DNA of 64,000 nucleotides from a bacterium. Its GTDB lineage: Bacteria > UBP6 > UBA1177. A program made the position numbers and the translations under genes. Under the pieces are notes generated by a model, which was not told the origin of the DNA, made no database searches, and saw nothing but the letters and a program-made list of their open reading frames with translations. Shown here one piece after another: positions 1-64,000 of the stretch (position 1 is the stretch's first letter; each line of letters begins with the position of its first letter). The stretch spans positions 2,045 through 66,044 of the forward strand of contig JAGCNV010000057.1 of assembly GCA_017645765.1 (NCBI GenBank). The letters are read 5' to 3'.

Positions 1-1482
1 TTATACAGTTCCGGAGCAGACAATTATTGGACCCTGCTCTTTATGACTGCCGGACTCCGATATGCTCCTAACAGTGAGGATTTTTCTTTCCGCTGCGTCA
101 GAGGAGAAAACGGAACAGTTTACACAGAACCTGAAGAACCCGAACCCGATCCGTGCAACCCGAATCCGTGCAGTTCAGTATTGTATTCTACCGGAGAATG
201 TTTTCCTGACGGTTCAACATATGTTTGTGCATGCATTGAATCGACATGGGACGGTTCTAACTGTGTGACGTTCGACCTTCCGAGATGCGCTTATCTGGAT
301 GAACCTGTTTTCCCGTGCATGAATGAGAGTTATAGCGATCTTATATGGTCTTCATGGAACGGAGAAGAAGCAACATGGCAGGAGGCTTTGCTTTACTGCA
401 AAAATCTCGATGAAGGCAGTTTGCAAAACTGGAGACTTCCGGACATTGACGAACTGAGAACCATTTTGTTAGTCGCAGACGAATGCGTTGTCAACGGGAA
501 CTGCCTTTCTTTCAATGAATGCAGGACGGACGCTTGTCATTGCGAATGTACCGATGATGATTTATGCTACCCCGGAAACCCGGAAAACAGCAACTACAGT
601 CGTCTGGATCAGCGTGAAACTCTCTGGTCTTCCTCCTCGAATCTCGATGATTACAACTATGCATGGCTTATAGATTTCATTCAGGGAGATATAAACGTAG
701 CGCAAAAAACGGAGAAAAAGCCATTCAGATGCGTCTGGAGCAACCGCTATGTCAACTCGTGCGAACCTAATTTTTTCTGGAACGGAACAAAATGCGTGCC
801 GGGAAGAAAAGTCTCGAAATGTTACGGCATTCCGCAGCACGCCGAAGGAGCGGAATATATAATCCAGACATGGAGCGGAACAGAATGGCTTCCGTCGGTA
901 TGGGCTCACTATGGCGACGAGCCGGGAGAATGCGCTTTCAAATGCAAAGAACACTACACCTGGAACGGTGCAAAATGTGTGGCTTACGACTTCGACTCTT
1001 TCCCTGAATGCAGCAATACATCAGCTTTTCCGTGCAAGGATTCCTCGACAAGCACTGTCTGGTCATCGATAACAGCAGGAAGAATGGAGGCTGAGGAAGC
1101 AATTTCATACTGCGAAATAATGAACGAAGGCGGCTATGAGGACTGGAAACTTCCGAATATAGATGAATTGCGTTCACTTATTATAAACTTTCCGAATACA
1201 GAAACAGGCGGCAGTTGTTGTATAAGTGAGCTGGAAGGCGGATATCTGTCGTCAGGGGAATGCTACGAAGAAAACTACTTGGACTGCTACAATCTGATAC
1301 TTTCTCCTGATGAAAATCTTGATTTCAGCAAACTGGGAGACAAAGTTACACTCTGGTCATCTTCTTACGACCGGGACAATGCAGAAACATGGTCAATATA
1401 CTACTATTTCGGAGTAGAATTCGGATCCGGCTCAATAACATACATGGATGGTGCCACAAAGTATGCCCGCTGCGTAAGGTAG
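1..1482 (+). CDS. DUF1566 (Lcl C-terminal) multi-domain Cys-rich protein, 5'-partial
   Basis: Frame is open from base 1. Two full domains (W..A..YC..L.EG...WRLP.IDELR...WSSS...RCV) plus the tail of a third (FRCVRG), an EGF-like DPCNPNPC motif and one Cys-rich QTW.G..W.PS repeat. Confidence 0.85.
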   Translation, partial: LYSSGADNYWTLLFMTAGLRYAPNSEDFSFRCVRGENGTVYTEPEEPEPDPCNPNPCSSVLYSTGECFPDGSTYVCACIESTWDGSNCVTFDLPRCAYLDEPVFPCMNESYSDLIWSSWNGEEATWQEALLYCKNLDEGSLQNWRLPDIDELRTILLVADECVVNGNCLSFNECRTDACHCECTDDDLCYPGNPENSNYSRLDQRETLWSSSSNLDDYNYAWLIDFIQGDINVAQKTEKKPFRCVWSNRYVNSCEPNFFWNGTKCVPGRKVSKCYGIPQHAEGAEYIIQTWSGTEWLPSVWAHYGDEPGECAFKCKEHYTWNGAKCVAYDFDSFPECSNTSAFPCKDSSTSTVWSSITAGRMEAEEAISYCEIMNEGGYEDWKLPNIDELRSLIINFPNTETGGSCCISELEGGYLSSGECYEENYLDCYNLILSPDENLDFSKLGDKVTLWSSSYDRDNAETWSIYYYFGVEFGSGSITYMDGATKYARCVR

Positions 1483-1505
1483 GAATTTTTTAAGGAGGAA
1501 CAAAT

Positions 1506-2789
1506 ATGAAATTCAAAGTTTTTATCATAATTGCAGTTTTTGCGGCGATACAGGTTTCCTGCGGTTCCGGTAAAACAGTGAAACCTCAGGAAACAACAGC
1601 AGACCTTGACGAAAAGACAATAAAAATAACCTGTGAAAAACATAAAGTCGAATGCGGCGATTTTATAGCGACAGTAAACGGCTCTATGAAAGCGCTTTTC
1701 TGCGGAGAATGCGAAAAAGGTTTTACCTGCGACGATGCGACAAACAAATGCAAAAATGAATCCGATACTGACGAACCGGCAGACGATTCGGATGGACCTG
1801 CGGATGACTCGGATGATTCCGATGACGATTCTGACAACCAGCCGCAGGAAGCAGAAACAAGAGAAACTGCCTGCACCGGACTTCCCGAAAACGCCGAGTG
1901 GAACACCGTTTCCGAAATAGTCCAGACTAAGGAAAACGGTGAATGGATCCCTTCAGAAAAGGCTGCTTTCAATGCCGAATCAAGCACAAACGCATGCCGG
2001 TTCATCTGCAAGGAAAATTATGTCTGGAATTCCGAGGAATGTGTCGCACACACTCCGAGCGGTCTGCCTAAATGCCGTGCAAATGTCACAAAACCGTGCG
2101 AGGACCCTGCAACCGGAATAATCTGGTCGGAAATTATTTTAACACAAATGGACTGGGGCAACGCGAAGGCTTACTGTGACGATTTCGATGAAGGCGGTTA
2201 CACCGACTGGCGTCTTCCGAATATCGACGAAATGAGGACCGTTGTCAGAAACTGCTCGCGGATGATGACCGGCGGAGAATGCCCTGTCAGCGAATTGAAC
2301 GGCGCAACAACCTTCGCAGGAAACTACGATTCCGACGAAACCCGCTTGTTTTGCACCTGCGCCTACGACGCAGCAGACAGCATTATCGGAGACAGGAACA
2401 AAGTGCTCTGGACTTCGACCACTGTTTCAGATGTGACGATGTACGCATGGACATTGGATTCGAACTTATCGCTCTCCCCCGAAGCAAAGGAATCAAAGGC
2501 TTTCATGCACTGCATCAGATCGGATTACTTCCTGCATGACAGCCACTGTGACAAGCACTATACATGGGACGGTTCGGAATGCACGCCCGACACCAAAACG
2601 ACCGAATGCAAGGGACTTCCCGAAAACGCCGAGTGGAACGCTGTTTCCAGCATAACCCAGACATGGGACGGAACAAATTGGGTCCCTTCGGCATGGGCAG
2701 CTTACAATAAGAACTCCAGTTCATCGGAATGCCGTTTCAAATGTTACGAAGAATTCACATGGAACGGAAATGAATGCGTGCTGGATTAG
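1506..2789 (+). CDS. DUF1566 domain lipoprotein with Cys-rich repeats
   Basis: AGGAGG RBS; lipoprotein-like signal (QVSC); acidic linker; two GLPENAEWN...CRF.C repeats flank a DUF1566 domain (GYTDWRLPNIDEMR). Confidence 0.85.
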   Translation: MKFKVFIIIAVFAAIQVSCGSGKTVKPQETTADLDEKTIKITCEKHKVECGDFIATVNGSMKALFCGECEKGFTCDDATNKCKNESDTDEPADDSDGPADDSDDSDDDSDNQPQEAETRETACTGLPENAEWNTVSEIVQTKENGEWIPSEKAAFNAESSTNACRFICKENYVWNSEECVAHTPSGLPKCRANVTKPCEDPATGIIWSEIILTQMDWGNAKAYCDDFDEGGYTDWRLPNIDEMRTVVRNCSRMMTGGECPVSELNGATTFAGNYDSDETRLFCTCAYDAADSIIGDRNKVLWTSTTVSDVTMYAWTLDSNLSLSPEAKESKAFMHCIRSDYFLHDSHCDKHYTWDGSECTPDTKTTECKGLPENAEWNAVSSITQTWDGTNWVPSAWAAYNKNSSSSECRFKCYEEFTWNGNECVLD

Positions 2790-2837
2790 GGTTTTTAGTA
2801 GGGAACTTAGGGTGTTTAGGGTGTTTAGGGACCTAGA
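2787..2837. repeat. 9-nt-period TTAGGG-containing tandem repeat
   Basis: GGG tracts at 2789, 2801, 2810, 2819 and 2828 (ttagggtgt ttagggtgt ttagggacc). Confidence 0.75.
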
Positions 2838-2898
2838 TTCCCTGCTTTGAATTCAGATTTTGCTGAAACTGCAATGTTTTAAGAAGCAGTGATTGATT

Positions 2899-4479
2899 TT
2901 ACGACTCTTCCTTTCCTCTTAAGAATCTGCCGAAAAGAATCATTCCGAGCGGAGAAATGACTGCGACTGCACCGACCCAGATCCAGATCATGTAGTGGTG
3001 CGAGATGTCGCCGACCTGCAAGGTCTTTTCACCGGCTTCGTTGACGATTTCGGTTGCCGGCGTGTAGGCTGAAAGAAGCGCGCCCGACATCCATGCGACG
3101 AGGGGCTGCGAAATGAATTTGGGAAGAAGCGAAAGGCTGAGGTAGCTTGCTTCCTGCCCTTTCGGCGCGATTTTAGCAGTGTATTCCATAAGTCGCGGCG
3201 ACCAGATAGCCTCACCTATCGTGAAAAGAACGACGAAGAAGCAGAGACCGAGACAAATTGCTATCGTTGAAAGCGAGGAACCGTCCGGAAGAGCGAGCCA
3301 TTTCTGCCAGATGAGCCTACCGAGCATCGAATCTGCGATCGGAGCGTAGAATTCATCAGGCAAAACGACGAAAAATACCGATGCGGCCGAGATCAGAGAG
3401 CCTATCGTTATCATTTTGTATGCGCTCCACTTTCTCGTGAGCCATGCGATCGTCGGGACAAAGAAAATGACGATTACAGGGTTCAGAACACCGTAGATGT
3501 TGCCTATTTTCGCCCCTTCGCCGAGTACGCGGATCCCGTATTTCGGGAATGTGTAGTGGAAATGGTAGAAAACGTAGTTTACACCGAGAAGTATCGCCAA
3601 AAGCGCCATGAACTTCCAGAAAGCCTTCTGTTTCGCGACATTCACAAAGATTTTGCCTGCATCCGCAAACGAATTTTTTATCGAATCAAGGATCGAAACG
3701 AGCATGTTTCCTTCTTTTTTCGCCCTTTCGTTCTCGATGTGCTTTACGAGCTCGCCTTCGTCGTTGAGGTCGATGTTGTCACGGATTATCGCGACAAAGA
3801 AAAGTGTCGGGATGCTGATGAGAAACGCGACAAGAAGAATGAAGCGGTAAGTCGAAATCTCGCCCAGAAGCGGGATAGCGATGTTTCCGTATTCGCCGTA
3901 GACTTCACGGATCCCGTCAAAAATAAGTCCGCCCATAGCAAATCCGACGTTCATCAAAGTGTAGAACATCGCGAATCCGAGAGCCGAAGTGTCAGATTTC
4001 GTGTATCTTTTGAGTGCGACCGAAATGACCGGGCTCATAAATGCTACTGAAACCGCCTGCGGAACAAAGCCGAGAAGCGTAACGACCCAGAAATTTGTTG
4101 TGAGGAAAAGGAAAAATCTCGAAAATATTGCCAGGATCGTGCCGATAAGAAGCACTTTTTTGATTCCGACCGCGTCGACAAGCGAACCTACACCGAAAAT
4201 AAGGAGCGTATATGCTAAATTCCACGTTCCCATGTAGTTTCCCGCCGCGACATCACTGAGTCCCAGATCGCTCGACAGGAACAGAGTGAGCGTCATCAGC
4301 ATTACCGAATAAGCGGTGTATTCGATGATCTGCGAAATCGAGACGAACCAGATCTCACGCGGAGAAGTCTTGAGGCCGCGCTTGTAGTTGTAGACGATGT
4401 AAATAAAGTAAACGCAAGCCGCAGCTGCAACGGAATAAAGCAGATAAGTTATCCACTGCGGGAATTCAATATAGGACAT
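2899..4479 (-). CDS. MFS transporter (POT/peptide transporter-like)
   Basis: About 12-13 hydrophobic segments; motif-A-like GSLVDAVGIKK; GFAMFY..MNVG; TIGEAIWSPR...APKGQEASY. Confidence 0.85.
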   Translation of the reverse strand: MSYIEFPQWITYLLYSVAAAACVYFIYIVYNYKRGLKTSPREIWFVSISQIIEYTAYSVMLMTLTLFLSSDLGLSDVAAGNYMGTWNLAYTLLIFGVGSLVDAVGIKKVLLIGTILAIFSRFFLFLTTNFWVVTLLGFVPQAVSVAFMSPVISVALKRYTKSDTSALGFAMFYTLMNVGFAMGGLIFDGIREVYGEYGNIAIPLLGEISTYRFILLVAFLISIPTLFFVAIIRDNIDLNDEGELVKHIENERAKKEGNMLVSILDSIKNSFADAGKIFVNVAKQKAFWKFMALLAILLGVNYVFYHFHYTFPKYGIRVLGEGAKIGNIYGVLNPVIVIFFVPTIAWLTRKWSAYKMITIGSLISAASVFFVVLPDEFYAPIADSMLGRLIWQKWLALPDGSSLSTIAICLGLCFFVVLFTIGEAIWSPRLMEYTAKIAPKGQEASYLSLSLLPKFISQPLVAWMSGALLSAYTPATEIVNEAGEKTLQVGDISHHYMIWIWVGAVAVISPLGMILFGRFLRGKEES

Positions 4480-4520
4480 TTTTACCTCCGGAAAAAGGAG
4501 TTAAAAAAAGAGATGTTAAA

Positions 4521-5735
4521 CTATGCAATAGCTTTTGAAATATAGACCGCAAGTTTTGTCAGGCAGTTTACATAGCTGCCGAGTTCGTTGTCATACCAGC
4601 CGAAAATCTTGGCGTGGGTGACAGGAACATTTGACAACGGCGGAATATCAACGAAACCGGTTCTCGTGTGGGTATCGTTGCCTTCGATGACGCATGCAGC
4701 CATCTGCCCTTTGAGGTCGCTCGAAACATTCTGTCTTTCCGAAAGGTAAAGCAGATCCTTCTGCATTCCGGCAGCAGCTTCGCGGTAAACGTTGTTTATA
4801 AATTCGCGGTTGATCTTCGGAAAACCGTCCTTGTCAAGCGGCGTGTGGAATGTGAGGTTGAGATTGATAAGAGATACCGTCTGAACCGGAACGCGAACCG
4901 AATCAGCCATGAAACCGATGTTTTTCATTACCGGAAGGATGTATTCGAGAGCCTTTGCGGCGCCTGTCGTCGAAAGGATGATGTTGTAACCTGCCGCTCT
5001 GTTTTTACGGAGATCGCTCGTTCCGCTTTTGGGAACTGCGTCAAGAACGTTCTGCGAATTGGTCATCGAGTGGATCGTCGACATGCTTGCGGTAAGAATA
5101 GCCGAAGTCTCTTCGTGATCGAGAAGTGGCTTCATCATGTGTGCAAGCGCCGTAGTCGTGCAGGATGCAGCCGAAATTATGTGGTGGTTCATCGGATCGA
5201 AATTTCTGTGGTTGACGCCATAAACCATCATAACTGCGTCTTCCGGAAGAGTTTTCGATTTTCCTTTGAGTTTGAAGGGAGCCGAAAGAATGACTTTTCT
5301 AGCGCCGCCTGCGATGTGGCCTCTGAGAGAGCCGTTCGGAGAAGATTCATCGCTCGGATCTACGAATTTTCCGGTCGTGTCGATGACGACTCTTGCCCCT
5401 TCCTGACCCCACGGGATCTTTTCCGGATTTCTTTCGCTTCTCAAAAATTTGACCTTTTTGCCGTAGAAGCTGACTTCGCCGTTTGCCTCGTCGGTTATCT
5501 CGATTTCAGGCTCTTTCGTGCTGCCGAAACCGAAAAGGAAATTGTGAAGAGTTCCGTAAGTCGAATCGTAGATCGCATAATCGACAAGATCTGTAAGCGA
5601 TTTGCCGACTTCACGCCCGAGATTGATGACGATTCTGTCAAAATCATCCTTCAGAAGCATGTTCCAAAGAGTAAGTTTTCCGATTCTGCCGAATCCGTTG
5701 ATACCGATTGTAGCCTTGCAGTTGATGTCAATCAT
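4521..5735 (-). CDS. gap: glyceraldehyde-3-phosphate dehydrogenase (type I family, divergent)
   Basis: GINGFGRIGK nucleotide-binding motif; ASCTT catalytic Cys; TTGAAKA; RVP; WYDNE. Confidence 0.85.
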   Translation of the reverse strand: MIDINCKATIGINGFGRIGKLTLWNMLLKDDFDRIVINLGREVGKSLTDLVDYAIYDSTYGTLHNFLFGFGSTKEPEIEITDEANGEVSFYGKKVKFLRSERNPEKIPWGQEGARVVIDTTGKFVDPSDESSPNGSLRGHIAGGARKVILSAPFKLKGKSKTLPEDAVMMVYGVNHRNFDPMNHHIISAASCTTTALAHMMKPLLDHEETSAILTASMSTIHSMTNSQNVLDAVPKSGTSDLRKNRAAGYNIILSTTGAAKALEYILPVMKNIGFMADSVRVPVQTVSLINLNLTFHTPLDKDGFPKINREFINNVYREAAAGMQKDLLYLSERQNVSSDLKGQMAACVIEGNDTHTRTGFVDIPPLSNVPVTHAKIFGWYDNELGSYVNCLTKLAVYISKAIA

Positions 5736-5839
5736 AACGACCTCCTAAAATGAATTGGTAAAAATCAAAAACACAATATTTTAGGAATCCTCAAACATTT
5801 TGCAAATTTAATTAAAAACCAGACAGAAATTTCCTGCGT

Positions 5840-5868
5840 TTGACAACAAAGCCTTTTTCGAGTAATAT
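5840..5868 (+). promoter_or_regulatory. sigma70-type promoter
   Basis: TTGACA (5840-5845), 17-nt spacer, TAATAT (5863-5868), upstream of the lipoprotein gene at 5904. Confidence 0.55.
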
Positions 5869-5903
5869 TAAAAGGTTTATGGTTAGTTTTTTGGAGAAGT
5901 TCA

Positions 5904-7124
5904 ATGAAAAAGATTTTATTTGCCGCATTTATGGTTTTTGCTGCATTTTTTATCGTCTCATGCGCCGGAGAAGATGAAATAGCAAACGCTATCGGAAAAT
6001 CCTGTGCTGTCGAAGGCGAGGAAATCTGCTCGGATGACAATTCACAAATTTTGATTTGCCGCGATTTTTCGTGGCAGATGAAAAAGAGCTGCAACCTCAA
6101 TTTCGGTCAGTACTGCCGACAGACGGCAAGCGGTTCTTTCAGCTGCACCGACAGCGGAAACTCTACTGAACCTACCAACGAACCTACCGAAACCGAACCG
6201 ACAGAGCAGGAACCGGAACCGGAAGACAATGAACCTACAGATCCGGAACCTTCCGACAACGAACCAAACGATAATGAACCGGCTGACAATGAACCTACAG
6301 ATCCGGAACCTTCCGACAACGAACCGTCCGATGATGATACGGAACCCGCAAATGATAACGACACCGAACCTGTTGTTAAAGATCTGGAAACATGCACAGA
6401 TATAGCCAAATGCCGGAAAGACTGCGATACAAGCAGCTGCAGAACCGAATGCTACAACAGAGGAACAGACGAAGCGCAGAATGATTATGACGAAGCCACC
6501 CAGAAATGTATGACTTATACGGAACTCGATGATTTGAAAAAATGCCTTGAACTTCGTTTGAAATGCGGCACACCCGGTGACGAAAGTTACGCCTTACCTT
6601 ACGGACACGCTGTTATAAACGGTTCGTTCTCATACATTAACGATCCGGCAACGACTTCTTTTTCACAAGGCACTTTCATTGGTACTTTCGTAAACGGCAT
6701 TTTCGGTTCGAACGGAAACATTCCCGACGCAACTTCAAATGCTACGTTTTCGTATGCTGAAGTGAGTACAAACGGCAAATATCTTGTGCTGAATCAGGGA
6801 TATGATTCCAGTGAAGAAAACAAGACACCTTATGTCGGACTTATTATCGAAGCCACAGCCCCCGGAACTTATCTGGTAGGGGTCGATTCTAAAAGCAAGA
6901 TAGAAATGGATGTTTACGAACCTGTCTCAAGCACATCAATCTGCTATCATGCTTTCGGTTACGGTTATCTCGAACTTGACGGAACAGCACTTACAGACAC
7001 CTATTCAATCGGAGCCGGAACAATAACAGTAAAAGGCGAAGTTGACCTTTACAGCTACAAAAACGCACCGATGTACAACGGAGACATAACAAACACCGAC
7101 GTCGTAGCCTGCCAGCCTAAATAA
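5904..7124 (+). CDS. Cys-rich lipoprotein with acidic Pro/Glu/Asp linker, unknown function
   Basis: Signal peptide ending FIVSC; Cys-rich domains; EPTDPEPSDN repeats. Confidence 0.8.
   Translation: MKKILFAAFMVFAAFFIVSCAGEDEIANAIGKSCAVEGEEICSDDNSQILICRDFSWQMKKSCNLNFGQYCRQTASGSFSCTDSGNSTEPTNEPTETEPTEQEPEPEDNEPTDPEPSDNEPNDNEPADNEPTDPEPSDNEPSDDDTEPANDNDTEPVVKDLETCTDIAKCRKDCDTSSCRTECYNRGTDEAQNDYDEATQKCMTYTELDDLKKCLELRLKCGTPGDESYALPYGHAVINGSFSYINDPATTSFSQGTFIGTFVNGIFGSNGNIPDATSNATFSYAEVSTNGKYLVLNQGYDSSEENKTPYVGLIIEATAPGTYLVGVDSKSKIEMDVYEPVSSTSICYHAFGYGYLELDGTALTDTYSIGAGTITVKGEVDLYSYKNAPMYNGDITNTDVVACQPK
6225..6325 (+). repeat. intragenic 41-nt exact direct repeat (60-nt period)
   Basis: gacaatgaacctacagatccggaaccttccgacaacgaacc at 6225-6265 and 6285-6325. 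Confidence 0.9.
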
Positions 7125-7151
7125 CCAATATTAACAATAACTTACATTAAA

Positions 7152-8264
7152 ATGGAGAACAAATTGTCAGACAACAATTCAGGATCAACCTCAAGGCTTT
7201 TGCAGCTTTGCTTCTGCTATTTCTTTTTCTACATCATAACTGGTGTCGGAGTTAAATTCTTCCTCAAAACAGGCGATGGTTTTCCAGGACTTCCCGGTAT
7301 GGAATACCTTTTCTACAGCACTCTTGCTTCGACTGTTCTCGTCACGGCGATCGTCCTCATCCTGCGCTGGTACCGCCTTGATTCTGTAAGAAAAATCACG
7401 GTCTGCGGCATAACGATGCCAAGCGAACTGCCATACATCGTTTTTTCGGGAATCTGCACGGCTGTCGTAGTTCCGACAACCACACTGCTTTACACTTTTG
7501 ACCACATTTCGGTCATGGTCGCAATGATCATCATGCGCGGTTCGGTCATCATCATCGGCAGGATCGTAGACGCGATCCAGATCAAACAGGGAATTTTAAA
7601 GAAAAAAGTCTTCATGGAAGAAAATATCGCGATGTGCATAGCCCTTTTCGCAGTTCTCATCAAGGCTTTCACCGGCGGCAGCGACGGCAAAGAGAGCCCG
7701 TTCTCGTCGATTCCGTTCATGGTCATTTTCTTAAGCTACATTCTGGCCTACATGTTCAGAATCTACATAATGAACTACTACAAAAACACCCGTCCGGCAG
7801 AAGAAAAAGCAGCAAAGAAAGACAACAACAAGGCGTTCTTCGCAATCGAGCAGATCGCATCCTTCACCACGATGCTGCTTGTTACGATCTGCGTTCTCAT
7901 CGCGGCAGGAAAATTCGGCGTAACAGGCCCGAGGATCGATCCGTTCTCAAAAGCGTTCTTCAACACCAACTGGGACTGGGCAATCTGGGCAGGACTTGTT
8001 GGAACGGCTTACGGAATCAATGCTTTCTTCTCGGTTTTCATCTTCATGTTCAAAGGAAGAACAGCGACTTTCGCAAACCTTGCGAACCGTCTGACTTCGC
8101 TCATTGCGGGAACTCTTTCGACAGTTATCTTCGCAGCTGTTTTCGGCGGAAAATATCCTGCTCTCATCGACTGGGTATCGCTCGGATTCATCTTCCTCGC
8201 GATCTGGTTCATGGCTAAAGCTGAAAAGAAAAGAAAAGCCGAAATGACAGCTTCAGCCAAATAA
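7152..8264 (+). CDS. multi-pass membrane protein (possibly DMT-superfamily-like)
   Basis: 370-aa ORF with about 10 hydrophobic segments. Confidence 0.7.
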   Translation: MENKLSDNNSGSTSRLLQLCFCYFFFYIITGVGVKFFLKTGDGFPGLPGMEYLFYSTLASTVLVTAIVLILRWYRLDSVRKITVCGITMPSELPYIVFSGICTAVVVPTTTLLYTFDHISVMVAMIIMRGSVIIIGRIVDAIQIKQGILKKKVFMEENIAMCIALFAVLIKAFTGGSDGKESPFSSIPFMVIFLSYILAYMFRIYIMNYYKNTRPAEEKAAKKDNNKAFFAIEQIASFTTMLLVTICVLIAAGKFGVTGPRIDPFSKAFFNTNWDWAIWAGLVGTAYGINAFFSVFIFMFKGRTATFANLANRLTSLIAGTLSTVIFAAVFGGKYPALIDWVSLGFIFLAIWFMAKAEKKRKAEMTASAK

Positions 8265-8274
8265 TTTTTAAGAT

Positions 8275-9237
8275 TTATTTATCTGATTTTTCTGAATTTT
8301 CCTTTTCTACGGCAGACTCTTTTTCACCTGATTCTTCAGCTTTTTTCTCAGCTTCCTCAGCTTTCTTTTTGGCTTCTTCCTCTTTCTTTTTGCCGTACTG
8401 TCGGTCTCCCTGGGAAGTTGTTTTTACGATACGATCTTCTTCATCGTAATAGTATTCCCCGCCGTAAACATCTTCAGGGATCTTGTCTATCAGCTTTGAC
8501 TTAACAAGCTCTTTCAGTTCTTTATCGGGAGACACCTTATATCTTTTGTAGTATTCTTCGGCAGCTTCGCTCAAAACCAGCAGGTTTGCAAAATGCTGAA
8601 GTTCTTTCTCAAACTGGTCGTGCATATATTTATCCTTTGCCGTTGCAAGTCTTGATTTCGTATATTCATAACCAAGTCTGTAACCGCCGCCCATAGTTGC
8701 AATGTGGTTTACGAGCCAAATTATCCTCTGTGGTGCACTTTTCATACTTACTGCTTCATACATCAAAGGATAAGCTCTCGCCATATCGCCAAGGTAAATA
8801 TAATAATTGTAACCTTGATTGAACACATAATAGTAATCGTCGGGATAAAGTTCATGTCCGAGCCGGAGCAACGAATTCGCCGATTCGATCGCACTTTCAG
8901 TCCGCATCGAAGAAATTGCCGCTTCGCCGAAAGGAATCGCATATTCAAGGCTGGGATTGAGTGCCAGGATAACGCGGATCATCTGTTCCAGAAGAAGGTA
9001 AGTTCCGTCGGTAACATAGTGACTTCCGTAATAATATTGGGATCTTGCAAAAAGAAGATCTGCTGCAAAAGCATTCATACCCATAAACATGATTTTGGCA
9101 AAATCAGGCTCGGGATAAGCCGCGATCGTCTCGACTTTCGGTCTTTCGTTTTCAATCAGGTGCTTTCTGACGAAATAAAAAGGAAGAAGAGTGACAAGGA
9201 TAAGAATGACAGCTACAAGTGTCGATATTTTCTTCAT
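8275..9237 (-). CDS. membrane-anchored TPR-like protein (resembles PilG/XapA-type pilus accessory proteins)
   Basis: N-terminal TM; ADLLFARSQYYYG; TPR-like helices; IPEDVYGGEY motif. ATG at 9237 overlaps the upstream stop (ATGA). Confidence 0.6.
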   Translation of the reverse strand: MKKISTLVAVILILVTLLPFYFVRKHLIENERPKVETIAAYPEPDFAKIMFMGMNAFAADLLFARSQYYYGSHYVTDGTYLLLEQMIRVILALNPSLEYAIPFGEAAISSMRTESAIESANSLLRLGHELYPDDYYYVFNQGYNYYIYLGDMARAYPLMYEAVSMKSAPQRIIWLVNHIATMGGGYRLGYEYTKSRLATAKDKYMHDQFEKELQHFANLLVLSEAAEEYYKRYKVSPDKELKELVKSKLIDKIPEDVYGGEYYYDEEDRIVKTTSQGDRQYGKKKEEEAKKKAEEAEKKAEESGEKESAVEKENSEKSDK

Positions 9238-10157
9238 TTTTTCCCCCAATCATCTTTCATTTTTCTGATGTCGTCACGAATACTTACGATAAGTTCCGCC
9301 AAAAATCCCATAAAAATAAAAATTAGTCCCGAAAGAAAGAGACCAAGACTGAAATAAAGGAGCGGACGCATTCTGAAAACCGGATTACCGAGAACGAACT
9401 GGTCGTACAGCAGCCATGCAACAATAAGAAGCGAAACGAACATCTGTATAAATCCCATCGAACCGAAGATACGCATCGGGGCTTTCGTGAAAGTGAGTAT
9501 AAATTTGACCGCCATTGAATCAAAGAACGATATCGGGATCCTTTTCAGTCCGAAATGGCTGTGACCGCTTTTACGTCTGTGCCACATAACCGGCACTTCG
9601 ACTGCGTTATAGCCTTTTGCGTGAAGGATCTGAACAATGAAACGGTGCCAGTCGCTACGCAGTTCCAGATCTTCGAGACACTCGCGTCTGAAAGCCTTTA
9701 TCCAGTTCATGTCGCCGAGCTTTATTCCGAAAAGGAACATACTGATTTCATTATAGATTCTAGACAGAAAAACTTTAAATTCGCGTCTTTTTTCCCTTTT
9801 GCCGCATACAATATCGACTCCAGGCTCGAAAGCTTTGAGAAGTGCCGGAATATCTTCATCAGGATAGGATTCCAAATCTGCCGGAAGAAAAACTATTATT
9901 TCGCCGTGACATTCTTTGAAACCGGTATTCATCGCTTCGGTAAGCCCTTTGTTTTTGCGGTGTCTGAAAAGATGGACCCATGGCCTGGTTTCAGCCGCTT
10001 TTTCGACAACTGCCGCGCCGTCATCGGTCGAACCGTCATCAACCATAACCAGTTCGACATCAACAGCAGCCGCCTTTGCACCTTTTTCTGTTCTGTCGAT
10101 TATCTCTGAAAGATTTTTTTCCTCGTTGCAGAAAGGAATGAAAACCGAAACAAGCAT
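9234..10157 (-). CDS. glycosyltransferase family 2 (DPM1/ArnC-like)
   Basis: VFIPFCNEE, VDDGSTD, LPADL, two C-terminal TMs; start set at the ATG after a GAGGAG RBS. Confidence 0.9.
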   Translation of the reverse strand: MLVSVFIPFCNEEKNLSEIIDRTEKGAKAAAVDVELVMVDDGSTDDGAAVVEKAAETRPWVHLFRHRKNKGLTEAMNTGFKECHGEIIVFLPADLESYPDEDIPALLKAFEPGVDIVCGKREKRREFKVFLSRIYNEISMFLFGIKLGDMNWIKAFRRECLEDLELRSDWHRFIVQILHAKGYNAVEVPVMWHRRKSGHSHFGLKRIPISFFDSMAVKFILTFTKAPMRIFGSMGFIQMFVSLLIVAWLLYDQFVLGNPVFRMRPLLYFSLGLFLSGLIFIFMGFLAELIVSIRDDIRKMKDDWGKK

Positions 10158-10296
10158 TAAAAACTCCTCAAAAACAATAAACCCGCCGATTTTATTCACG
10201 TTCGCCGCTGCTTCAAGTTTTTTCTATGTGATCCTGATCCAAGTTGTCAAATCTCCACTTTTCTGCTATAAAATTCGGACGTTTTTGGAGGAAACT

Positions 10297-12063
10297 TTGT
10301 CTGAAACTATCGGAAATTCCTACATCATTGATGAAACGCTGCTGAAAAAACTGCCCGAAACACCGGGAGTCTATCAGTTCAAGAACAAGCTCGGAAAAGT
10401 AATTTACATCGGCAAGGCTAAGAACCTGAGAGCGCGTGTTTCGCAGTATATTTCTGGAACCGACAGCAGACCTATGGTCGAAACGCTCGTGAAAAAGGCG
10501 GGAAGCGTCGAGATCATCCTCACGAATTCGGAAACCGAGGCGCTCGTTCTCGAAAACTTGCTCATAAAAAACAGGCAGCCCCTTTTCAACATCGACCTCA
10601 AGGACGACAAAACCTACCCTTATCTGGCTGTTACCGACGAAGAGTGGCCGCGCCTCATCTCTACAAGACGCCTAAGCAAAAAACTCAAATATTTCAGAGG
10701 CCCTTTCACGCAGATAAACCTCATGAACTCGCTGAAATCGCTGATCCAGGCGCTTTATCCGCTCAAATACTGCTCGAACAAACGTCCGAAAGGGTGCATA
10801 AACTTCGAGCTCGGCCTCTGCCCTGCTCCGTGCAGAAAAGATGCCGACCGTGAAAAGTATCTTGAAAACGTGAAAAACACTATCGAGATTCTGCAAGGGA
10901 AAAAGTGGAACGAAATTTCAAGGATAATTCAGGAAAAAATCGCTTCGAACGCTGAAGCCTTGAATTTTGAAAAAGCAGCCAAGTTACGGGATCTAATGAC
11001 GCTTCTTCCTGACATCAAAAGAAAATATTCAGTTGAGTTTTCGGGAAACGGCGCCGAGGATTTCTTCTGCTTCAAGCGTCTCGGAGACCTTCTTTTCGCG
11101 GCGGCGGCAAGATACAGCGAAGGAAAAATGCTTTCCCTCAAATCCTTCTCGGCATCAGGAATCTTCGATGACATGAAAAGCTGGGTTTCGACCTTTCTCA
11201 CCTCGTTCTATTCAGGGCGCGACATGCCCGACAAAATCTTTCTTTTCCCCGAAACGCTTTCAAAAGAGGAACTATCGGCAATATTGCAGCGGAACATCAG
11301 AAAAACAGGGTCTTTCGGCGGCGAAATCCTGAAAATGCTGCAAACCAACATCGAGCAGAACATCCGCGTTTTCCTGAACGACACCGAAAAGACGAACAAA
11401 TCGCTTTCAGTCATCTCGAAATTCCTGAAAACAAAGGTCTCATCAATACTCTGCCTCGACATTTCTACACTTTACGGCGAATACAACGTCGCAGGAGCAG
11501 TCTGGTGGGAAAACGGCAGATTCGACAAAAAGAAATACCGCAGATACAAAATCAAAACCGTCAAAGGTGTAGATGATTTCGGAAGTCTGCGCGAAGTCGC
11601 GGCGCGTCTTCTCAAACGCTGGGAGGAAAACTCGCTCGAAAAACCGTCGTTACTTCTCATCGACGGCGGCGAAGGGCAGGTCTCATCTGTAAATTCGGTC
11701 ATCAACGGCGCGGTGAAAGTCGCAGGGATCATCAAAGACAGGCACAATGTCAAAGGAATGGAACTGCTGATCGACGGGAAAGGAAACGAACTCGTGCTTC
11801 AGGACACAGTTTTCGCAATGACTTTAAAAGCGATACGTGACGAAACACACCGTTTTTCGATCACTTTCAACCGCGAACTGCGCAAAGGAAGGCTCGATTT
11901 CCCGCTTGCGAAAGTCAAAGGGATCGGCAAAGCGAGAGAAAACGCACTGCTTGACAAGTTCCGCACCATTTCGGCGATAAAAGAGGCCACTCCCGAAGAA
12001 CTCATGCAAGTCAAGGGAATCACTAAAGAAATAGCCGAAGAAATACTAAGAGCGCTCAAATAA
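10297..12063 (+). CDS. uvrC: excinuclease ABC subunit C
   Basis: GIY-YIG (PGVYQF...IYIGKAKNLRARV); RNase H-like region (CLDIS, DDF, LIDGG.GQ, IRDETHRF); C-terminal HhH. TTG start after GGAGG. Confidence 0.95.
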   Translation: MSETIGNSYIIDETLLKKLPETPGVYQFKNKLGKVIYIGKAKNLRARVSQYISGTDSRPMVETLVKKAGSVEIILTNSETEALVLENLLIKNRQPLFNIDLKDDKTYPYLAVTDEEWPRLISTRRLSKKLKYFRGPFTQINLMNSLKSLIQALYPLKYCSNKRPKGCINFELGLCPAPCRKDADREKYLENVKNTIEILQGKKWNEISRIIQEKIASNAEALNFEKAAKLRDLMTLLPDIKRKYSVEFSGNGAEDFFCFKRLGDLLFAAAARYSEGKMLSLKSFSASGIFDDMKSWVSTFLTSFYSGRDMPDKIFLFPETLSKEELSAILQRNIRKTGSFGGEILKMLQTNIEQNIRVFLNDTEKTNKSLSVISKFLKTKVSSILCLDISTLYGEYNVAGAVWWENGRFDKKKYRRYKIKTVKGVDDFGSLREVAARLLKRWEENSLEKPSLLLIDGGEGQVSSVNSVINGAVKVAGIIKDRHNVKGMELLIDGKGNELVLQDTVFAMTLKAIRDETHRFSITFNRELRKGRLDFPLAKVKGIGKARENALLDKFRTISAIKEATPEELMQVKGITKEIAEEILRALK

Positions 12064-12074
12064 AAAGATTTTTC

Positions 12075-12285
12075 CCGTCATGTCGAGCAGCGCGAAACAT
12101 CTCGGGCCTCACCCTTTTTATTCCACTCTCCAGTATGGCTATGGGAAAATCGTTTAACTCAGAATGACGGTTGCCAAGCGGTCTTTGGTTGCGAAAATGA
12201 ACGGATAACTGCTAATCCTTGGCTCCCACTTTGGGGGTCAGAACACTGCGACTGAGAGGGCTTCGGGTGCTGAGCAGTCGAAGCA
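12075..12285. repeat. cluster of REP-like palindromic elements
   Basis: ccgtcat...atgacgg ends (12075-12170); cttggctcccactttggggg...gcgactgagagggc (12218-12261); ctgagcagtcgaagc. Motifs recur at 15018, 18318-18413 and 19620-19684. Confidence 0.6.
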
Positions 12286-12370
12286 AAAACTTGCCTTTCC
12301 GTTTCAATTCAATAATATAGCGCGCGTTCGATTTTTAATGAGATCTGTTTTGTTAATAGTGAATAAATTT

Positions 12371-12395
12371 ATCAAGAATCAAGAATCAAGAATCA
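12371..12395 (+). repeat. 7-nt tandem repeat (ATCAAGA)x3.5
   Basis: Read directly from the sequence upstream of the gene at 12530. Confidence 0.9.
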
Positions 12396-12529
12396 CATTT
12401 CAATTATATTTGATTTAGAAATAAAATCAAGTTTTTTTAATAATTTTCCGCGCCGCTCCCTAAGCTCCTTAGATTCCCTAAATTCCCTACTCTTCACGGT
12501 GGCACGCACCACAAAACCGGAGGTTTAGC

Positions 12530-14950
12530 ATGAAAAAATTCTGTTCCGTTTTCGCACTTTTCTGCCTACTGTTTTTCGCAGTTTCCTGCGATTCAGGAAT
12601 CAAATTTGAGAACCCGAATGACATAAACTCTGATGCCTACAATCCTGAAAGCAGCGAAAATGAAACCAATGATGAAGACACCGACCAAACCGACACAGAA
12701 CAAGAAAACGAAAACAGTGACACCGAGCCTGACAACAGCGATTCCGAGCCGGAAGACACAGACACGGATGATCCTGAGGACGATACCGATTCAGGTGATA
12801 CCGCTGATGAAGACTACACCGAAGATATCACCGATACAGGCACGGAAACCGGTGAAACGCGAGTTCAGGACTGCTCCGAGCTGCCCGAAAATGCACAGTG
12901 GAACACTGTTTCGGCGATAGTCCAGAGCTGGGACGGTGAAAAGTGGGTCCCGTCGTCAAAAACATCATTCAATCTGGAAGGAAGCGAGGACGAATGCCGC
13001 TTTAAATGCAGCACAAACTACGGCTGGGACGGCTCAAAATGCGATGCCGATACAAGAAATGTCTACTGCGATAACCTGCCGGAACACGCTCAATGGAATG
13101 ACGGCGGCAGAAACGGCACTTTTGCCCAGACCTGGAACGGCGAAGTGTGGGTCCCGACTTCCCACGACGCGGTTTACAGCAAAACTCCTGCTGAATGCGG
13201 ATTTATCTGCGTTACTGGTTATGTCTGGGACGGCTCACAGTGCGACACCGCACCTACTCAGAGCGCAAACTGCACGGGGCTTCCTTCTGGAGCTGAGTGG
13301 AACACGGCTTCAAGCATAACCCAGACCTGGGACGGTGAAAAATGGGTTCCCGAATCAACTGCCGGTGTTTACAACACGACAGCCAGCACAACGGAATGCC
13401 GCTTTAAATGCAAAACCAATTACACATGGAGCGGTTCATCCTGCGTTGCGAACACAAAAGTTTCTCCCTGCATGAACCTGCCCGAAAACGCGCAGTGGAA
13501 TACAGTAAACAGCATCACGCAGACTTGGAGCGGAGAAGAGTGGCAGCCTTCAACAACCGGAACTTACAACACGACATCTTCGACAACTCAGTGCAGGTTC
13601 AAATGCAACACGAACTACACTTGGAACGGTTCAATCTGCGCGGCAGACACAAAAGTCGGCAAATGCCCTTCAAAACCGGCAAATACAGTCTGGAACGACG
13701 GCGGAGCAAACGGCACATTCACCCAGACTTGGAACGGAGAAGACTGGATCCCTGCAAGCTATGACTCGGAATACAGCCTGACAGCAGGCATCTGCCGCTA
13801 TAAATGCGATACCGGCTACGCATGGAATAACGGCGTATGCGAAACAGCTTCGACAAGAACCGCCGCTTGCCAGTCAAAGCCTGCGAACACTGAATGGAAC
13901 ACGGTTTCAGAAATCACGCAGACATACACCGGTTCAGGCTGGCAGCCTTCAACCACACCAGTTTACAACGAAACTCCGAGCGAAAGCGAATGCAGATACA
14001 AATGCGCATCGGGATACAACTGGAACGGAAATTCCTGCACAAATCAATCGCCTTCAGGCACGCTCACTCTCGGCAACATCTGCACAGGGCAGACATCGTG
14101 CTACAACGCATCATCCTCAATGACCTGCCCGACCTCGTCGAGTGCCGATTTCTTCGGGCAGGATGCACAGTATGCAGCTCAGGGAATATGCACACCACAG
14201 AGTTTCACAGTTCAGACGATTTCATCACAAAAAGTCGTCCTTGACAACAATACTGGTTTGATGTGGCAGCAGACGATCGCGCCTTCGACTTACATTTGGG
14301 ACAAAGCCGTTTTATACTGCAACAATCTGCCTTACGCAAGTTACACAGACTGGAGAGTGCCGACACCGAACGAACTTCTGACTATCGTTGAGAACAGCAA
14401 GTATGATCAGGCAATCGACACGACCTATTTTCCTAACACCCCGGGCAGCTATTTTTGGTCTTCCTCTACCTACGCCTCCAATACTAGCTACGCGTGGGGC
14501 GTGCTCTTCGGCTACGGCTATGTGTACGGCAGCTATAAGACAGGCGACAGCTATGTGCGTTGTGTGAGAGGGGCAGCCTTGCCGACAGGATCTTTTACAT
14601 CCACGACAGTTCAAGGTAATGTCATTGTGACAGACACAGAAACCGGACTCATCTGGCAGAAAACTTATGTGTCGGGCAAAACCTGGCAACAGGCTCTTTC
14701 CTACTGCGAAAGTCTGACTTATGCAGGATATTCCGACTGGCGGCTTCCAGACAAAAACGAACTCGCTTCGCTTATAAATTATGAAAAATATAACCCTGCA
14801 TCAGATTTTCCTGATATGCCTTCACAATATTTTTGGTCTTCCTCTACCTACGCCGGCTATACTTACTACGCGTGGTACGTGAACTTCAACGACGGGAATG
14901 TGGACAGCAGCAATAAGACAGACAGCCGCTATGTGCGTTGTGTGAGGTAA
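12530..14950 (+). CDS. lipoprotein with six Cys-rich repeats and two tandem DUF1566 domains; putative DGR target
   Basis: GGAGG RBS; FAVSC lipobox-like signal; acidic linker; six ~65-aa Cys repeats; GQDAQY; two domains D..TGL.WQ...W..A..YC..L.YA.Y.DWR.P...FWSSST...YVRCVR. Confidence 0.92.
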   Translation: MKKFCSVFALFCLLFFAVSCDSGIKFENPNDINSDAYNPESSENETNDEDTDQTDTEQENENSDTEPDNSDSEPEDTDTDDPEDDTDSGDTADEDYTEDITDTGTETGETRVQDCSELPENAQWNTVSAIVQSWDGEKWVPSSKTSFNLEGSEDECRFKCSTNYGWDGSKCDADTRNVYCDNLPEHAQWNDGGRNGTFAQTWNGEVWVPTSHDAVYSKTPAECGFICVTGYVWDGSQCDTAPTQSANCTGLPSGAEWNTASSITQTWDGEKWVPESTAGVYNTTASTTECRFKCKTNYTWSGSSCVANTKVSPCMNLPENAQWNTVNSITQTWSGEEWQPSTTGTYNTTSSTTQCRFKCNTNYTWNGSICAADTKVGKCPSKPANTVWNDGGANGTFTQTWNGEDWIPASYDSEYSLTAGICRYKCDTGYAWNNGVCETASTRTAACQSKPANTEWNTVSEITQTYTGSGWQPSTTPVYNETPSESECRYKCASGYNWNGNSCTNQSPSGTLTLGNICTGQTSCYNASSSMTCPTSSSADFFGQDAQYAAQGICTPQSFTVQTISSQKVVLDNNTGLMWQQTIAPSTYIWDKAVLYCNNLPYASYTDWRVPTPNELLTIVENSKYDQAIDTTYFPNTPGSYFWSSSTYASNTSYAWGVLFGYGYVYGSYKTGDSYVRCVRGAALPTGSFTSTTVQGNVIVTDTETGLIWQKTYVSGKTWQQALSYCESLTYAGYSDWRLPDKNELASLINYEKYNPASDFPDMPSQYFWSSSTYAGYTYYAWYVNFNDGNVDSSNKTDSRYVRCVR
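14450..14568 (+). repeat. putative DGR variable region VR1 (internal)
   Basis: 119-nt ungapped match to 14828-14946 with 21 mismatches, 20 of them at positions 1-2 of NNC/NNT codons. Confidence 0.8.
14828..14946 (+). repeat. putative DGR variable region VR2 (3' terminal)
   Basis: Partner of VR1; retains several AAC/AAT codons; ends just before the stop codon. Confidence 0.82.
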
Positions 14951-14990
14951 GTATCCGTGACCGCATTTTACGAGCGCAGCGAGTTATTTT

Positions 14991-15017
14991 CGCCCGCCCT
15001 TTTGAAGGGGGCGGGCG
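14991..15017 (+). terminator. GC-rich hairpin downstream of VR2
   Basis: cgcccgccc/gggcgggcg 9-bp perfect stem. Could be a terminator or a DGR homing-associated hairpin; no clear U-tract on +. Confidence 0.45.
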
Positions 15018-15063
15018 CTTGGCTCCCACTTCGGGGGAGCTGCCGCAAAGCGGCTGAGAGGGC
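15018..15063. repeat. REP-like palindromic element
   Basis: cttggctcccacttcgggggagctgccgcaaagcggctgagagggc; related to 12218-12261 and, inverted, to 18389-18413. Confidence 0.65.
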
Positions 15064-15112
15064 ATCCCGCCGCAGGCGGGTCGAAAATTTTTAATTTTTT
15101 AGGAGATACAAA

Positions 15113-17068
15113 ATGAAAAAACTTTTTCTCGTTTTCACTTTGATTTTCAGCGTTATGTCGCTTTACGGCGCACCGAGACCTATTCAGCCTGTTCAGGCTC
15201 AACCAACGCAGAACCAGCAACCGGCGGCTCAGCAGCAAGCGGCACAGCCTAAAACCGTTGTCGCGAAATCATACAGTTTCGCAGAAGAGCTCATCGAGAT
15301 TCCTCTCAAGCCTTTTGAAGCGCAGAAAATCGCCGATTCGGACCTGATGAACATGAATCCGCAGCTACTTAAACTTTACGAAAACGCCGTGAATGCGGAA
15401 AAACAGGCGAACGCTTTCAGCAATCCGGCTTCTGTAATCAAAGCATGGACGGAAGTCAGCAAAATCACGCAGCAGAATCCGTTTCTTTACCTCGCTACGG
15501 CAAGGCTTAACGAATGGAAAACAGTTGTTGACCTTTTCAACAAGCATCAGGCAAGTTTGGACAAGATAAAAATGCTCCTTTCAAGCACCCTTCTCTCCGA
15601 CGAGCAGAAAACAAACCTCATCATGCAGCATCTTGAGGAATTCGGCCTCAGTTTCGGAACGCAGGAGACCCTGAATCTTGTCGAAAAGACGGCAATCCCG
15701 CAGAACGCGAACTTTCAGGCAAAAATAAAGGAGACAAAGCAGAAACGCTGCGAGAAAAATTCGGGCAAAGACTGCTTCGACTGCGGTGTCTCCGCTCAGG
15801 CTGAAAAAGAAAGATTCGAGCTTTTTGAAAAAGCATGCGGACTCAGATTCCAGCCGGGATGCGAGGAAGTCAACAAAATCAAAGCCGCGCAGGATGCTGA
15901 AAAAGCAAGGCTTGCGGCCGAAGAAAAACGCAAGGCAGACGAGTTTGCAAAACGCACTTTTGTTTTTCAGGATGAGCCGGTCAACGTGATAAAGCCTTTT
16001 GTTTTAGGCACAGTGAGCGAGCAGGACATACTGAATGCTGACCCGAAAGTGCTGAAAATGTTTGAAGATATGGTGAACAAAGAAAAACAGCCCGAAAACG
16101 TGAAAACACCCGGTGCAATGATCGTTGCATGGGAAGAAATAACAAAAATCACCGAGAAAAACCCCTTCCTGCAGGCTGCAACGCAGAGACTTGCCGAATG
16201 GAGGGCGTGCCTCGAAAAACTTGAGAAATACGAAGCTAAATCGGCTGAAATGAAAAAAGTAGAAGCAGATCAGTCGCTTGCCGTAAACTACAGGACCGCT
16301 TTCGCAGTGAATTATCTTAACGAATTCGGCATTTCGTTCGGAACAACCGAAGTCGTAAAAGCGACAGTCTACAACAACGAAATAACATACAGCGAAGCAC
16401 TCACCACAAAAATCAAGGAAATAAGAAAGCAAAGATGTGACCTCAATGCCGCACTCGACTGCCAGACTTACGGTCTTAAACACGCAGCAAACGATGCTGA
16501 AAAAGCAGCATACCTCAAAAAAGCGTGCGACCTTGGCCGCAAAGCGGCATGTTCAGGCGAACAGGCGGCCGCAGCGGAAGCAGCTCCCGTTGCAAACACA
16601 CAGCCGCAAGTCGCGGAACAGCCCAAAGAACCCGAAAAACCGAAAGAACTTACCGAAGAAGAAAAATACAAAAAAGAACTCAATGATGCAGGGCGCAGAA
16701 CAAGACTGATTGCCGGATCAACCACACTCGTTGCCGGAGTAGTCATCGGTGCACTCGGCGGAGTCTCACTCTACGGCATGAGCAAAGCTAAAAAAGACCG
16801 CGACGGATATCTCGACTCATATAACCACAGCGAAACTCAGGAAGAGATGGATCATTTCCGCAAAAAAACGAATGATGCCGACAGCAAACGGAAAACATAC
16901 ATGATTTTAGGCGGAGTCGGAATCGGTGTCGGAGTCGCCTTAATTGCAACCGGAATCACATTCTACAGCATCGAATTCAAAGACGAAAAAGAAGTTAAGA
17001 AAAAATACAACGTCTCCTTCGGCGCAAGCCCGATGGACGGAACTCTTCAATTTGCAATTAACTGGTAG
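15113..17068 (+). CDS. exported hypothetical protein with internal duplication, Sel1/Hcp-like Cys motifs and C-terminal TM pair
   Basis: Signal peptide; two homologous ~190-aa units (NPFL..AT.RL.EW, EFG.SFGT.E, KAC.L....C); two Gly-rich TMs. Confidence 0.75.
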   Translation: MKKLFLVFTLIFSVMSLYGAPRPIQPVQAQPTQNQQPAAQQQAAQPKTVVAKSYSFAEELIEIPLKPFEAQKIADSDLMNMNPQLLKLYENAVNAEKQANAFSNPASVIKAWTEVSKITQQNPFLYLATARLNEWKTVVDLFNKHQASLDKIKMLLSSTLLSDEQKTNLIMQHLEEFGLSFGTQETLNLVEKTAIPQNANFQAKIKETKQKRCEKNSGKDCFDCGVSAQAEKERFELFEKACGLRFQPGCEEVNKIKAAQDAEKARLAAEEKRKADEFAKRTFVFQDEPVNVIKPFVLGTVSEQDILNADPKVLKMFEDMVNKEKQPENVKTPGAMIVAWEEITKITEKNPFLQAATQRLAEWRACLEKLEKYEAKSAEMKKVEADQSLAVNYRTAFAVNYLNEFGISFGTTEVVKATVYNNEITYSEALTTKIKEIRKQRCDLNAALDCQTYGLKHAANDAEKAAYLKKACDLGRKAACSGEQAAAAEAAPVANTQPQVAEQPKEPEKPKELTEEEKYKKELNDAGRRTRLIAGSTTLVAGVVIGALGGVSLYGMSKAKKDRDGYLDSYNHSETQEEMDHFRKKTNDADSKRKTYMILGGVGIGVGVALIATGITFYSIEFKDEKEVKKKYNVSFGASPMDGTLQFAINW

Positions 17069-17109
17069 ACGTGACCTGACACGTCCAAACGTATTTTGTG
17101 GAGGCAAAA

Positions 17110-18195
17110 ATGAAATTCAACTCTTTGATTTTATTGCTCGTTTCGTTGTTCGTTCTGTTTTCCTGCGATTCCGGGATCAAATTCAACAATCCGAACGACA
17201 TAAATTCAGACGCATACAATCCAAGCGACACAGAAGCAGACACCGACGATGACAGCGACAAAACTGACACGATATCAGAATACGACGAAGATAAAACTGA
17301 CACGGTGTCAGGAAATGATGAAGAAGAAACCGACACTTCCGTGCCAGACGATGACACCGATACAACTCCGGCTGATCCCTGTGATCCAAATCCGTGCAAC
17401 AGTATCGAAAATTCGACTGGCGACTGCACTGTCAACGGCACAGGCTATATCTGCGGCTGCAATACGCACTACACATGGGTAGACTCACTCTGTAAGGCGG
17501 AAGAGCGGGCTAAACCATGCACCGGAAAACCGGAGAACGCAAGCTGGAATACAGCTTCACAGATAAAACAAACATGGAACGGTGAAGACTGGTATCCATC
17601 TACTGCAGGTGTTTACAACACAAATGCAAGTACAACGGAATGCAGGTTCAAATGCGATACAGGCTACAACTGGAATGGCTCAGCCTGCGTTTCAGGCGGC
17701 TCGTCACTTCCTGAATGCAGCGCGTCGTCAGGCACACCGTGCAAGGATTCGTCAAGCGGCCTCATCTGGTCGGCAAAGGCATCAAGCAGGATGACTTGGA
17801 GCAACGCAGTTTCGTATTGTGACAATCTGACAGAAGGCGGCTATTCAGACTGGCATTTACCGAATATTGACGAGCTCAAAACGCTTTTGATAGCAAACAG
17901 AGTAACAAGCAACTGTGCAGTAAGCGAAGCAAACAACTGCTTGTCTTACAGCAGCTGCTGGAGCTGCTCGACCTGCACGCAGACAGGCACTCAGTCATCA
18001 AGCGGAACAAGGTGTTCTGATTGGGGAACTTCATACAGCGACGGCAGATACAGCAAATTCGGAGAAACCGGCGGATTCTGGTCTTCCTCTACTCAATCAG
18101 ATAATACAGGTTACGCATGGCGCGTGGATTTCGGCTACGGAAGCGTGTACAGCCTCGATAAGACTGACAGCCGCGATGTCCGTTGTGTGAGGTAG
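17110..18195 (+). CDS. DUF1566 domain lipoprotein; putative DGR target
   Basis: Lipobox-like LFSC then DSGIKF.NPNDINSDAYNP shared with the 12530 gene; EGF-like motif; one Cys repeat; DUF1566 ending FWSSST...VRCVR. Confidence 0.9.
   Translation: MKFNSLILLLVSLFVLFSCDSGIKFNNPNDINSDAYNPSDTEADTDDDSDKTDTISEYDEDKTDTVSGNDEEETDTSVPDDDTDTTPADPCDPNPCNSIENSTGDCTVNGTGYICGCNTHYTWVDSLCKAEERAKPCTGKPENASWNTASQIKQTWNGEDWYPSTAGVYNTNASTTECRFKCDTGYNWNGSACVSGGSSLPECSASSGTPCKDSSSGLIWSAKASSRMTWSNAVSYCDNLTEGGYSDWHLPNIDELKTLLIANRVTSNCAVSEANNCLSYSSCWSCSTCTQTGTQSSSGTRCSDWGTSYSDGRYSKFGETGGFWSSSTQSDNTGYAWRVDFGYGSVYSLDKTDSRDVRCVR
18073..18195 (+). repeat. putative DGR variable region VR3
   Basis: Colinear with VR1/VR2 (tggtcttcctctac ... 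cgttgtgtgagg); NNY codons at most of the same variable sites. Confidence 0.6.
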
Positions 18196-18317
18196 CCCGT
18201 TACGCAAAACAAAATCCCCTCAATCTCTCTGCGGGTTCGCAAACCGGATCCGCGGAGGAATTTTGTCCGTTGTGTAAGGAATTAGGAATAATAAAATTTT
18301 CAATAATTTCTCCCCCC

Positions 18318-18413
18318 CATTTCCGTTTTGAGATGGCGAAACGGCAATGCACTTCTCCTGTCGCCGCTTCGACAAGCTCAGCGACCGCCAGCTTCCCCAA
18401 AATGGGAACCAAG
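18318..18413. repeat. ~65-nt direct repeat copy 1 plus inverted REP-like motif
   Basis: 18318-18381 matches 19620-19684; 18389-18413 is an imperfect reverse complement of the 15018 motif. Confidence 0.8.
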
Positions 18414-18484
18414 AATTGCAGGCGAGCCGCCCGCACTCCGACAAGTTCACAAATTCCTCAGAATTTTTCAATCAAAGATTTGTT

Positions 18485-19363
18485 TTAAGAATCTTTTTCT
18501 TTCACTTCCGAACAGACGTTTTTATCCGCGATTTCTTTCGCATTTTTACTGCTGATTGTCTTTGCACCTCGTTTTTCCAGAGATTTTCTCGCATCCAAAG
18601 CGACTTCTGCACCAGAAACGGCAACCTGTGCACTTTGTTCAAGATTTTCCGGATTTTCGTTTTTAGAAATTTCAGTCGCAGAAACTTCTGCGAGCATGTT
18701 CAGAATCAGTTCGACATTTGTCATGTTGTCTCGCAGATTTTCTTTTTTCAAACCTTTGAAATCCTTGTATTCTTTCGCGCTCATTCCAGCCCATGTGCGG
18801 TACATTAGATCGGTCAGCATTGCATATTCCCGTCCTGCCTTCACTCCGGATCTGTCCCATTCATCAGTCAGAGCTTTCCGAACTTCGATTGATTTCAGCC
18901 TTTGATTGATCCAGCTTTCACTATAACCAAGATTACGGTAAAACCTGATTGCCCGATCTATCGCAAGTTCAGGATCAGAGGCTTCATCAATAATCTCACT
19001 CCCAACTTTTGAAAGCCATACTTTGAAAGGCTCTGCTTTTTTGCTCGGAATTGACTGAATCAGCCTTAAAATCTGCTCTACATCACCGACATCGGTCAAG
19101 CGCATTTTGCCGTCTGCTGCAGGAAATTTCAACTGGTGACAATTTGTCACCGTTTCATTTCCTTCTTCTTTTAAACGCTGTTTCAGTTTGTTCCAATACT
19201 TGCGGACACGCAGAAAATCATCGCTTTCCGTCAGCACGGCAATCACATCCACGATAGAAAAATACCACTTTTCATTCTCGGAATCCCATGCTGCTCTAAC
19301 TTGGCTGTCGCCGAAGAACTGTGTTTTACTCTGCAAAGCATGATTCGTGTTGATTTCTTCCAT
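18485..19363 (-). CDS. Bro-N domain / phage antirepressor-like protein
   Basis: VRAAWD...WYFSIVDVIAVLT; YWNKLKQRL; DGKMRLTD; RLIQSIPSKKAEPFKVWL; KENLRDNMT. Confidence 0.88.
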   Translation of the reverse strand: MEEINTNHALQSKTQFFGDSQVRAAWDSENEKWYFSIVDVIAVLTESDDFLRVRKYWNKLKQRLKEEGNETVTNCHQLKFPAADGKMRLTDVGDVEQILRLIQSIPSKKAEPFKVWLSKVGSEIIDEASDPELAIDRAIRFYRNLGYSESWINQRLKSIEVRKALTDEWDRSGVKAGREYAMLTDLMYRTWAGMSAKEYKDFKGLKKENLRDNMTNVELILNMLAEVSATEISKNENPENLEQSAQVAVSGAEVALDARKSLEKRGAKTISSKNAKEIADKNVCSEVKEKDS

Positions 19364-19619
19364 TTTTGCCTCTTCTTTAACAATAAAATAAACTAAAACA
19401 CAAAAATATGATAGAAAAATTTGTTTTTAATGTCAAAATATTTTTAATGATAAATTTATATTGTGCAAAAAGCTAACACAAACAATAGTTACAACTGAGT
19501 GTAATGATAAAATCCAGAAGTTCTGCAGGACTATTCTACAATTGTGCAACTTGGAATTGCACAATTTCAGTTGAAAGAACTCGGCGAAAGAACCAAAAAA
19601 TAATCCTTAATTTTCCTCA

Positions 19620-19684
19620 CATTTCCGTTTTGAGACGGCGAAATGGCAACACTGCCCTCTCAGTCGCCGCTTCGACAAGCTCAG
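19620..19684. repeat. ~65-nt direct repeat copy 2
   Basis: catttccgttttgagacggcgaaatggcaa...gtcgccgcttcgacaagctcag. Confidence 0.8.
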
Positions 19685-19729
19685 GAACCTCAAAAAATAA
19701 GAATCAGCAATTTGACGCTTTTACCGGCA

Positions 19730-22700
19730 TCACTGGCAAAGGCCGCTGATTTTACTAATTATTTCTTCGATTTTCTGAATGTTTTCAGCTTTGAATTTTA
19801 TCGTGCTTTCCCCTTGGAAAGAACCTTCGTATTTGTCGAGAAATTCAAAAAGAGCATCCATACTTTTCGGAATGAACGAGGCTCCCAGAGTTATCGTAAA
19901 ATCGTGTCTGCCTACTGAAATAGCGGCTGCTCCGCACTTGATAGCCAGAATTTTTATGTAAGTCAGATTGATAAGATTTTCAGTCTCTTCGGGGATTTTT
20001 CCGAACATTTCAAGAAGAGTATCTTTCACCCAGTTGAGTTCGTCAGCCGAGCGCAAGTCTGCTATTTTCCTGTAAAATCCCATTCTGACTTCTGTATCTG
20101 CAATGTAGCTTTCAGGGATATTCGCGTTCAGATCGGTCGAAATTTCAAACTCGTTTTCGATATGCGGAGTTCCGTTTTTAAGTTCGTCGATACGGTCTTT
20201 CAGCATCTCGAGATACATGTCGTAACCCACACCCTTGAGTTTTCCGGACTGGCTTATGCCCAAAATGTTGCCGCCGCCGCGAATATTGAGGTCTTCCATC
20301 GCGACATCGTAGCCGTGACCAAGTTTATCGAAGCGCTTGATCGTCGAAAGCCGGGCATAGGATTCCTGCGTAAGATTGTTGAGATTGGGAACAAAAAGAT
20401 AAGCCTTGGCTTCTCTGTTCCAGCGTCCTACCCTACCGCGGAGCTGGTAAAGCTGCGCCATTCCGAACATATCGGCGCGGTTGATGATTATTGTGTTGAC
20501 AAGCGGAATGTCGATTCCCGATTCAATGAGCGAAGTTGCGAGAAGAAGATCATAATCGCGGTTTACAAATGAAACCATCACTTTTTCAAGCTGCTCAGGC
20601 TCCATCTGGCCGTGTGCGACCGCGATTCTGAGGTTCGGAATAAGCTGCTGCAACCTCAGTTTTATGTCATTAAGTCCTGCGACGCGGTTGTGGACGAAGT
20701 AAACCTGGCCGTCACGCGCAAGTTCGGCAAGGATCGCGTCCTTGATGATCTCCTCGCTGTATTCAAGCACGAAAGTCTGGATATTTTTCCTGTCGCTCGG
20801 CGCGGTTTTGATGAAAGAGGACTTTCTTATGCCGAGAAGCGACATCTGAAGCGTTCTCGGAATCGGTGTCGCAGTCATCGAAAGGGTCGCGACATCGCGC
20901 TTCATCTCCTTGATCTGCTCTTTGTGGGTGACTCCGAAACGGTGCTCCTCGTCGATAACAAGAAAGCCTAAATCGCGGAATTTCACATCCTTTCCGAGAA
21001 GTCTGTGAGTGCCGACAAGAATATCTATTTTGCCGTTTTCCAAATCGTTAAGTATTTGTTTTTGTTTGGATTTATCGTAAAGACGGGAAAGCATTTCAAT
21101 TCGGACGGGAAGTTTCGCGAAACGCTCCTGAAAAGTACGCAGATGCTGGAAAGCAAGAACTGTCGTGGGAGCAAGGACCGCCGCCTGTTTCCCGTTTGCC
21201 ACAGCTATCATGCAGCCGCGCATCGCGACTTCTGTCTTACCGAAACCGACATCGCCGCAAAGAAGCCTGTCGGTGATCTCGTGCCCTGCAAGATCGGCCT
21301 CAAGTTCATGGATAGAACGCGCCTGGTCTGGAGTCTCGCGGAAAGGAAAATCCCTCAAAAACTCGTAGTAAAGCGGCGTATCGACCTTCATCGACTCGGC
21401 TCTTTCGACACTTCGCTGCGCGTAAAGCTCCAGAATCGCAGCCGCGACTTTCTCGATTTCGCGCTGAACTCTGTTCATCGTCTGCTGCCAGAGCGCCGTT
21501 CTGATGGAGCTTATTTTCGGAAAAACACCCTCTTCCCAGCGGTAGCGGTAGACGTAGTGCATGTTGTAAACCGGAATGTAGATCTTATCCTCGTTCTCGT
21601 AGCGGAGCTGAAGGCAGTCGGTTCCCTTCATGCTGACGGTTCCTTCGTAAACACCGACTCCGAACTTGTAATGAACGACGAATTCGCCCGGTTTTAGCGA
21701 ATTGAGTTCAAATATTCTGTTTTCAAAATATTCTTCATGTTTGATTTCTTTCTTTTTATTTTTTGAAACAGATAATTTGAATATTTCAGACGAAAGGAAT
21801 GCTGTTCCAAAATCCGGGACAGAGATGATTTCATCAGGAGCGAACCATTCCTTTTTGTCGACAAGAAAGACATTGTCGTAGTCGAGTTTCAGCGGAAGCG
21901 AGTCGATTTCAACTATCGGGATATCATTTTTTTCGCCGATCTCCTTTAGGACATCTATTTCATTCGGCTTGACAAAAACGACCAAACCGCAGTTTTCCTT
22001 AAACAATTTATTGATGACAAAAGCGGGATCGTTCTGAAGTTTCTGAGGAACCGCCTTATGTGTTACAGGAAACTTGTCTATTGTTTCGGCTGAAGAAAAG
22101 AACGAGCTTACTTCGATATCGAACTCTCTTTTTTCATCTAAAAAGCAGCTTTTTATTTCAAACGGAATGAAATGTCCTTCTTCAATTCTTTTTTTTCTTT
22201 CCGTATCAATTTTCTTAAAATCATCCTCGACATAAGTCTCGGCTTTCAATTTTTCGAAGCGGACAGTTTTCGCCTTGAAGCGCGAATAAATTGTTCCGTC
22301 TCCGGCGATGAGCGGAAAGATGTCCCACTTCGGCAGAGTTCCTGACGAAACAAGCTCTTCGGTTTCAAGAAGCTGCTGAGTCGAAAGGTTTTCCGACTTT
22401 TCCTCAAGCACTTTCTGCCAGTCTTTGCGGAGAATTTCGGGAAACATAAGCTGCGGAACGGTGATTTCGTCGAGAGGTTTTCCGTTTCTCTGGTTCGAAA
22501 ACCAGAAAAGCGAGATGTTTTCAAGTTCCTCGTCGAAAAATTCAAGGCGGACACCCTTCCCCGGAATGAAAACGCCGATATCGATAATGTCGCCTCTAAC
22601 CGCGAATTCGCCTGCGTCGCGGACGATCTGGACCTTCCTGTATCCGAGTCCGGCAAGCGATCTGGCGACATCCGAGATCCTGTAGTAAGAGTTCTTTTTG

Positions 22701-23008
22701 AAGTTGAGTTCTGCCGAACTGTCGGGGAGAAAAAGCCTTCCGCCGAGCGGTGTCGTAACAATGACATCGGGATTCGAGCCTATTTCGGCATACGCTTTCT
22801 GGGCATCGCCCTCTTCGCCGCTCCTTTCAAGCAGGAGAAACTGCGGTGCAAAAAGGAGAGTTTTGAGCCGGAACGCAGACAAAGCCGAAAAAAGAGCAGA
22901 AGCATCCCTGAAATTCGGCATTTCAACGATCAACTTTCCGTATTTATTGAACAAATCGACTGTAACCACCGGAAAAGCATCCGGCGAAGTCTCGATAAAC
23001 TGAGTCAT
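19730..23008 (-). CDS. mfd: transcription-repair coupling factor
   Basis: UvrB-homology region (EFAVRGDIID); CarD-like domain; DRLLCGDVGFGKTEVA; DEEHRFGV; QLRGRVGR; TRCF C-terminal domain. Confidence 0.97.
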   Translation of the reverse strand: MTQFIETSPDAFPVVTVDLFNKYGKLIVEMPNFRDASALFSALSAFRLKTLLFAPQFLLLERSGEEGDAQKAYAEIGSNPDVIVTTPLGGRLFLPDSSAELNFKKNSYYRISDVARSLAGLGYRKVQIVRDAGEFAVRGDIIDIGVFIPGKGVRLEFFDEELENISLFWFSNQRNGKPLDEITVPQLMFPEILRKDWQKVLEEKSENLSTQQLLETEELVSSGTLPKWDIFPLIAGDGTIYSRFKAKTVRFEKLKAETYVEDDFKKIDTERKKRIEEGHFIPFEIKSCFLDEKREFDIEVSSFFSSAETIDKFPVTHKAVPQKLQNDPAFVINKLFKENCGLVVFVKPNEIDVLKEIGEKNDIPIVEIDSLPLKLDYDNVFLVDKKEWFAPDEIISVPDFGTAFLSSEIFKLSVSKNKKKEIKHEEYFENRIFELNSLKPGEFVVHYKFGVGVYEGTVSMKGTDCLQLRYENEDKIYIPVYNMHYVYRYRWEEGVFPKISSIRTALWQQTMNRVQREIEKVAAAILELYAQRSVERAESMKVDTPLYYEFLRDFPFRETPDQARSIHELEADLAGHEITDRLLCGDVGFGKTEVAMRGCMIAVANGKQAAVLAPTTVLAFQHLRTFQERFAKLPVRIEMLSRLYDKSKQKQILNDLENGKIDILVGTHRLLGKDVKFRDLGFLVIDEEHRFGVTHKEQIKEMKRDVATLSMTATPIPRTLQMSLLGIRKSSFIKTAPSDRKNIQTFVLEYSEEIIKDAILAELARDGQVYFVHNRVAGLNDIKLRLQQLIPNLRIAVAHGQMEPEQLEKVMVSFVNRDYDLLLATSLIESGIDIPLVNTIIINRADMFGMAQLYQLRGRVGRWNREAKAYLFVPNLNNLTQESYARLSTIKRFDKLGHGYDVAMEDLNIRGGGNILGISQSGKLKGVGYDMYLEMLKDRIDELKNGTPHIENEFEISTDLNANIPESYIADTEVRMGFYRKIADLRSADELNWVKDTLLEMFGKIPEETENLINLTYIKILAIKCGAAAISVGRHDFTITLGASFIPKSMDALFEFLDKYEGSFQGESTIKFKAENIQKIEEIISKISGLCQ

Positions 23009-23070
23009 TCCGCGCCCTCAAAACAACTTGGCGCGCGATTTTAAGGAAAAGCTAATGAAAAACAAGATTT

Positions 23071-23150
23071 CGTTCTTGTCGATTCGCCGCCTCTCGATAT
23101 TTCGACAAAAAATTGGCGGCGTCGAGAAAAACGAGAGGCGGCGTCGACAA
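23071..23150. repeat. dispersed palindromic element (copy A)
   Basis: cgttcttgtcgattcgccgcc...ttggcggcgtcga; homologous to 54940-55017. Confidence 0.6.
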
Positions 23151-23185
23151 AATTATTGCTTTTCTTCGCGCAGGAACCATAATTT

Positions 23186-24181
23186 ATGGCCATTTTTGAT
23201 GCGGGGATTGTTTTGAGTATCTGCGGCTGCGGCGTAACTTTTTCACTTTTGAGCGATGAAAACACGAGAGTTGATGCTCTTGTGTCCTCTATTCTCGGCC
23301 TTTCAAGAACGCAGGTGCAGAAAAATATCAAGAATGAAAACCTCACGCTGAACGGAAAAATTCTCACAAAAAGCAGTTTTTCCAAATTCTCTAGAGGTGA
23401 TGTTTTCGAATTCGAGGCAGATGCACCCGAGCAGCTTTCAGCCGAACCCGAAGATATTCCGCTAGACATAGTTTTCGAGAACGATGATTTTCTAATAGTC
23501 AACAAACCGGCGGGACTTCTGGTACACCCAGGAAACGGTCATCCGAAAGGCACTTTGCTCAACGGTTTGGTTAACCACTTGAATTTACGTGACAAATCAA
23601 AAGACAACCCAAATTTCCGTGCGGGGCTTGTCCACAGGATAGACAAAGACACTTCCGGGCTTCTCGTAGTTGCGAAAAACGAAAAAACTCTGACGGAGCT
23701 TCAGGAAAAATTCTCGCGTCACGACATTGTCCGCGAATATACCTGCATCGTCTGGGGAAAGCTGAAAGATACGAACGGAACTGTCGAAACCTTTCACGGC
23801 AGAGACCCGAAAAACCGTCTCAGATTTTCTCCGAATGTTACAAACGGCAGAAAAGCGGTAACTCACTACGAGGTCGTAACGGAATTCAAATACGCTTCAT
23901 TGCTCAAAATCACGCTCGAAACAGGCCGTACCCACCAGATCAGAATGCACATGAACTATCTCGGACACCCGATTCTGAATGATGAACTTTACGGCGGTTT
24001 GCGCAAGTCTCCCGATCCGGTGCTCAACAAACTTCTTGCAGCTTCAGGAAGACAGCTCCTGCACGCCGGAACCCTGGGATTTACTCTTTCAGGCAAAGAT
24101 TTCATTTTCAAAACGCCGCTTCCGGAAGATATGAAAACGATAAAAAATTATCTCGAAAATATTTCATTTACACAAGTTTAG
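23186..24181 (+). CDS. rluD: RluA/RluD family pseudouridine synthase
   Basis: S4-like N-terminus; VNKPAGLLVHP; HRIDKDTSGLL; TGRTHQIR; LHAGTLGF. Exact start uncertain. Confidence 0.92.
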   Translation: MAIFDAGIVLSICGCGVTFSLLSDENTRVDALVSSILGLSRTQVQKNIKNENLTLNGKILTKSSFSKFSRGDVFEFEADAPEQLSAEPEDIPLDIVFENDDFLIVNKPAGLLVHPGNGHPKGTLLNGLVNHLNLRDKSKDNPNFRAGLVHRIDKDTSGLLVVAKNEKTLTELQEKFSRHDIVREYTCIVWGKLKDTNGTVETFHGRDPKNRLRFSPNVTNGRKAVTHYEVVTEFKYASLLKITLETGRTHQIRMHMNYLGHPILNDELYGGLRKSPDPVLNKLLAASGRQLLHAGTLGFTLSGKDFIFKTPLPEDMKTIKNYLENISFTQV

Positions 24182-24190
24182 GAGGATCGC

Positions 24191-25234
24191 ATGGCAAGAA
24201 CAGCTCTTGTTTTAGAAACTAACCCCGTCATCACGGAAAGGTATCTCGACTACACTCACGATTCAGACTGGCGCATAATGCTGAAAGACACTCTGAATGA
24301 TTTCCTTGAAAAACTCCAGCATGAAAAATTCAATCTCATCGTGGCGGAAGAATCGCTTCTGCCGCAGGGAATAATACAAATGATGAAGTCGACAGGAATT
24401 CCGTTTCTTCTTGCCACGAACAATAAGAATCCGGAAATCCCGACTTTGCCGAGGAACTTCAACCGAACGGAATTGCTTACGGTTTTCGGCAGATTAGTAC
24501 CTGAGACCCAGGCTGATCCGGAAATCGAAGATTTTGAAAAGGAAGATACCACAATAAACGATCTTCTTTCCGGTCTTGAAGACGAAGAAGAAACTTTCGA
24601 ACTTTCTTCCGATGCTGTAGTCACCGAACCGGAAAAACCGCTTGAAGAAGAAAAAAAGAACGAACCGGAAGATTCTGTCTCGGATTTCTTCGGAGACGGC
24701 GAACTTTTCAGCGACGAAGACAAAACTCCTGAAACACCTAACGAAGAAAAGAACTTATTCAATACTATCAAACCTGCAACAGAGGTTTCGGAAAACAAAA
24801 AGAGCAAAACTTTCAATTCGCCTTCATTCAACAACAGAGATATAGACAGTTTTATCAATTCTCTGTCTCTCGACAAAGAAGATGGAAAAACCGCCTTTGA
24901 AAAAATTATGGAGGAAGAACCAACTCTTGAACAAAAAGTTGAAACACATACAAACGACAAGGGGTCCGATTTACTTTTCGGGAATCAGGATGACAATGAA
25001 TCCCCAACTGACAGCGCCGACAAATACCAGCCGGAAACAACTAACGTGACCGCAAATCCGCTTCAAAACGAAGTCGAACTGGAAGATAACGCTGAAAAAA
25101 GTACCAAAACCGGGCTTTCCGACGATGCGATAAAGGCTGAAGTGTCGGCATGGCTTGAAAAAAATGCTCGGAGCATAATCAAGGAAATCGTAATGGAGCA
25201 GCTCGCCTCGCTTTCAGGGAAAAATAATGATTAA
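24191..25234 (+). CDS. hypothetical protein: degenerate receiver-like N-terminus, acidic linker, helical C-terminus
   Basis: GGAGG RBS; TALVLE..P...FNLIVAE pattern; long D/E-rich region. Confidence 0.65.
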   Translation: MARTALVLETNPVITERYLDYTHDSDWRIMLKDTLNDFLEKLQHEKFNLIVAEESLLPQGIIQMMKSTGIPFLLATNNKNPEIPTLPRNFNRTELLTVFGRLVPETQADPEIEDFEKEDTTINDLLSGLEDEEETFELSSDAVVTEPEKPLEEEKKNEPEDSVSDFFGDGELFSDEDKTPETPNEEKNLFNTIKPATEVSENKKSKTFNSPSFNNRDIDSFINSLSLDKEDGKTAFEKIMEEEPTLEQKVETHTNDKGSDLLFGNQDDNESPTDSADKYQPETTNVTANPLQNEVELEDNAEKSTKTGLSDDAIKAEVSAWLEKNARSIIKEIVMEQLASLSGKNND

Positions 25235-25685
25235 ACGGGTAGTCTCCCTCGACATAGGAATGAAGTTCATCGGAGTCGCCGCGACAGATCCGACATGGAA
25301 TTTCCCTGTAATAATCGGCACTTTGAAGCGAAAAGACTCGATAAAGGACGATTTGAAAAGACTTGGTGAAATGCTTGATTTCGATATCGCAGCCTTTGCC
25401 ATCGGTTATCCGATGCAGAGCAACGGCGAGGAAGGTTCGTTCATGCCTGTTGTAAAAGGATTCGAGCGAAGACTAAAGGAAATTTACGCAAATATCCCTT
25501 TTTTCGGAGTAGACGAATATTTCTCTTCGAAAGAAGCGGTCGAAATAAAAAATGTTAAATCTAAAAACTACCGCGAAAAAAAGCGCTCAGGCGTGATAGA
25601 TTCGACGGCGGCGGCCGTTATCCTCGAAAGATTCATGGATTCGGCCGATTTCAAAAAACTGAAGGAAAGTTTTATGGAGAATTGA
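25227..25685 (+). CDS. ruvX: YqgF/RuvX family pre-16S rRNA nuclease
   Basis: SLDIG.K.IGVA.TD; IGYP; VDEYFSS; IDSTAAAVILE. Confidence 0.9.
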   Translation: MIKRVVSLDIGMKFIGVAATDPTWNFPVIIGTLKRKDSIKDDLKRLGEMLDFDIAAFAIGYPMQSNGEEGSFMPVVKGFERRLKEIYANIPFFGVDEYFSSKEAVEIKNVKSKNYREKKRSGVIDSTAAAVILERFMDSADFKKLKESFMEN

Positions 25686-25686
25686 A

Positions 25687-25983
25687 ATGGAAAAACTCAG
25701 CGGAAAAGAAAAAAAGTATCTGCGCGGTCTTGCCCATGCGTTGAATCCGGTCGTTCTCATCGGAAGAAACGGCTACACGGAACAGGTCGCTTCTCAGATC
25801 GACGAGGCTCTGACAGCTCACGAGCTGATAAAAATCAAATTCATCGATTACATTGACGAAAAAAAAGAGATCGCAGCAGAAATCACCGAAAAGCTGAAAT
25901 GCGAATGCTGCGGCTCGATCGGGCACACGTTCATTTTCTTCAGGCAGAATAAAGAACCTGAGAAGAGAAAAATAGAGTTTTAA
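25687..25983 (+). CDS. yhbY: YhbY family RNA-binding protein
   Basis: KKYLRGLAHALNPVVLIG; AHELIKIK; IGHT. Confidence 0.95.
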   Translation: MEKLSGKEKKYLRGLAHALNPVVLIGRNGYTEQVASQIDEALTAHELIKIKFIDYIDEKKEIAAEITEKLKCECCGSIGHTFIFFRQNKEPEKRKIEF

Positions 25984-26005
25984 TTTCTTTTTTGCCGGTA
26001 GCCGT

Positions 26006-28936
26006 TTGAGTAAGTTTCGTTTTCTCATATTTGTTTTTTTGATCTTCATGACTTCGGTGCTTTTCGGCGCGGATATAGTCGAAGAAGTCGTCTGGGAAAG
26101 TCCCCTTAACTATTCCGACTTCGCCAGACTTGTAAAAATCAAGGAAAACGAACCTCTTTCAATCAAAAAAATCAGGCGGACGGTGAAACTGCTCTACGCT
26201 TCAAAAAAGTTCGAAAAAATTGATGTCTTCTCAGAAAAAACAGGAAACGGCAAAGTTAGAATCAAGATTAAGGCAAAACCTCAGCTCATCATCAAAAAAA
26301 TAAAAATCAAAGGAAACTACCATCTGACCGACAGGGAACTGAAACTTGCTTCCGGCATCGGGCTCAATTCGCTTTATTTTGAAGCCAATACCGAGAAAAT
26401 CAAAGAAGAAATCGTCTACTATTACCGTGAAAACGGCTATTTTTCAGTTGTGGTCAACCTTTCGACTGAAAAAATATCACCGACAGCTGTCAAAATGATG
26501 ATAGAGGTGAACGAAGGACCGCAGGAAAAAATAAAAAAATTCGTTCTCAACGGGAAATTCAACAAAACCGAGTTCAAAAAGCTGAAATTCGACCTTGAAG
26601 CCGCTTTCAAAGGACGTCCCTACACAGACAAAAACATTACCGAAATCGAATATTTCGTGACTGACCGTTACAAAGAACAGGGTTATCTCAACATTTCTGT
26701 TTCATCAGACAAGCGCAAAAACGGAACAGTCGCGCTGAAAGTCAACAAAGGAAGCCATTTCTCGATAAATGTCGAAGGAGCCTACTGGTTCTCGCCTGAC
26801 ACCGTTACAAAAGTTATCAAAGATGTTCCGAACTACCATTTTGACACAGTCGGAATCCAGAAAAAGCTCGAGATACTTTATCAGGCCTACGGTTTCCATG
26901 ATGCCGAAATAAAAGCCGAAATCCTTGAAAAGACCATTTCCGGCGAGGCTTTCAGCACAATCAACATCAAGATCAAAGAAAACGAGCGGCGCTTCATCAA
27001 CGAGATAGTCATCAACGGTGCCGGAAACGAAAAGAACAGAAAAATCGTCACGAAAAGGCTTAGCGACTTTATCGGCGACAGGATCGACGAAGAGAATTTT
27101 CCGCTGATTATGATAAACAGGACAACTACCGGCGGCGGATATATCGATTCTGACGGAAAAAGGGAACAGACTCTCAAAGACAGCAGGAAAGACAAGATCG
27201 TACGCCCCGATTCACCTCACGCAATACCAAAGGCATATTTGGAAGAAATACGTGAAATTACTGAAAAAATCTATCAAAATGACGGCTATGCGGATGTCGA
27301 GGTAGGAAACGCGCAGATTATAGACAAAGACGGCAGACTCTCGCTGAATATCGATGTTTCCGAGAACACGCAGTACTTCCTTTCGGGGGTTGAGGCCTAC
27401 TCAGGTGACGAGAAACTCGACAAAGATATGAAAAAGAAGATAAAACTGCCGAAACCGGTACCGTTCAACGAGAGGATTGTCCAGGCTTATCAGAAAAGGA
27501 TAACTGATTTTCTCACCGACGAAGGATATATTTTCCAGCTTGTGACACACGAAGAAAGAACCGAAGGAGACAAAGTTTTCCTTTCGTTCCATGTTGAATA
27601 TCTCTTCAAAGTCAAAATCACCGAAGTCGTCATCGCGGGGAACTACCTGACTACGACATGGGTCGTGCGCCATATCCTCCGCATCGATCCAGGCGATGTT
27701 CTTGACGGAGATTCCTTCCAGTACAGCCGCAGGAATATGCTTCAGACCGGTATTTTCCAATCAGTCGACATTGATTTCATCGACCCCGAATTTCCGAACG
27801 AAGAGAAAGATCTTGTCGTCACAGTAAGCGAATCGGAGCGTTTCAGAGTTTCGCCTGGTGTCGGAATAAGCACGGACGAAGGTATCAGGGCTATCGGCAC
27901 ATTCGAGTGGAAAAACATGGCGAAATCGGGCGTTTCGTCGAAAATCAGTCTCAAAGTTTCAAGAAAAATCGAATTTTTTATGAATGACCGCTTCAGAAAA
28001 TACTACTCCGAGGACTTCACGGACTGGCAGCGGACCGAAAGGAAAGTCAATCTGACGTTCCTTTTCCAGGACACCTACATTCCGAAAGTTCCGCTTTCTG
28101 CGCAGATTGACGCGTTCCACGTCCACGACATAAGAAGCAACGGCGGACTTCCATACATGATCGATAAAAACGGTCTTTACTTTAGTATCTTCCGGCGTTT
28201 CAGCAACCGTTACTTCATTTCTACAGGTGTTGAGGTCGCATACCGGTACGAGAAGGACTATGAGGTCGATGAAGGCGGCGACGTCAGCTACGAAATTCTG
28301 CAGAGACTTGTCATTTCACCCGAAATCAGAGGCTATATTGACTTCCGGGATTCTCTTTTCTTCCCGACAAAAGGGTGGAAACTTTCCCTCAGATACCAGA
28401 ACACCTCATCTGTAGCCGGTGACACAAATCAGTATTCGCTCTTCGAAGGCAGTCTTGCGATATATATTCCGCTCCATTACAGAACCAATTTCGCAGGCGA
28501 TATCATATCGACAGACAGACTGATTTACCACGCTTTCCTTTCTTCTGCGTTCCTTCTTCCGCACTCCGGTGAACTCTCGTCAGACGATGTCCTGAAACTT
28601 GGCGGCAACACAACAATGCGAGGATTTTACACGAACGAGCTGCTTCCGATAGACATGAAAGGAGAAATGGCAGAAGGCAAATTCTACATGTATTTGCGTA
28701 ACGAACTCAGGGTAAAAATAGTAACTGACCTCTATTTCATAGGGTTCTGCGACATCGGAAACCTCTGGGAGGAAGTAAGTCATGTCGGTGAAGGCGAACT
28801 TTTCCGCTATGCTTCCGGCGGCGGGCTGCTCTACGCTTCGCCTATCGGCTCGATAACAGCTCAGGCCGGATTCAATCTGAAACCACATGAAGGAGAAAAC
28901 ACATGGACGATTCATGTATTCCTTTCAACGCTGTAA
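26006..28936 (+). CDS. BamA/TamA (Omp85) family outer membrane protein
   Basis: Multiple POTRA-like units (I.GN...YY.E.GYF) and a C-terminal barrel with LGGNTTMRGF and SPIG. Confidence 0.88.
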   Translation: MSKFRFLIFVFLIFMTSVLFGADIVEEVVWESPLNYSDFARLVKIKENEPLSIKKIRRTVKLLYASKKFEKIDVFSEKTGNGKVRIKIKAKPQLIIKKIKIKGNYHLTDRELKLASGIGLNSLYFEANTEKIKEEIVYYYRENGYFSVVVNLSTEKISPTAVKMMIEVNEGPQEKIKKFVLNGKFNKTEFKKLKFDLEAAFKGRPYTDKNITEIEYFVTDRYKEQGYLNISVSSDKRKNGTVALKVNKGSHFSINVEGAYWFSPDTVTKVIKDVPNYHFDTVGIQKKLEILYQAYGFHDAEIKAEILEKTISGEAFSTINIKIKENERRFINEIVINGAGNEKNRKIVTKRLSDFIGDRIDEENFPLIMINRTTTGGGYIDSDGKREQTLKDSRKDKIVRPDSPHAIPKAYLEEIREITEKIYQNDGYADVEVGNAQIIDKDGRLSLNIDVSENTQYFLSGVEAYSGDEKLDKDMKKKIKLPKPVPFNERIVQAYQKRITDFLTDEGYIFQLVTHEERTEGDKVFLSFHVEYLFKVKITEVVIAGNYLTTTWVVRHILRIDPGDVLDGDSFQYSRRNMLQTGIFQSVDIDFIDPEFPNEEKDLVVTVSESERFRVSPGVGISTDEGIRAIGTFEWKNMAKSGVSSKISLKVSRKIEFFMNDRFRKYYSEDFTDWQRTERKVNLTFLFQDTYIPKVPLSAQIDAFHVHDIRSNGGLPYMIDKNGLYFSIFRRFSNRYFISTGVEVAYRYEKDYEVDEGGDVSYEILQRLVISPEIRGYIDFRDSLFFPTKGWKLSLRYQNTSSVAGDTNQYSLFEGSLAIYIPLHYRTNFAGDIISTDRLIYHAFLSSAFLLPHSGELSSDDVLKLGGNTTMRGFYTNELLPIDMKGEMAEGKFYMYLRNELRVKIVTDLYFIGFCDIGNLWEEVSHVGEGELFRYASGGGLLYASPIGSITAQAGFNLKPHEGENTWTIHVFLSTL

Positions 28937-31152
28937 AAGCGGCTGTCATATTTATTTTACTTGCATTTTCTTTAATAATCATATCGTGCGGGAATGAATC
29001 GCAGATTAATTTCTGCAACGGAGTTATCATCTCTGTCGCAGGAAGAGCCGAAGACGATTTATACATCAAAAGCTCTTTCAACAACTGGTCTTTTTCGACT
29101 CCGATGACCTACAAAGACGGAATATGGAGCGTTGAACTATTTCTCGCTCCCGGCAGCTATCCCTACGAGTTTTTCTCGGCAAAAACATCCAAACGTTTTT
29201 TAGATAATGCCAATCCTCTCACGATGTTCGACAAAGACATCCGTTACAGCAAGCTCGTTGTAAAAGACTGCCGCTACCCGACAGTTGAACTTGCCGGACG
29301 CCCTGAAATAAACGGGAAAAACATAAAGTTCCAGATAAAATTCACCCCTGGAATATCAGGTAAAAACCCTGATTTCAACAAATCCGAAATATTGCTCGGA
29401 AGAGAAACGGCCGACTATTCTTTTGACAAAAAAACAGGAATAATCTCAATAGATTACGAAGCAAAAGATTTTGACAAATTCACTTGGTTCTTCAGAATTT
29501 TCGACAGTGACGGTTTTGCGGCGGAAGTTCTCACCGTACCGGTCTGGATCGAAAAAAAAGAGTTTGACTGGACAGAAAACGCATTCATTTATCAGCTTAT
29601 GACAGACCGTTTCAGCAACGGCGACAAAAGCAACGATGACCCGCTTCCGGCCATTGATGAAAAGGCAAACTGGCAGGGGGGCGATTTTCAGGGAATCATT
29701 GACAAAATCGACGACAACTACTTCACAGACATGGGTGTTAACGTCCTCTGGATAAGCTCTCCCGTTGCAAATACCGAAAATCCAGGCAAAGGAATGGGAG
29801 GCGACACCAGATACTACGCTCCTTACCACTCATACTGGCCTGTTGCGACCGGCTGGACGAACGAACTGCATCTTCCAGGACTTGATTCGCCGATCGAAAA
29901 GCACTTCGGAAGCGAGGAAAAACTCCACGAGCTCATTCAGAAAGCCCACAAAAAAGGGATCAGGATCATGTTCGACTTCGTGCCGAACCACGTTCACACC
30001 GACTCATACCTCTGGAAGACATACAAAAACCGCGGATGGTTCAACATGGCGGAAAAAGGATTTCCAAAAAATTCAAACGGCGGCTACACATGCGGCTGGG
30101 AAAAACCTGTTGAATGCTGGTTCACAGACTATTTAGCCGACATAAACTACGAGAACAACGATGCTACCGAAGCAGTGATAAACCACCTGATCTGGATGAT
30201 TCAGGAGTTTGACATTGACGGACTGCGCCTTGACGCGATAAGACTCATGAAGATCGATTTCACCTCCTCTCTTAAAACGGCGATCCAGCGCAAAGTCACG
30301 ACGACCGGCATTCTTTTCTACATGATCGGCGAAACTTTTACAGGGGATATGGGTTGGAAAGAAATCGGCGACTACCTTGGAGAGAGCAAGCTCGACGGGC
30401 AGTTCGATTTCCCTCTTTACCATCACATCGTGCGGACTTTTCTGCTTCAGAGCGAAACAATAGAAACTTTTGCGGAGTTTCTCAAAACCAACGATTACCG
30501 CTACCAGAACGATTTTTACAAAGGCTCGATTATGGGCAATTTCATCGGAAATCACGATGTGGCAAGGGCTTTGAGCCTTGCGAACAAGGATTTTGACGGT
30601 GTTTCGTCGCAGGGAGGAGCTGAAGCCGACCAGAAGGTTTGGGAAAACTCTCCTGAGCTACCTGAAGAGGAGCTTCCGTTCAAGAAAATGCGCAACGCTT
30701 TGACGTTCATGTTCACCCATCCCGGAATCCCGATAATCTATCAGGGTGACGAATTCGGAATGCCGGGCGCGAACGACCCTGACAACAGAAGAATGGCTCT
30801 TTTCGGCGACGATTTGAGTGAAAACCAGAAGAAAAACCTTGAACACACGCAAATTCTAGGCAAATTCCGTAAAGGCCATCCCGCTCTTGCAAAAGGAATA
30901 AGAAAAAACCTCATAGTAAAAGAAAACATCTACGCCTTTGCGATGAAGCATGAAAAAGAGACAGTCATAGCCGTTTTCAATAACGGGGAAGAAAGCGAAA
31001 AAGTGACGATAGACCTTGATGAAGCCGGCTTTAAAGGCGAAGCTGCAACTCTTTTTTCAGAAGAAAAAACCGAAACGAAAAAAAATAAAATCACGTTCGA
31101 ACTCGAACCTTTCAGTTCGGAATTGATTTACGGGAGAAACGACACTATATAA
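28903..31152 (+). CDS. GH13 alpha-amylase family lipoprotein with N-terminal carbohydrate-binding-like domain
   Basis: IYQLMTDRF.NGD; GGDFQGI; YHSYWP; DFVPNH; DGLRLDA; GE; NHD; IYQGDEFG. Confidence 0.9.
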   Translation: MDDSCIPFNAVKAAVIFILLAFSLIIISCGNESQINFCNGVIISVAGRAEDDLYIKSSFNNWSFSTPMTYKDGIWSVELFLAPGSYPYEFFSAKTSKRFLDNANPLTMFDKDIRYSKLVVKDCRYPTVELAGRPEINGKNIKFQIKFTPGISGKNPDFNKSEILLGRETADYSFDKKTGIISIDYEAKDFDKFTWFFRIFDSDGFAAEVLTVPVWIEKKEFDWTENAFIYQLMTDRFSNGDKSNDDPLPAIDEKANWQGGDFQGIIDKIDDNYFTDMGVNVLWISSPVANTENPGKGMGGDTRYYAPYHSYWPVATGWTNELHLPGLDSPIEKHFGSEEKLHELIQKAHKKGIRIMFDFVPNHVHTDSYLWKTYKNRGWFNMAEKGFPKNSNGGYTCGWEKPVECWFTDYLADINYENNDATEAVINHLIWMIQEFDIDGLRLDAIRLMKIDFTSSLKTAIQRKVTTTGILFYMIGETFTGDMGWKEIGDYLGESKLDGQFDFPLYHHIVRTFLLQSETIETFAEFLKTNDYRYQNDFYKGSIMGNFIGNHDVARALSLANKDFDGVSSQGGAEADQKVWENSPELPEEELPFKKMRNALTFMFTHPGIPIIYQGDEFGMPGANDPDNRRMALFGDDLSENQKKNLEHTQILGKFRKGHPALAKGIRKNLIVKENIYAFAMKHEKETVIAVFNNGEESEKVTIDLDEAGFKGEAATLFSEEKTETKKNKITFELEPFSSELIYGRNDTI

Positions 31153-31182
31153 TCAGCTGTTTTTGATTTTTCAGAGGTAAAA

Positions 31183-31791
31183 ATGGAAAGGATTTCAGTC
31201 CATCTCAACAATCCGGAACGCAGGGCGATAGACAAGACTGCAGCAGTACTCGAAAACGGAGAAGTCGTGCTTCTTCCCGGTGACACCTCCTATCTTCTGG
31301 CGGTGAAAATCGGCAAAAAAGGGGCGTTGGAAAAACTCAACCGCATAAAACAGAGCAAAAAAAGGAAGTTCTACTCCCTGATTTTCAAGGATTTGAGCGA
31401 CATTTCGCGCTACGCCGACATCGACAACCGCCATTTCAGCCTGCTGAAACGCTGCCTTCCCGGAGCTTACACATTCATTCTTACAGCGAGCCGCGAAATC
31501 CCCAAAATCATGCTCGAAAACCGTAAAGAGATCGGAATAAGGATCCCCGAGAGCCGCTTTCTGAACGATCTTGTCGATGCTTTGGGCGAACCTATAGTCG
31601 TTTCGACCGCATCGAATGAGGACGGCGAGGAGTTCTGCGATCCTGATGAAGACGCTCCCGACTGGCTCGGTTTCGTCGATCTGCTGGTAAACGGCGGCTA
31701 TATCGCAATGGATCAGACAACTATCGTCCAGCTTTCGGGCGACGAATACGAAATCGTCCGCGAAGGAAAAGGCGATACCGATATTTTTTAA
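31183..31791 (+). CDS. Sua5/YciO/YrdC (TsaC-like) family protein
   Basis: LENGEVVLLPGDTSY; LPGAYTFIL; IGIRIP; STA; IVREGKG. Confidence 0.88.
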   Translation: MERISVHLNNPERRAIDKTAAVLENGEVVLLPGDTSYLLAVKIGKKGALEKLNRIKQSKKRKFYSLIFKDLSDISRYADIDNRHFSLLKRCLPGAYTFILTASREIPKIMLENRKEIGIRIPESRFLNDLVDALGEPIVVSTASNEDGEEFCDPDEDAPDWLGFVDLLVNGGYIAMDQTTIVQLSGDEYEIVREGKGDTDIF

Positions 31792-31801
31792 GGAGGCAAC
31801 A

Positions 31802-32320
31802 ATGGATTTCATCGAACTCGCGAAAAAACGTTACTCTGTCAGGAGTTATTCGGACAAAAAAGTGGAAAAGGAGATCCTCGACAAAATTCTCGAAGCTGGA
31901 AACATCGCTCCGACCGCGAAAAACCAGCAGCCGCAGAGAATCTACGTCATTGAGGACGCAGCCCTGCTCGCAAAACTCGACACTCTGACTCCGTGCCGCT
32001 ACAACGCGCCGACAGTTCTCATTTTCACCTACAATACCGACGAGGACTGGAAAAACCCGAATGAAGAAGGGATCCACGCCGGGATCGAGGATGTCAGCAT
32101 CGTAGCGACCCACATCATGCTTCAGGCGGCTGAACTCGGACTCGGCACGACCTGGTGCAACATGTTCGGAAACACCGCGCTCGAAAAGGCGTTCGACCTC
32201 CCGGCAAACGAAAGATCGGTCCTCTTCATGGATCTCGGCTATCCGGCTGAAGACGCTGAACCTTCGCCCAGACACACCGAAAAGAAACCGCTGGAAGCAA
32301 CAGTAAAATATTTGAAATAG
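31802..32320 (+). CDS. nitroreductase family protein
   Basis: KRYSVRSY; APTAKNQQP; LGLGTTW; LGYP. Confidence 0.92.
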   Translation: MDFIELAKKRYSVRSYSDKKVEKEILDKILEAGNIAPTAKNQQPQRIYVIEDAALLAKLDTLTPCRYNAPTVLIFTYNTDEDWKNPNEEGIHAGIEDVSIVATHIMLQAAELGLGTTWCNMFGNTALEKAFDLPANERSVLFMDLGYPAEDAEPSPRHTEKKPLEATVKYLK

Positions 32321-32329
32321 GAGACCGGA

Positions 32330-32524
32330 ATGAAAAGATCATCACTTGCCGCGGTTTTCGCTCTTTTGTTCCCGCTTCTTCTCTCCTCATGCGGAAAACA
32401 GCCGCCCACCCCCGCAACTGAAGCGCAGAAAATGATCGAAATGAAGCAGGAAGCGGAAAAGAAACTCAACGACTCAATCAAAACGATCGAAGAAAAGGAA
32501 AAGAAAGCCCTGGAAGATCTGTAA
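32330..32524 (+). CDS. small lipoprotein
   Basis: GGAG RBS; signal ending LLSSC; helical tail. Confidence 0.7.
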   Translation: MKRSSLAAVFALLFPLLLSSCGKQPPTPATEAQKMIEMKQEAEKKLNDSIKTIEEKEKKALEDL

Positions 32525-32551
32525 CTCCGCGTCAGCATACCTTTTCCGTTT

Positions 32552-32857
32552 TCACAAAAGTCTTTTCTCGTCACGACCGGAATAAAGAATTCTTCGAATT
32601 TCCATGACATCGTCAACAACGACATACCACACGGTATAATTTTTTACATTGATTCTTCGGTATGGATGCTTTCGTTCTTTTGATGACGGCCAAACTGCGA
32701 AAGATTCAGGGTTTTCCAAACGTTTAAGGATCGCTTTTTCAATTCTTGAAACGGTATTTTCTGCGGCGATCGGGCTTAAAAGGGTATTTTGAATATAATC
32801 AACTATATTGATCAGATCTTCTTTTGCCAACGGAAGATAGCGTAACTTGTAGCTCAT
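32552..32857 (-). CDS. type II toxin, RelE/ParE family
   Basis: YKLRYLPLAKEDL..IVDYI; YRRINVKNY.VWY; IRRILY; coupled to the upstream antitoxin. Confidence 0.9.
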   Translation of the reverse strand: MSYKLRYLPLAKEDLINIVDYIQNTLLSPIAAENTVSRIEKAILKRLENPESFAVWPSSKERKHPYRRINVKNYTVWYVVVDDVMEIRRILYSGRDEKRLL

Positions 32858-33117
32858 TATTTTGCCCTGATACGTGCTCGGACAGCACTAAAAACTTCAT
32901 CGTGGGAGAGGCGTTCTGGAGTCTCTTCTGCCTGAATATCCGCAGCATCAAGTTTTGCCTCGATATTTTCGGTAAGGCTTTCGTACATGTCGAGACTCAT
33001 CACCACCATAGAACCGTAACCGTTTTTTGTCAGAAAAACCGGCTCTTTCCTTGAAAAAACCAAACTCTCTATGTCAGAGAATTTGTTGCGAAGATCTGAA
33101 ACTGGGCGAATTTGCAT
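32857..33117 (-). CDS. type II antitoxin, Phd/YefM family
   Basis: IRPVSDLRN; EPVFLTKNGYGSMVVMS. Confidence 0.92.
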   Translation of the reverse strand: MQIRPVSDLRNKFSDIESLVFSRKEPVFLTKNGYGSMVVMSLDMYESLTENIEAKLDAADIQAEETPERLSHDEVFSAVRARIRAK

Positions 33118-33368
33118 AATTTCCTCCTAAAAAAACAGAAAAATTATCAGTATTCTATCAAAATTTTATCAAAATTCAAGCTTTCGGTATATTGTCAGTG
33201 CAAAGTTTGCGCTTTCAAGCGCATAGTTTGAAGTGAGCTTATTTAAAAGCCGCCACGCAGCGCACCTTCCCTCCCCGCCGTCTGAGACAATAACAGCCGG
33301 GGAATTTTGATACTTATAGTCTGGGCATTGAAGTATTGTTAAAAAAAACACTTTATTACCAAATGATG

Positions 33369-33397
33369 TTGACTTAACCCGTTTCAAATTCTACAAT
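33369..33397 (+). promoter_or_regulatory. sigma70-type promoter at the island's left edge
   Basis: TTGACT, 17-nt spacer, TACAAT. Confidence 0.5.
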
Positions 33398-33480
33398 AAT
33401 TATTAGTCATATTCAATGCTTGCTGAATTGCTATTGAATACAAGAAAGGCTTAGTTAGATGCTTACGAGGAAAGATGGTC

Positions 33481-35062
33481 ATGGAGAACAGATCTGATAT
33501 TTATTATCAAATTGCCAATAGAAAGTTTATCGAAAATGAATATGGTAAATCACTATGGGTACAAATTAGCGGACATAAGGAATTAAACGGGGCTGATGCA
33601 CTTTTTGGTCTGTTTTGATCAAAAAAAATAAAGTAAAGATGGTTTTTAAAAATTCTGATTGGGATGTACATATAGAAGATGGAGGACCAGGTTTTAATGG
33701 AAATACGTATTGTAGCAATTTGTTAAGAGATGGATTTGAGTCATTACTATATTACAGGGAATTTGATGATATACACAAGCCGTTTGTTGAACTTTCCCAA
33801 GAGTTTATTCTGCTTAATAATCTCTATTTTGATGAACAGAAAAAAACATATTGCGCAATACTTAAAGATGGTACTGCAGAGGAAGTGGTGCGCGTAAGTG
33901 GAGACGATACCTTTATTATAAAACTACCATATTTAACACGATATGCGGCTGCAAAACAGATGGCTGTTGTTTTATTTTATGATATCGAAATGAAATTTGA
34001 TGTTGCTACAACAGAACTAGGGGTAAAAGAGTTTTCAGATAAACACAAAAACGAGAATGTGTTTTACCAAATATGGGGTAGCGATTTAATCATGCCCCAA
34101 AATGCGTATAGTGTTTTAAGAGGGAAAAAGATTATTTATCCAAGACCTGTTGAAACCTGTGGCTATTGGCCATTTGAAAAGGAAGAAGAGTTTGTGGATT
34201 TTGTAATCGGGCTTGATGAAAATTGCAATGAAAAATCATTCACATGTAATCCAGATAAATTGGCAGATTATTTCGGGAATAATCCTGACGCACCGCTTTA
34301 TCTAACTCCGGTGTTCTTTAAAAGAGAAGTGCTTCAAAAGTATATTTTACAACCGAATTTGTATAATATTCGTGACGGGTATTTGGAATGTAAGGGGTTA
34401 TGGGGAATTGAAATAGATAATCATCATAAAGATGTCATTTCAGTATATTTGGGTGATTTGGGACAGCATTTGTCAGACTATATTGGAAAAGCTTCAATAT
34501 TGTTTCAGATGAAGGTATAAGTGCCACATCACTTAAAAGAGACTTTCTATGCATCCCAGCTGATTCAGATATGATCGATCATAAGTTTAATGAACATTAT
34601 GTTCAGACCAATGAGGCATGGAACAGACATTTTGGTTGGCCTTTATTCTTGCCTTTGACCAAAGATGATCAATATAATTTTGAAACACTAAGGATTCCGT
34701 TAGCAGAAGAGAGTCAATATGAGTTTGATGGATTAGTATTATCCCTTGTGAAGGTACTTATTGATTCTTTGAATGAGAAAAAATTTCAAGAGAATATTGA
34801 AAGCAAAAAAGATCTTAAGGGGATAGGCAAATTAGAGAAATGGTTAAAAAGTTCAGGACATATTGATTTTGAAGTACACATAAAATTTCTTCGAAATTTA
34901 CAAGAGTTGAGATCAAAAGGAACAGGTCACAGGAAAGGAAGTGGCTATGATAAAATAGCATCTTATTTTGGTGTAGGTGACAAAAAATTAAAAGATGTAT
35001 TTGAAGACATCCTTGAAAAAGCAGATGCTTTTTTAATGTATATGAATGAAATAGCCAAGTGA
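33481..35062 (+). pseudogene. hypothetical protein gene broken by two frameshifts
   Basis: Frame from ATG 33481 breaks at the T-run near 33602-33606. ORF 33615-34520 shifts near 34475 into RLYWKSFNI...DSDMIDHK, which is in frame with ORF 34571-35062. Confidence 0.7.
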
Positions 35063-35334
35063 TTGAATTTTGGAAATTTCTCTCTCCATAAATACTTGAC
35101 CATTATATGCGTGAGAGTTTTGTGAAAAAAGAACACGAAATTCTTTCAGGAGAAATTTCCGCGAATGAAATTTCAGAATTTCCGGCGTGCAGGAATTCCT
35201 GTAGGAACAAGAATTTCCGAATCTCTGAAATTCTGGAAAAAATCTGCTGTTTTCCATGTTGATTTTTAACCAAAAATAAATAACATTTTGCGTTTTTACG
35301 GTTTGACCGAAGACTCTTTCGAAAGGTAGGAATC

Positions 35335-37251
35335 ATGGAAATTGGAATCACCGAAGCAATTCAACATTTTTTTTCATCACCCGCATTCAATTTAATTTAT
35401 TCTGAAGCTTTAGCTAACGCATTGGATGCTGGCGCAACAAATATCTTAATCAATATCAATATTGAATCATTTAGGAATGTAGAATCTCTTGAAATTGTTA
35501 TTAAAGATGACGGGGAAGGGTTTACAGAAAAAAATTTTTCCAAGTTTTCTAAATTATTGGCAAAAGATGACAAATCCCACAAAGGATTAGGGCGTCTGGT
35601 TTATTTAAAATACTTTAAAACTGTAGAAGTCGAGAGTGTTTTTGAAGAAACAAACAAACGGTCTTTTGTTTTTGACAACAATTTCAGAGGTGAATCTCAA
35701 AAAGAAAGTTTGGATGCTGGAGCAGAATCCTACACTAAACTAACTTTCAAAAATTTTGCAAACAAACAACTTAACACATACGAAAATATTAAAGCATCAA
35801 GCATAAAGGACTACCTAACAGCACAATTTCTTCCACGTTTGTTTTCATTCAAGCAACAAAATAAAAATTTTCACATACAAATCTCAACTAATGTATCTGA
35901 AGAAAACACTGAAATGGAACTTTATTCCGAGACCCAATCCATTCAGAATTGTGATTTACCAGAATTAGAAGAAAAAGAAATTACAGATACTGGGCTGGAC
36001 ATATTCAACGAATCATTCAAGATTTTATACAATATCACCGAAAAATTTTCAGGGAAACTTTCAACCGCAATTTGCGTTGACGGAAGAGCCATAGAAATTC
36101 CACTACTAAAAACAGAAAAGTTACCACCTAAAATAGGTGGAGTTTTCTTGTTAACCTCAAAGTTTTTAGATGAAAAAACCAATAATGACAGGCAAGAATT
36201 GATGTTGGAACCGTCAGACCGAAGAAAAATCGAGCAATTATTTGCTGAAAACATATCAGAAATATTGAATAATAAATTCCCAGAAATAGCCGAACGCAAC
36301 AAAGAAGTTTCTCAAAAACTCTCATCCCGTTATCCGCATTTGGAAGGATATTTCTCAAAAAAAGCAATATGCCTGTTGGATGAAAACAAAACATTGGATG
36401 ATGCTCAAAGTAAATTCTTTAAAGAACAAAAAGAAATTTTAGGAGCATCTGAACTCAATGATGATTTATACAAAAAATCATTTCAACTTGCAACGCGTAC
36501 CCTCGCTGAATATATTCTTTATCGCAATATTATTATAGAAAAAATCAAAAATACAGGTAAAGACAAAGAAGACAAAGAAGCTAAAATTCATAACATTATA
36601 ACTCCAATGCAGACAACTCTTAATGCAAGAACTTTTATAAATGACATTTATATCAACAATGCTTGGATCTTAGATGACAAATATATGGCTTATCAATCAA
36701 TTCAGAGTGATAAAAACATTAAAGAACTTATTTCCAGCATTTCAGAAAAAGAGGAATTGCAATCTGACGATTTGCGACCAGATTTAGCATTGGTTTTTTC
36801 AGATAATATTGAAAAAACACAGCATCCTGTCGATGTTGTTATAGTTGAACTCAAAAAGAAAGGCTTAGGATATTTAGACAACACAAGAGTGGTAGAGCAA
36901 TTAAAACAAAGAGCAAGACGGTTATTGGGATTATATCCTGATAAAATTCAAAGGATGTGGTTCTTTGGGATTGTTGAATTTGATAAAGAATTGAAAATCG
37001 AAATGAATGAAGAGTGGACTCCAATTTATTCTGAAGGAGAGTCTTATTACAGGTCATTTTCTCTCCAAGCCATTGATAAAGATCTGAATCAAATTGGAGA
37101 CAAAAAATATCCTGTATCTTTGACACTTTTATCTTTTGATGCTCTGTGGAAAGATGCAAAAACAAGAAATGACACATTTTTAACGATACTGAGAGAAAGT
37201 ATTAAAAAATATACAAGCGATGGACAACAAAACCATGATCTTTCAAAATAA
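35335..37251 (+). CDS. GHKL (HATPase_c) ATPase fused to C-terminal PD-(D/E)XK-like nuclease
   Basis: EALANALDA; KDDGEGF; HKGLGRL; C-terminal NAWILDD...RPDLAL...IVELKK. Confidence 0.8.
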   Translation: MEIGITEAIQHFFSSPAFNLIYSEALANALDAGATNILININIESFRNVESLEIVIKDDGEGFTEKNFSKFSKLLAKDDKSHKGLGRLVYLKYFKTVEVESVFEETNKRSFVFDNNFRGESQKESLDAGAESYTKLTFKNFANKQLNTYENIKASSIKDYLTAQFLPRLFSFKQQNKNFHIQISTNVSEENTEMELYSETQSIQNCDLPELEEKEITDTGLDIFNESFKILYNITEKFSGKLSTAICVDGRAIEIPLLKTEKLPPKIGGVFLLTSKFLDEKTNNDRQELMLEPSDRRKIEQLFAENISEILNNKFPEIAERNKEVSQKLSSRYPHLEGYFSKKAICLLDENKTLDDAQSKFFKEQKEILGASELNDDLYKKSFQLATRTLAEYILYRNIIIEKIKNTGKDKEDKEAKIHNIITPMQTTLNARTFINDIYINNAWILDDKYMAYQSIQSDKNIKELISSISEKEELQSDDLRPDLALVFSDNIEKTQHPVDVVIVELKKKGLGYLDNTRVVEQLKQRARRLLGLYPDKIQRMWFFGIVEFDKELKIEMNEEWTPIYSEGESYYRSFSLQAIDKDLNQIGDKKYPVSLTLLSFDALWKDAKTRNDTFLTILRESIKKYTSDGQQNHDLSK

Positions 37252-37301
37252 ACTTTTGGGGGATTGGAACATATTCCTTGTTTTTAACATTGGGTACTAA
37301 A

Positions 37302-38213
37302 ATGATTGAAATTTTGCAAAACGACAATGTGATAGATAATATGCAAATTATTAACGAAATTGATTCTGTCAGACACCTTGTAGATGTTTCAAATAGTACT
37401 GTTGCCAACGGACTAAGTACCATAAATACTATACTTGTTGCAGCCACAATAGTTATAGGCATTGTTGGTGTTGTAGGAATTTTACTTGGCATATATGTAT
37501 CACATAAAACGACAAAAGTCTCTGATATGTTGGCTAAAATAAAAGAAAAAGAGAATGATATCGCTGCTTTAAAAAACAAAATAGAAGAGAAAGAAACAAA
37601 AGTTATTTCATTAGCAAAAAAAATTGAAGACATCAATGACAAAATTCAAAGTGATATAAGTGGGTTATATCAAAAATTGCGTAAAGAAGAAACTCGGACA
37701 TTATTACAACGTTTGGAAGAAGAACCTTTCGATATAAATAACCTTTTTTATTCACTTGCGACACGCCAACTAGATGAGGAATTTTTCCCAATTTTAAAGA
37801 AAGCTTTTATAAAATTTTGGACCTCGAATGACAATGAAATAAAATCAAAATCGATCGGGAACTACATAAATGTTTTGTTTCAGGAGTATTTGTATAAGAC
37901 TGTATTAGACAATGAAATACGACCTAACATCGTAAACTATCAATTTTTTAAAATGTTCATGAAATGTGCTTTCTCAAGAGATATGATAAAATCCACCAAT
38001 GATTTTTGCTCAGCTTTGTCGCACCCCAATACTTCTTTTGATAAAGTCACATTATTGGCTGACTACTTAAAAGCTTTAAACGAATCCAAATATAAATATT
38101 CGCCTGACTTAAAAAAGATTTTTCAAGAAAATGTGGATAGCTCTATTTTGTTTGATGCTATAAAAAAATGTGAGGCAGATGAAATCAATTTGGCGATGTT
38201 TAAAGAGGTTTAA
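37302..38213 (+). CDS. hypothetical protein with one TM and a coiled coil
   Basis: AT-rich ORF; hydrophobic ILVAATIVIGIVGVVGILLGIY followed by a heptad K/E-rich helix. Confidence 0.7.
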   Translation: MIEILQNDNVIDNMQIINEIDSVRHLVDVSNSTVANGLSTINTILVAATIVIGIVGVVGILLGIYVSHKTTKVSDMLAKIKEKENDIAALKNKIEEKETKVISLAKKIEDINDKIQSDISGLYQKLRKEETRTLLQRLEEEPFDINNLFYSLATRQLDEEFFPILKKAFIKFWTSNDNEIKSKSIGNYINVLFQEYLYKTVLDNEIRPNIVNYQFFKMFMKCAFSRDMIKSTNDFCSALSHPNTSFDKVTLLADYLKALNESKYKYSPDLKKIFQENVDSSILFDAIKKCEADEINLAMFKEV

Positions 38214-38214
38214 A

Positions 38215-38322
38215 ATGATAAAAGCAGTTCAGCAAATTGCCGATGCGCTGGGAATCGACTCGTATAAGTTGCTAGTAAATAACGAAGCAAGCGAAACAAA
38301 AACAAAAAAGCAAAATAAATAA
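38215..38322 (+). pseudogene. C-terminal remnant of XRE-family HTH regulator
   Basis: Translates MIKAVQQIADALGIDSYKLL...; its stop overlaps the next start (TAATG). Confidence 0.5.
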
Positions 38323-40373
38323 TGCCAAACAGATGTTTATATATATCCGCTTTTAAAGAATTTTTGGATGCAGATCCTTTATCAATTCTTGGAACAATCA
38401 ACAGCAATTATCATGGAGAGACATTAACAACTACCATTGAAGCATGGGCGTCAGAAATTGATTTGTTGCAAAACATTCTAACACCATGGAAATATGAGAA
38501 TGCACAGATTGTGTTTGAATACGAAATTCCAAGACTTGGCAAACGAATAGATGTAATTCTTTTGCTTCGAGGCATAATATTTTGTCTTGAATTTAAAATA
38601 GGCCAAAAAACTGCATTACAAGCAGATTTAGAACAGGTTATGGATTATGCTCTTGACTTAAAAAATTTTCACAAATTTAGCCATGATAAAGTCATTGTAC
38701 CAATATTAATTCCAACGCAGCACAATAAAACGACAGAATCCTTTCAACCATCTGTATATAATGACAAAATTTATAACACTTTAATATCTGGATCAACTGA
38801 ATTACAATCGCTAATAAATAATGTTCTTTCGCATGAAAGAGCTTTTAATTCATCAATTACAATTGAGAATTGGATAATTAGTCCTTACGCTCCGACACCA
38901 ACCATTATTGAGGCGGCAAAAGCTCTCTATGAAAATCATTCAGTGGAAGATATTACAAGACATGAAGCAGATAAAGTATCTACAGATAGAACTATTAATT
39001 ATATTTTGAATGTTATTCAGGAGAGCAAAGAGGAACAAAAGAAATCCATTTGCTTCGTCACAGGCGTTCCTGGCGCCGGCAAAACATTGGTTGGACTTAA
39101 TGTCGCTGTTCAACAAGAATCCAATGAAGATTTAGCAGTTTATTTATCAGGAAATGGTCCATTAGTTGCAGTTCTTACCGAAGCTCTGACACGCGATAAA
39201 CAAGCTCAAGAAAAAGCACGAGGAATAAAAATAACTAAGAAAACTGCCGAAAGTGAAGTTAAGCGTTTTATCCAAATCATCCATCGTTACCGCGATAATA
39301 TGCTTAACAAAGTTAAACTGGTGGATGGCGAACTGAAAATAGATCCGACAAAAGAATTGAAAGACAAATTCGCTGGTTATGGTGAAGTAGAAAACATTGC
39401 CATATTCGACGAAGCCCAGCGTTCGTGGGACAAAGAACATATCGCTTCTTGGCTTAAACGGAAGAAGGGTTTTGCTGATTTTCCGATGTCGGAAGGCGAA
39501 TTTCTCATTTGGTCACTTGATCAACGCAAAGATTGGGCCGTAATAGTTTGCCTTGTAGGTGGTGGTCAGGAAATAAATACCGGAGAAGCCGGTATTGGCG
39601 AATGGATTCGTGCTCTAAATGAGACATTTCCAGATTGGCAGGTTTATATTTCCAGTCAATTAACAGCCAAAGAATACGCAGAAGGAAAAGTTGAAGAGTT
39701 ATTGCAAAATAATCCTCATGTTATTTATTCTGATGACTTACATCTTGCTGTATCTATGCGGAGTTTCCGAGCAGAAAGTTTATCAAATTTAGTCCATAAT
39801 TTGTTAGATGGAAATATTAGTAAGGCTCGTGAAATATACAATTCTATTGCAGACCGATATCCTATTGTCCTGACGAGAGATCTTAAAAAAGCAAAGGATT
39901 GGCTAAAACAAAAAGCGAGAGGCCATGAAAGATATGGAATGGTCGTTTCTTCAAAGGCTTATCGTTTAAAACCACTTGCTATCGATGTGCGTTGCAAACC
40001 TGACACTGTCCACTGGTTTTTGGATGATATCAATGATGTTCGTTCGTCTTTATTTCTGGAAGATGCCGCAAGCGAATTCGATATTCAAGGCCTTGAATTA
40101 GATTGGACTTGCCTTGTCTGGGATGGTGATTTGCGCCGAAACAAAAATTCATGGGAATATTATGAGTTCAATGGCGGCTGCAAATGGAACCGCATAAACA
40201 AAGAAGAACGCAAATCTTATCAACTTAACGCATATCGCGTCTTGTTGACCCGCGCAAGACAAGGAATGATCATTTGTGTGCCTGAAGGAAATCCTGAAGA
40301 TTCAACAAGACTTCCCGAATTTTACGATGGCATTTACGATTACCTGAAATCCCTTGGAATAAAAGAAATTTAA
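38322..40373 (+). CDS. DUF2075 (Schlafen group 3-like) nuclease-helicase
   Basis: N-terminal FEYEIPRLGKRIDV...LEFK; Walker A GVPGAGKT; IFDEAQR; EFDIQGLELDW; YRVLLTRARQG. Confidence 0.9.
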   Translation: MPNRCLYISAFKEFLDADPLSILGTINSNYHGETLTTTIEAWASEIDLLQNILTPWKYENAQIVFEYEIPRLGKRIDVILLLRGIIFCLEFKIGQKTALQADLEQVMDYALDLKNFHKFSHDKVIVPILIPTQHNKTTESFQPSVYNDKIYNTLISGSTELQSLINNVLSHERAFNSSITIENWIISPYAPTPTIIEAAKALYENHSVEDITRHEADKVSTDRTINYILNVIQESKEEQKKSICFVTGVPGAGKTLVGLNVAVQQESNEDLAVYLSGNGPLVAVLTEALTRDKQAQEKARGIKITKKTAESEVKRFIQIIHRYRDNMLNKVKLVDGELKIDPTKELKDKFAGYGEVENIAIFDEAQRSWDKEHIASWLKRKKGFADFPMSEGEFLIWSLDQRKDWAVIVCLVGGGQEINTGEAGIGEWIRALNETFPDWQVYISSQLTAKEYAEGKVEELLQNNPHVIYSDDLHLAVSMRSFRAESLSNLVHNLLDGNISKAREIYNSIADRYPIVLTRDLKKAKDWLKQKARGHERYGMVVSSKAYRLKPLAIDVRCKPDTVHWFLDDINDVRSSLFLEDAASEFDIQGLELDWTCLVWDGDLRRNKNSWEYYEFNGGCKWNRINKEERKSYQLNAYRVLLTRARQGMIICVPEGNPEDSTRLPEFYDGIYDYLKSLGIKEI

Positions 40374-40634
40374 CTATTCTGGCGGTCCAAAATCTCCCGC
40401 AACCGAGAACGCGACCTCAAAAACTACAAAACCTTGCAGGAAGCCGGCTGGAATGTGATCGTTGTCTGGGAATGCGGGCTGAAATCATCCTCTTTCGAAG
40501 AGACGATGGCGAAAGTCATCTCCAAAATCGGCAAAGACCCGCAAAAACCTTTTGAATACCCCGCCCCCGACAGCGGTTTCGCCGTCGCCGCGGAACCGGA
40601 AGCGGAATACAAGGCAAAACCAAAAGAAAATTGA
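40374..40634 (+). pseudogene. vsr: very-short-patch repair endonuclease, 3' fragment
   Basis: FWRSKISRNRERDLKNYKTLQEAGWNVIVVWECGL is the typical Vsr C-terminal half; no N-terminal half seen. Confidence 0.8.
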
Positions 40635-40714
40635 TAATTATCTCATAGCCTTCCTTTAATTTTCAGATATTTCTGCTATAATTGCAGGCTTTTGATTTTT
40701 TTTCAGAGGTAAAA

Positions 40715-41488
40715 ATGGCTATTCCGATAAACATAAAAGATTTGCTGAACAAGCAGAAAATCGAATCGAACAGGATCGAATTTAAGAAAGGTTGGAATCC
40801 TACGAGCATATACCATTCGATATGCGCTTTTGCCAATGATTTCGAAGATCTTGGAGGCGGATATATTCTTGTCGGAGTAAGTGCCAAAGAAAATAGCGGC
40901 TTGGCTATACGCCCGATCGAAGGTCTACTGCTTGAAGAAATAGACAAAATCCTTAAAGAAATGGTTGGCTACAACAACAAAATTTCGCCGTATTATATGC
41001 CGAGAACCAGCGTGGAAGAAGTTGACGGGAAACATCTTCTTGTCATCTGGTGCCCGGCCGGAATCAACAGACCTTATTCAGCTCCTGAAAACGTAATGTC
41101 GAAGACATCCAAAGAACATTTTTACATAAGAAGCGGAACAAGCAGCATTGTTGCTAAAGGCGAACTTCAGAAAAACGGTTCGTCTCGTGCTGTCATCGAA
41201 ACAAATGAAGAACGCTCATTCATCAATATCTTTATCCCGATACATGAAGGTTGCGGTGACACCGTAATATTAAATGTCCCTCAAGATGTCCCTCAAGATG
41301 TCCCTCAGGACGAAGATCTCGACAGATGGATAGAAGAACAGATCTTAAAAGATCCTAATATTACAACACAAAAATTAGCAGAACTTTGTAATAGAAGTTC
41401 AAAAACCATCAAACGCCACATTTTAAAACTTCCGCATATCAAGTACATCGGTAGCGGGCAAAACGGTCATTGGGAGATCAAAAAGTAA
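40715..41488 (+). CDS. AlbA_2 (Schlafen-like) domain protein with C-terminal HTH, probably internally deleted
   Basis: IESNRIEFKKGWNP; ICAFAND; GGGYILVGV; YIRSGTSS; C-terminal PNITTQKLAE...YIGSGQNGHWEI. Confidence 0.75.
   Translation: MAIPINIKDLLNKQKIESNRIEFKKGWNPTSIYHSICAFANDFEDLGGGYILVGVSAKENSGLAIRPIEGLLLEEIDKILKEMVGYNNKISPYYMPRTSVEEVDGKHLLVIWCPAGINRPYSAPENVMSKTSKEHFYIRSGTSSIVAKGELQKNGSSRAVIETNEERSFINIFIPIHEGCGDTVILNVPQDVPQDVPQDEDLDRWIEEQILKDPNITTQKLAELCNRSSKTIKRHILKLPHIKYIGSGQNGHWEIKK
41274..41309 (+). repeat. 12-nt tandem repeat x3 (VPQD)
   Basis: atgtccctcaag x2 followed by atgtccctcagg. Confidence 0.9.
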
Positions 41489-41506
41489 TTTAATTAACAA
41501 TTTCAG

Positions 41507-42916
41507 GTGCTTATAATGAGAAAACTCAATTTTTCGGTTCACTTTTTTCTTTATTCGCTTCTTGCTTATATTTTTTATATAATCTATTTCGTGCTCATCA
41601 AAAAAGTCGATTACTTCTTCGGGCTCTACTACTTCACTCCGGCTTATATATTTGTTTTCATTAAACTTTTTTCGACAGGGATCAAAAAGCTGCCTTGGGT
41701 CGCCCTTTTCGCGCTCATTCCTTTCGCCCTTTCAGTTTTCCTAACTTTTGCCGATCATCCTTTCCAGGGTTGGGAAGTTTCCGGCTTTATCCCGGTAGTG
41801 ATCCTGACATCGTATCTTTTCAAAAGCTCCAAAGGCTCGCCTACCCCGCTTGAAATCAGGGTCATGCCCAAAATCATAAAGTGCTTTTTAGCGATAGTTC
41901 TTTTTTTCGGGATCATCCATTTTTTCAAGACGAAATCGCTTTATGACGCTCTTCTTCTCGTTGTAACGCTTTACTCCCCCGCTCCGATCGCCGCAGCGAC
42001 CGCCCTTTTCATCAATTTCATCGTTACGACGACCGCGGCTTCGGTCCTTCTCAACAACATGAAATTCTTCAACAACGAAGCTAAGATCTCGCGCCTCGTA
42101 TTCGATACAGACAAGTATCTCAACATCCCTCACCTCAACCTTTCAGGGATCGAGACAGTTGAAAGTGTCAAAAAAGAGGATTTCATGCAGATGATCGCCA
42201 GACTCAATCAGGCTGCCGAAAACGATCCTGAACAGACGAAAGATATCGGCAAAAACAAATGTTTCTCGCATACTTTCGAAGACGGAAAAACACTCACGAT
42301 GGCGCCGCTCCACGTTCTGATCTCGGAAAAGCACTGCTCGGCTGAAGGACTTTCGATCCCCAAAAAAGACGCCGACAGCGAACACATCGCCCTCGCGGAA
42401 GGCAGTAAAGTCATCGGCTACTACACGATCGACAAGGTAAAACCGGCCGAAAACGCCGCCTTTCTCGAACTTTTCGACAAAAAATTCGGCATAAAAACAA
42501 TCATCGCGAATCCTGTGAAGCCGCAGCTCTGGCAGAATATCGAAACAAAAACTTCGCTTGACGAGATCGAACTAAATCGCGACGATATCCTGATCTCAGG
42601 AGAAGAACACGAAAACACTGCTGCGATCCAGGCGCTCTGGGGCGGAACCGACACCGCGAAAGGGGATGTCTTCATCACCAAACCTTTCATGAAGACACTC
42701 CTCAACTTCATCATCGTTTCGAGGAACATTCCTGAAAAAATCGTGAAAGGGGCGGTTTTCTGCTCGCTCCCGTTCCTCTTCCAGCTTTTTGCGGTATCGT
42801 TCGGTGTCATCACGCCGCAACTCTCGTCAGTCATAGTTCTGACATCGTTTTTCATAACGATCGTCTATATTTTCTACATCAGACCGGTTTCAAAGAACAC
42901 GCTGACGGATAAGTAA
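41507..42916 (+). CDS. membrane protein resembling a degenerate P1B-type ATPase
   Basis: TM layout and P/N-domain remnants align by eye with heavy-metal P-type ATPases, but the catalytic motifs are altered (FDTDKYL). Confidence 0.6.
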   Translation: MLIMRKLNFSVHFFLYSLLAYIFYIIYFVLIKKVDYFFGLYYFTPAYIFVFIKLFSTGIKKLPWVALFALIPFALSVFLTFADHPFQGWEVSGFIPVVILTSYLFKSSKGSPTPLEIRVMPKIIKCFLAIVLFFGIIHFFKTKSLYDALLLVVTLYSPAPIAAATALFINFIVTTTAASVLLNNMKFFNNEAKISRLVFDTDKYLNIPHLNLSGIETVESVKKEDFMQMIARLNQAAENDPEQTKDIGKNKCFSHTFEDGKTLTMAPLHVLISEKHCSAEGLSIPKKDADSEHIALAEGSKVIGYYTIDKVKPAENAAFLELFDKKFGIKTIIANPVKPQLWQNIETKTSLDEIELNRDDILISGEEHENTAAIQALWGGTDTAKGDVFITKPFMKTLLNFIIVSRNIPEKIVKGAVFCSLPFLFQLFAVSFGVITPQLSSVIVLTSFFITIVYIFYIRPVSKNTLTDK

Positions 42917-43558
42917 ATGGCTGAAAAAAAGTTCTCGAAAATCATCACTCCAATACTGCTTCTCGCCGCGATCTCGGTTTTGTCGTTTTTCATGAACAAA
43001 TACCGCTTCGGCGCAAGGCACTTCATATTTCCGGCGGCGCTTTTCATCCTCCCCCTCCTTTTCGACAGAACTTTCAGGCCGAAAAAGCTCTTTATACCGT
43101 CGAAAGAAGGCTTGAAACTGTTTTTGTGGGTCACTGCGGCGACTTTGGTCTTCTATCCGCCGCTATTTTTCGCATACAACATCACCTTTCTGCACCGTAC
43201 ACTCGCATCTCCTACGACTCAGGAACTTATGCGGGCTGTGACAAAAGGACTTATCGCTATTGCAGTCGCAGCGATCCCCGAAGAATTCTTTTTCCGCGGA
43301 TATATTCAGGAGCATGTTTTTGCCGGTTTCGACAAAAAGATCCTGAAAATAATCTCACTCAAAAACCTCTTCACATCGCTTCTTTTCGGGCTTGTCCACG
43401 CACTGGCATTTCTCGACATAACGCGGGCGGCGACCTTTTTTCCGTCGCTTCTCTTCGGGCTTTTCACCGAAAAAAGCAGAGGAAGGATCTTTTACAGCAT
43501 CTCTTACCACGTCGTTTCGAACATATTAGCTTTCATTCTTTGGACATTTATAAAATAA
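42917..43558 (+). CDS. CPBP family intramembrane glutamic endopeptidase (myxosortase-like)
   Basis: PEEFFFRGYIQ; FGLVH; RAATFFPSLLFG; H..SN. Confidence 0.85.
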   Translation: MAEKKFSKIITPILLLAAISVLSFFMNKYRFGARHFIFPAALFILPLLFDRTFRPKKLFIPSKEGLKLFLWVTAATLVFYPPLFFAYNITFLHRTLASPTTQELMRAVTKGLIAIAVAAIPEEFFFRGYIQEHVFAGFDKKILKIISLKNLFTSLLFGLVHALAFLDITRAATFFPSLLFGLFTEKSRGRIFYSISYHVVSNILAFILWTFIK

Positions 43559-43569
43559 TGGAGGGAATC

Positions 43570-44409
43570 ATGGAAAAACTGAAAAACGCGGCTTCATACA
43601 TCGCCGGGAAAGTCAAAGAGAAAAATCTCGAAATGCCTGAACTGCTCATAACTTTGGGGAGCGGACTCGGCGCTTTTGCAGAAAATGCGGAACAGAAACT
43701 CGTCATTCCTTACAGTGAGATCCCTGATTTTCCGTCATCGACCGTAGCCGGTCACAAAGGAAGACTGATCCTTGCTTCCGACAAAGATTCCGGCAGAAAT
43801 TTCTGGATAATGCAGGGCAGGATCCACTACTACGAGGGTTATTCGATGGAAGCTGTCGTTTTTCCGCTGCGCACCCTGATCCTTCTCGGGATCAAAAAAT
43901 TCGTCGTCACGAACGCTGCCGGAGGCATAAACAGGAACTTTGATGCAGGCGATTTCATGATAATCCGCGACCACATAAACCTGATGGGGACGAATCCTCT
44001 CATCGGCAGAAACAAAGACGATTTCGGTCCGCGTTTTCCCGATATGACGAGCGCATACAGCCGCAAAATGGCGATACTCATGCAAAAAGCGGCGATGGAA
44101 CACGGGATCTCGCTCAAAGAAGGTGTTTACATCGCTTTGACGGGGCCGACCTACGAAACACCGGCTGAGGTAAGGATGCTCGCAACACTTGGCGCGGATG
44201 CAGTCGGAATGTCGACTGTTCCTGAAGTCATCGCGGCAAAACACGCGGGGATCGAAGTTTCAGGGATAAGCTTCATCTCGAACAAAGCAGCTGGACTCTC
44301 GGCGACACCGCTTTCACACGAGGAAGTGAGTGAAAACGCGGCAAAAGCAGAAAAGCAATTCTCAGCCTTCATGAAACGTTTTATCTCTTTGGTTTTAGAG
44401 GACAAATGA
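43570..44409 (+). CDS. punA: purine-nucleoside phosphorylase
   Basis: LGSGLG; STVAGHKG; QGRIHYYEG; TNAAGG; GPTYET; VGMSTVPE. Start set at the ATG after GGAGGG. Confidence 0.95.
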   Translation: MEKLKNAASYIAGKVKEKNLEMPELLITLGSGLGAFAENAEQKLVIPYSEIPDFPSSTVAGHKGRLILASDKDSGRNFWIMQGRIHYYEGYSMEAVVFPLRTLILLGIKKFVVTNAAGGINRNFDAGDFMIIRDHINLMGTNPLIGRNKDDFGPRFPDMTSAYSRKMAILMQKAAMEHGISLKEGVYIALTGPTYETPAEVRMLATLGADAVGMSTVPEVIAAKHAGIEVSGISFISNKAAGLSATPLSHEEVSENAAKAEKQFSAFMKRFISLVLEDK

Positions 44410-44810
44410 AGAAAGAAATATTTGAAAAAGCACTTTCCTCCGCGCTCGAAGTGAGAAAAAACGCCTACGCGCCTTATTCCAATTTCGCAGTCGGAGCGGC
44501 GATCGTAGCAACAGACGGAACGATCTTTACCGGAGTCAACGTCGAAAACTCCTCTTTCGGAGCGACCAACTGCGCAGAAAGAACCGCTCTTTTCTCGGCA
44601 GTTACGGCAGGATACCGCGATTTCGAGGCGATTTTCATTGCGTCGAACTTAAACGGCAAAGCAGTTTTCCCCTGCGGGATCTGCCGCCAGGTTTTGGCCG
44701 ATTTCAACCCGAAAATGCGCGTAATTTTAATCAACAGCGAAACCAAAAAAATCGAGCAGGATCTTCTTCTATCCGATATTTTCCCCGGCGTTTTTGAATT
44801 CGGGAAATAG
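44406..44810 (+). CDS. cdd: cytidine deaminase
   Basis: AYAPYSNFAVGAA; GVNVEN; CAER; PCGICRQ. Confidence 0.95.
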   Translation: MKKEIFEKALSSALEVRKNAYAPYSNFAVGAAIVATDGTIFTGVNVENSSFGATNCAERTALFSAVTAGYRDFEAIFIASNLNGKAVFPCGICRQVLADFNPKMRVILINSETKKIEQDLLLSDIFPGVFEFGK

Positions 44811-44912
44811 TCCACAAGTGCTGGAAAATCAGTAGAGACAAGTGAGATGACGACAATTCTCAACAATTTCAGATGTGTTTTTGACTAACTATAAAAAAAA
44901 TCAAATTTAAAG

Positions 44913-44940
44913 TTGACTTTTTAAAATAAATGACTAATAT
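44913..44940 (+). promoter_or_regulatory. promoter of the type III TA locus
   Basis: TTGACT, 16-nt spacer, TAATAT, just upstream of the antitoxin units. Confidence 0.55.
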
Positions 44941-44949
44941 TCCTGCTCA

Positions 44950-45020
44950 GTGGTAACGCTCTACCCTGAAGAGTATTTATACGTGACTACTCTTGGTCTT
45001 GATCAAGAATGTAAACGTGG
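44950..45020 (+). ncRNA. type III antitoxin RNA (ToxI/antiQ-like), two pseudoknot units
   Basis: 33- and 34-nt units each able to form an H-type pseudoknot, located between a promoter and a terminator upstream of a ToxN-like gene. Confidence 0.72.
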
Positions 45021-45053
45021 AAAGCGGCTCAAGAAATTGGGTCGCTTTTTTTT
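45021..45053 (+). terminator. intrinsic terminator between antitoxin and toxin
   Basis: aaagcggctcaa-GAAA-ttgggtcgcttt stem running into a T-tract. Confidence 0.85.
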
Positions 45054-45064
45054 ATGAAGTTGTT

Positions 45065-45568
45065 ATGGGAAAGTTGAGAATATACGAAATCAATCCAGAT
45101 TACATCGACTATCTCGCTTCTTTCATTCCGCATTTGTTCCACAACAAAAAGTCTGATCAGCAAAATGAACGCAAATATATAGGAATAGTTCTTGAAGTAC
45201 ATAATCAAAAATATTTTGCGCCGCTTTCCTCATTCAAAACAAAGCACAAACTTATGAAGGAAGACTTGGATTTAATAAAAATAAAGCATCTGGCGGTTAT
45301 CAATCTGAATAACATGTTCCCCGTTCCGCCTTTGCAGATAGTGAATTTTGACATCAAAACAGTCAAAGATCAAAAATACAAAGCCCTTTTGCAGCGGGAA
45401 CACCGTGTAATCACCTCGTTGGAACAAAAAATCTGTGAAAACGCGGAAAAACTTTACCAATATAAGGTAAACAACGGTAATTCCACACCGCTTGCCAAAC
45501 GTTGTAACGATTTTCTGCTTTTGGAACAAAAAGCTGCTGAATATACCGCTAAAATGGAAAAATCTTGA
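45065..45568 (+). CDS. type III toxin, ToxN/AbiQ family endoribonuclease
   Basis: IYEINPDYIDYL; RKYIGIVL; YFAPLSS.K.KH; INLNNMFPVP; Y..LL..E; CNDFLLLE. Confidence 0.9.
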   Translation: MGKLRIYEINPDYIDYLASFIPHLFHNKKSDQQNERKYIGIVLEVHNQKYFAPLSSFKTKHKLMKEDLDLIKIKHLAVINLNNMFPVPPLQIVNFDIKTVKDQKYKALLQREHRVITSLEQKICENAEKLYQYKVNNGNSTPLAKRCNDFLLLEQKAAEYTAKMEKS

Positions 45569-45706
45569 ACCTCAAATGAGTTCCGGATTTTGTGTAAATT
45601 GACGGCTGCACAATCGCTCAAAAATTGACAGAAAATCACCGCTAAATATGATTAACAGTTTTTAAACCGTTTATGGTTGGTTTATTCAATTTTAATGGAG
45701 GAAATC

Positions 45707-46279
45707 ATGTCACTTAAAGGAACAAGAACCGAAAAAAATCTTCTTACTTCTTTCGCAGGCGAATCTCAGGCAAGAATGCGCTACAACTACTTCGCAAGCA
45801 AGGCTAAAAAGGACGGATTCGAGAAAATAGCTGTTATTTTTGAAGAAACTGCAAATCAGGAAAAGGAACACGCAAAAAGAATGTTCAAATTCCTTGAAGG
45901 CGGCGATGCTGAAATCACCGCAACTTACCCGGCTGGAATGATTTCCGACACACTCGCAAACCTCAAGGCGGCGGCTGCAGGCGAGCATGAAGAGTGGACC
46001 GAAGCTTATCCCGAATTCGCCCGCATCGCTGACGAAGAAGGTTTCCACGACATCGCAGAAATGTACAGAAAGATCGCTGTTGCAGAAAAGCACCACGAAG
46101 AAAGATACAACGCTTTCATCAAAGACCTTGAAGCAAGCGGAATGTTCGCGAAAGACCGCGAAGTTACGTGGCGCTGCCTCAACTGCGGATACATCCACGT
46201 CGGCAAAGAAGCTCCGGAAAAATGCCCGGCATGCGAGCACCCGCAGGCTTACTTCGAAGTTCTCAACACTAACTGGTAA
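45707..46279 (+). CDS. rbr: rubrerythrin
   Basis: FAGESQAR; EKEHAK; EHEE; EKHHE; C-terminal CLNCG...CPACEHP. Confidence 0.96.
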   Translation: MSLKGTRTEKNLLTSFAGESQARMRYNYFASKAKKDGFEKIAVIFEETANQEKEHAKRMFKFLEGGDAEITATYPAGMISDTLANLKAAAAGEHEEWTEAYPEFARIADEEGFHDIAEMYRKIAVAEKHHEERYNAFIKDLEASGMFAKDREVTWRCLNCGYIHVGKEAPEKCPACEHPQAYFEVLNTNW

Positions 46280-46294
46280 TTCCGGGGAACCGAT

Positions 46295-46678
46295 ATGACA
46301 AAAAGGAACGAAGTCTACAAATGCTCACTCTGCGGCAACATCGTAACGGTTTCACACGAAGCGGGCGGAACACTTGTCTGCTGCGGAAAGGAAATGGAAC
46401 TTATGCCCATAAAAACAGCCGATCAGACCATTGAAAAGCATGTCCCTGTCATCGAAAAAACAGCAGGCGGAATCAAAGTCACGGTCGGCTCGTCGCTTCA
46501 TCCGATGATGGACAACCACTACATCGAGTGGATCGAAGTAATAAACGGCGATCTTGTCATGAGAAAGTACCTCAAACCGGGAGAAGCACCGAGCGCGGAA
46601 TTTCCGATGGAATTTTCCGACGAAATCATTGCGCGTGAATACTGCAACATCCACGGACTGTGGGCAAACAGAAAGTAG
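46295..46678 (+). CDS. dfx: desulfoferrodoxin (superoxide reductase)
   Basis: YKC..CGN; LVCCG; EKHVP; HPM...HYIEWI; CNIHGLW. Confidence 0.95.
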   Translation: MTKRNEVYKCSLCGNIVTVSHEAGGTLVCCGKEMELMPIKTADQTIEKHVPVIEKTAGGIKVTVGSSLHPMMDNHYIEWIEVINGDLVMRKYLKPGEAPSAEFPMEFSDEIIAREYCNIHGLWANRK

Positions 46679-46686
46679 GAGAAAAA

Positions 46687-47886
46687 ATGCCGAACCTCAA
46701 CGCAATAAAAATCAGCGATTCAGTCTACTGGGTAGGCGCGATCGACTGGAACATCCGCTACTTTCACGGATATTCGACTCTGAAGGGAACGACCTACAAC
46801 GCATTCCTCGTCATGGCGGACAAGATCACCCTCATCGACGGCGTGAAAAAGGGGTTTGAAGACGAACTTCTTGAAAGAGTCGCTTCGGTCGTTGACCCGA
46901 AGAAAATCGAATACATCGTTTCCAACCACGCGGAACCAGATCACAGCGGCGGAATACCGAAAATCGCTGAAATCGTAAAACCTGAGAAGATCTTTGCGTC
47001 AAAAGGCGGAGTCCGTGCTCTCGCGGCTTACTATCCCGAACTTCCGGTCGAAGCAGTTGCGGACGGCAGCGAACTCAGCCTCGGCAACAAAACGCTGAAA
47101 TTCATGGAAACGAAAATGCTCCACTGGCCCGACAGCATGTTCTCGTATCTTGCCGAAGAGGAAGTTCTTTTCAGCCAGGACGCTTTCGGAATGCATCTTG
47201 CCACAAGCGAGCGTTTTGACGACGAACTTCCGTGGTCGCTTCTTGTTGATATGTCGACAGGCTACTATGCGAATATCATTACGCTTTACAGTCCGTTCGT
47301 TCAGAATCTGCTGAAGAAAGTGGCTGCAAGCGGCCTTACTTTCAAAGTTGTCGCACCGGACCACGGCCCGGTTTGGAGAAATATGGATAACTTCGCGGAA
47401 ATGCTGAAGTATTACGACAAATGGTCTGCGAGAAAAACCGACAAAAAAGCGGTCATCGTCTATGATTCGATGTGGCACTCGACAGAAAAAATGGCGCGCT
47501 GCATCGAAGACGGCCTTGTATCTCAGGGAATCAAGGTGAAATCGCTGTTTTTGCAGTCATGCGACAGAAGCGAAGTTGCTACCGAAATGCTTGACGCATC
47601 GGCAGTGATCGCGGGCGCTCCAACGATCAACAACGAGATCTTCCCGTCGATGGCGGATGTTATGTGCTATCTCAAAGGGCTCAAGTTCAAAACGCCTTTT
47701 GGTGCGGCATTCGGCTCTTACGGCTGGAGCGGCGAAAGCGTGAAATACCTTTCCCAAATGCTGGCTGACATGGGCTGCGAAGTTATAGGAAGCGTAAAAT
47801 CGCTTTATGTTCCAAGTGAAGAAGTAAAAAAACAGTGCTTCGAACTCGGTAAAGAGATCGGAGAAAAGATCAACAATAAAAACTAG
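46687..47886 (+). CDS. fprA: flavodiiron protein (FprA family)
   Basis: GTTYNAFL; HAEPDHSG; LHWPD; APDHG; flavodoxin domain FGSYGWSGE. Confidence 0.95.
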   Translation: MPNLNAIKISDSVYWVGAIDWNIRYFHGYSTLKGTTYNAFLVMADKITLIDGVKKGFEDELLERVASVVDPKKIEYIVSNHAEPDHSGGIPKIAEIVKPEKIFASKGGVRALAAYYPELPVEAVADGSELSLGNKTLKFMETKMLHWPDSMFSYLAEEEVLFSQDAFGMHLATSERFDDELPWSLLVDMSTGYYANIITLYSPFVQNLLKKVAASGLTFKVVAPDHGPVWRNMDNFAEMLKYYDKWSARKTDKKAVIVYDSMWHSTEKMARCIEDGLVSQGIKVKSLFLQSCDRSEVATEMLDASAVIAGAPTINNEIFPSMADVMCYLKGLKFKTPFGAAFGSYGWSGESVKYLSQMLADMGCEVIGSVKSLYVPSEEVKKQCFELGKEIGEKINNKN

Positions 47887-47895
47887 GAGGAAACT

Positions 47896-48054
47896 ATGGA
47901 CAAGTATGTATGCGGAATCTGCGGTTATGTTTACGACCCCGAAAAAGGCGATCCAGACGGCGGAATCGCTCCCGGAACCCCTTTTGAAGCTATTTCTGAA
48001 GACTGGGTATGCCCGGTTTGCGGAGTAAGCAAGGACAATTTCTCGAAAGCATAG
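47896..48054 (+). CDS. rubredoxin (not in the supplied ORF track)
   Basis: GGAGG RBS; [52 protein letters not shown]. Confidence 0.96.
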
Positions 48055-48063
48055 TCTTTAAAA

Positions 48064-48939
48064 ATGCCTTTCAATCCCGAAGATTCTTTTTTTATTATCC
48101 TCAACAAACAAAAAGGCTTTTCTTCTAACGGCGAGCTTAACTTCCTGAAAAGACTGCTGAAAATCAAAAAAGCAGGTTTCTGCGGGACACTCGACCCATT
48201 GGCTAGCGGAGTTCTTGTAGTCGCGGTCAACAAAGCGACGAAACTCATTTCTTTAGCAACTGATTTTGACAAAGTTTATTCAGGAAAGATAAAGCTCGGT
48301 TTCACCAGCGACAGCCTTGATCTGGGAACGGAACTTACCAAATCCGGCACCGTTCCGCAAAATATCGACTGCGCCGGGATCGAGAAAAAATTCCAAGGAG
48401 TCATCTCTCAGATCCCGCCGGTCTACAGCGCGCTGAAAATCGACGGTGAAAGGGCCTACAGACTTGCCCGTAACGGCAAAACTCCCGAAATGAAGGCGAG
48501 AAATGTCGAAATAAAGTCGCTTGAGATAAGACGAACCGCTTCAGATGAGCTTTCGTTTTTTGTAAGATGCTCGAAAGGAACATACATCCGCACGCTTGCA
48601 GGTGACATCGGAGAATTTTTAGGCTGCGGAGCAGTTTTAACGGAACTAATCCGGCGCGAAGTCGGTCCGTTTAAACTTGAAAACGCCGTTTCGATGGAGG
48701 AGCTCAAGAAAGATCCCGAAAATGTCTGCAAAGCAATCCTTTCAGTCCCCGAATTTCTGTCAGGCAAAAACACCTGCGCAGTTAATGAAGAAGGATTCAA
48801 CTATCTCAAAAATGGCAACGAAATCAGCAAGTTGGATCTTGATTTGGAAGAAGGGCTTAACCTTCTTAAATTCAACGGAAAAGTTTTTCTCATAGTTGAA
48901 AAAACAGGGGAAAAAGTCTCTTATTTCGCGTTTGTGTGA
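48064..48939 (+). CDS. truB: tRNA pseudouridine(55) synthase
   Basis: KAGFCGTLDPLASGVL; QIPPVYSALKIDG; CSKGTYIRTL. Confidence 0.95.
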   Translation: MPFNPEDSFFIILNKQKGFSSNGELNFLKRLLKIKKAGFCGTLDPLASGVLVVAVNKATKLISLATDFDKVYSGKIKLGFTSDSLDLGTELTKSGTVPQNIDCAGIEKKFQGVISQIPPVYSALKIDGERAYRLARNGKTPEMKARNVEIKSLEIRRTASDELSFFVRCSKGTYIRTLAGDIGEFLGCGAVLTELIRREVGPFKLENAVSMEELKKDPENVCKAILSVPEFLSGKNTCAVNEEGFNYLKNGNEISKLDLDLEEGLNLLKFNGKVFLIVEKTGEKVSYFAFV

Positions 48940-48948
48940 GTTTTTATT

Positions 48949-49734
48949 TTAAGCAAGAGTTTTATAGATTTCCACGAACTTGTCGCTTCTTTTGATGACT
49001 GAAATTTTGTCGAGCGAGCATGAAACAAGTCCTTCAAGACCGCATCCGCCATCTTTTGTCTGAATCTGGTCAAGGTATTCTTCGCTTGAAACCGTGACAG
49101 CGTCACTGTAGACGATCCCACCTTTGAGAAAGTTGATGTCACCGTAAAATTCGAGTTTTTCGGGAACGAAAACTTCGCGTCCGAGGTTCAGAAGTCCGAA
49201 ATCATAAGACCAGAATTTGCCTTGGAAACGGATGTCGTGAAGCGAAAAAACGGTTTTTACATTTCTTAAATTATCGTCTTGTCCGTAGATTTCACGAAGA
49301 TAAACCGGAACAAGCGCCGTGTGCCAGTCGTTGCAGTGGATAACGTCCGGACGGAAGATTTTAGCGTATTCGAGAACCGCTCTCGAAAAGAATATGAAAC
49401 GCTCCGAATTGTCTGGATAGTCGCCGGTTTCGTTACCGTACAAGCCGTCTCTTTCAAAGTAGGGATTCGATACAAAAACGACTTTTGCGCCGCTTTCTTC
49501 GTGAAATGCCTCGAAAATTTCGGCTTTTTCGTATTTTTCGCCGACCTTGACATCGAATGAAACACCGGTCGGAGTTATATCGAATTTTTTCCTGTTGATC
49601 GCACTGAAAAACGGAACTATGCACTCCGTCTCGCACTTTTTAGAAACCGATTTCAACATTTTAAGAACGGCCGCAGCCATATTTCCGGTGGAAACAAAAG
49701 GCTTCAGTTCCGATGCAGCAAACAAAATTTTCAT
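48949..49734 (-). CDS. glycogen synthase N-terminal (GT5) domain only
   Basis: MKILFAASE..PF; DNSERF; PDVIHCNDWHT; FQG; INFLKGGI; TVS..Y; the C-terminal domain is absent. Confidence 0.8.
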   Translation of the reverse strand: MKILFAASELKPFVSTGNMAAAVLKMLKSVSKKCETECIVPFFSAINRKKFDITPTGVSFDVKVGEKYEKAEIFEAFHEESGAKVVFVSNPYFERDGLYGNETGDYPDNSERFIFFSRAVLEYAKIFRPDVIHCNDWHTALVPVYLREIYGQDDNLRNVKTVFSLHDIRFQGKFWSYDFGLLNLGREVFVPEKLEFYGDINFLKGGIVYSDAVTVSSEEYLDQIQTKDGGCGLEGLVSCSLDKISVIKRSDKFVEIYKTLA

Positions 49735-49741
49735 AATTTAC

Positions 49742-51016
49742 CTACAGTCTTATAAAATCTTCGTTGTTCATGTATTTTTTGAGAACTTCCGGCACTTTGA
49801 CCGTTCCGTCAGCCTGCTGGTAATTTTCGATTATAGCGACAAGCGTTCTGTCGATAGCAAGCCCCGAACCGTTGAGAAGATGAACGAGTTCCGGTTTCGA
49901 CGAAGCATCTCTTCTGAACTTGATGTTCGCCCTTCTCGCCTGGAAATCGCCGGTGCTCGAGCAGCTTGAAATCTCGCGGTAAGTCCCCTGTCCCGGCAGC
50001 CATACTTCGATGTCGAAAGTTTTGACTGCGTTGAAACCCAAGTCTCCGCTGCAGAGGCAGACGACGCGGTAGTGGATTCCGAGACCGCGGAGGATCTCTT
50101 CTGCGTTGAAAAGAAGCTGGTCAAGTTCTTTAAGCGACTCTTCGGGACGGCAGAATTTGACAAGTTCGACCTTGTTGAACTGGTGAAGACGGATAATTCC
50201 CTTCATGTCTTTGCCGTAACTTCCCGCTTCGCGCCTGAAACACGGAGTGTATGCCGCATATTTGAGCGGAAGAAGAGCATCGTCCAGAATCTCGTCGCGG
50301 TGCATGTTGACGAGGCTGACTTCAGCCGTCGGGATCATGAACATGTCGTCAGTCGTCTTGTAGGCATCATCTTCGAATTTCGGAAGCTGACCTGATCCGG
50401 TCATCGTCTCGCGGCTGACCATAACCGGCGGAACGATCTCGGTGTAGCCGTTTTTCGCAGCGTTTTCAAGCATATAGTTCATAACGGCTCTTTCAAGGCG
50501 TGCCATTTCCTTCTTGTAGATTATGAAGCGCGAACCGCTGAGTTTTACGCCGCGCTCGAAGTCGATCGTGTTCGTTGCGATGTCGAAATGTTCTTTCGGC
50601 TGGAAATCGAAAACAGGCTTTTCGCCCCACATCGAAACGACCGGATTTGCGCTGTCGTCCTTGCCGAGCGGCGTGTCGTCAGCCATCATGTTGGGAATCG
50701 AAAGAAGAATGGAGTCGATCTTATCCTCGACTTCCTTAACCAGCGGACCGAAAGCTTTGACTTTGTCGCTGAGCTCCTTAAGCTCGTCCTTGATTGCCGC
50801 TTTCTCCTCAGGAGTGCCGTTTTTCATCACGAGCGGCATCTCTTTCGAACGGGTCATCTGTTTCGCGCGGGTCTGCTCCGATTCGGTGATAAGAGCTTTT
50901 CTCTTCTCGCTGAGTTCGATAACCTGGTCAACGACCGTGAGATCCTTGAAATTACGGTTTTGAAGATTGAATTTAACCTTTTCAGGGTCTTTAAGTATCA
51001 GTTTGATGTCAAACAT
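49742..51016 (-). CDS. serS: serine--tRNA ligase
   Basis: GQLPKF; PTAEV; FRREAGS; RLHQF.KVE; REISSCS; LNGSGLA. Confidence 0.98.
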   Translation of the reverse strand: MFDIKLILKDPEKVKFNLQNRNFKDLTVVDQVIELSEKRKALITESEQTRAKQMTRSKEMPLVMKNGTPEEKAAIKDELKELSDKVKAFGPLVKEVEDKIDSILLSIPNMMADDTPLGKDDSANPVVSMWGEKPVFDFQPKEHFDIATNTIDFERGVKLSGSRFIIYKKEMARLERAVMNYMLENAAKNGYTEIVPPVMVSRETMTGSGQLPKFEDDAYKTTDDMFMIPTAEVSLVNMHRDEILDDALLPLKYAAYTPCFRREAGSYGKDMKGIIRLHQFNKVELVKFCRPEESLKELDQLLFNAEEILRGLGIHYRVVCLCSGDLGFNAVKTFDIEVWLPGQGTYREISSCSSTGDFQARRANIKFRRDASSKPELVHLLNGSGLAIDRTLVAIIENYQQADGTVKVPEVLKKYMNNEDFIRL

Positions 51017-51105
51017 TTTTCACCTCTTATTATAAAAAAACCGCGTCATAATAGGCATAAAGGGTTCGTTTGCAAGTTTTTTGCACCTTGCGGACTTTCC
51101 ATTGT

Positions 51106-52422
51106 TCACCTTATAATATCTGCAATAAAATCAGTACCTTCCCTTGAAGTTATCCTGCATTTAAGGATGCTTCCCTCTTTTTCGCCTTCAAGGTTCGTAA
51201 TTATCGTGATTCCGTCAATTTCAGGCGCCTGGTTCCAGCATCTGCCGACCGGAACTTTGAGTTCGGGGTCAATCCCTTCGTAAAGCACTTCGCACTCTTT
51301 GCCGACGAACCTTTCGAGGCGTTTTTCCATGCACTCGTGAGTCGCTTTTTCGATTTCGGCAAACCTTGCATCGGCCGTTTTTGAAGCGACAGCGCGCATT
51401 TTGAACGATGCCGAAGACTCCTCTTTCGAATATTTGAATGCGCCGATATAGTCGAAAAACCCTTTTTCGATGAAGGCTTTCAGCAGTTCGTGATCCTCTT
51501 TTTTCTCTGCCGGGAAAGATGAAATCACGGTCGTTCTGAGAAGATAATTTTCGCCGAAAACATCTTTTATCATATCAATCAGGCTGTAAATATCCTGCTC
51601 GCCGTAGCGCCTGTTCATCGCCTTTAAAACTGTACTTGAAATATGCTGGATAGGCACTTCGAGATAGTTGTGCATTTTTTCGGAATCCCTGATAGCTTCA
51701 AGCAGTTCTCTGTCAATTCCGGACGGATAGAGATACATCACGCGGAATCTGAAACCGCCTTTCAGAGCGTTGAGCGCGCGTATAAGTTTTTTAAGCGACG
51801 AATTGGTTTTCGAGCCGTACTGCGTCGTGTCCTGTGCAATTACAACGATCTCTTTAACACCGGTCTTTATCAGGTTTTCGGCTTCGGCGACGATGTCTTT
51901 CAGCGGACGTTCGCGGTATCTTCCGCGGATATGCGGGATCGAGCAGTAAGCACAGAAGTTGTCGCACCCGTCGGCGATTTTGAGATAAGCCGTCCAGGGA
52001 GAATAAGTAAGGACACGTCCCATCGCGGAGGAATAAAGGAATTCTGACTTTCCGCCTTTTCCTCTGTAGCCTTCGTTCCAGTGCGCAGATACGATTTTTT
52101 CTATATTCGGAATGTCGTTCACGCTGAAAATGAAATCGGCTTCCGGAAGCATCTCTCCCAGATTCGGATAAAGCTGCGGCAGACAGCCCATGACAGCGAT
52201 TTTAGCCCCTTTTTTGAGACCGCCGTGAAGTTCGAAAAAAGAGTTGACCGACTCTTCGCGGGCGTCGTTTATAAAACTGCATGTGTTGAGAATCACCAGG
52301 TCGGCCTTGCCCGAATTTTCGGCAATCCCCCATCCTTTATCGAGAAACTGAGCTATAACGACTTCGGAATCGACCCTGTTTTTCGGGCATCCTAGCGAGC
52401 AGCAGAACAACATTTTTTTCAT
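51106..52422 (-). CDS. rimO: ribosomal protein S12 methylthiotransferase
   Basis: SLGCPKNRVDSE; NTCSFI..A..ES; C...C..C radical SAM motif; YLYP; APEIDG. Confidence 0.93.
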   Translation of the reverse strand: MKKMLFCCSLGCPKNRVDSEVVIAQFLDKGWGIAENSGKADLVILNTCSFINDAREESVNSFFELHGGLKKGAKIAVMGCLPQLYPNLGEMLPEADFIFSVNDIPNIEKIVSAHWNEGYRGKGGKSEFLYSSAMGRVLTYSPWTAYLKIADGCDNFCAYCSIPHIRGRYRERPLKDIVAEAENLIKTGVKEIVVIAQDTTQYGSKTNSSLKKLIRALNALKGGFRFRVMYLYPSGIDRELLEAIRDSEKMHNYLEVPIQHISSTVLKAMNRRYGEQDIYSLIDMIKDVFGENYLLRTTVISSFPAEKKEDHELLKAFIEKGFFDYIGAFKYSKEESSASFKMRAVASKTADARFAEIEKATHECMEKRLERFVGKECEVLYEGIDPELKVPVGRCWNQAPEIDGITIITNLEGEKEGSILKCRITSREGTDFIADIIR

Positions 52423-52449
52423 AAATCTCTCCAATGAAAAAACAAGGCT

Positions 52450-53208
52450 TTATAACACGCCGGTGTGTTTGAGAAGTTTATAAGTATTGAGAATAACTAC
52501 GAGGACTCCGACCATTCCAAGCATGAGCTTGACCGGGATCTTTTTGCAGAGATATGCGCCGAGAGGTGCCGCGATCATTCCGCCGATGATAAGGCCGACA
52601 ATGATCTCGGTGTAGTTTTTGAAGTCTCCTATCATCGCGACGAAGGTTGTCGTTTCGGCAATCGTTACGAAAAACTCAGCCGTGTTGACTGTGCCGATCG
52701 TTCTCGGAACATCGTGGCCAGAGGCTAAAAGCGTGCTTGTTACGACAGGGCCCCAGCCGCCGCCGCCCATAGCATCCGTGAAACCGCCGACGAAACCGAG
52801 CGGGATAGTGTAGTTGCCGTATTCACGCGGTTTGCCGAGCTTCCTGAATATTTTTGAAAAAATAAATACGCCCATAACGAGAAGATAGATGTCGATAACG
52901 ATATCAAGTTCGCGGCTTTCAAAGTTGACAAGGAGATACGCGCCGACAACTCCGCCTAAAATTCCGGTGAAAAGAAGGCGGAAAAAAAGCCCTTTGTGGA
53001 CGTTTTTCATTTTAAGGTGAGAAAGTCCCGAAACGAGAGTGGTGAAAATCTCCGAAACGTGGACACATGCGCTTGAGATCGCGCTCGGAACACCCGCAGT
53101 CCTCAAAAAAGTGTTAGAACTTACGCCGTAACCCATACCGAGCGAACCGTCGATCATTTCCGCGGCAAAACCAAGAAGAATGTATATTACAATTTGAGCA
53201 GAGAACAT
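52450..53208 (-). CDS. TauE/SafE family sulfite exporter-like protein
   Basis: DGSLGMGYG; GGGGWGP; GTVNTAEF; multiple TMs. Confidence 0.9.
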   Translation of the reverse strand: MFSAQIVIYILLGFAAEMIDGSLGMGYGVSSNTFLRTAGVPSAISSACVHVSEIFTTLVSGLSHLKMKNVHKGLFFRLLFTGILGGVVGAYLLVNFESRELDIVIDIYLLVMGVFIFSKIFRKLGKPREYGNYTIPLGFVGGFTDAMGGGGWGPVVTSTLLASGHDVPRTIGTVNTAEFFVTIAETTTFVAMIGDFKNYTEIIVGLIIGGMIAAPLGAYLCKKIPVKLMLGMVGVLVVILNTYKLLKHTGVL

Positions 53209-53223
53209 TTAAACTCCTAAAAA

Positions 53224-54867
53224 CTATGCTTTTTTAGCTGAACCGATCTTTTTGCAGCCTTCTATGATCATAAGAACTGCAAGAACGACAAGGACAACAG
53301 CAACCGAACCGAGGAAATAGTTCGGAGCAGCTACAAAATATTTCCAGATCATCCAGCAGAGTGCGAAAATCGTCATGGCAAGCATGAAAACCGTCGCCCA
53401 GAGCGTATATCTGATAGGTTTGTTCTTCGAATAAAGGTAAGCGGTGAGTATTATGAAAACAAGTGCCGCAACAAGCTGGTTTGCCGCGCCGAAAAGAGGC
53501 CATACGCTTGCCCACGAATCGGTAATGCCGAGCAGGAATGCCGGAATTATCGCGACTACCGTGTAGAAATACTTGTTCTGAAGTTTTGCGGGAAGTTTGT
53601 CGCCTACCATTTCGTTCGTGAGGAATCTCGCAAGTCTGACGCTTGTGTCGAGAGTCGTCATGATGAAGACGTTGACGATCGAGACACCGATGACAGGACC
53701 GACTTCACTGTTGAAAATAAAGGATGTAAGTCTGCCGAAACCTTTTCCGTAAACAGTGAGCGGACCGCCTGATTTAAAAATATTCTGAAGCTGGCCGTCT
53801 CCGGTTCCCCATGTCAGAGCAGCGCCTGCGATGATGACGCAGACTATGCCGATGATAGTTTCCATGAGCATTCCGCCGAAGCCTACGAACATTGCGTCTT
53901 TCTCTTTGTCAAGCTGTTTGGAAGTCGTTCCCGAAGCGATGATGCTGTGGAAACCGGAAACAGCGCCGCATGCAATGATTATGAAAAGGAATGGAACGAG
54001 CGGTCCCTGAGCTGAATCTTTGAAAGTTTCTTCAATAATAAAAGGAGCGTTCATGTCGGGATGAACTACAATAATCCCGATAAACGCCAGTGTTATGCCG
54101 ATGATGAGGACCCAGCTTGAAATGTAGTCGCGCGGCTGGAGAAGGATCCAGACCGGTGTTACCGAAGCAACGACTCCGTAGATCATGAGAAGCGTGAACC
54201 AGATCTGATAAGCGGTCTTTTCCGTGCCGACCGTAATCGGGAACTTGAAGCCGAGCCAGATAAGGAAAATCAGTCCGGCGATCGCGATTATCGTGTTTGC
54301 CCAGAGAGGCAGCCATCTGTTTTTACTGATGACACCGAAAAGCATTGCAAGAGGAATGAGCGCGAAAGTCGGGATCACAAGTTCAGCTTTTTTGATAAGC
54401 GCTACTGTCGCCATATTGGCGAAGACCGAGATTACAAGGATGATCGTGAGCCAGACAAAAACCAGAAAGAGGAATTTTGCCCGCTTTGAAACATATTTTT
54501 CCGCATTATCGGGAATGCTGACTCCCTGATGGCGTACTGAGATCATAAGAGAAAGATAGTCGTGGACCGCGCCGATGAAAACACCTGCGACAAGCAGCCA
54601 TATCGCGGCAGGACCCCATCCGAAGAATACTACAGCCGTGATCGGGCCTACGATCGGACCTGCGCCTGCGATCGACGAGAAGTGATGTCCGAAAAGGACT
54701 ATCGAAGGAGCGGGATAGAAATCGACGTTATCCTTCAGAGCGTGCGAAGGAGTCGGATTTTCGTCGACCGGGTCGATAAGTTTCTTTTTAATTACGTTGT
54801 TGCCGTACCAGAAGTAGGCGACGATGACCCACAAAAGCGAAAAAACAAGAATGTAGATACTGTTCAT
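53224..54867 (-). CDS. cstA: carbon starvation protein A family transporter
   Basis: GHHFSSIAGAGPIVGP; GAVHDY; LLQPRDY; IACGAVSGFH; TTLDT..RL; WPLFGAANQL. Confidence 0.95.
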   Translation of the reverse strand: MNSIYILVFSLLWVIVAYFWYGNNVIKKKLIDPVDENPTPSHALKDNVDFYPAPSIVLFGHHFSSIAGAGPIVGPITAVVFFGWGPAAIWLLVAGVFIGAVHDYLSLMISVRHQGVSIPDNAEKYVSKRAKFLFLVFVWLTIILVISVFANMATVALIKKAELVIPTFALIPLAMLFGVISKNRWLPLWANTIIAIAGLIFLIWLGFKFPITVGTEKTAYQIWFTLLMIYGVVASVTPVWILLQPRDYISSWVLIIGITLAFIGIIVVHPDMNAPFIIEETFKDSAQGPLVPFLFIIIACGAVSGFHSIIASGTTSKQLDKEKDAMFVGFGGMLMETIIGIVCVIIAGAALTWGTGDGQLQNIFKSGGPLTVYGKGFGRLTSFIFNSEVGPVIGVSIVNVFIMTTLDTSVRLARFLTNEMVGDKLPAKLQNKYFYTVVAIIPAFLLGITDSWASVWPLFGAANQLVAALVFIILTAYLYSKNKPIRYTLWATVFMLAMTIFALCWMIWKYFVAAPNYFLGSVAVVLVVLAVLMIIEGCKKIGSAKKA

Positions 54868-54939
54868 TTTTCACCTCGAAAAATAAAAAAACCGGAGAAT
54901 TTTAATGAGAAGCCGAAAAAAAACAAGGTCTTGTCGTGA

Positions 54940-55017
54940 CGTTCTTGTCAACGCCGCCAAACTTTTGTCGATACTTCGATATTTCGGCATTTCGATATTT
55001 CGAAAGGCGGCGAATCG
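54940..55017. repeat. dispersed palindromic element (copy B) with internal 8-nt tandem units
   Basis: cgccgcc...ggcggcg arms enclosing gtcgatac ttcgatat ttcggcat ttcgatat ttcgaaag. Confidence 0.65.
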
Positions 55018-55020
55018 TTA

Positions 55021-56673
55021 TTATCGATCAGAACCGTTATTTCGATTTGCCTTTTTTCCCGTCTTTTTCTCTGTTCTCCCCAGCCTGTCGAGCAGAAAAA
55101 GCCCGAAAGTGATGTAAACGAGCCAGATGAACCAGTTCCCGAATTTCTGGTAGACAGTATCGATTTTGTAAACCGGAACATTGCGGTTGATCGTGGTTCT
55201 TTCGAGGAATCTCGTTGCATTTTCGATCGTTCCGTCGGGAAGAAGAATTTCGCTGATCCCGACATTCGCGCTGCGGACGATCGTTCTGCCGGTTTCGACC
55301 GCACGGAAAGGATAAAACATGCCGTGCTGGAATGTTTCACTCGAATCGCCGAACCATGCATCGTTGCTGATGTTGACTAAGATTTCAGCTCCGTTGTCGA
55401 CAAAACCGGCGACGTTTTCGCTGAAAGTTCCGTCGTAGCAGATAAGGATCGATGCCTTAAAATCGCCGTAATCGTAGACCGTGTGTTCTGTTCCGCGGAC
55501 GAAATCGCCCGAAAATTCTGGAACGAGTATCGAAAGTCCGAGCGATCGAAGAACATTGCTGTAAGGAAGATATTCACCGAACGGAGCAAGTTTGATTTTT
55601 TTATAAATTTCGCGGATTCTGCCGTCCTGAACAAACCCTGCCGCATTGTAGTAACTCATATCAGTCTTGTCTACCATATCCAAACCGACGATCTGCTTCG
55701 GAAAGTTGTATGCCCGCGTAAAATAGCGCTCCATTACATAGTCGAAATTGTCGAAACCTATCGGGATTCTGAGGGGCATCGCCGCTTCATACCAGACAAC
55801 AAGGTCGGTGTCGCGGTCAAAACTGTTGAGCTGGTCTATAAAAACGCTGAGCATTTCAAACACAGTTTCTTCTTTCGCGTTGATGTCATACTGATTTATC
55901 GCAGGCTGCATCAGCGCGACTTTTATCTCTTTTTCTGGAAGAGTTGACTTGAAGGAAATCAGTTTGTAAGCCGAATATGAAAAAAGAAGCGTCAGCACAA
56001 CCGCAAGAACAATCCCCTCTTTTTTATTCTGTTTTCTGAAAATCACAGTGTAGGCGTAAAGCGAGATCCATGCGATCATGAACGAAATTATGTAGACGGA
56101 ACCAAGCGAAGCCCACTGAAGAATGACTTTGTTCAAATACTGCGAGTGTCCGAGCGCCGCCCAGAAGAAATCAACCGGAAAAAAGGTGCGCAGAAATTCG
56201 ACCGCAGTCCATAAAACCGCAATGAACCACGGCTTGAGAGGAAGCGGAGAACCGTCTTCTGCTGTTATTGCAGCACCGAAAGTGCCGGAATTTGCCGGTT
56301 TTTTGGCGAAAAAGCGGCAGAGAACAAAAAATAAAAGCCAGTAAGTGCCGAGGATCATGAACATTAAAATCAGAGCAAGAATGCCTTCGACCACACCAAG
56401 ACCACCGTAAATATGAAGGGAATAGAATATCCAGTAAAAAACGAAGGCATTCGCAGGCATCGTAATCAGATATATCGCGAGCACCTTCTTTTTGAATGTC
56501 GGACAGCTGTTCAAAACATGGAAAAACAGCGGCATAACAGGAAAAATCAGAACCCAGCCCATCAGCTGATGCAGAAAAACCGGTTCACTGCTGCCTGGAA
56601 TAACGAACGGAAAACTGAGTGCAAAACAGAAAATGAAGAAAAAAGCTGCGGCAAAAATCTTTATTTTAGGCAT
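55021..56673 (-). CDS. lnt: apolipoprotein N-acyltransferase
   Basis: TM N-terminus; VWYEAA; YKK.KL.PFGEY.P; ICYD; NDAWFG; RAVE. Confidence 0.93.
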   Translation of the reverse strand: MPKIKIFAAAFFFIFCFALSFPFVIPGSSEPVFLHQLMGWVLIFPVMPLFFHVLNSCPTFKKKVLAIYLITMPANAFVFYWIFYSLHIYGGLGVVEGILALILMFMILGTYWLLFFVLCRFFAKKPANSGTFGAAITAEDGSPLPLKPWFIAVLWTAVEFLRTFFPVDFFWAALGHSQYLNKVILQWASLGSVYIISFMIAWISLYAYTVIFRKQNKKEGIVLAVVLTLLFSYSAYKLISFKSTLPEKEIKVALMQPAINQYDINAKEETVFEMLSVFIDQLNSFDRDTDLVVWYEAAMPLRIPIGFDNFDYVMERYFTRAYNFPKQIVGLDMVDKTDMSYYNAAGFVQDGRIREIYKKIKLAPFGEYLPYSNVLRSLGLSILVPEFSGDFVRGTEHTVYDYGDFKASILICYDGTFSENVAGFVDNGAEILVNISNDAWFGDSSETFQHGMFYPFRAVETGRTIVRSANVGISEILLPDGTIENATRFLERTTINRNVPVYKIDTVYQKFGNWFIWLVYITFGLFLLDRLGRTEKKTGKKANRNNGSDR

Positions 56674-57144
56674 TTACTCTTCGCCGCGCCCTTTCCACTG
56701 AGGAAAAATCTGCTTCATAACCACGATCTCGGCTTCACGCATCTTTGCGCGCTCGGCTGCTTTGTGATGATCAAAACCCAAAAGGTGAAGAATGCCGTGA
56801 ACGACCATGAAAATCATTTCTTCTTCAAAAGTCGTTCCGTATTTTTCGGCATGATTTGCGACAACATCGGTGCAAATGAAGATATCACCGAGAAGATAAG
56901 GGGCGTATTCGGCACCCTCGCCTTCCGCAAAAGCGAAGGAAATAACGTCTGTAGTCCGGTCTATATGCCTGTAATTGTTATTTATGTCCCTTATACCGGC
57001 TTCATCTGTAAAAATCACCGAAACTTCATAAGGATCAGTCGTTTTCAGATTTTTATATTTCAGCGCCGCACGTACCGCCTTGCGCATACCGGCTTTCAAA
57101 CCGCCCGGCGCATAGTCGCATTCCGAAAAAAACGCTATTTTCAT
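56674..57144 (-). CDS. ybeY: rRNA maturation RNase YbeY
   Basis: TDVISF; LGDIFI; HGILHLLGFDH. Confidence 0.96.
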   Translation of the reverse strand: MKIAFFSECDYAPGGLKAGMRKAVRAALKYKNLKTTDPYEVSVIFTDEAGIRDINNNYRHIDRTTDVISFAFAEGEGAEYAPYLLGDIFICTDVVANHAEKYGTTFEEEMIFMVVHGILHLLGFDHHKAAERAKMREAEIVVMKQIFPQWKGRGEE

Positions 57145-59771
57145 TTGGTCTCCTGCTCTTTCTGATCAGTTTCCTTAGCCTTGTCCTGCGGATACTTGAC
57201 TCTGCCGTGATATATTCCGGAAAATGTATTGACAAGAGAATCTTCTATTATCTGAAGGTCTTTCGTCGTAATATTACAGTGTACGAACTGATTCTCTCTG
57301 ATTTTACCTGCCATGATCTCCTGAACTCTTGTTTTAATACCGTTTTCAGTCTTTTTATCCATCGAACGGATCGCAGCTTCGCAGCTGTCGGCAATCATCA
57401 GAAGTGCTGTCTCTTTCGAACGAGGCGAAGGTCCTGCATACTTGAATTCAGCTTCAGAAACATTCGGATCAAGTTCTTTCGCTTTTTTGTAGAAATATCC
57501 GACGAGCGTCGTGCCGTGATGCTCGACTATCGCCGATTCAATTTCTTCTCCGAGATGATATTTTTTGGCAAGTTCAAGACCGTATTTCACATGGTTCGTT
57601 ATGATTCTCGCAGACATTGTCGGTCGGTAGTTGTCGTGCGCATTCTTCCTGTCGCGCTGGTTTTCAGTGAAATATTCAGGTCTTTCAAGCTTCCCGATGT
57701 CGTGGAAATAAGCCATGACCTTGCATTTAAGCGGGTTAAGCCCAAGTTCGCGCGCCGCGACTTCGACAAGCGATGCGACCGTAAGCGAATGCTGGTAGGT
57801 TCCGTTCGCATATACTGACATCTGCTTGATAAGTTCGTTGCTCATTGTCGAATAGCCGACATATTTGATGTTCGTTACGTAATCCAAAGTCGATTCGAAA
57901 AGAGGTATCATTATCGTCAGCAGACCGCCGGAAAGCAATGCCGAAACAAATGCACATACTATAGCGGCGAAAATATGTATGCCGCTGTGATTTAAAGAAA
58001 AGTCAAGCATACCTACAACAAGAGCCAGCCCCATCGAAAAAATCGAAAATTTGAAGCTCTGCCACATGATCTGACCTGAAGATTCGACGTGGAAAATGAT
58101 ATACATGAAAATCAGAGAACCGAAGATATAAAAAACAGGAATAAAGTAGTTTTCAGGAAAGAGCATCGTAAGCGCCGCAGAGAGAACAAAAAGGAAAAAA
58201 CAGGCCGTTTCGGTATTGACCAGAACTCTTACTGCTGCAACGAAAAACGGCAGCGGAAAGAAGAAGTATATAGCTTTGTTGTCGAGAGTAACCTCCTGAA
58301 TCCACGGCATCGCATAACGCAGAAGAAAAAACGCCATAAACATCAGCAAAGTCATAAGCAGAAGGTCTTTGTTGCGGTATCTGAATTTGCCTATCGAGCG
58401 GATAAAAACAAGAAAAACTATAGAAACAAATGCTGCAATATAGAAAAAATTACCGAAAAAGAAATGCTCTCCCGAAATGTTGTCGGACTGTTCCTGCATT
58501 ACTTTGAAAACTTCGATATCATCTTTTGTGATCACCGCTTTGGACGAAATGACACGCTCACCTCTCGAGATTTTCCGTTCAGATCTGGGAGCGTTGTTTT
58601 TCGCCTCGATTTTGTTAAATTCGGTAATTTCAGCATTGTAGAATATCGAATCCTTCATGGTCCATGTACCGACTTCAGCGACTGTTTCAAATCCGTGCTC
58701 AGTGAAATCGGACATATTAAGCTTATCCTTCATGTGAAGGATCTCGGCTTTGAGAGCCTGAGAATTTATTATTTTGCCTGTCTGAATGAAAAACGAGTTG
58801 ATTTTTATCGCATCAGGCGAGACTTCCTGAGAATATGAATCCTTTTTTCTGACGACGATATGCTTCGGAACATAGTCGGCAGGAATACCTTCGCGCAGAA
58901 TGTAGTAGTCGTTCTGATTGAAGTAGTCTGAAATCTCGGCGATAGCGTCAGGAATACGGGCAGGAAAAATATTGTCGGCAAGTTCACGGAAAACATAATT
59001 TGAAAGAGGTGTACCGATTATACGCTCGAAATCGTTCCGTTTTTTAAGAAAAAGAGCCGGCAGACCAGTTTTAAATTCCCGCAGTTCGCTGTTTTTACCG
59101 GAATTTATCACATAATCGGTCAGAATATCGTGAAATTCCGGCGGAAAAGGAAGATTTTTCGCTGCAATAGTCTCTTTTATATTCTCCCTCGCCGCATCAC
59201 GCATCATTTTAAACGCTTCACTGAGAGCTTCTAAATTCCTCCTCTGATCAACAAAATCGTAAGTATTCGGAACATCCTTCTGCGCCCTTTCCTGATTTTT
59301 AGATGTCTCTTCCTCGTTTATTATCGTGTAGTCCTTGTCAGCAATTATCGAATGGTCGATCGTATGACCGATATTTCTCTCATCCACAGGATAGTTTTCT
59401 TTTCCGGAATCGGGGATCAGAATCCACGAAAGAAACAGCGTAAAAACGAAAAATATTATAAAACGCGACCTTGTATCATTCTTGCGCAGCCAGCCGACAT
59501 ATTTTTCAGAAAAATCATCAAATTTTTCAAGCAGCGTTACATAGTAAAATATCGCCGAAAAAACGAACCAAACCATAATTTGCGGTGAAGTTTCACGTTT
59601 TTTCTGCCATAAGTCATAGATTTTATAAGGCTTTTCAAACTTGCCGAAACGCCAGCGGAAAATATCTTCGTCTTCGTTATCGAATGATTTTTCTATAATA
59701 AATTTCAGCTTTTTAAACTCTTTTACAAGCCTGACATTCAGTTTGTCGTTTGTCTCTCTTAAACTTTCCAT
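57141..59771 (-). CDS. 7TM-HD (HDIG) phosphohydrolase, PgpH-like
   Basis: Extracytoplasmic domain, about 7 TMs, GTYQHS, HDIGK, YFTENQ, EHHGT, ADSCEAA; adjacent to ybeY. Confidence 0.9.
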   Translation of the reverse strand: MESLRETNDKLNVRLVKEFKKLKFIIEKSFDNEDEDIFRWRFGKFEKPYKIYDLWQKKRETSPQIMVWFVFSAIFYYVTLLEKFDDFSEKYVGWLRKNDTRSRFIIFFVFTLFLSWILIPDSGKENYPVDERNIGHTIDHSIIADKDYTIINEEETSKNQERAQKDVPNTYDFVDQRRNLEALSEAFKMMRDAARENIKETIAAKNLPFPPEFHDILTDYVINSGKNSELREFKTGLPALFLKKRNDFERIIGTPLSNYVFRELADNIFPARIPDAIAEISDYFNQNDYYILREGIPADYVPKHIVVRKKDSYSQEVSPDAIKINSFFIQTGKIINSQALKAEILHMKDKLNMSDFTEHGFETVAEVGTWTMKDSIFYNAEITEFNKIEAKNNAPRSERKISRGERVISSKAVITKDDIEVFKVMQEQSDNISGEHFFFGNFFYIAAFVSIVFLVFIRSIGKFRYRNKDLLLMTLLMFMAFFLLRYAMPWIQEVTLDNKAIYFFFPLPFFVAAVRVLVNTETACFFLFVLSAALTMLFPENYFIPVFYIFGSLIFMYIIFHVESSGQIMWQSFKFSIFSMGLALVVGMLDFSLNHSGIHIFAAIVCAFVSALLSGGLLTIMIPLFESTLDYVTNIKYVGYSTMSNELIKQMSVYANGTYQHSLTVASLVEVAARELGLNPLKCKVMAYFHDIGKLERPEYFTENQRDRKNAHDNYRPTMSARIITNHVKYGLELAKKYHLGEEIESAIVEHHGTTLVGYFYKKAKELDPNVSEAEFKYAGPSPRSKETALLMIADSCEAAIRSMDKKTENGIKTRVQEIMAGKIRENQFVHCNITTKDLQIIEDSLVNTFSGIYHGRVKYPQDKAKETDQKEQETK

Positions 59772-59878
59772 TTTTCTCCGCAGACAAAAAACGGGGCATT
59801 ATGAACCAAAAGGCCTTTCAAGTCAAAATTGTCGGGAAGAATGTTACAACGTGACGACGTAAAGCCGTTACGACAATA

Positions 59879-62125
59879 TTACCGATTTTTTTCTTCTCCG
59901 GTTTCAAGCAGCTGACCTTGGAATATTCCAGAATTTTTGATGAAAAATACCGCCTTGAGAGGTTCTGCAAAAATTTCGAGTTTTTTCGCATAATCCTCTT
60001 CCTCACCTTTTTCAGGCGTATTCAGACCTAGAAAAACAACATCGGCAACGCCGCTGACACGGCTTAAGACATGTTCAAAAAGTTCATCTTTTTCCTTAAT
60101 GATTATCATTGGTTCAGCACTTATTCTCGAATCTGCCGAAAGTTTTCTGAGTTCCGCTTCGGCGCCCTCTTCAGCTGATTCATCCGGAATCATTCTGAGA
60201 AGTTTGATGACCGCGTTATCCCACGCCGGAGACTTGGTGAGAAGATAAGCTAAAAGCAGCATCAGATCGCCGTTCCTCTGCAAACCGCCCCACCAGACAT
60301 GAATCGTTTTCTGCGAGTTCTTGATATTGAAATCGGGCGAAACCTTGCCTATTACCGTCGATTTTTTAAGGGTAGCCACACGGCGCATGACAGAAAGATA
60401 ACGCGGCAGGTACTTTTCCACATCGTCGGGCCAGCACATCATTATCGTGTTAGAGCGCAGCCCAGCAATTCCGTTTGACTGGACCGCAGCAAGGATTCCC
60501 TCTTCGAAATTTTCCATGACAGTCAATTCAGGAAAAACCGAAAGAGAGTGCTTTTTGTAAAAATTCTCCATAAAATCGACTTCTTTCTCGATTTTAAGGT
60601 TATCTTCGCCGAGTCTGCCGAATATGACTTTCGTGACAGTGACTATTCCGCTGCTGAGACCAAAATCTGAAGCAAATCCGACAAGTTTTATCTGTTTTTC
60701 GTTGTCGTTTATGAAAACCTGAATGTAGGGACGCCAGTTTCTCGGAGTCATTTTGAGGTCTTTCAGCTGAACCAGCGAATTTTTGATGAGATTTTCGTAA
60801 ACACCGCGCCTTGCGTCACCGACTGCAGAATTTTGCGCCGCGACACGTCTCAGAATGAAGTAAAGTATAACTTCGATGATTATAGCGACTACGCTGAGCA
60901 TAGGATCAATGAGGAACATTACGATTATGCAGGCGATGCCGCCGACAAGACTGATGATTGCCGGAATTTTGAACTGCGGCCGCCACGAAGGCTCGTTGCT
61001 GATCGTTTCAAGCGCCGCCGTTATATTGACAATACCGTAAACCGTAAGGAAAAATATGGTAAGAATCGAAGCGACCGTGTTGAGATCTCCGAGAAAAACC
61101 GCTCCGCAGGCGATTAGCAGCGAAAGTGCGAACGAAGCATACTCCCCTTTTTTCGACTTCAGAAAACCGAGAGCCTTTTTGTTTCCGACCTGATCGCACG
61201 CCATCGCGATAAAAGTCCGCGGCGCACCGAGCATCGATCCCACAGCACTTGAAAAAATCGCGCCGAAAAGTCCGGGGAGAATAACTATATTTCCATTTAC
61301 CGGCGAAATTCTCGACCAGATCATCGGATCTTTAAGCATTTCCGGATCAGAAGTCGAACCCATCGAAAGGAAAAGCGGAAGAGTGATATAAAACGCAAAA
61401 CCGGTGAGAGTCGCAGCAATAGCACCAATCGGAATCGATTTTTGCGGATTTTCCAGATCTCCCGACAGTCCCAAGCCCGCCATAATTCCGCTTACGGCAG
61501 GGAAAAATATCGCCATAGCCGTAAAAAACGAAAGATCTCCGTGTCTTTGAAAAATTTCTCCGACACTTGTCGGGAAAGTCGAAAAACAACCGGTAAAACT
61601 TCCTTTCATAAACGCGCCGATTATCAGGAAAAGTATTGAAACTGCTACGAAAATCATAACCGGGATCTGAGTTTTCATCGCAAAACCGGCTCCGATGAAA
61701 GAAACTGCCGCAACAACCGCGATTATTCCGAAAGTAACCGCATAAAGCGAAAAGGAAGTCTCGAAAAGCATCTTTATGACTTCGGCGAGACCGAACGAAT
61801 AGAGCGTTATCGAAAGCGCTTGAGAAAGAAAAAGAGGAAGTCCGACAGCTCCGCCTATTTCAAAGCCCAAACTTCTCGAAACAATGTAGTAAGCTCCCCC
61901 TACACCCACTTTTTTGTTGGTCGCAATAGATGAAAACGAGAGGGTTGTTATTAAAGTTATCGAATTTGATATAAGAACAATAAAAACCATCGGCCAGAGC
62001 CCGACAGTTCCGACAAGACTTCCGGCACGCATATACATTATGACACCGAAAATCGTGAGGATCGTCGGGGTATAAACACCTAAAAAAGTTCCGAGTTTTT
62101 TATTTTCACCTTTTTCCATAGTCAT
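59879..62125 (-). CDS. cation-chloride cotransporter (SLC12-like) family permease
   Basis: LGTFLGVY.PT.LTI.GVIMY.R; GGAYY..SRSLG; FFPAV.GIMAG; RNWRP; IHVWW. Confidence 0.9.
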   Translation of the reverse strand: MTMEKGENKKLGTFLGVYTPTILTIFGVIMYMRAGSLVGTVGLWPMVFIVLISNSITLITTLSFSSIATNKKVGVGGAYYIVSRSLGFEIGGAVGLPLFLSQALSITLYSFGLAEVIKMLFETSFSLYAVTFGIIAVVAAVSFIGAGFAMKTQIPVMIFVAVSILFLIIGAFMKGSFTGCFSTFPTSVGEIFQRHGDLSFFTAMAIFFPAVSGIMAGLGLSGDLENPQKSIPIGAIAATLTGFAFYITLPLFLSMGSTSDPEMLKDPMIWSRISPVNGNIVILPGLFGAIFSSAVGSMLGAPRTFIAMACDQVGNKKALGFLKSKKGEYASFALSLLIACGAVFLGDLNTVASILTIFFLTVYGIVNITAALETISNEPSWRPQFKIPAIISLVGGIACIIVMFLIDPMLSVVAIIIEVILYFILRRVAAQNSAVGDARRGVYENLIKNSLVQLKDLKMTPRNWRPYIQVFINDNEKQIKLVGFASDFGLSSGIVTVTKVIFGRLGEDNLKIEKEVDFMENFYKKHSLSVFPELTVMENFEEGILAAVQSNGIAGLRSNTIMMCWPDDVEKYLPRYLSVMRRVATLKKSTVIGKVSPDFNIKNSQKTIHVWWGGLQRNGDLMLLLAYLLTKSPAWDNAVIKLLRMIPDESAEEGAEAELRKLSADSRISAEPMIIIKEKDELFEHVLSRVSGVADVVFLGLNTPEKGEEEDYAKKLEIFAEPLKAVFFIKNSGIFQGQLLETGEEKNR

Positions 62126-62232
62126 CCTCTAAAAAACAAAACTGCGGCATTATAATAAGATTTTTAAAAATTACGATTCTTTAACTCTCTTTTTAATATT
62201 AAGCAGGTCTTCTTCTTCGACTTTGAAAAATC

Positions 62233-64000
62233 TCACTTCTTTTTTGTCAGTTTCTCATACATTTTGAAAAGTTCGGCAACAATTTCAGTTTCACTCATTT
62301 TCGGACTAAAACCGTAAGCTGACATAACAGCTTTGTCGTTTTCTTTGTGGGCCTTTCTCAATTCCGGCGGCATTGTGCTTCCATCGTAAAGGTCGGCAAG
62401 TGACGAGTCAGGATATTTCGCTCTCGCATCGAGAATAGCCTGCGCGGTTTGCTCGATTTTTGCTTTCTGCGCATCTGTCGGATTGCACCACGGAAAATTG
62501 TTGTAAACAAGTAATGCCGAATAGCGGTAATCACTTTTTAATCTGCCTGCTACCGTACGCATCCAAGCATTGTGGACGCCGCTTGTCATAATTCCGAACT
62601 CATAAAGCGTTGCATTCGGAATCAGAAGATTTGCGTTGGAAGAGATTACAGCACTGTCAATAAATCCAAGCGGAATATAACGTCTGTTTTCAGATGAAGT
62701 GCTCGGAACCAAAAGATAGTTTCCGCTTTCAGGATGACGGTTTTCGGTAAAGAGATACGGATATGCAGCCCAGTTGCGGGTTGCTTCTTTTTTGCTTGAA
62801 GAACGCATTTTTTTTACAGCCTCGATCCGTTTCATAACAAGCGGCATCTTCCGAAGTTCAGCAGGACTTGCATTTACAAGCCAGAGACAATAACGTTTTG
62901 TACCGTTGATAAATTCTTCCGCTCCTAAAAATTCACGGATAAATTTTTTCGCATCAGGTTCTGTTTTGATGAAATCGTCGTATTCTTCGGCTGAGACAAT
63001 AAGATTTCCACCATCAGTAGGTTGACTGCCCTTGTTCATTTCCGAAACCGCGCAAAGCGGCTTTTTCCTGTTTTCAATAAAAACATTCGGCATATCAAGC
63101 AGATATCCGTTTATATTCTTAGCTTCGATGACAGTTCCGTCAGCGTTGAAAATCTTTTTATTGTCACACTTTTTATCTTGATTTTGCGTCAGCAAAATCG
63201 AATCCGTGTGGCAACTAAACCCGATAATTACGCAGTGAACCGCCGCCATATTCTTTTTGTCAGTAGTTTCGTTTTCCCATCGGAATGTCCTCCATGCAAA
63301 ATCAAAGTGCATTCCGTCAGCAAAGAGCGGTTTCCAGAGATTGGCGACCGTCGCACCTTGCGTTATGGAGTTTGTAGAAACAAAAGCACATCTTGTTTTT
63401 GTACTTTTAATTGTATCAAATGCCTTTTTATACCAGCAGCAGACATAATCGAGATCGCCCGCGCCGCTCCAGTCCTTGCCGAAAGTGTAAATCACATCTT
63501 CTTTCTGATGTTTTTCCAGAAATCTTGCTCCCACAAACGGAGGATTTCCGATTATGTAGTCATAAATCACAGATTGGCTGCTGTTTTTTTCAGGGAATTT
63601 CTTTTCTGTAATCTCTTTGGTTGCAACATTCAGCTCCTTAAAGTGCGCTCCGTAAGGAATTTCAGGCTCATGCACGCAGTATTCCCAAGCTTTTTCTCCG
63701 GCTTTGTAGACATTCAGTTTGTCGGCATAGACAATTTTCTCATTCTGCTCTTCTTCAAGCGTTGACCAATTCATTCTGAGGGCGTCTCCTTCAACAATCG
63801 TCGCACTTGTCGAAAGAGGCAGGAAATCAAGATCTTCTTCTACAATTTCCTCGGTTTCTTTCATCATCTGCGATTCTGCGATCCAGAGTGCCGTTTTTGC
63901 GACTGTTACGGCAAAATCGTTGATTTCAATGCCGTAGAACTGTGAAATTTTCACTTTTATAGGAGAAAAATCACTGCCTAAAAGCTGCTGGTTTCCGTGA
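62233..64000 (-). CDS. MmeI-like (type IIL, YeeA family) restriction-modification enzyme, 5'-partial
   Basis: QFYGIEINDFA; GNPPF motif IV; STNSITQG; WMRTVAGRLKSDYRYS; LADLYD. The frame stays open to the window edge. Confidence 0.9.
   Translation of the reverse strand, partial: HGNQQLLGSDFSPIKVKISQFYGIEINDFAVTVAKTALWIAESQMMKETEEIVEEDLDFLPLSTSATIVEGDALRMNWSTLEEEQNEKIVYADKLNVYKAGEKAWEYCVHEPEIPYGAHFKELNVATKEITEKKFPEKNSSQSVIYDYIIGNPPFVGARFLEKHQKEDVIYTFGKDWSGAGDLDYVCCWYKKAFDTIKSTKTRCAFVSTNSITQGATVANLWKPLFADGMHFDFAWRTFRWENETTDKKNMAAVHCVIIGFSCHTDSILLTQNQDKKCDNKKIFNADGTVIEAKNINGYLLDMPNVFIENRKKPLCAVSEMNKGSQPTDGGNLIVSAEEYDDFIKTEPDAKKFIREFLGAEEFINGTKRYCLWLVNASPAELRKMPLVMKRIEAVKKMRSSSKKEATRNWAAYPYLFTENRHPESGNYLLVPSTSSENRRYIPLGFIDSAVISSNANLLIPNATLYEFGIMTSGVHNAWMRTVAGRLKSDYRYSALLVYNNFPWCNPTDAQKAKIEQTAQAILDARAKYPDSSLADLYDGSTMPPELRKAHKENDKAVMSAYGFSPKMSETEIVAELFKMYEKLTKKK

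What the first reader, a model, noticed from the sequence alone, without database searches (positions are those of the whole stretch)
14450..14946. Two DGR-style variable regions inside one surface lipoprotein, with no local template or reverse transcriptase
Seen: 14450-14568 and 14828-14946 align without gaps over 119 nt with 21 mismatches. Twenty fall at positions 1-2 of NNC/NNT codons (e.g. tcc/ggc, agc/tac, ctc/aac, ggc/aac, gac/agc), and the only third-position change is ggc/ggg (the third paralog has gga there). Immediately upstream, the two DUF1566 domains are clearly divergent in DNA, so the similarity has a sharp boundary. Known: DGR retrohoming mutates template adenines, turning AAC/AAT codons into NNC/NNT in C-type-lectin-fold targets such as DUF1566 proteins. 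Inference: both segments are rewritten from one template like TGGTCTTCCTCTACC-wAC-GCC-AAC-AAT-ACT-AAC-wAC-GCG-TGG-AAC-GTG-AAC-TTC-AAC-AAC-GGA-AAT-GTG-AAC-AAC-AAC-AAT-AAG-ACA-AAC-AAC-AAC-wAT-GTG-CGT-TGT-GTG-AG, located elsewhere in the genome. An internal plus a terminal variable region would give one protein two independently diversified binding heads. The internal one is not followed by a stop codon or a strong hairpin, which questions the usual homing requirements.
Basis: partly seen in the sequence, partly recalled or inferred. Interest (0 to 1): 0.9.

Follow-up and report, generated by a model that had tools for sequence, protein, structure and literature searches.

The report
Two DGR-written tips, one lipoprotein
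A rumen bacterium's surface lipoprotein has two lectin-like binding domains whose tips were both rewritten by a diversity-generating retroelement, but the matching template is missing from this genome assembly, so they look like leftovers of a lost or unassembled element.

Summary
14450-14568 and 14828-14946 align without gaps, with 21 mismatches in 119 nt: 20 at codon positions 1-2 and 1 at position 3. All 21 lie at adenine positions of the closest template region (TR) found, in a congener (p about 1e-10). The two copies agree at all 68 non-adenine positions, while the domain DNA just upstream is only 62% identical. Each segment ends one of two tandem Lcl_C (DUF1566) C-type-lectin-like domains of an 806-aa probable lipoprotein.

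The genome does hold DGRs: two intact target-Avd-TR-RT cassettes on other contigs. Neither TR fits, with 8-9 (TR_A) or 15-16 (TR_B) non-adenine mismatches per 111 nt. The neighbouring paralogue (17098-18195) fits TR_A (21 adenine mismatches, 1 other).

I did not find it in this assembly or in any collection searched.

The terminal VR keeps the 3' element and GC hairpin of the cassette's own VR. The internal VR has neither.

Among 31 homologues both VRs are equally hypervariable. Contigs from two studies carry identical VRs. This is a real DGR imprint, now orphaned. Internal and multiple VRs, and leftover targets, are already described.

The parts
12530..14950 (+). Gene for an 806-aa probable surface lipoprotein. 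It has a signal peptide ending in Cys20 (FFAVSC), an acidic low-complexity stretch, Cys-containing WNT..ITQTW repeats, and two tandem Lcl_C domains.
   Evidence: ORF list. Pfam Lcl_C PF07603: E 2.1e-67, 225 bits, 2 stretches; DUF5874 28.6 bits. The lipobox is read from the sequence only; no predictor was run.
14243..14569 (+). First (internal) Lcl_C / C-type-lectin-like domain. Limits are approximate.
   Evidence: AlphaFold2 model of residues 540-806: pLDDT 94.1, pTM 0.90. Foldseek best hit is the Legionella Lcl C-terminal domain 8q4e_A (TMt 0.64, rmsd 2.3 over 110 columns), followed by tandem-CTLD receptors.
14456..14569 (+). VR1, the internal variable region (TGG...AGA). It continues in frame into the linker GAALPTGSF.
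   Evidence: 21 adenine-type differences from VR2 and none at 68 non-A positions. No IMH-like element and no structure downstream. No nucleotide conservation beyond coding in the 9 two-domain-type linkers among 21 segments not followed by a stop.
14624..14947 (+). Second (terminal) Lcl_C / C-type-lectin-like domain.
   Evidence: Pfam best stretch is residues 699-806. Model and fold search as above.
14834..14947 (+). VR2, the terminal variable region (TGG...AGG), followed by TAA at 14948-14950.
   Evidence: Non-adenine mismatches to the own TRs are 8 (TR_A) and 15 (TR_B) per 111 nt.
14951..14991 (+). IMH-like 3' element of VR2 (GTATCCGTGACCGCATTTTACGAGCGCAGCGAG...). It is the VR-type form (ACC), where the TRs have AAC.
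   Evidence: Window 14956-15016 is 98% identical over 61 nt to the flank of VR_A, the own VR of cassette DGR-A (C35 4111-4171). The VR versus TR flank pattern GA[C/A]CGCA is seen in DGR-A and DGR-B.
14992..15016 (+). GC hairpin (GCCCGCCC-TTTTGAAG-GGGGCGGGC) after the IMH-like element.
   Evidence: DNA fold of 14940-15060: -29.0 kcal/mol, z -3.20, 0 of 200 shuffles fold as well. The same hairpin follows VR_A.
17098..18195 (+). Paralogous 365-aa lipoprotein (P3) with one Lcl_C domain. It is a remote target of the DGR-A-type template.
   Evidence: Pfam Lcl_C E 6.1e-21. VR 18079-18192 against own TR_A: 21 adenine mismatches and 1 other. Against the TR of G014:C46: 0 non-adenine mismatches.

Best explanation
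The gene 12530..14950 encodes a probable surface lipoprotein with two tandem C-type-lectin-like (Lcl_C/DUF1566) domains. Each domain ends in a variable region of a diversity-generating retroelement (DGR). Both regions were last written from one template lineage, here called type C (translation WSSSTNANNTNNAWNVNFNNGNVNNNNKTNNNNVRCVR). This is a sister of the two templates the genome still carries in intact target-Avd-TR-RT cassettes: DGR-A on contig C35 and DGR-B on contig C34.

The type C cassette is not in this assembly. I read it as lost from this lineage, so VR1 and VR2 are now orphaned, static variable regions. The neighbouring paralogue at 17098-18195 was written by the resident DGR-A type.

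How it worked (inferred from the established DGR model, not shown here): the RT with Avd copies TR RNA into cDNA and misreads adenines. The cDNA then replaces the VR, guided by the element 3' of the VR. VR2 has that element and its hairpin and is the homing-competent site.

VR1 has neither. I slightly favour (about 0.45) that VR1 holds a copy of an earlier VR2 state, made by VR-to-VR conversion, and that VR2 was diversified again afterwards. Direct homing into VR1 is nearly as likely (about 0.4).

Shown: the adenine-only pattern, the fold, the two cassettes, the misfit to both own TRs, the shared 3' element, and a TR-ORF with the predicted translation in public data. Inferred: the loss of the cassette, the present inactivity, and the route by which VR1 was written. 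The confidence of 0.6 is for the core claim: DGR-written from a third template lineage that this genome no longer holds.
For: Pattern: all 21 of 21 VR1/VR2 mismatches lie at adenines of the nearest TR (p 1.1e-10), with 68 of 68 non-A positions identical. Upstream domain DNA is 62% identical.

Cassettes: PF00078 matches at C35 and C34. Avd matches phrog_3206 'Avd protein of DGR' at E 2.7e-12 and 1.7e-10, and the RTs match phrog_1423 at E 2.4e-101 and 1.9e-100. The best solved relative of the RT is 8ub7_A at E 2e-43, against 8.3e-11 for a group II intron RT. The cognate pairs behave as DGRs: VR_A/TR_A has 20 adenine mismatches and 1 other, and VR_B/TR_B has 15 and 1.

Misfit: VR1 and VR2 have 9 and 8 non-A mismatches to TR_A and 16 and 15 to TR_B per 111 nt, and the two VRs share these positions. 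No better TR was found by a gapless A-tolerant scan or by BLAST of the 109 contigs. No third RT or Avd fragment was found by tblastn.

The type C lineage exists: TR-ORF P0125 (97 aa, 23 contigs) has the predicted translation and an N-terminal spacer 73-79% identical to the TR-ORFs of G000:C34 and G009:C86. C-type VRs with the same 3' flank occur in other rumen and gut MAGs.

VR2's 3' element is 98% identical over 61 nt to that of VR_A.

Stasis: contigs of runs X3 (study P2, 2025) and X5 (study P1, 2021) cover both VRs with 0-1 other letters. Both studies cannot be the source of the window.

Orphans are common here: G006 and G003 (both 99% complete) gave no RT match at E <= 1e-20, yet carry VR-like segments.

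Precedent: T. denticola isolates keep targets after losing RT and TR, and isolate SP32 has a remote target that fits a lost TR type (PMC4891356, passages read).

VR-to-VR copying: in the gene at the matching position in G006, the internal and terminal VRs share a 42-nt identical run that starts exactly at TGG. The run includes codons changed at template-adenine sites (AGG, ACT, CGC), while the scaffold DNA is 60% identical.
Against: The assembly is a 109-contig MAG whose shortest contig is 1507 nt. A third cassette about 76-80% like the other two could have been left unassembled or unbinned, so its absence from the assembly is not loss from the organism.

P0125 is known only as protein. The synonymous sites that separate type C from the G009 TR (positions 57, 66, 87, 102) could not be checked.

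The stasis argument rests on Logan contigs, which drop minor variants, and one of the two studies may be the source of the window.

A contig of run X7, 96% identical over domain 2 (10 other letters in 266 nt), continues into an A-type VR (loose end at 14847; 2 contigs, agreement 0.82). So this site has been rewritten in a sister strain, and it may not be dead everywhere.

For the VR1 sub-step: internal VRs are as hypervariable as terminal ones among 31 homologues (2.74 against 2.81 bits) and as depleted in K/E/Q/M/W (3.1% against 2.9%; scaffold 17.6%). Other internal VRs differ from known TR types only at adenines: G003:C31 has 23 adenine mismatches and 0 others. Both results fit direct homing equally well. 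The shared codons in G006 could also reflect selection, since AGG recurs at that codon in other VRs.
Confidence: 0.6

Rival explanations
1. Both VRs are live targets of a third, type C DGR cassette that the organism has but the MAG lacks, because it was unassembled, collapsed with DGR-A/B, on a contig under 1.5 kb, or unbinned.
For: The assembly has 109 contigs and none shorter than 1507 nt. The TR-ORF P0125 with the predicted translation is seen on 23 contigs in public data. VR1 and VR2 agree at 68 of 68 non-A positions, so they were written recently. VR2 keeps an intact IMH-like element and hairpin.
Against: The assembly is 99% complete with 1.76% contamination. tblastn with RT_A and Avd_A finds only the two known cassettes plus one repeat-derived 29-aa hit. 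Cassettes A and B, 76% identical at the protein level, both assembled cleanly. The VRs are identical in contigs from two studies. Two congeners that are 99% complete lack any RT match yet keep such VRs.
Confidence: 0.22
2. The internal VR1 is itself retrohomed. cDNA from the shared template is integrated at an in-frame site with no IMH-like element or hairpin, using only the conserved ends of the VR (TGGTCTTCCTCTAC... and ...CGTTGTGTGAG). The protein then has two independently diversified heads.
For: Across 31 homologues the 18 variable codons have entropy 2.74 bits (internal) and 2.81 bits (terminal), against 0.54 and 0.40 at constant codons and 0.71 in the scaffold. K/E/Q/M/W make up 17 of 556 and 16 of 556 residues at variable codons, against 1047 of 5948 in the scaffold, as expected if the codons are limited to NNY. 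Internal VRs in other genes differ from known TR types only at adenines: G003:C31 has 23 adenine mismatches and 0 others, and the G006 internal VR has 22-23 and 1-3. Published cases of internal VRs appear mutagenised (PMC5758913, passage read).
Against: VR1's 3' flank has no IMH-like sequence and no structure (z +0.23). The 9 two-domain-type linkers after internal VRs vary at synonymous sites, so no hidden DNA element is visible. The G006 internal and terminal VRs share a 42-nt run that includes codons changed at template-adenine sites, which points to VR-to-VR copying. No extant cognate TR allows a direct test. All the evidence for this reading is also expected if internal VRs are refreshed by conversion.
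Confidence: 0.4
3. The resident DGR-A (or DGR-B) currently diversifies VR2 and VR1, and the non-adenine mismatches are tolerated or come from partial replacement.
For: VR2's 3' element is 98% identical over 61 nt to that of DGR-A's own VR. The neighbouring paralogue P3 fits TR_A. A sister-strain contig (X7) shows an A-type VR at this site.
Against: The 8-9 (TR_A) and 15-16 (TR_B) non-adenine mismatches are shared by VR1 and VR2 and spread from position 15 to position 102. A homing event from TR_A would have erased them over the replaced tract. Cognate pairs show 0-1 such mismatches.
Confidence: 0.05
4. No retroelement is involved. The two segments were homogenised by ordinary gene conversion and then diverged under positive selection on binding residues.
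For: The tandem paralogous domains could recombine. Tyr, Ser, Asn, Asp and Gly dominate binding-site positions in many binders.
Against: 21 of 21 differences sit at homologous TR adenines (p 1.1e-10), 20 of 21 are at codon positions 1-2 of NNC/NNT codons, and no synonymous or non-A change occurs at 68 positions. DGR cassettes with sister TRs are in the same genome. A TR-ORF with the exact predicted translation exists.
Confidence: 0.03

Closest known systems
Legionella pneumophila DGR and its lipoprotein target LdtA (DUF1566/CLec2 class; category 'd' of Wu et al., PMC5758913)
   Same: The target is a lipoprotein. The variable region ends a DUF1566/Lcl_C-type C-type-lectin-like domain. The cassettes here have the order target-Avd-TR-RT. 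The best structural match of the model is the Legionella Lcl C-terminal domain 8q4e_A. The description of the class comes from passages read.
   Different: Here one protein has two tandem domains with two VRs, one of them internal. The cognate TR is not beside the gene and is not in the assembly.
Treponema denticola DGRs: TvpA, up to seven remote targets, and isolates that keep targets after losing RT and TR (PMC4891356)
   Same: There are remote targets scattered in the genome. Target genes persist in genomes without RT or TR. One remote target (isolate SP32) fits a lost TR type better than the resident one, as VR1 and VR2 do here (passages read). P3 here is a remote target of the resident DGR-A type.
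   Different: The T. denticola targets are FGE-sulfatase-type CLec1 proteins with one C-terminal VR each. Here the targets are Lcl_C-type, with an internal plus a terminal VR.
Marichromatium purpuratum 984 ORF with three tandem FGE-sulfatase domains and three VRs (PMC3521204). Described in PMC5758913 as a CLec1 target with three VRs, two of them internal.
   Same: Several VR-bearing lectin-fold domains sit in tandem in one ORF, so some VRs are internal and their 3' recognition sequence must lie in coding DNA (passages read).
   Different: The domain class differs (FGE/CLec1). That gene sits with its TR in one cassette. Here the cognate TR is missing, and the architecture recurs in many homologues: all 30 close homologues examined have the two-domain block.
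Bordetella phage BPP-1 DGR (Mtd; IMH plus hairpin at the 3' end of the VR)
   Same: The pattern is adenine-specific, and the VR forms the end of a C-type-lectin fold. VR2, VR_A and VR_B are followed by a short element that differs from the TR's copy at one base (ACC against AAC) and by a GC hairpin. That this corresponds to IMH/IMH* is my reading from recalled knowledge of BPP-1.
   Different: This is a cellular rather than a phage element. There are several TR lineages and trans targets. VR1 lacks the element altogether.

Membership tests
DGR variable region (target of mutagenic retrohoming) | A cognate TR in the same genome that differs from the VR (almost) only at TR adenines | tested here: not met
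   The own TRs give 9 and 8 non-A mismatches (TR_A) and 16 and 15 (TR_B) per 111 nt. No other TR is in the 109 contigs. The nearest TR anywhere is G009:C86, with 5 non-A mismatches. At the protein level only, P0125 fits every codon.
DGR variable region (target of mutagenic retrohoming) | Variation confined to positions that are adenines in the template, mostly in AAC/AAT codons | tested here: met
   21 of 21 VR1/VR2 differences are at adenines of the nearest TR (p 1.1e-10). 20 of 21 are at codon positions 1-2. 68 of 68 non-A positions are identical.
DGR variable region (target of mutagenic retrohoming) | DGR-type reverse transcriptase and accessory protein (Avd) in the genome | tested here: met
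   There are two cassettes. RVT_1 scores 69.1 and 67.7 bits. phrog_3206 'Avd protein of DGR' matches at E 2.7e-12 and 1.7e-10. NCBIfam Avd gives only 16 bits, below its cut-off of 80. The RT's best PDB relative is 8ub7_A at E 2e-43. The RT contains IGNLTSQ; that this is a DGR hallmark is recalled, not tested.
DGR variable region (target of mutagenic retrohoming) | 3' recognition element (IMH-like) and hairpin after the VR | tested here: inconclusive
   VR2 meets it: 98% identity over 61 nt to VR_A's flank, and a hairpin fold with z -3.20. VR1 does not: no similarity and z +0.23.
DGR variable region (target of mutagenic retrohoming) | Ongoing variation in the population (SNVs enriched at template-adenine sites) | tested here: inconclusive
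   Only Logan contigs were on hand. X3 and X5 carry the same VR1 and VR2 (0-1 other letters). Contigs drop minor variants, and no raw reads were available.
C-type-lectin-fold DGR variable protein, DUF1566/Lcl_C class | Lcl_C (PF07603) domain above Pfam's cut-off, with the VR forming its C-terminal strands | tested here: met
   Pfam Lcl_C scores 225 bits against a cut-off of 34.9, in 2 stretches. The model has pLDDT 94.1. The VRs cover the last strands of each domain, model residues 104-141 and 230-267. Foldseek finds 8q4e_A at E 1.6e-4 and tandem CTLD receptors. Sequence search of the PDB found nothing at E <= 0.01.
Bacterial lipoprotein | Signal peptide with a lipobox cysteine | not tested
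   Read from the sequence only: MKKFCSVFALFCLLFFAVSC/DSG. No predictor was run.

The most novel reading that the evidence does not exclude
The internal VR of this two-headed lipoprotein family is retrohomed directly, at an in-frame site that has no IMH-like element, no hairpin and no conserved downstream DNA. DGR cDNA would then be installed using only the roughly 15-nt conserved ends of the VR itself. Different TR lineages circulating in the rumen population would overwrite the same heads in trans.
Probability: 0.35. Interest if true: 0.65.

Novelty: new member of a known kind. Interest (0 to 1): 0.45.

Why it matters
This is a clean natural example of three things that DGR surveys usually miss because they look only next to the RT.

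- Trans targets: the paralogue P3 fits a TR on another contig.
- Variable regions that carry the imprint of a template lineage the genome no longer shows, beside two resident cassettes of sister lineages.
- A widespread family of rumen and gut lipoproteins with two tandem lectin-like heads, in which the internal head is as hypervariable as the terminal one although it lacks the usual 3' recognition element.

If the internal head is homed directly, the accepted requirement for an IMH and a hairpin would need qualifying for this class. If it is refreshed by copying from the terminal VR, that is a cheap way to bank an earlier binding specificity. Either way the locus offers a matched pair of targets, with and without the element, for testing homing determinants. 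For annotation, it shows that a VR can be called from two paralogous copies alone, and that the inferred template can be checked against TR-ORFs in protein databases.

Tried and rejected
Searches for the type C template that found none:
- BLAST of VR1 against the own genome: 20 matches, and the only TRs among them are TR_A and TR_B.
- A gapless scan that tolerates mismatches at genome adenines: the best are TR_A (10 and 9 non-A mismatches per 119 nt) and TR_B (17 and 16).
- A regex census of VR/TR-like segments in the own genome: 16 segments, 2 of them TRs.
- tblastn with RT_A and Avd_A: only the two cassettes plus one repeat-derived 29-aa hit.
- BLAST of VR2 in 41 relatives: 22 have matches; I read the fetched loci only.
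- RT survey of the 23 genomes of the family: 12 have a match. The scan listed 6 TRs, 4 of them from relatives, and none is type C.
- A VR2-derived IUPAC pattern in JGI metagenome contigs: 2 hits, both unrelated DGR TRs.
- The same pattern, and a 3'-flank pattern, in viral contigs: 0 hits each.
- The 3'-flank pattern in species-representative genomes: 4 hits, all VR-type (ACC), no TR.
- P0125 against the 36 genomes of the order: the best match is G009:C86 at 79%, so its own genome is not among them.

Close strain variants of the protein: the best non-self hit was 82% identical among proteins of similar length and 67% among shorter ones. No near-identical orthologue was available to show strain-level VR turnover.

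Ten of 18 variable codons are shared between own VR1 and the terminal VR of P0056. I considered this as evidence of VR copying and dropped it. Among 1891 pairs, 2 reach 10, and composition bias makes about 0.3 expected by my own rough binomial estimate, which was not a tool result.

Taxonomy: the Atlas look-up with UvrC gave only generic UvrC clusters. Run labels (bovine gut and gut metagenomes) and the titles of related MAGs (water-buffalo rumen, goat duodenum) place it in ruminant guts.

A hidden internal recognition element: of 21 segments not followed by a stop, the 9 with two-domain-type linkers vary at synonymous sites.

The NCBIfam Avd model gave only 16 bits against a cut-off of 80, and Pfam gave nothing for Avd. 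The PHROGs model did match.

A paper search for the PDB code 8UB7 found nothing. That the chain is the Bordetella phage RT is recalled only.

Parts of the window without contig cover in X6 and X7 were not interpreted.

Supplementary tables of PMC5758913, which list the internal-VR cases, were not seen.

Full report
**What is there.** The window is G000:C67:2045-66044 of a 2.65-Mb assembly in 109 contigs, 99% complete with 1.76% contamination. ORF 12530..14950 (+) encodes 806 aa. It begins MKKFCSVFALFCLLFFAVSC/DSG, which I read as a probable lipoprotein signal; no predictor was run. An acidic stretch and Cys-containing WNT..ITQTW repeats follow, and the protein ends in two Pfam Lcl_C (PF07603, formerly DUF1566) domains (E 2.1e-67, two stretches). 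An AlphaFold2 model of residues 540-806, built on a 40-sequence alignment, has pLDDT 94.1 and pTM 0.90. Foldseek's best solved match is the Legionella Lcl C-terminal domain (8q4e_A; TMt 0.64, rmsd 2.3 over 110 columns), followed by receptors with tandem C-type lectin domains. A sequence search of the PDB found nothing at E <= 0.01.

**The observation.** 14450-14568 and 14828-14946 align without gaps with 21 mismatches in 119 nt, both in the reading frame. Twenty mismatches are at codon positions 1-2 and one is at position 3 (GGC/GGG). In 15 of them one copy has A. The domain DNA just upstream is only 151/242 identical (62%), with 35 gap columns. The internal copy (VR1, 14456-14569) runs on in frame into a linker. 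Its 3' flank folds like shuffled sequence (z +0.23). The terminal copy (VR2, 14834-14947) is followed by TAA and by strong hairpins (z -3.20; 0 of 200 shuffles fold as well).

**The genome does have DGRs.** PF00078 finds two RTs. Each sits in a cassette with the order lipoprotein target with a C-terminal VR, a 128-aa protein, a TR, then the RT.
- DGR-A is on C35: target 1550-4108, Avd 4273-4659, TR from 4828, RT 4948-6336.
- DGR-B is on C34.

The 128-aa proteins match phrog_3206 'Avd protein of DGR' (E 2.7e-12 and 1.7e-10). They reach only 16 bits against the NCBIfam Avd model, whose cut-off is 80. The RT's best solved relative is 8ub7_A (E 2e-43), far ahead of group II intron RTs. The cognate pairs behave as DGRs: VR_A/TR_A has 20 adenine mismatches and 1 other, and VR_B/TR_B has 15 and 1. 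The third paralogue in the window (17098-18195; VR 18079-18192) has 21 adenine mismatches and 1 other against TR_A. It has 0 non-adenine mismatches against the TR of a congener, G014:C46. It is therefore a remote target of the DGR-A type.

**Neither TR wrote VR1 or VR2.** Per 111 nt, VR1 and VR2 have 9 and 8 non-adenine mismatches to TR_A and 16 and 15 to TR_B. The two VRs share these positions. No better template exists in the 109 contigs by BLAST, by an adenine-tolerant gapless scan or by a census of VR/TR-like segments (16 found, 2 of them TRs). No third RT or Avd fragment exists. Among the 4 TRs recovered from relatives, the closest is G009:C86, with 5 non-adenine mismatches to each VR at the same five positions. 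Against that TR, all 21 of 21 VR1/VR2 differences fall at its 45 adenines (hypergeometric p 1.1e-10), and the two VRs agree at all 68 non-adenine positions. So both VRs were written from one template of a third lineage, type C.

**The template exists, elsewhere.** In DGR-B the TR lies inside a 96-aa ORF. Searching that ORF against the protein collection gave 72 hits among 79 candidates. One of them, P0125 (97 aa, seen on 23 contigs, sources NCBI and ENA), ends in FWSSSTNANNTNNAWNVNFNNGNVNNNNKTNNNNVRCVR. Its N-terminal part is 73-79% identical to the TR-ORFs of G000:C34 and G009:C86, so it comes from a homologous cassette. Its DNA could not be fetched, so the synonymous positions remain unchecked. 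Its genome is not among the 36 representatives of the order. Pattern scans of JGI metagenome contigs (2 unrelated hits), viral contigs (0 and 0) and species-representative genomes (4 hits, all VRs) did not find the TR.

**Homing signals.** After their stop codons, VR_A and VR_B share a short stretch with their TRs, up to a GA[C/A]CGCA motif. The VRs have ACC and the TRs have AAC there. A GC hairpin follows in the VRs. VR2 has the VR-type form, and window 14956-15016 is 98% identical to VR_A's flank. VR1 has nothing of the kind. Of 21 segments from the fetched loci that are not followed by a stop, the 9 with two-domain-type linkers vary at synonymous sites, so no hidden element shows.

**Is the internal VR a real hypervariable site?** I started from the 120 best homologues listed, out of 1872 with E <= 1e-30 among 8000 candidates. 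I dropped the self hit, and 8 whose alignment did not span the 267-aa query. Of the 111 left, I analysed the 30 that are at least 62% identical, plus the window's protein. All 30 have the two-domain block.

| Measure | Internal VR | Terminal VR | Scaffold |
|---|---|---|---|
| Mean entropy, 18 variable codons (bits) | 2.74 | 2.81 | 0.71 (all scaffold columns) |
| Mean entropy, constant VR codons (bits) | 0.54 | 0.40 | n/a |
| K/E/Q/M/W at variable codons | 17 of 556 | 16 of 556 | 1047 of 5948 |

The residues that NNY codons cannot encode are depleted equally in both VRs. Internal VRs of other genes differ from known TR types only at adenines: G003:C31 has 23 adenine mismatches and 0 others, and the G006 internal VR has 22-23 and 1-3. 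So internal VRs in this family turn over as terminal ones do.

**How VR1 is written is not settled.** The gene at the matching position in G006 lies between uvrC (98% aa identity) and the 651-aa neighbour (93%). Its internal and terminal VRs share a 42-nt identical run that starts exactly at TGG. The run includes codons changed at template-adenine sites (AGG, ACT, CGC), while the scaffolds are 60% identical and the VRs differ downstream. That is what VR-to-VR copying followed by partial re-diversification from the 3' end would leave, although selection for the same residues cannot be excluded. I slightly favour copying for VR1 (0.45) over direct homing (0.4).

**Is it active now?** Only Logan contigs were available. 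Runs X3 (study P2, 2025) and X5 (study P1, 2021) each cover VR1 and VR2 with 0-1 other letters. The contig breaks lie at sequences repeated on C35, not in the VRs. Both studies cannot be the source of the window, so the same pair of VRs was recovered at least twice. A contig of X7 that is 96% identical over domain 2 runs into an A-type VR, so the site has been rewritten in a sister strain. G006 and G003, both 99% complete, gave no RT match yet hold such VRs. Leftover targets are therefore common in this genus, as reported for T. denticola (PMC4891356, passages read).

**Comparison with what is known.** Passages read report:
- Wu et al. [quoted passage not shown]
- Schillinger et al. (PMC3521204): the three-VR ORF of Marichromatium.

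The supplementary tables of these papers were not seen. A search for rumen, Treponema and DGR together found 2 papers that hold all three terms, of which 1 was listed, the global survey PMC8144416. That survey says its approach would miss remote targets. The finding is thus a new member of known kinds.

**Verdict.** The DGR imprint is real and well supported, with two VRs in one Lcl_C lipoprotein. The cognate template is absent from this assembly but is present in public data at the protein level. It is most likely an orphaned target pair. Interest is moderate.

Noticed in passing
window 17098-18195 (VR 18079-18192): The paralogous 365-aa lipoprotein is a remote target of the DGR-A-type template on another contig. 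It has 21 adenine mismatches and 1 other against own TR_A, and 0 non-adenine mismatches against the TR of G014:C46. It therefore seems to have been written before TR_A changed AAC to AAT at codon 22.
   Followed up: partly
window 18196-18279: The 3' flank of that paralogue looks more like the flank of the TRs (CGTTACGCAAAAC...ATCCCC) than like the VR-type element. A second, orphan copy of the VR 3' end (GTCCGTTGTGTAAGG) lies at 18265-18279. I have no explanation.
   Followed up: no
G000:C35 6415-6502 (L011) against window 14594-14681: An 88-nt fragment 95% identical to the start of the second domain lies 79 nt after the stop of RT_A. At the same place in G014:C14 there is a whole 140-aa one-domain lipoprotein gene with a VR and the same 3' flank as VR2. 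The cassette therefore seems once to have carried a second target downstream of the RT.
   Followed up: partly
window 15021-15064; G000:C35 6046-6092; G000:C33 about 13249-13291: A 44-nt GC-rich repeat after the VR2 hairpin also lies in frame inside the C-terminal part of the RT_A ORF (89% over 47 nt), where RT_A is about 20 aa longer than RT_B, and on contig C33. Whether it affects the RT is unknown.
   Followed up: no
window 14895 joined to 18176 (run X6): One 517-nt contig of a related strain joins the second domain and the start of VR2 to the downstream flank of the third paralogue, with 35 other letters between. This suggests recombination between the two VRs, or a different gene order, in that strain.
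   Followed up: no
L047 (G006:C3:18000-32000): In a congener with no RT match, the locus between uvrC and the 651-aa gene holds a P3-like gene plus a two-VR gene only 54% identical in protein to the one here. Both of its VRs are of the A type. The flanking genes are 93-98% identical in protein while the lipoprotein genes are reshuffled.
   Followed up: partly
G000:C65 63036-63830 and other own-genome sites: The genome holds at least one more two-domain Lcl_C gene, whose internal and terminal VR-like ends are diverged (117 and 144 nt), and several other decayed VR-like ends. This is a large paralogous family in various states of decay.
   Followed up: no
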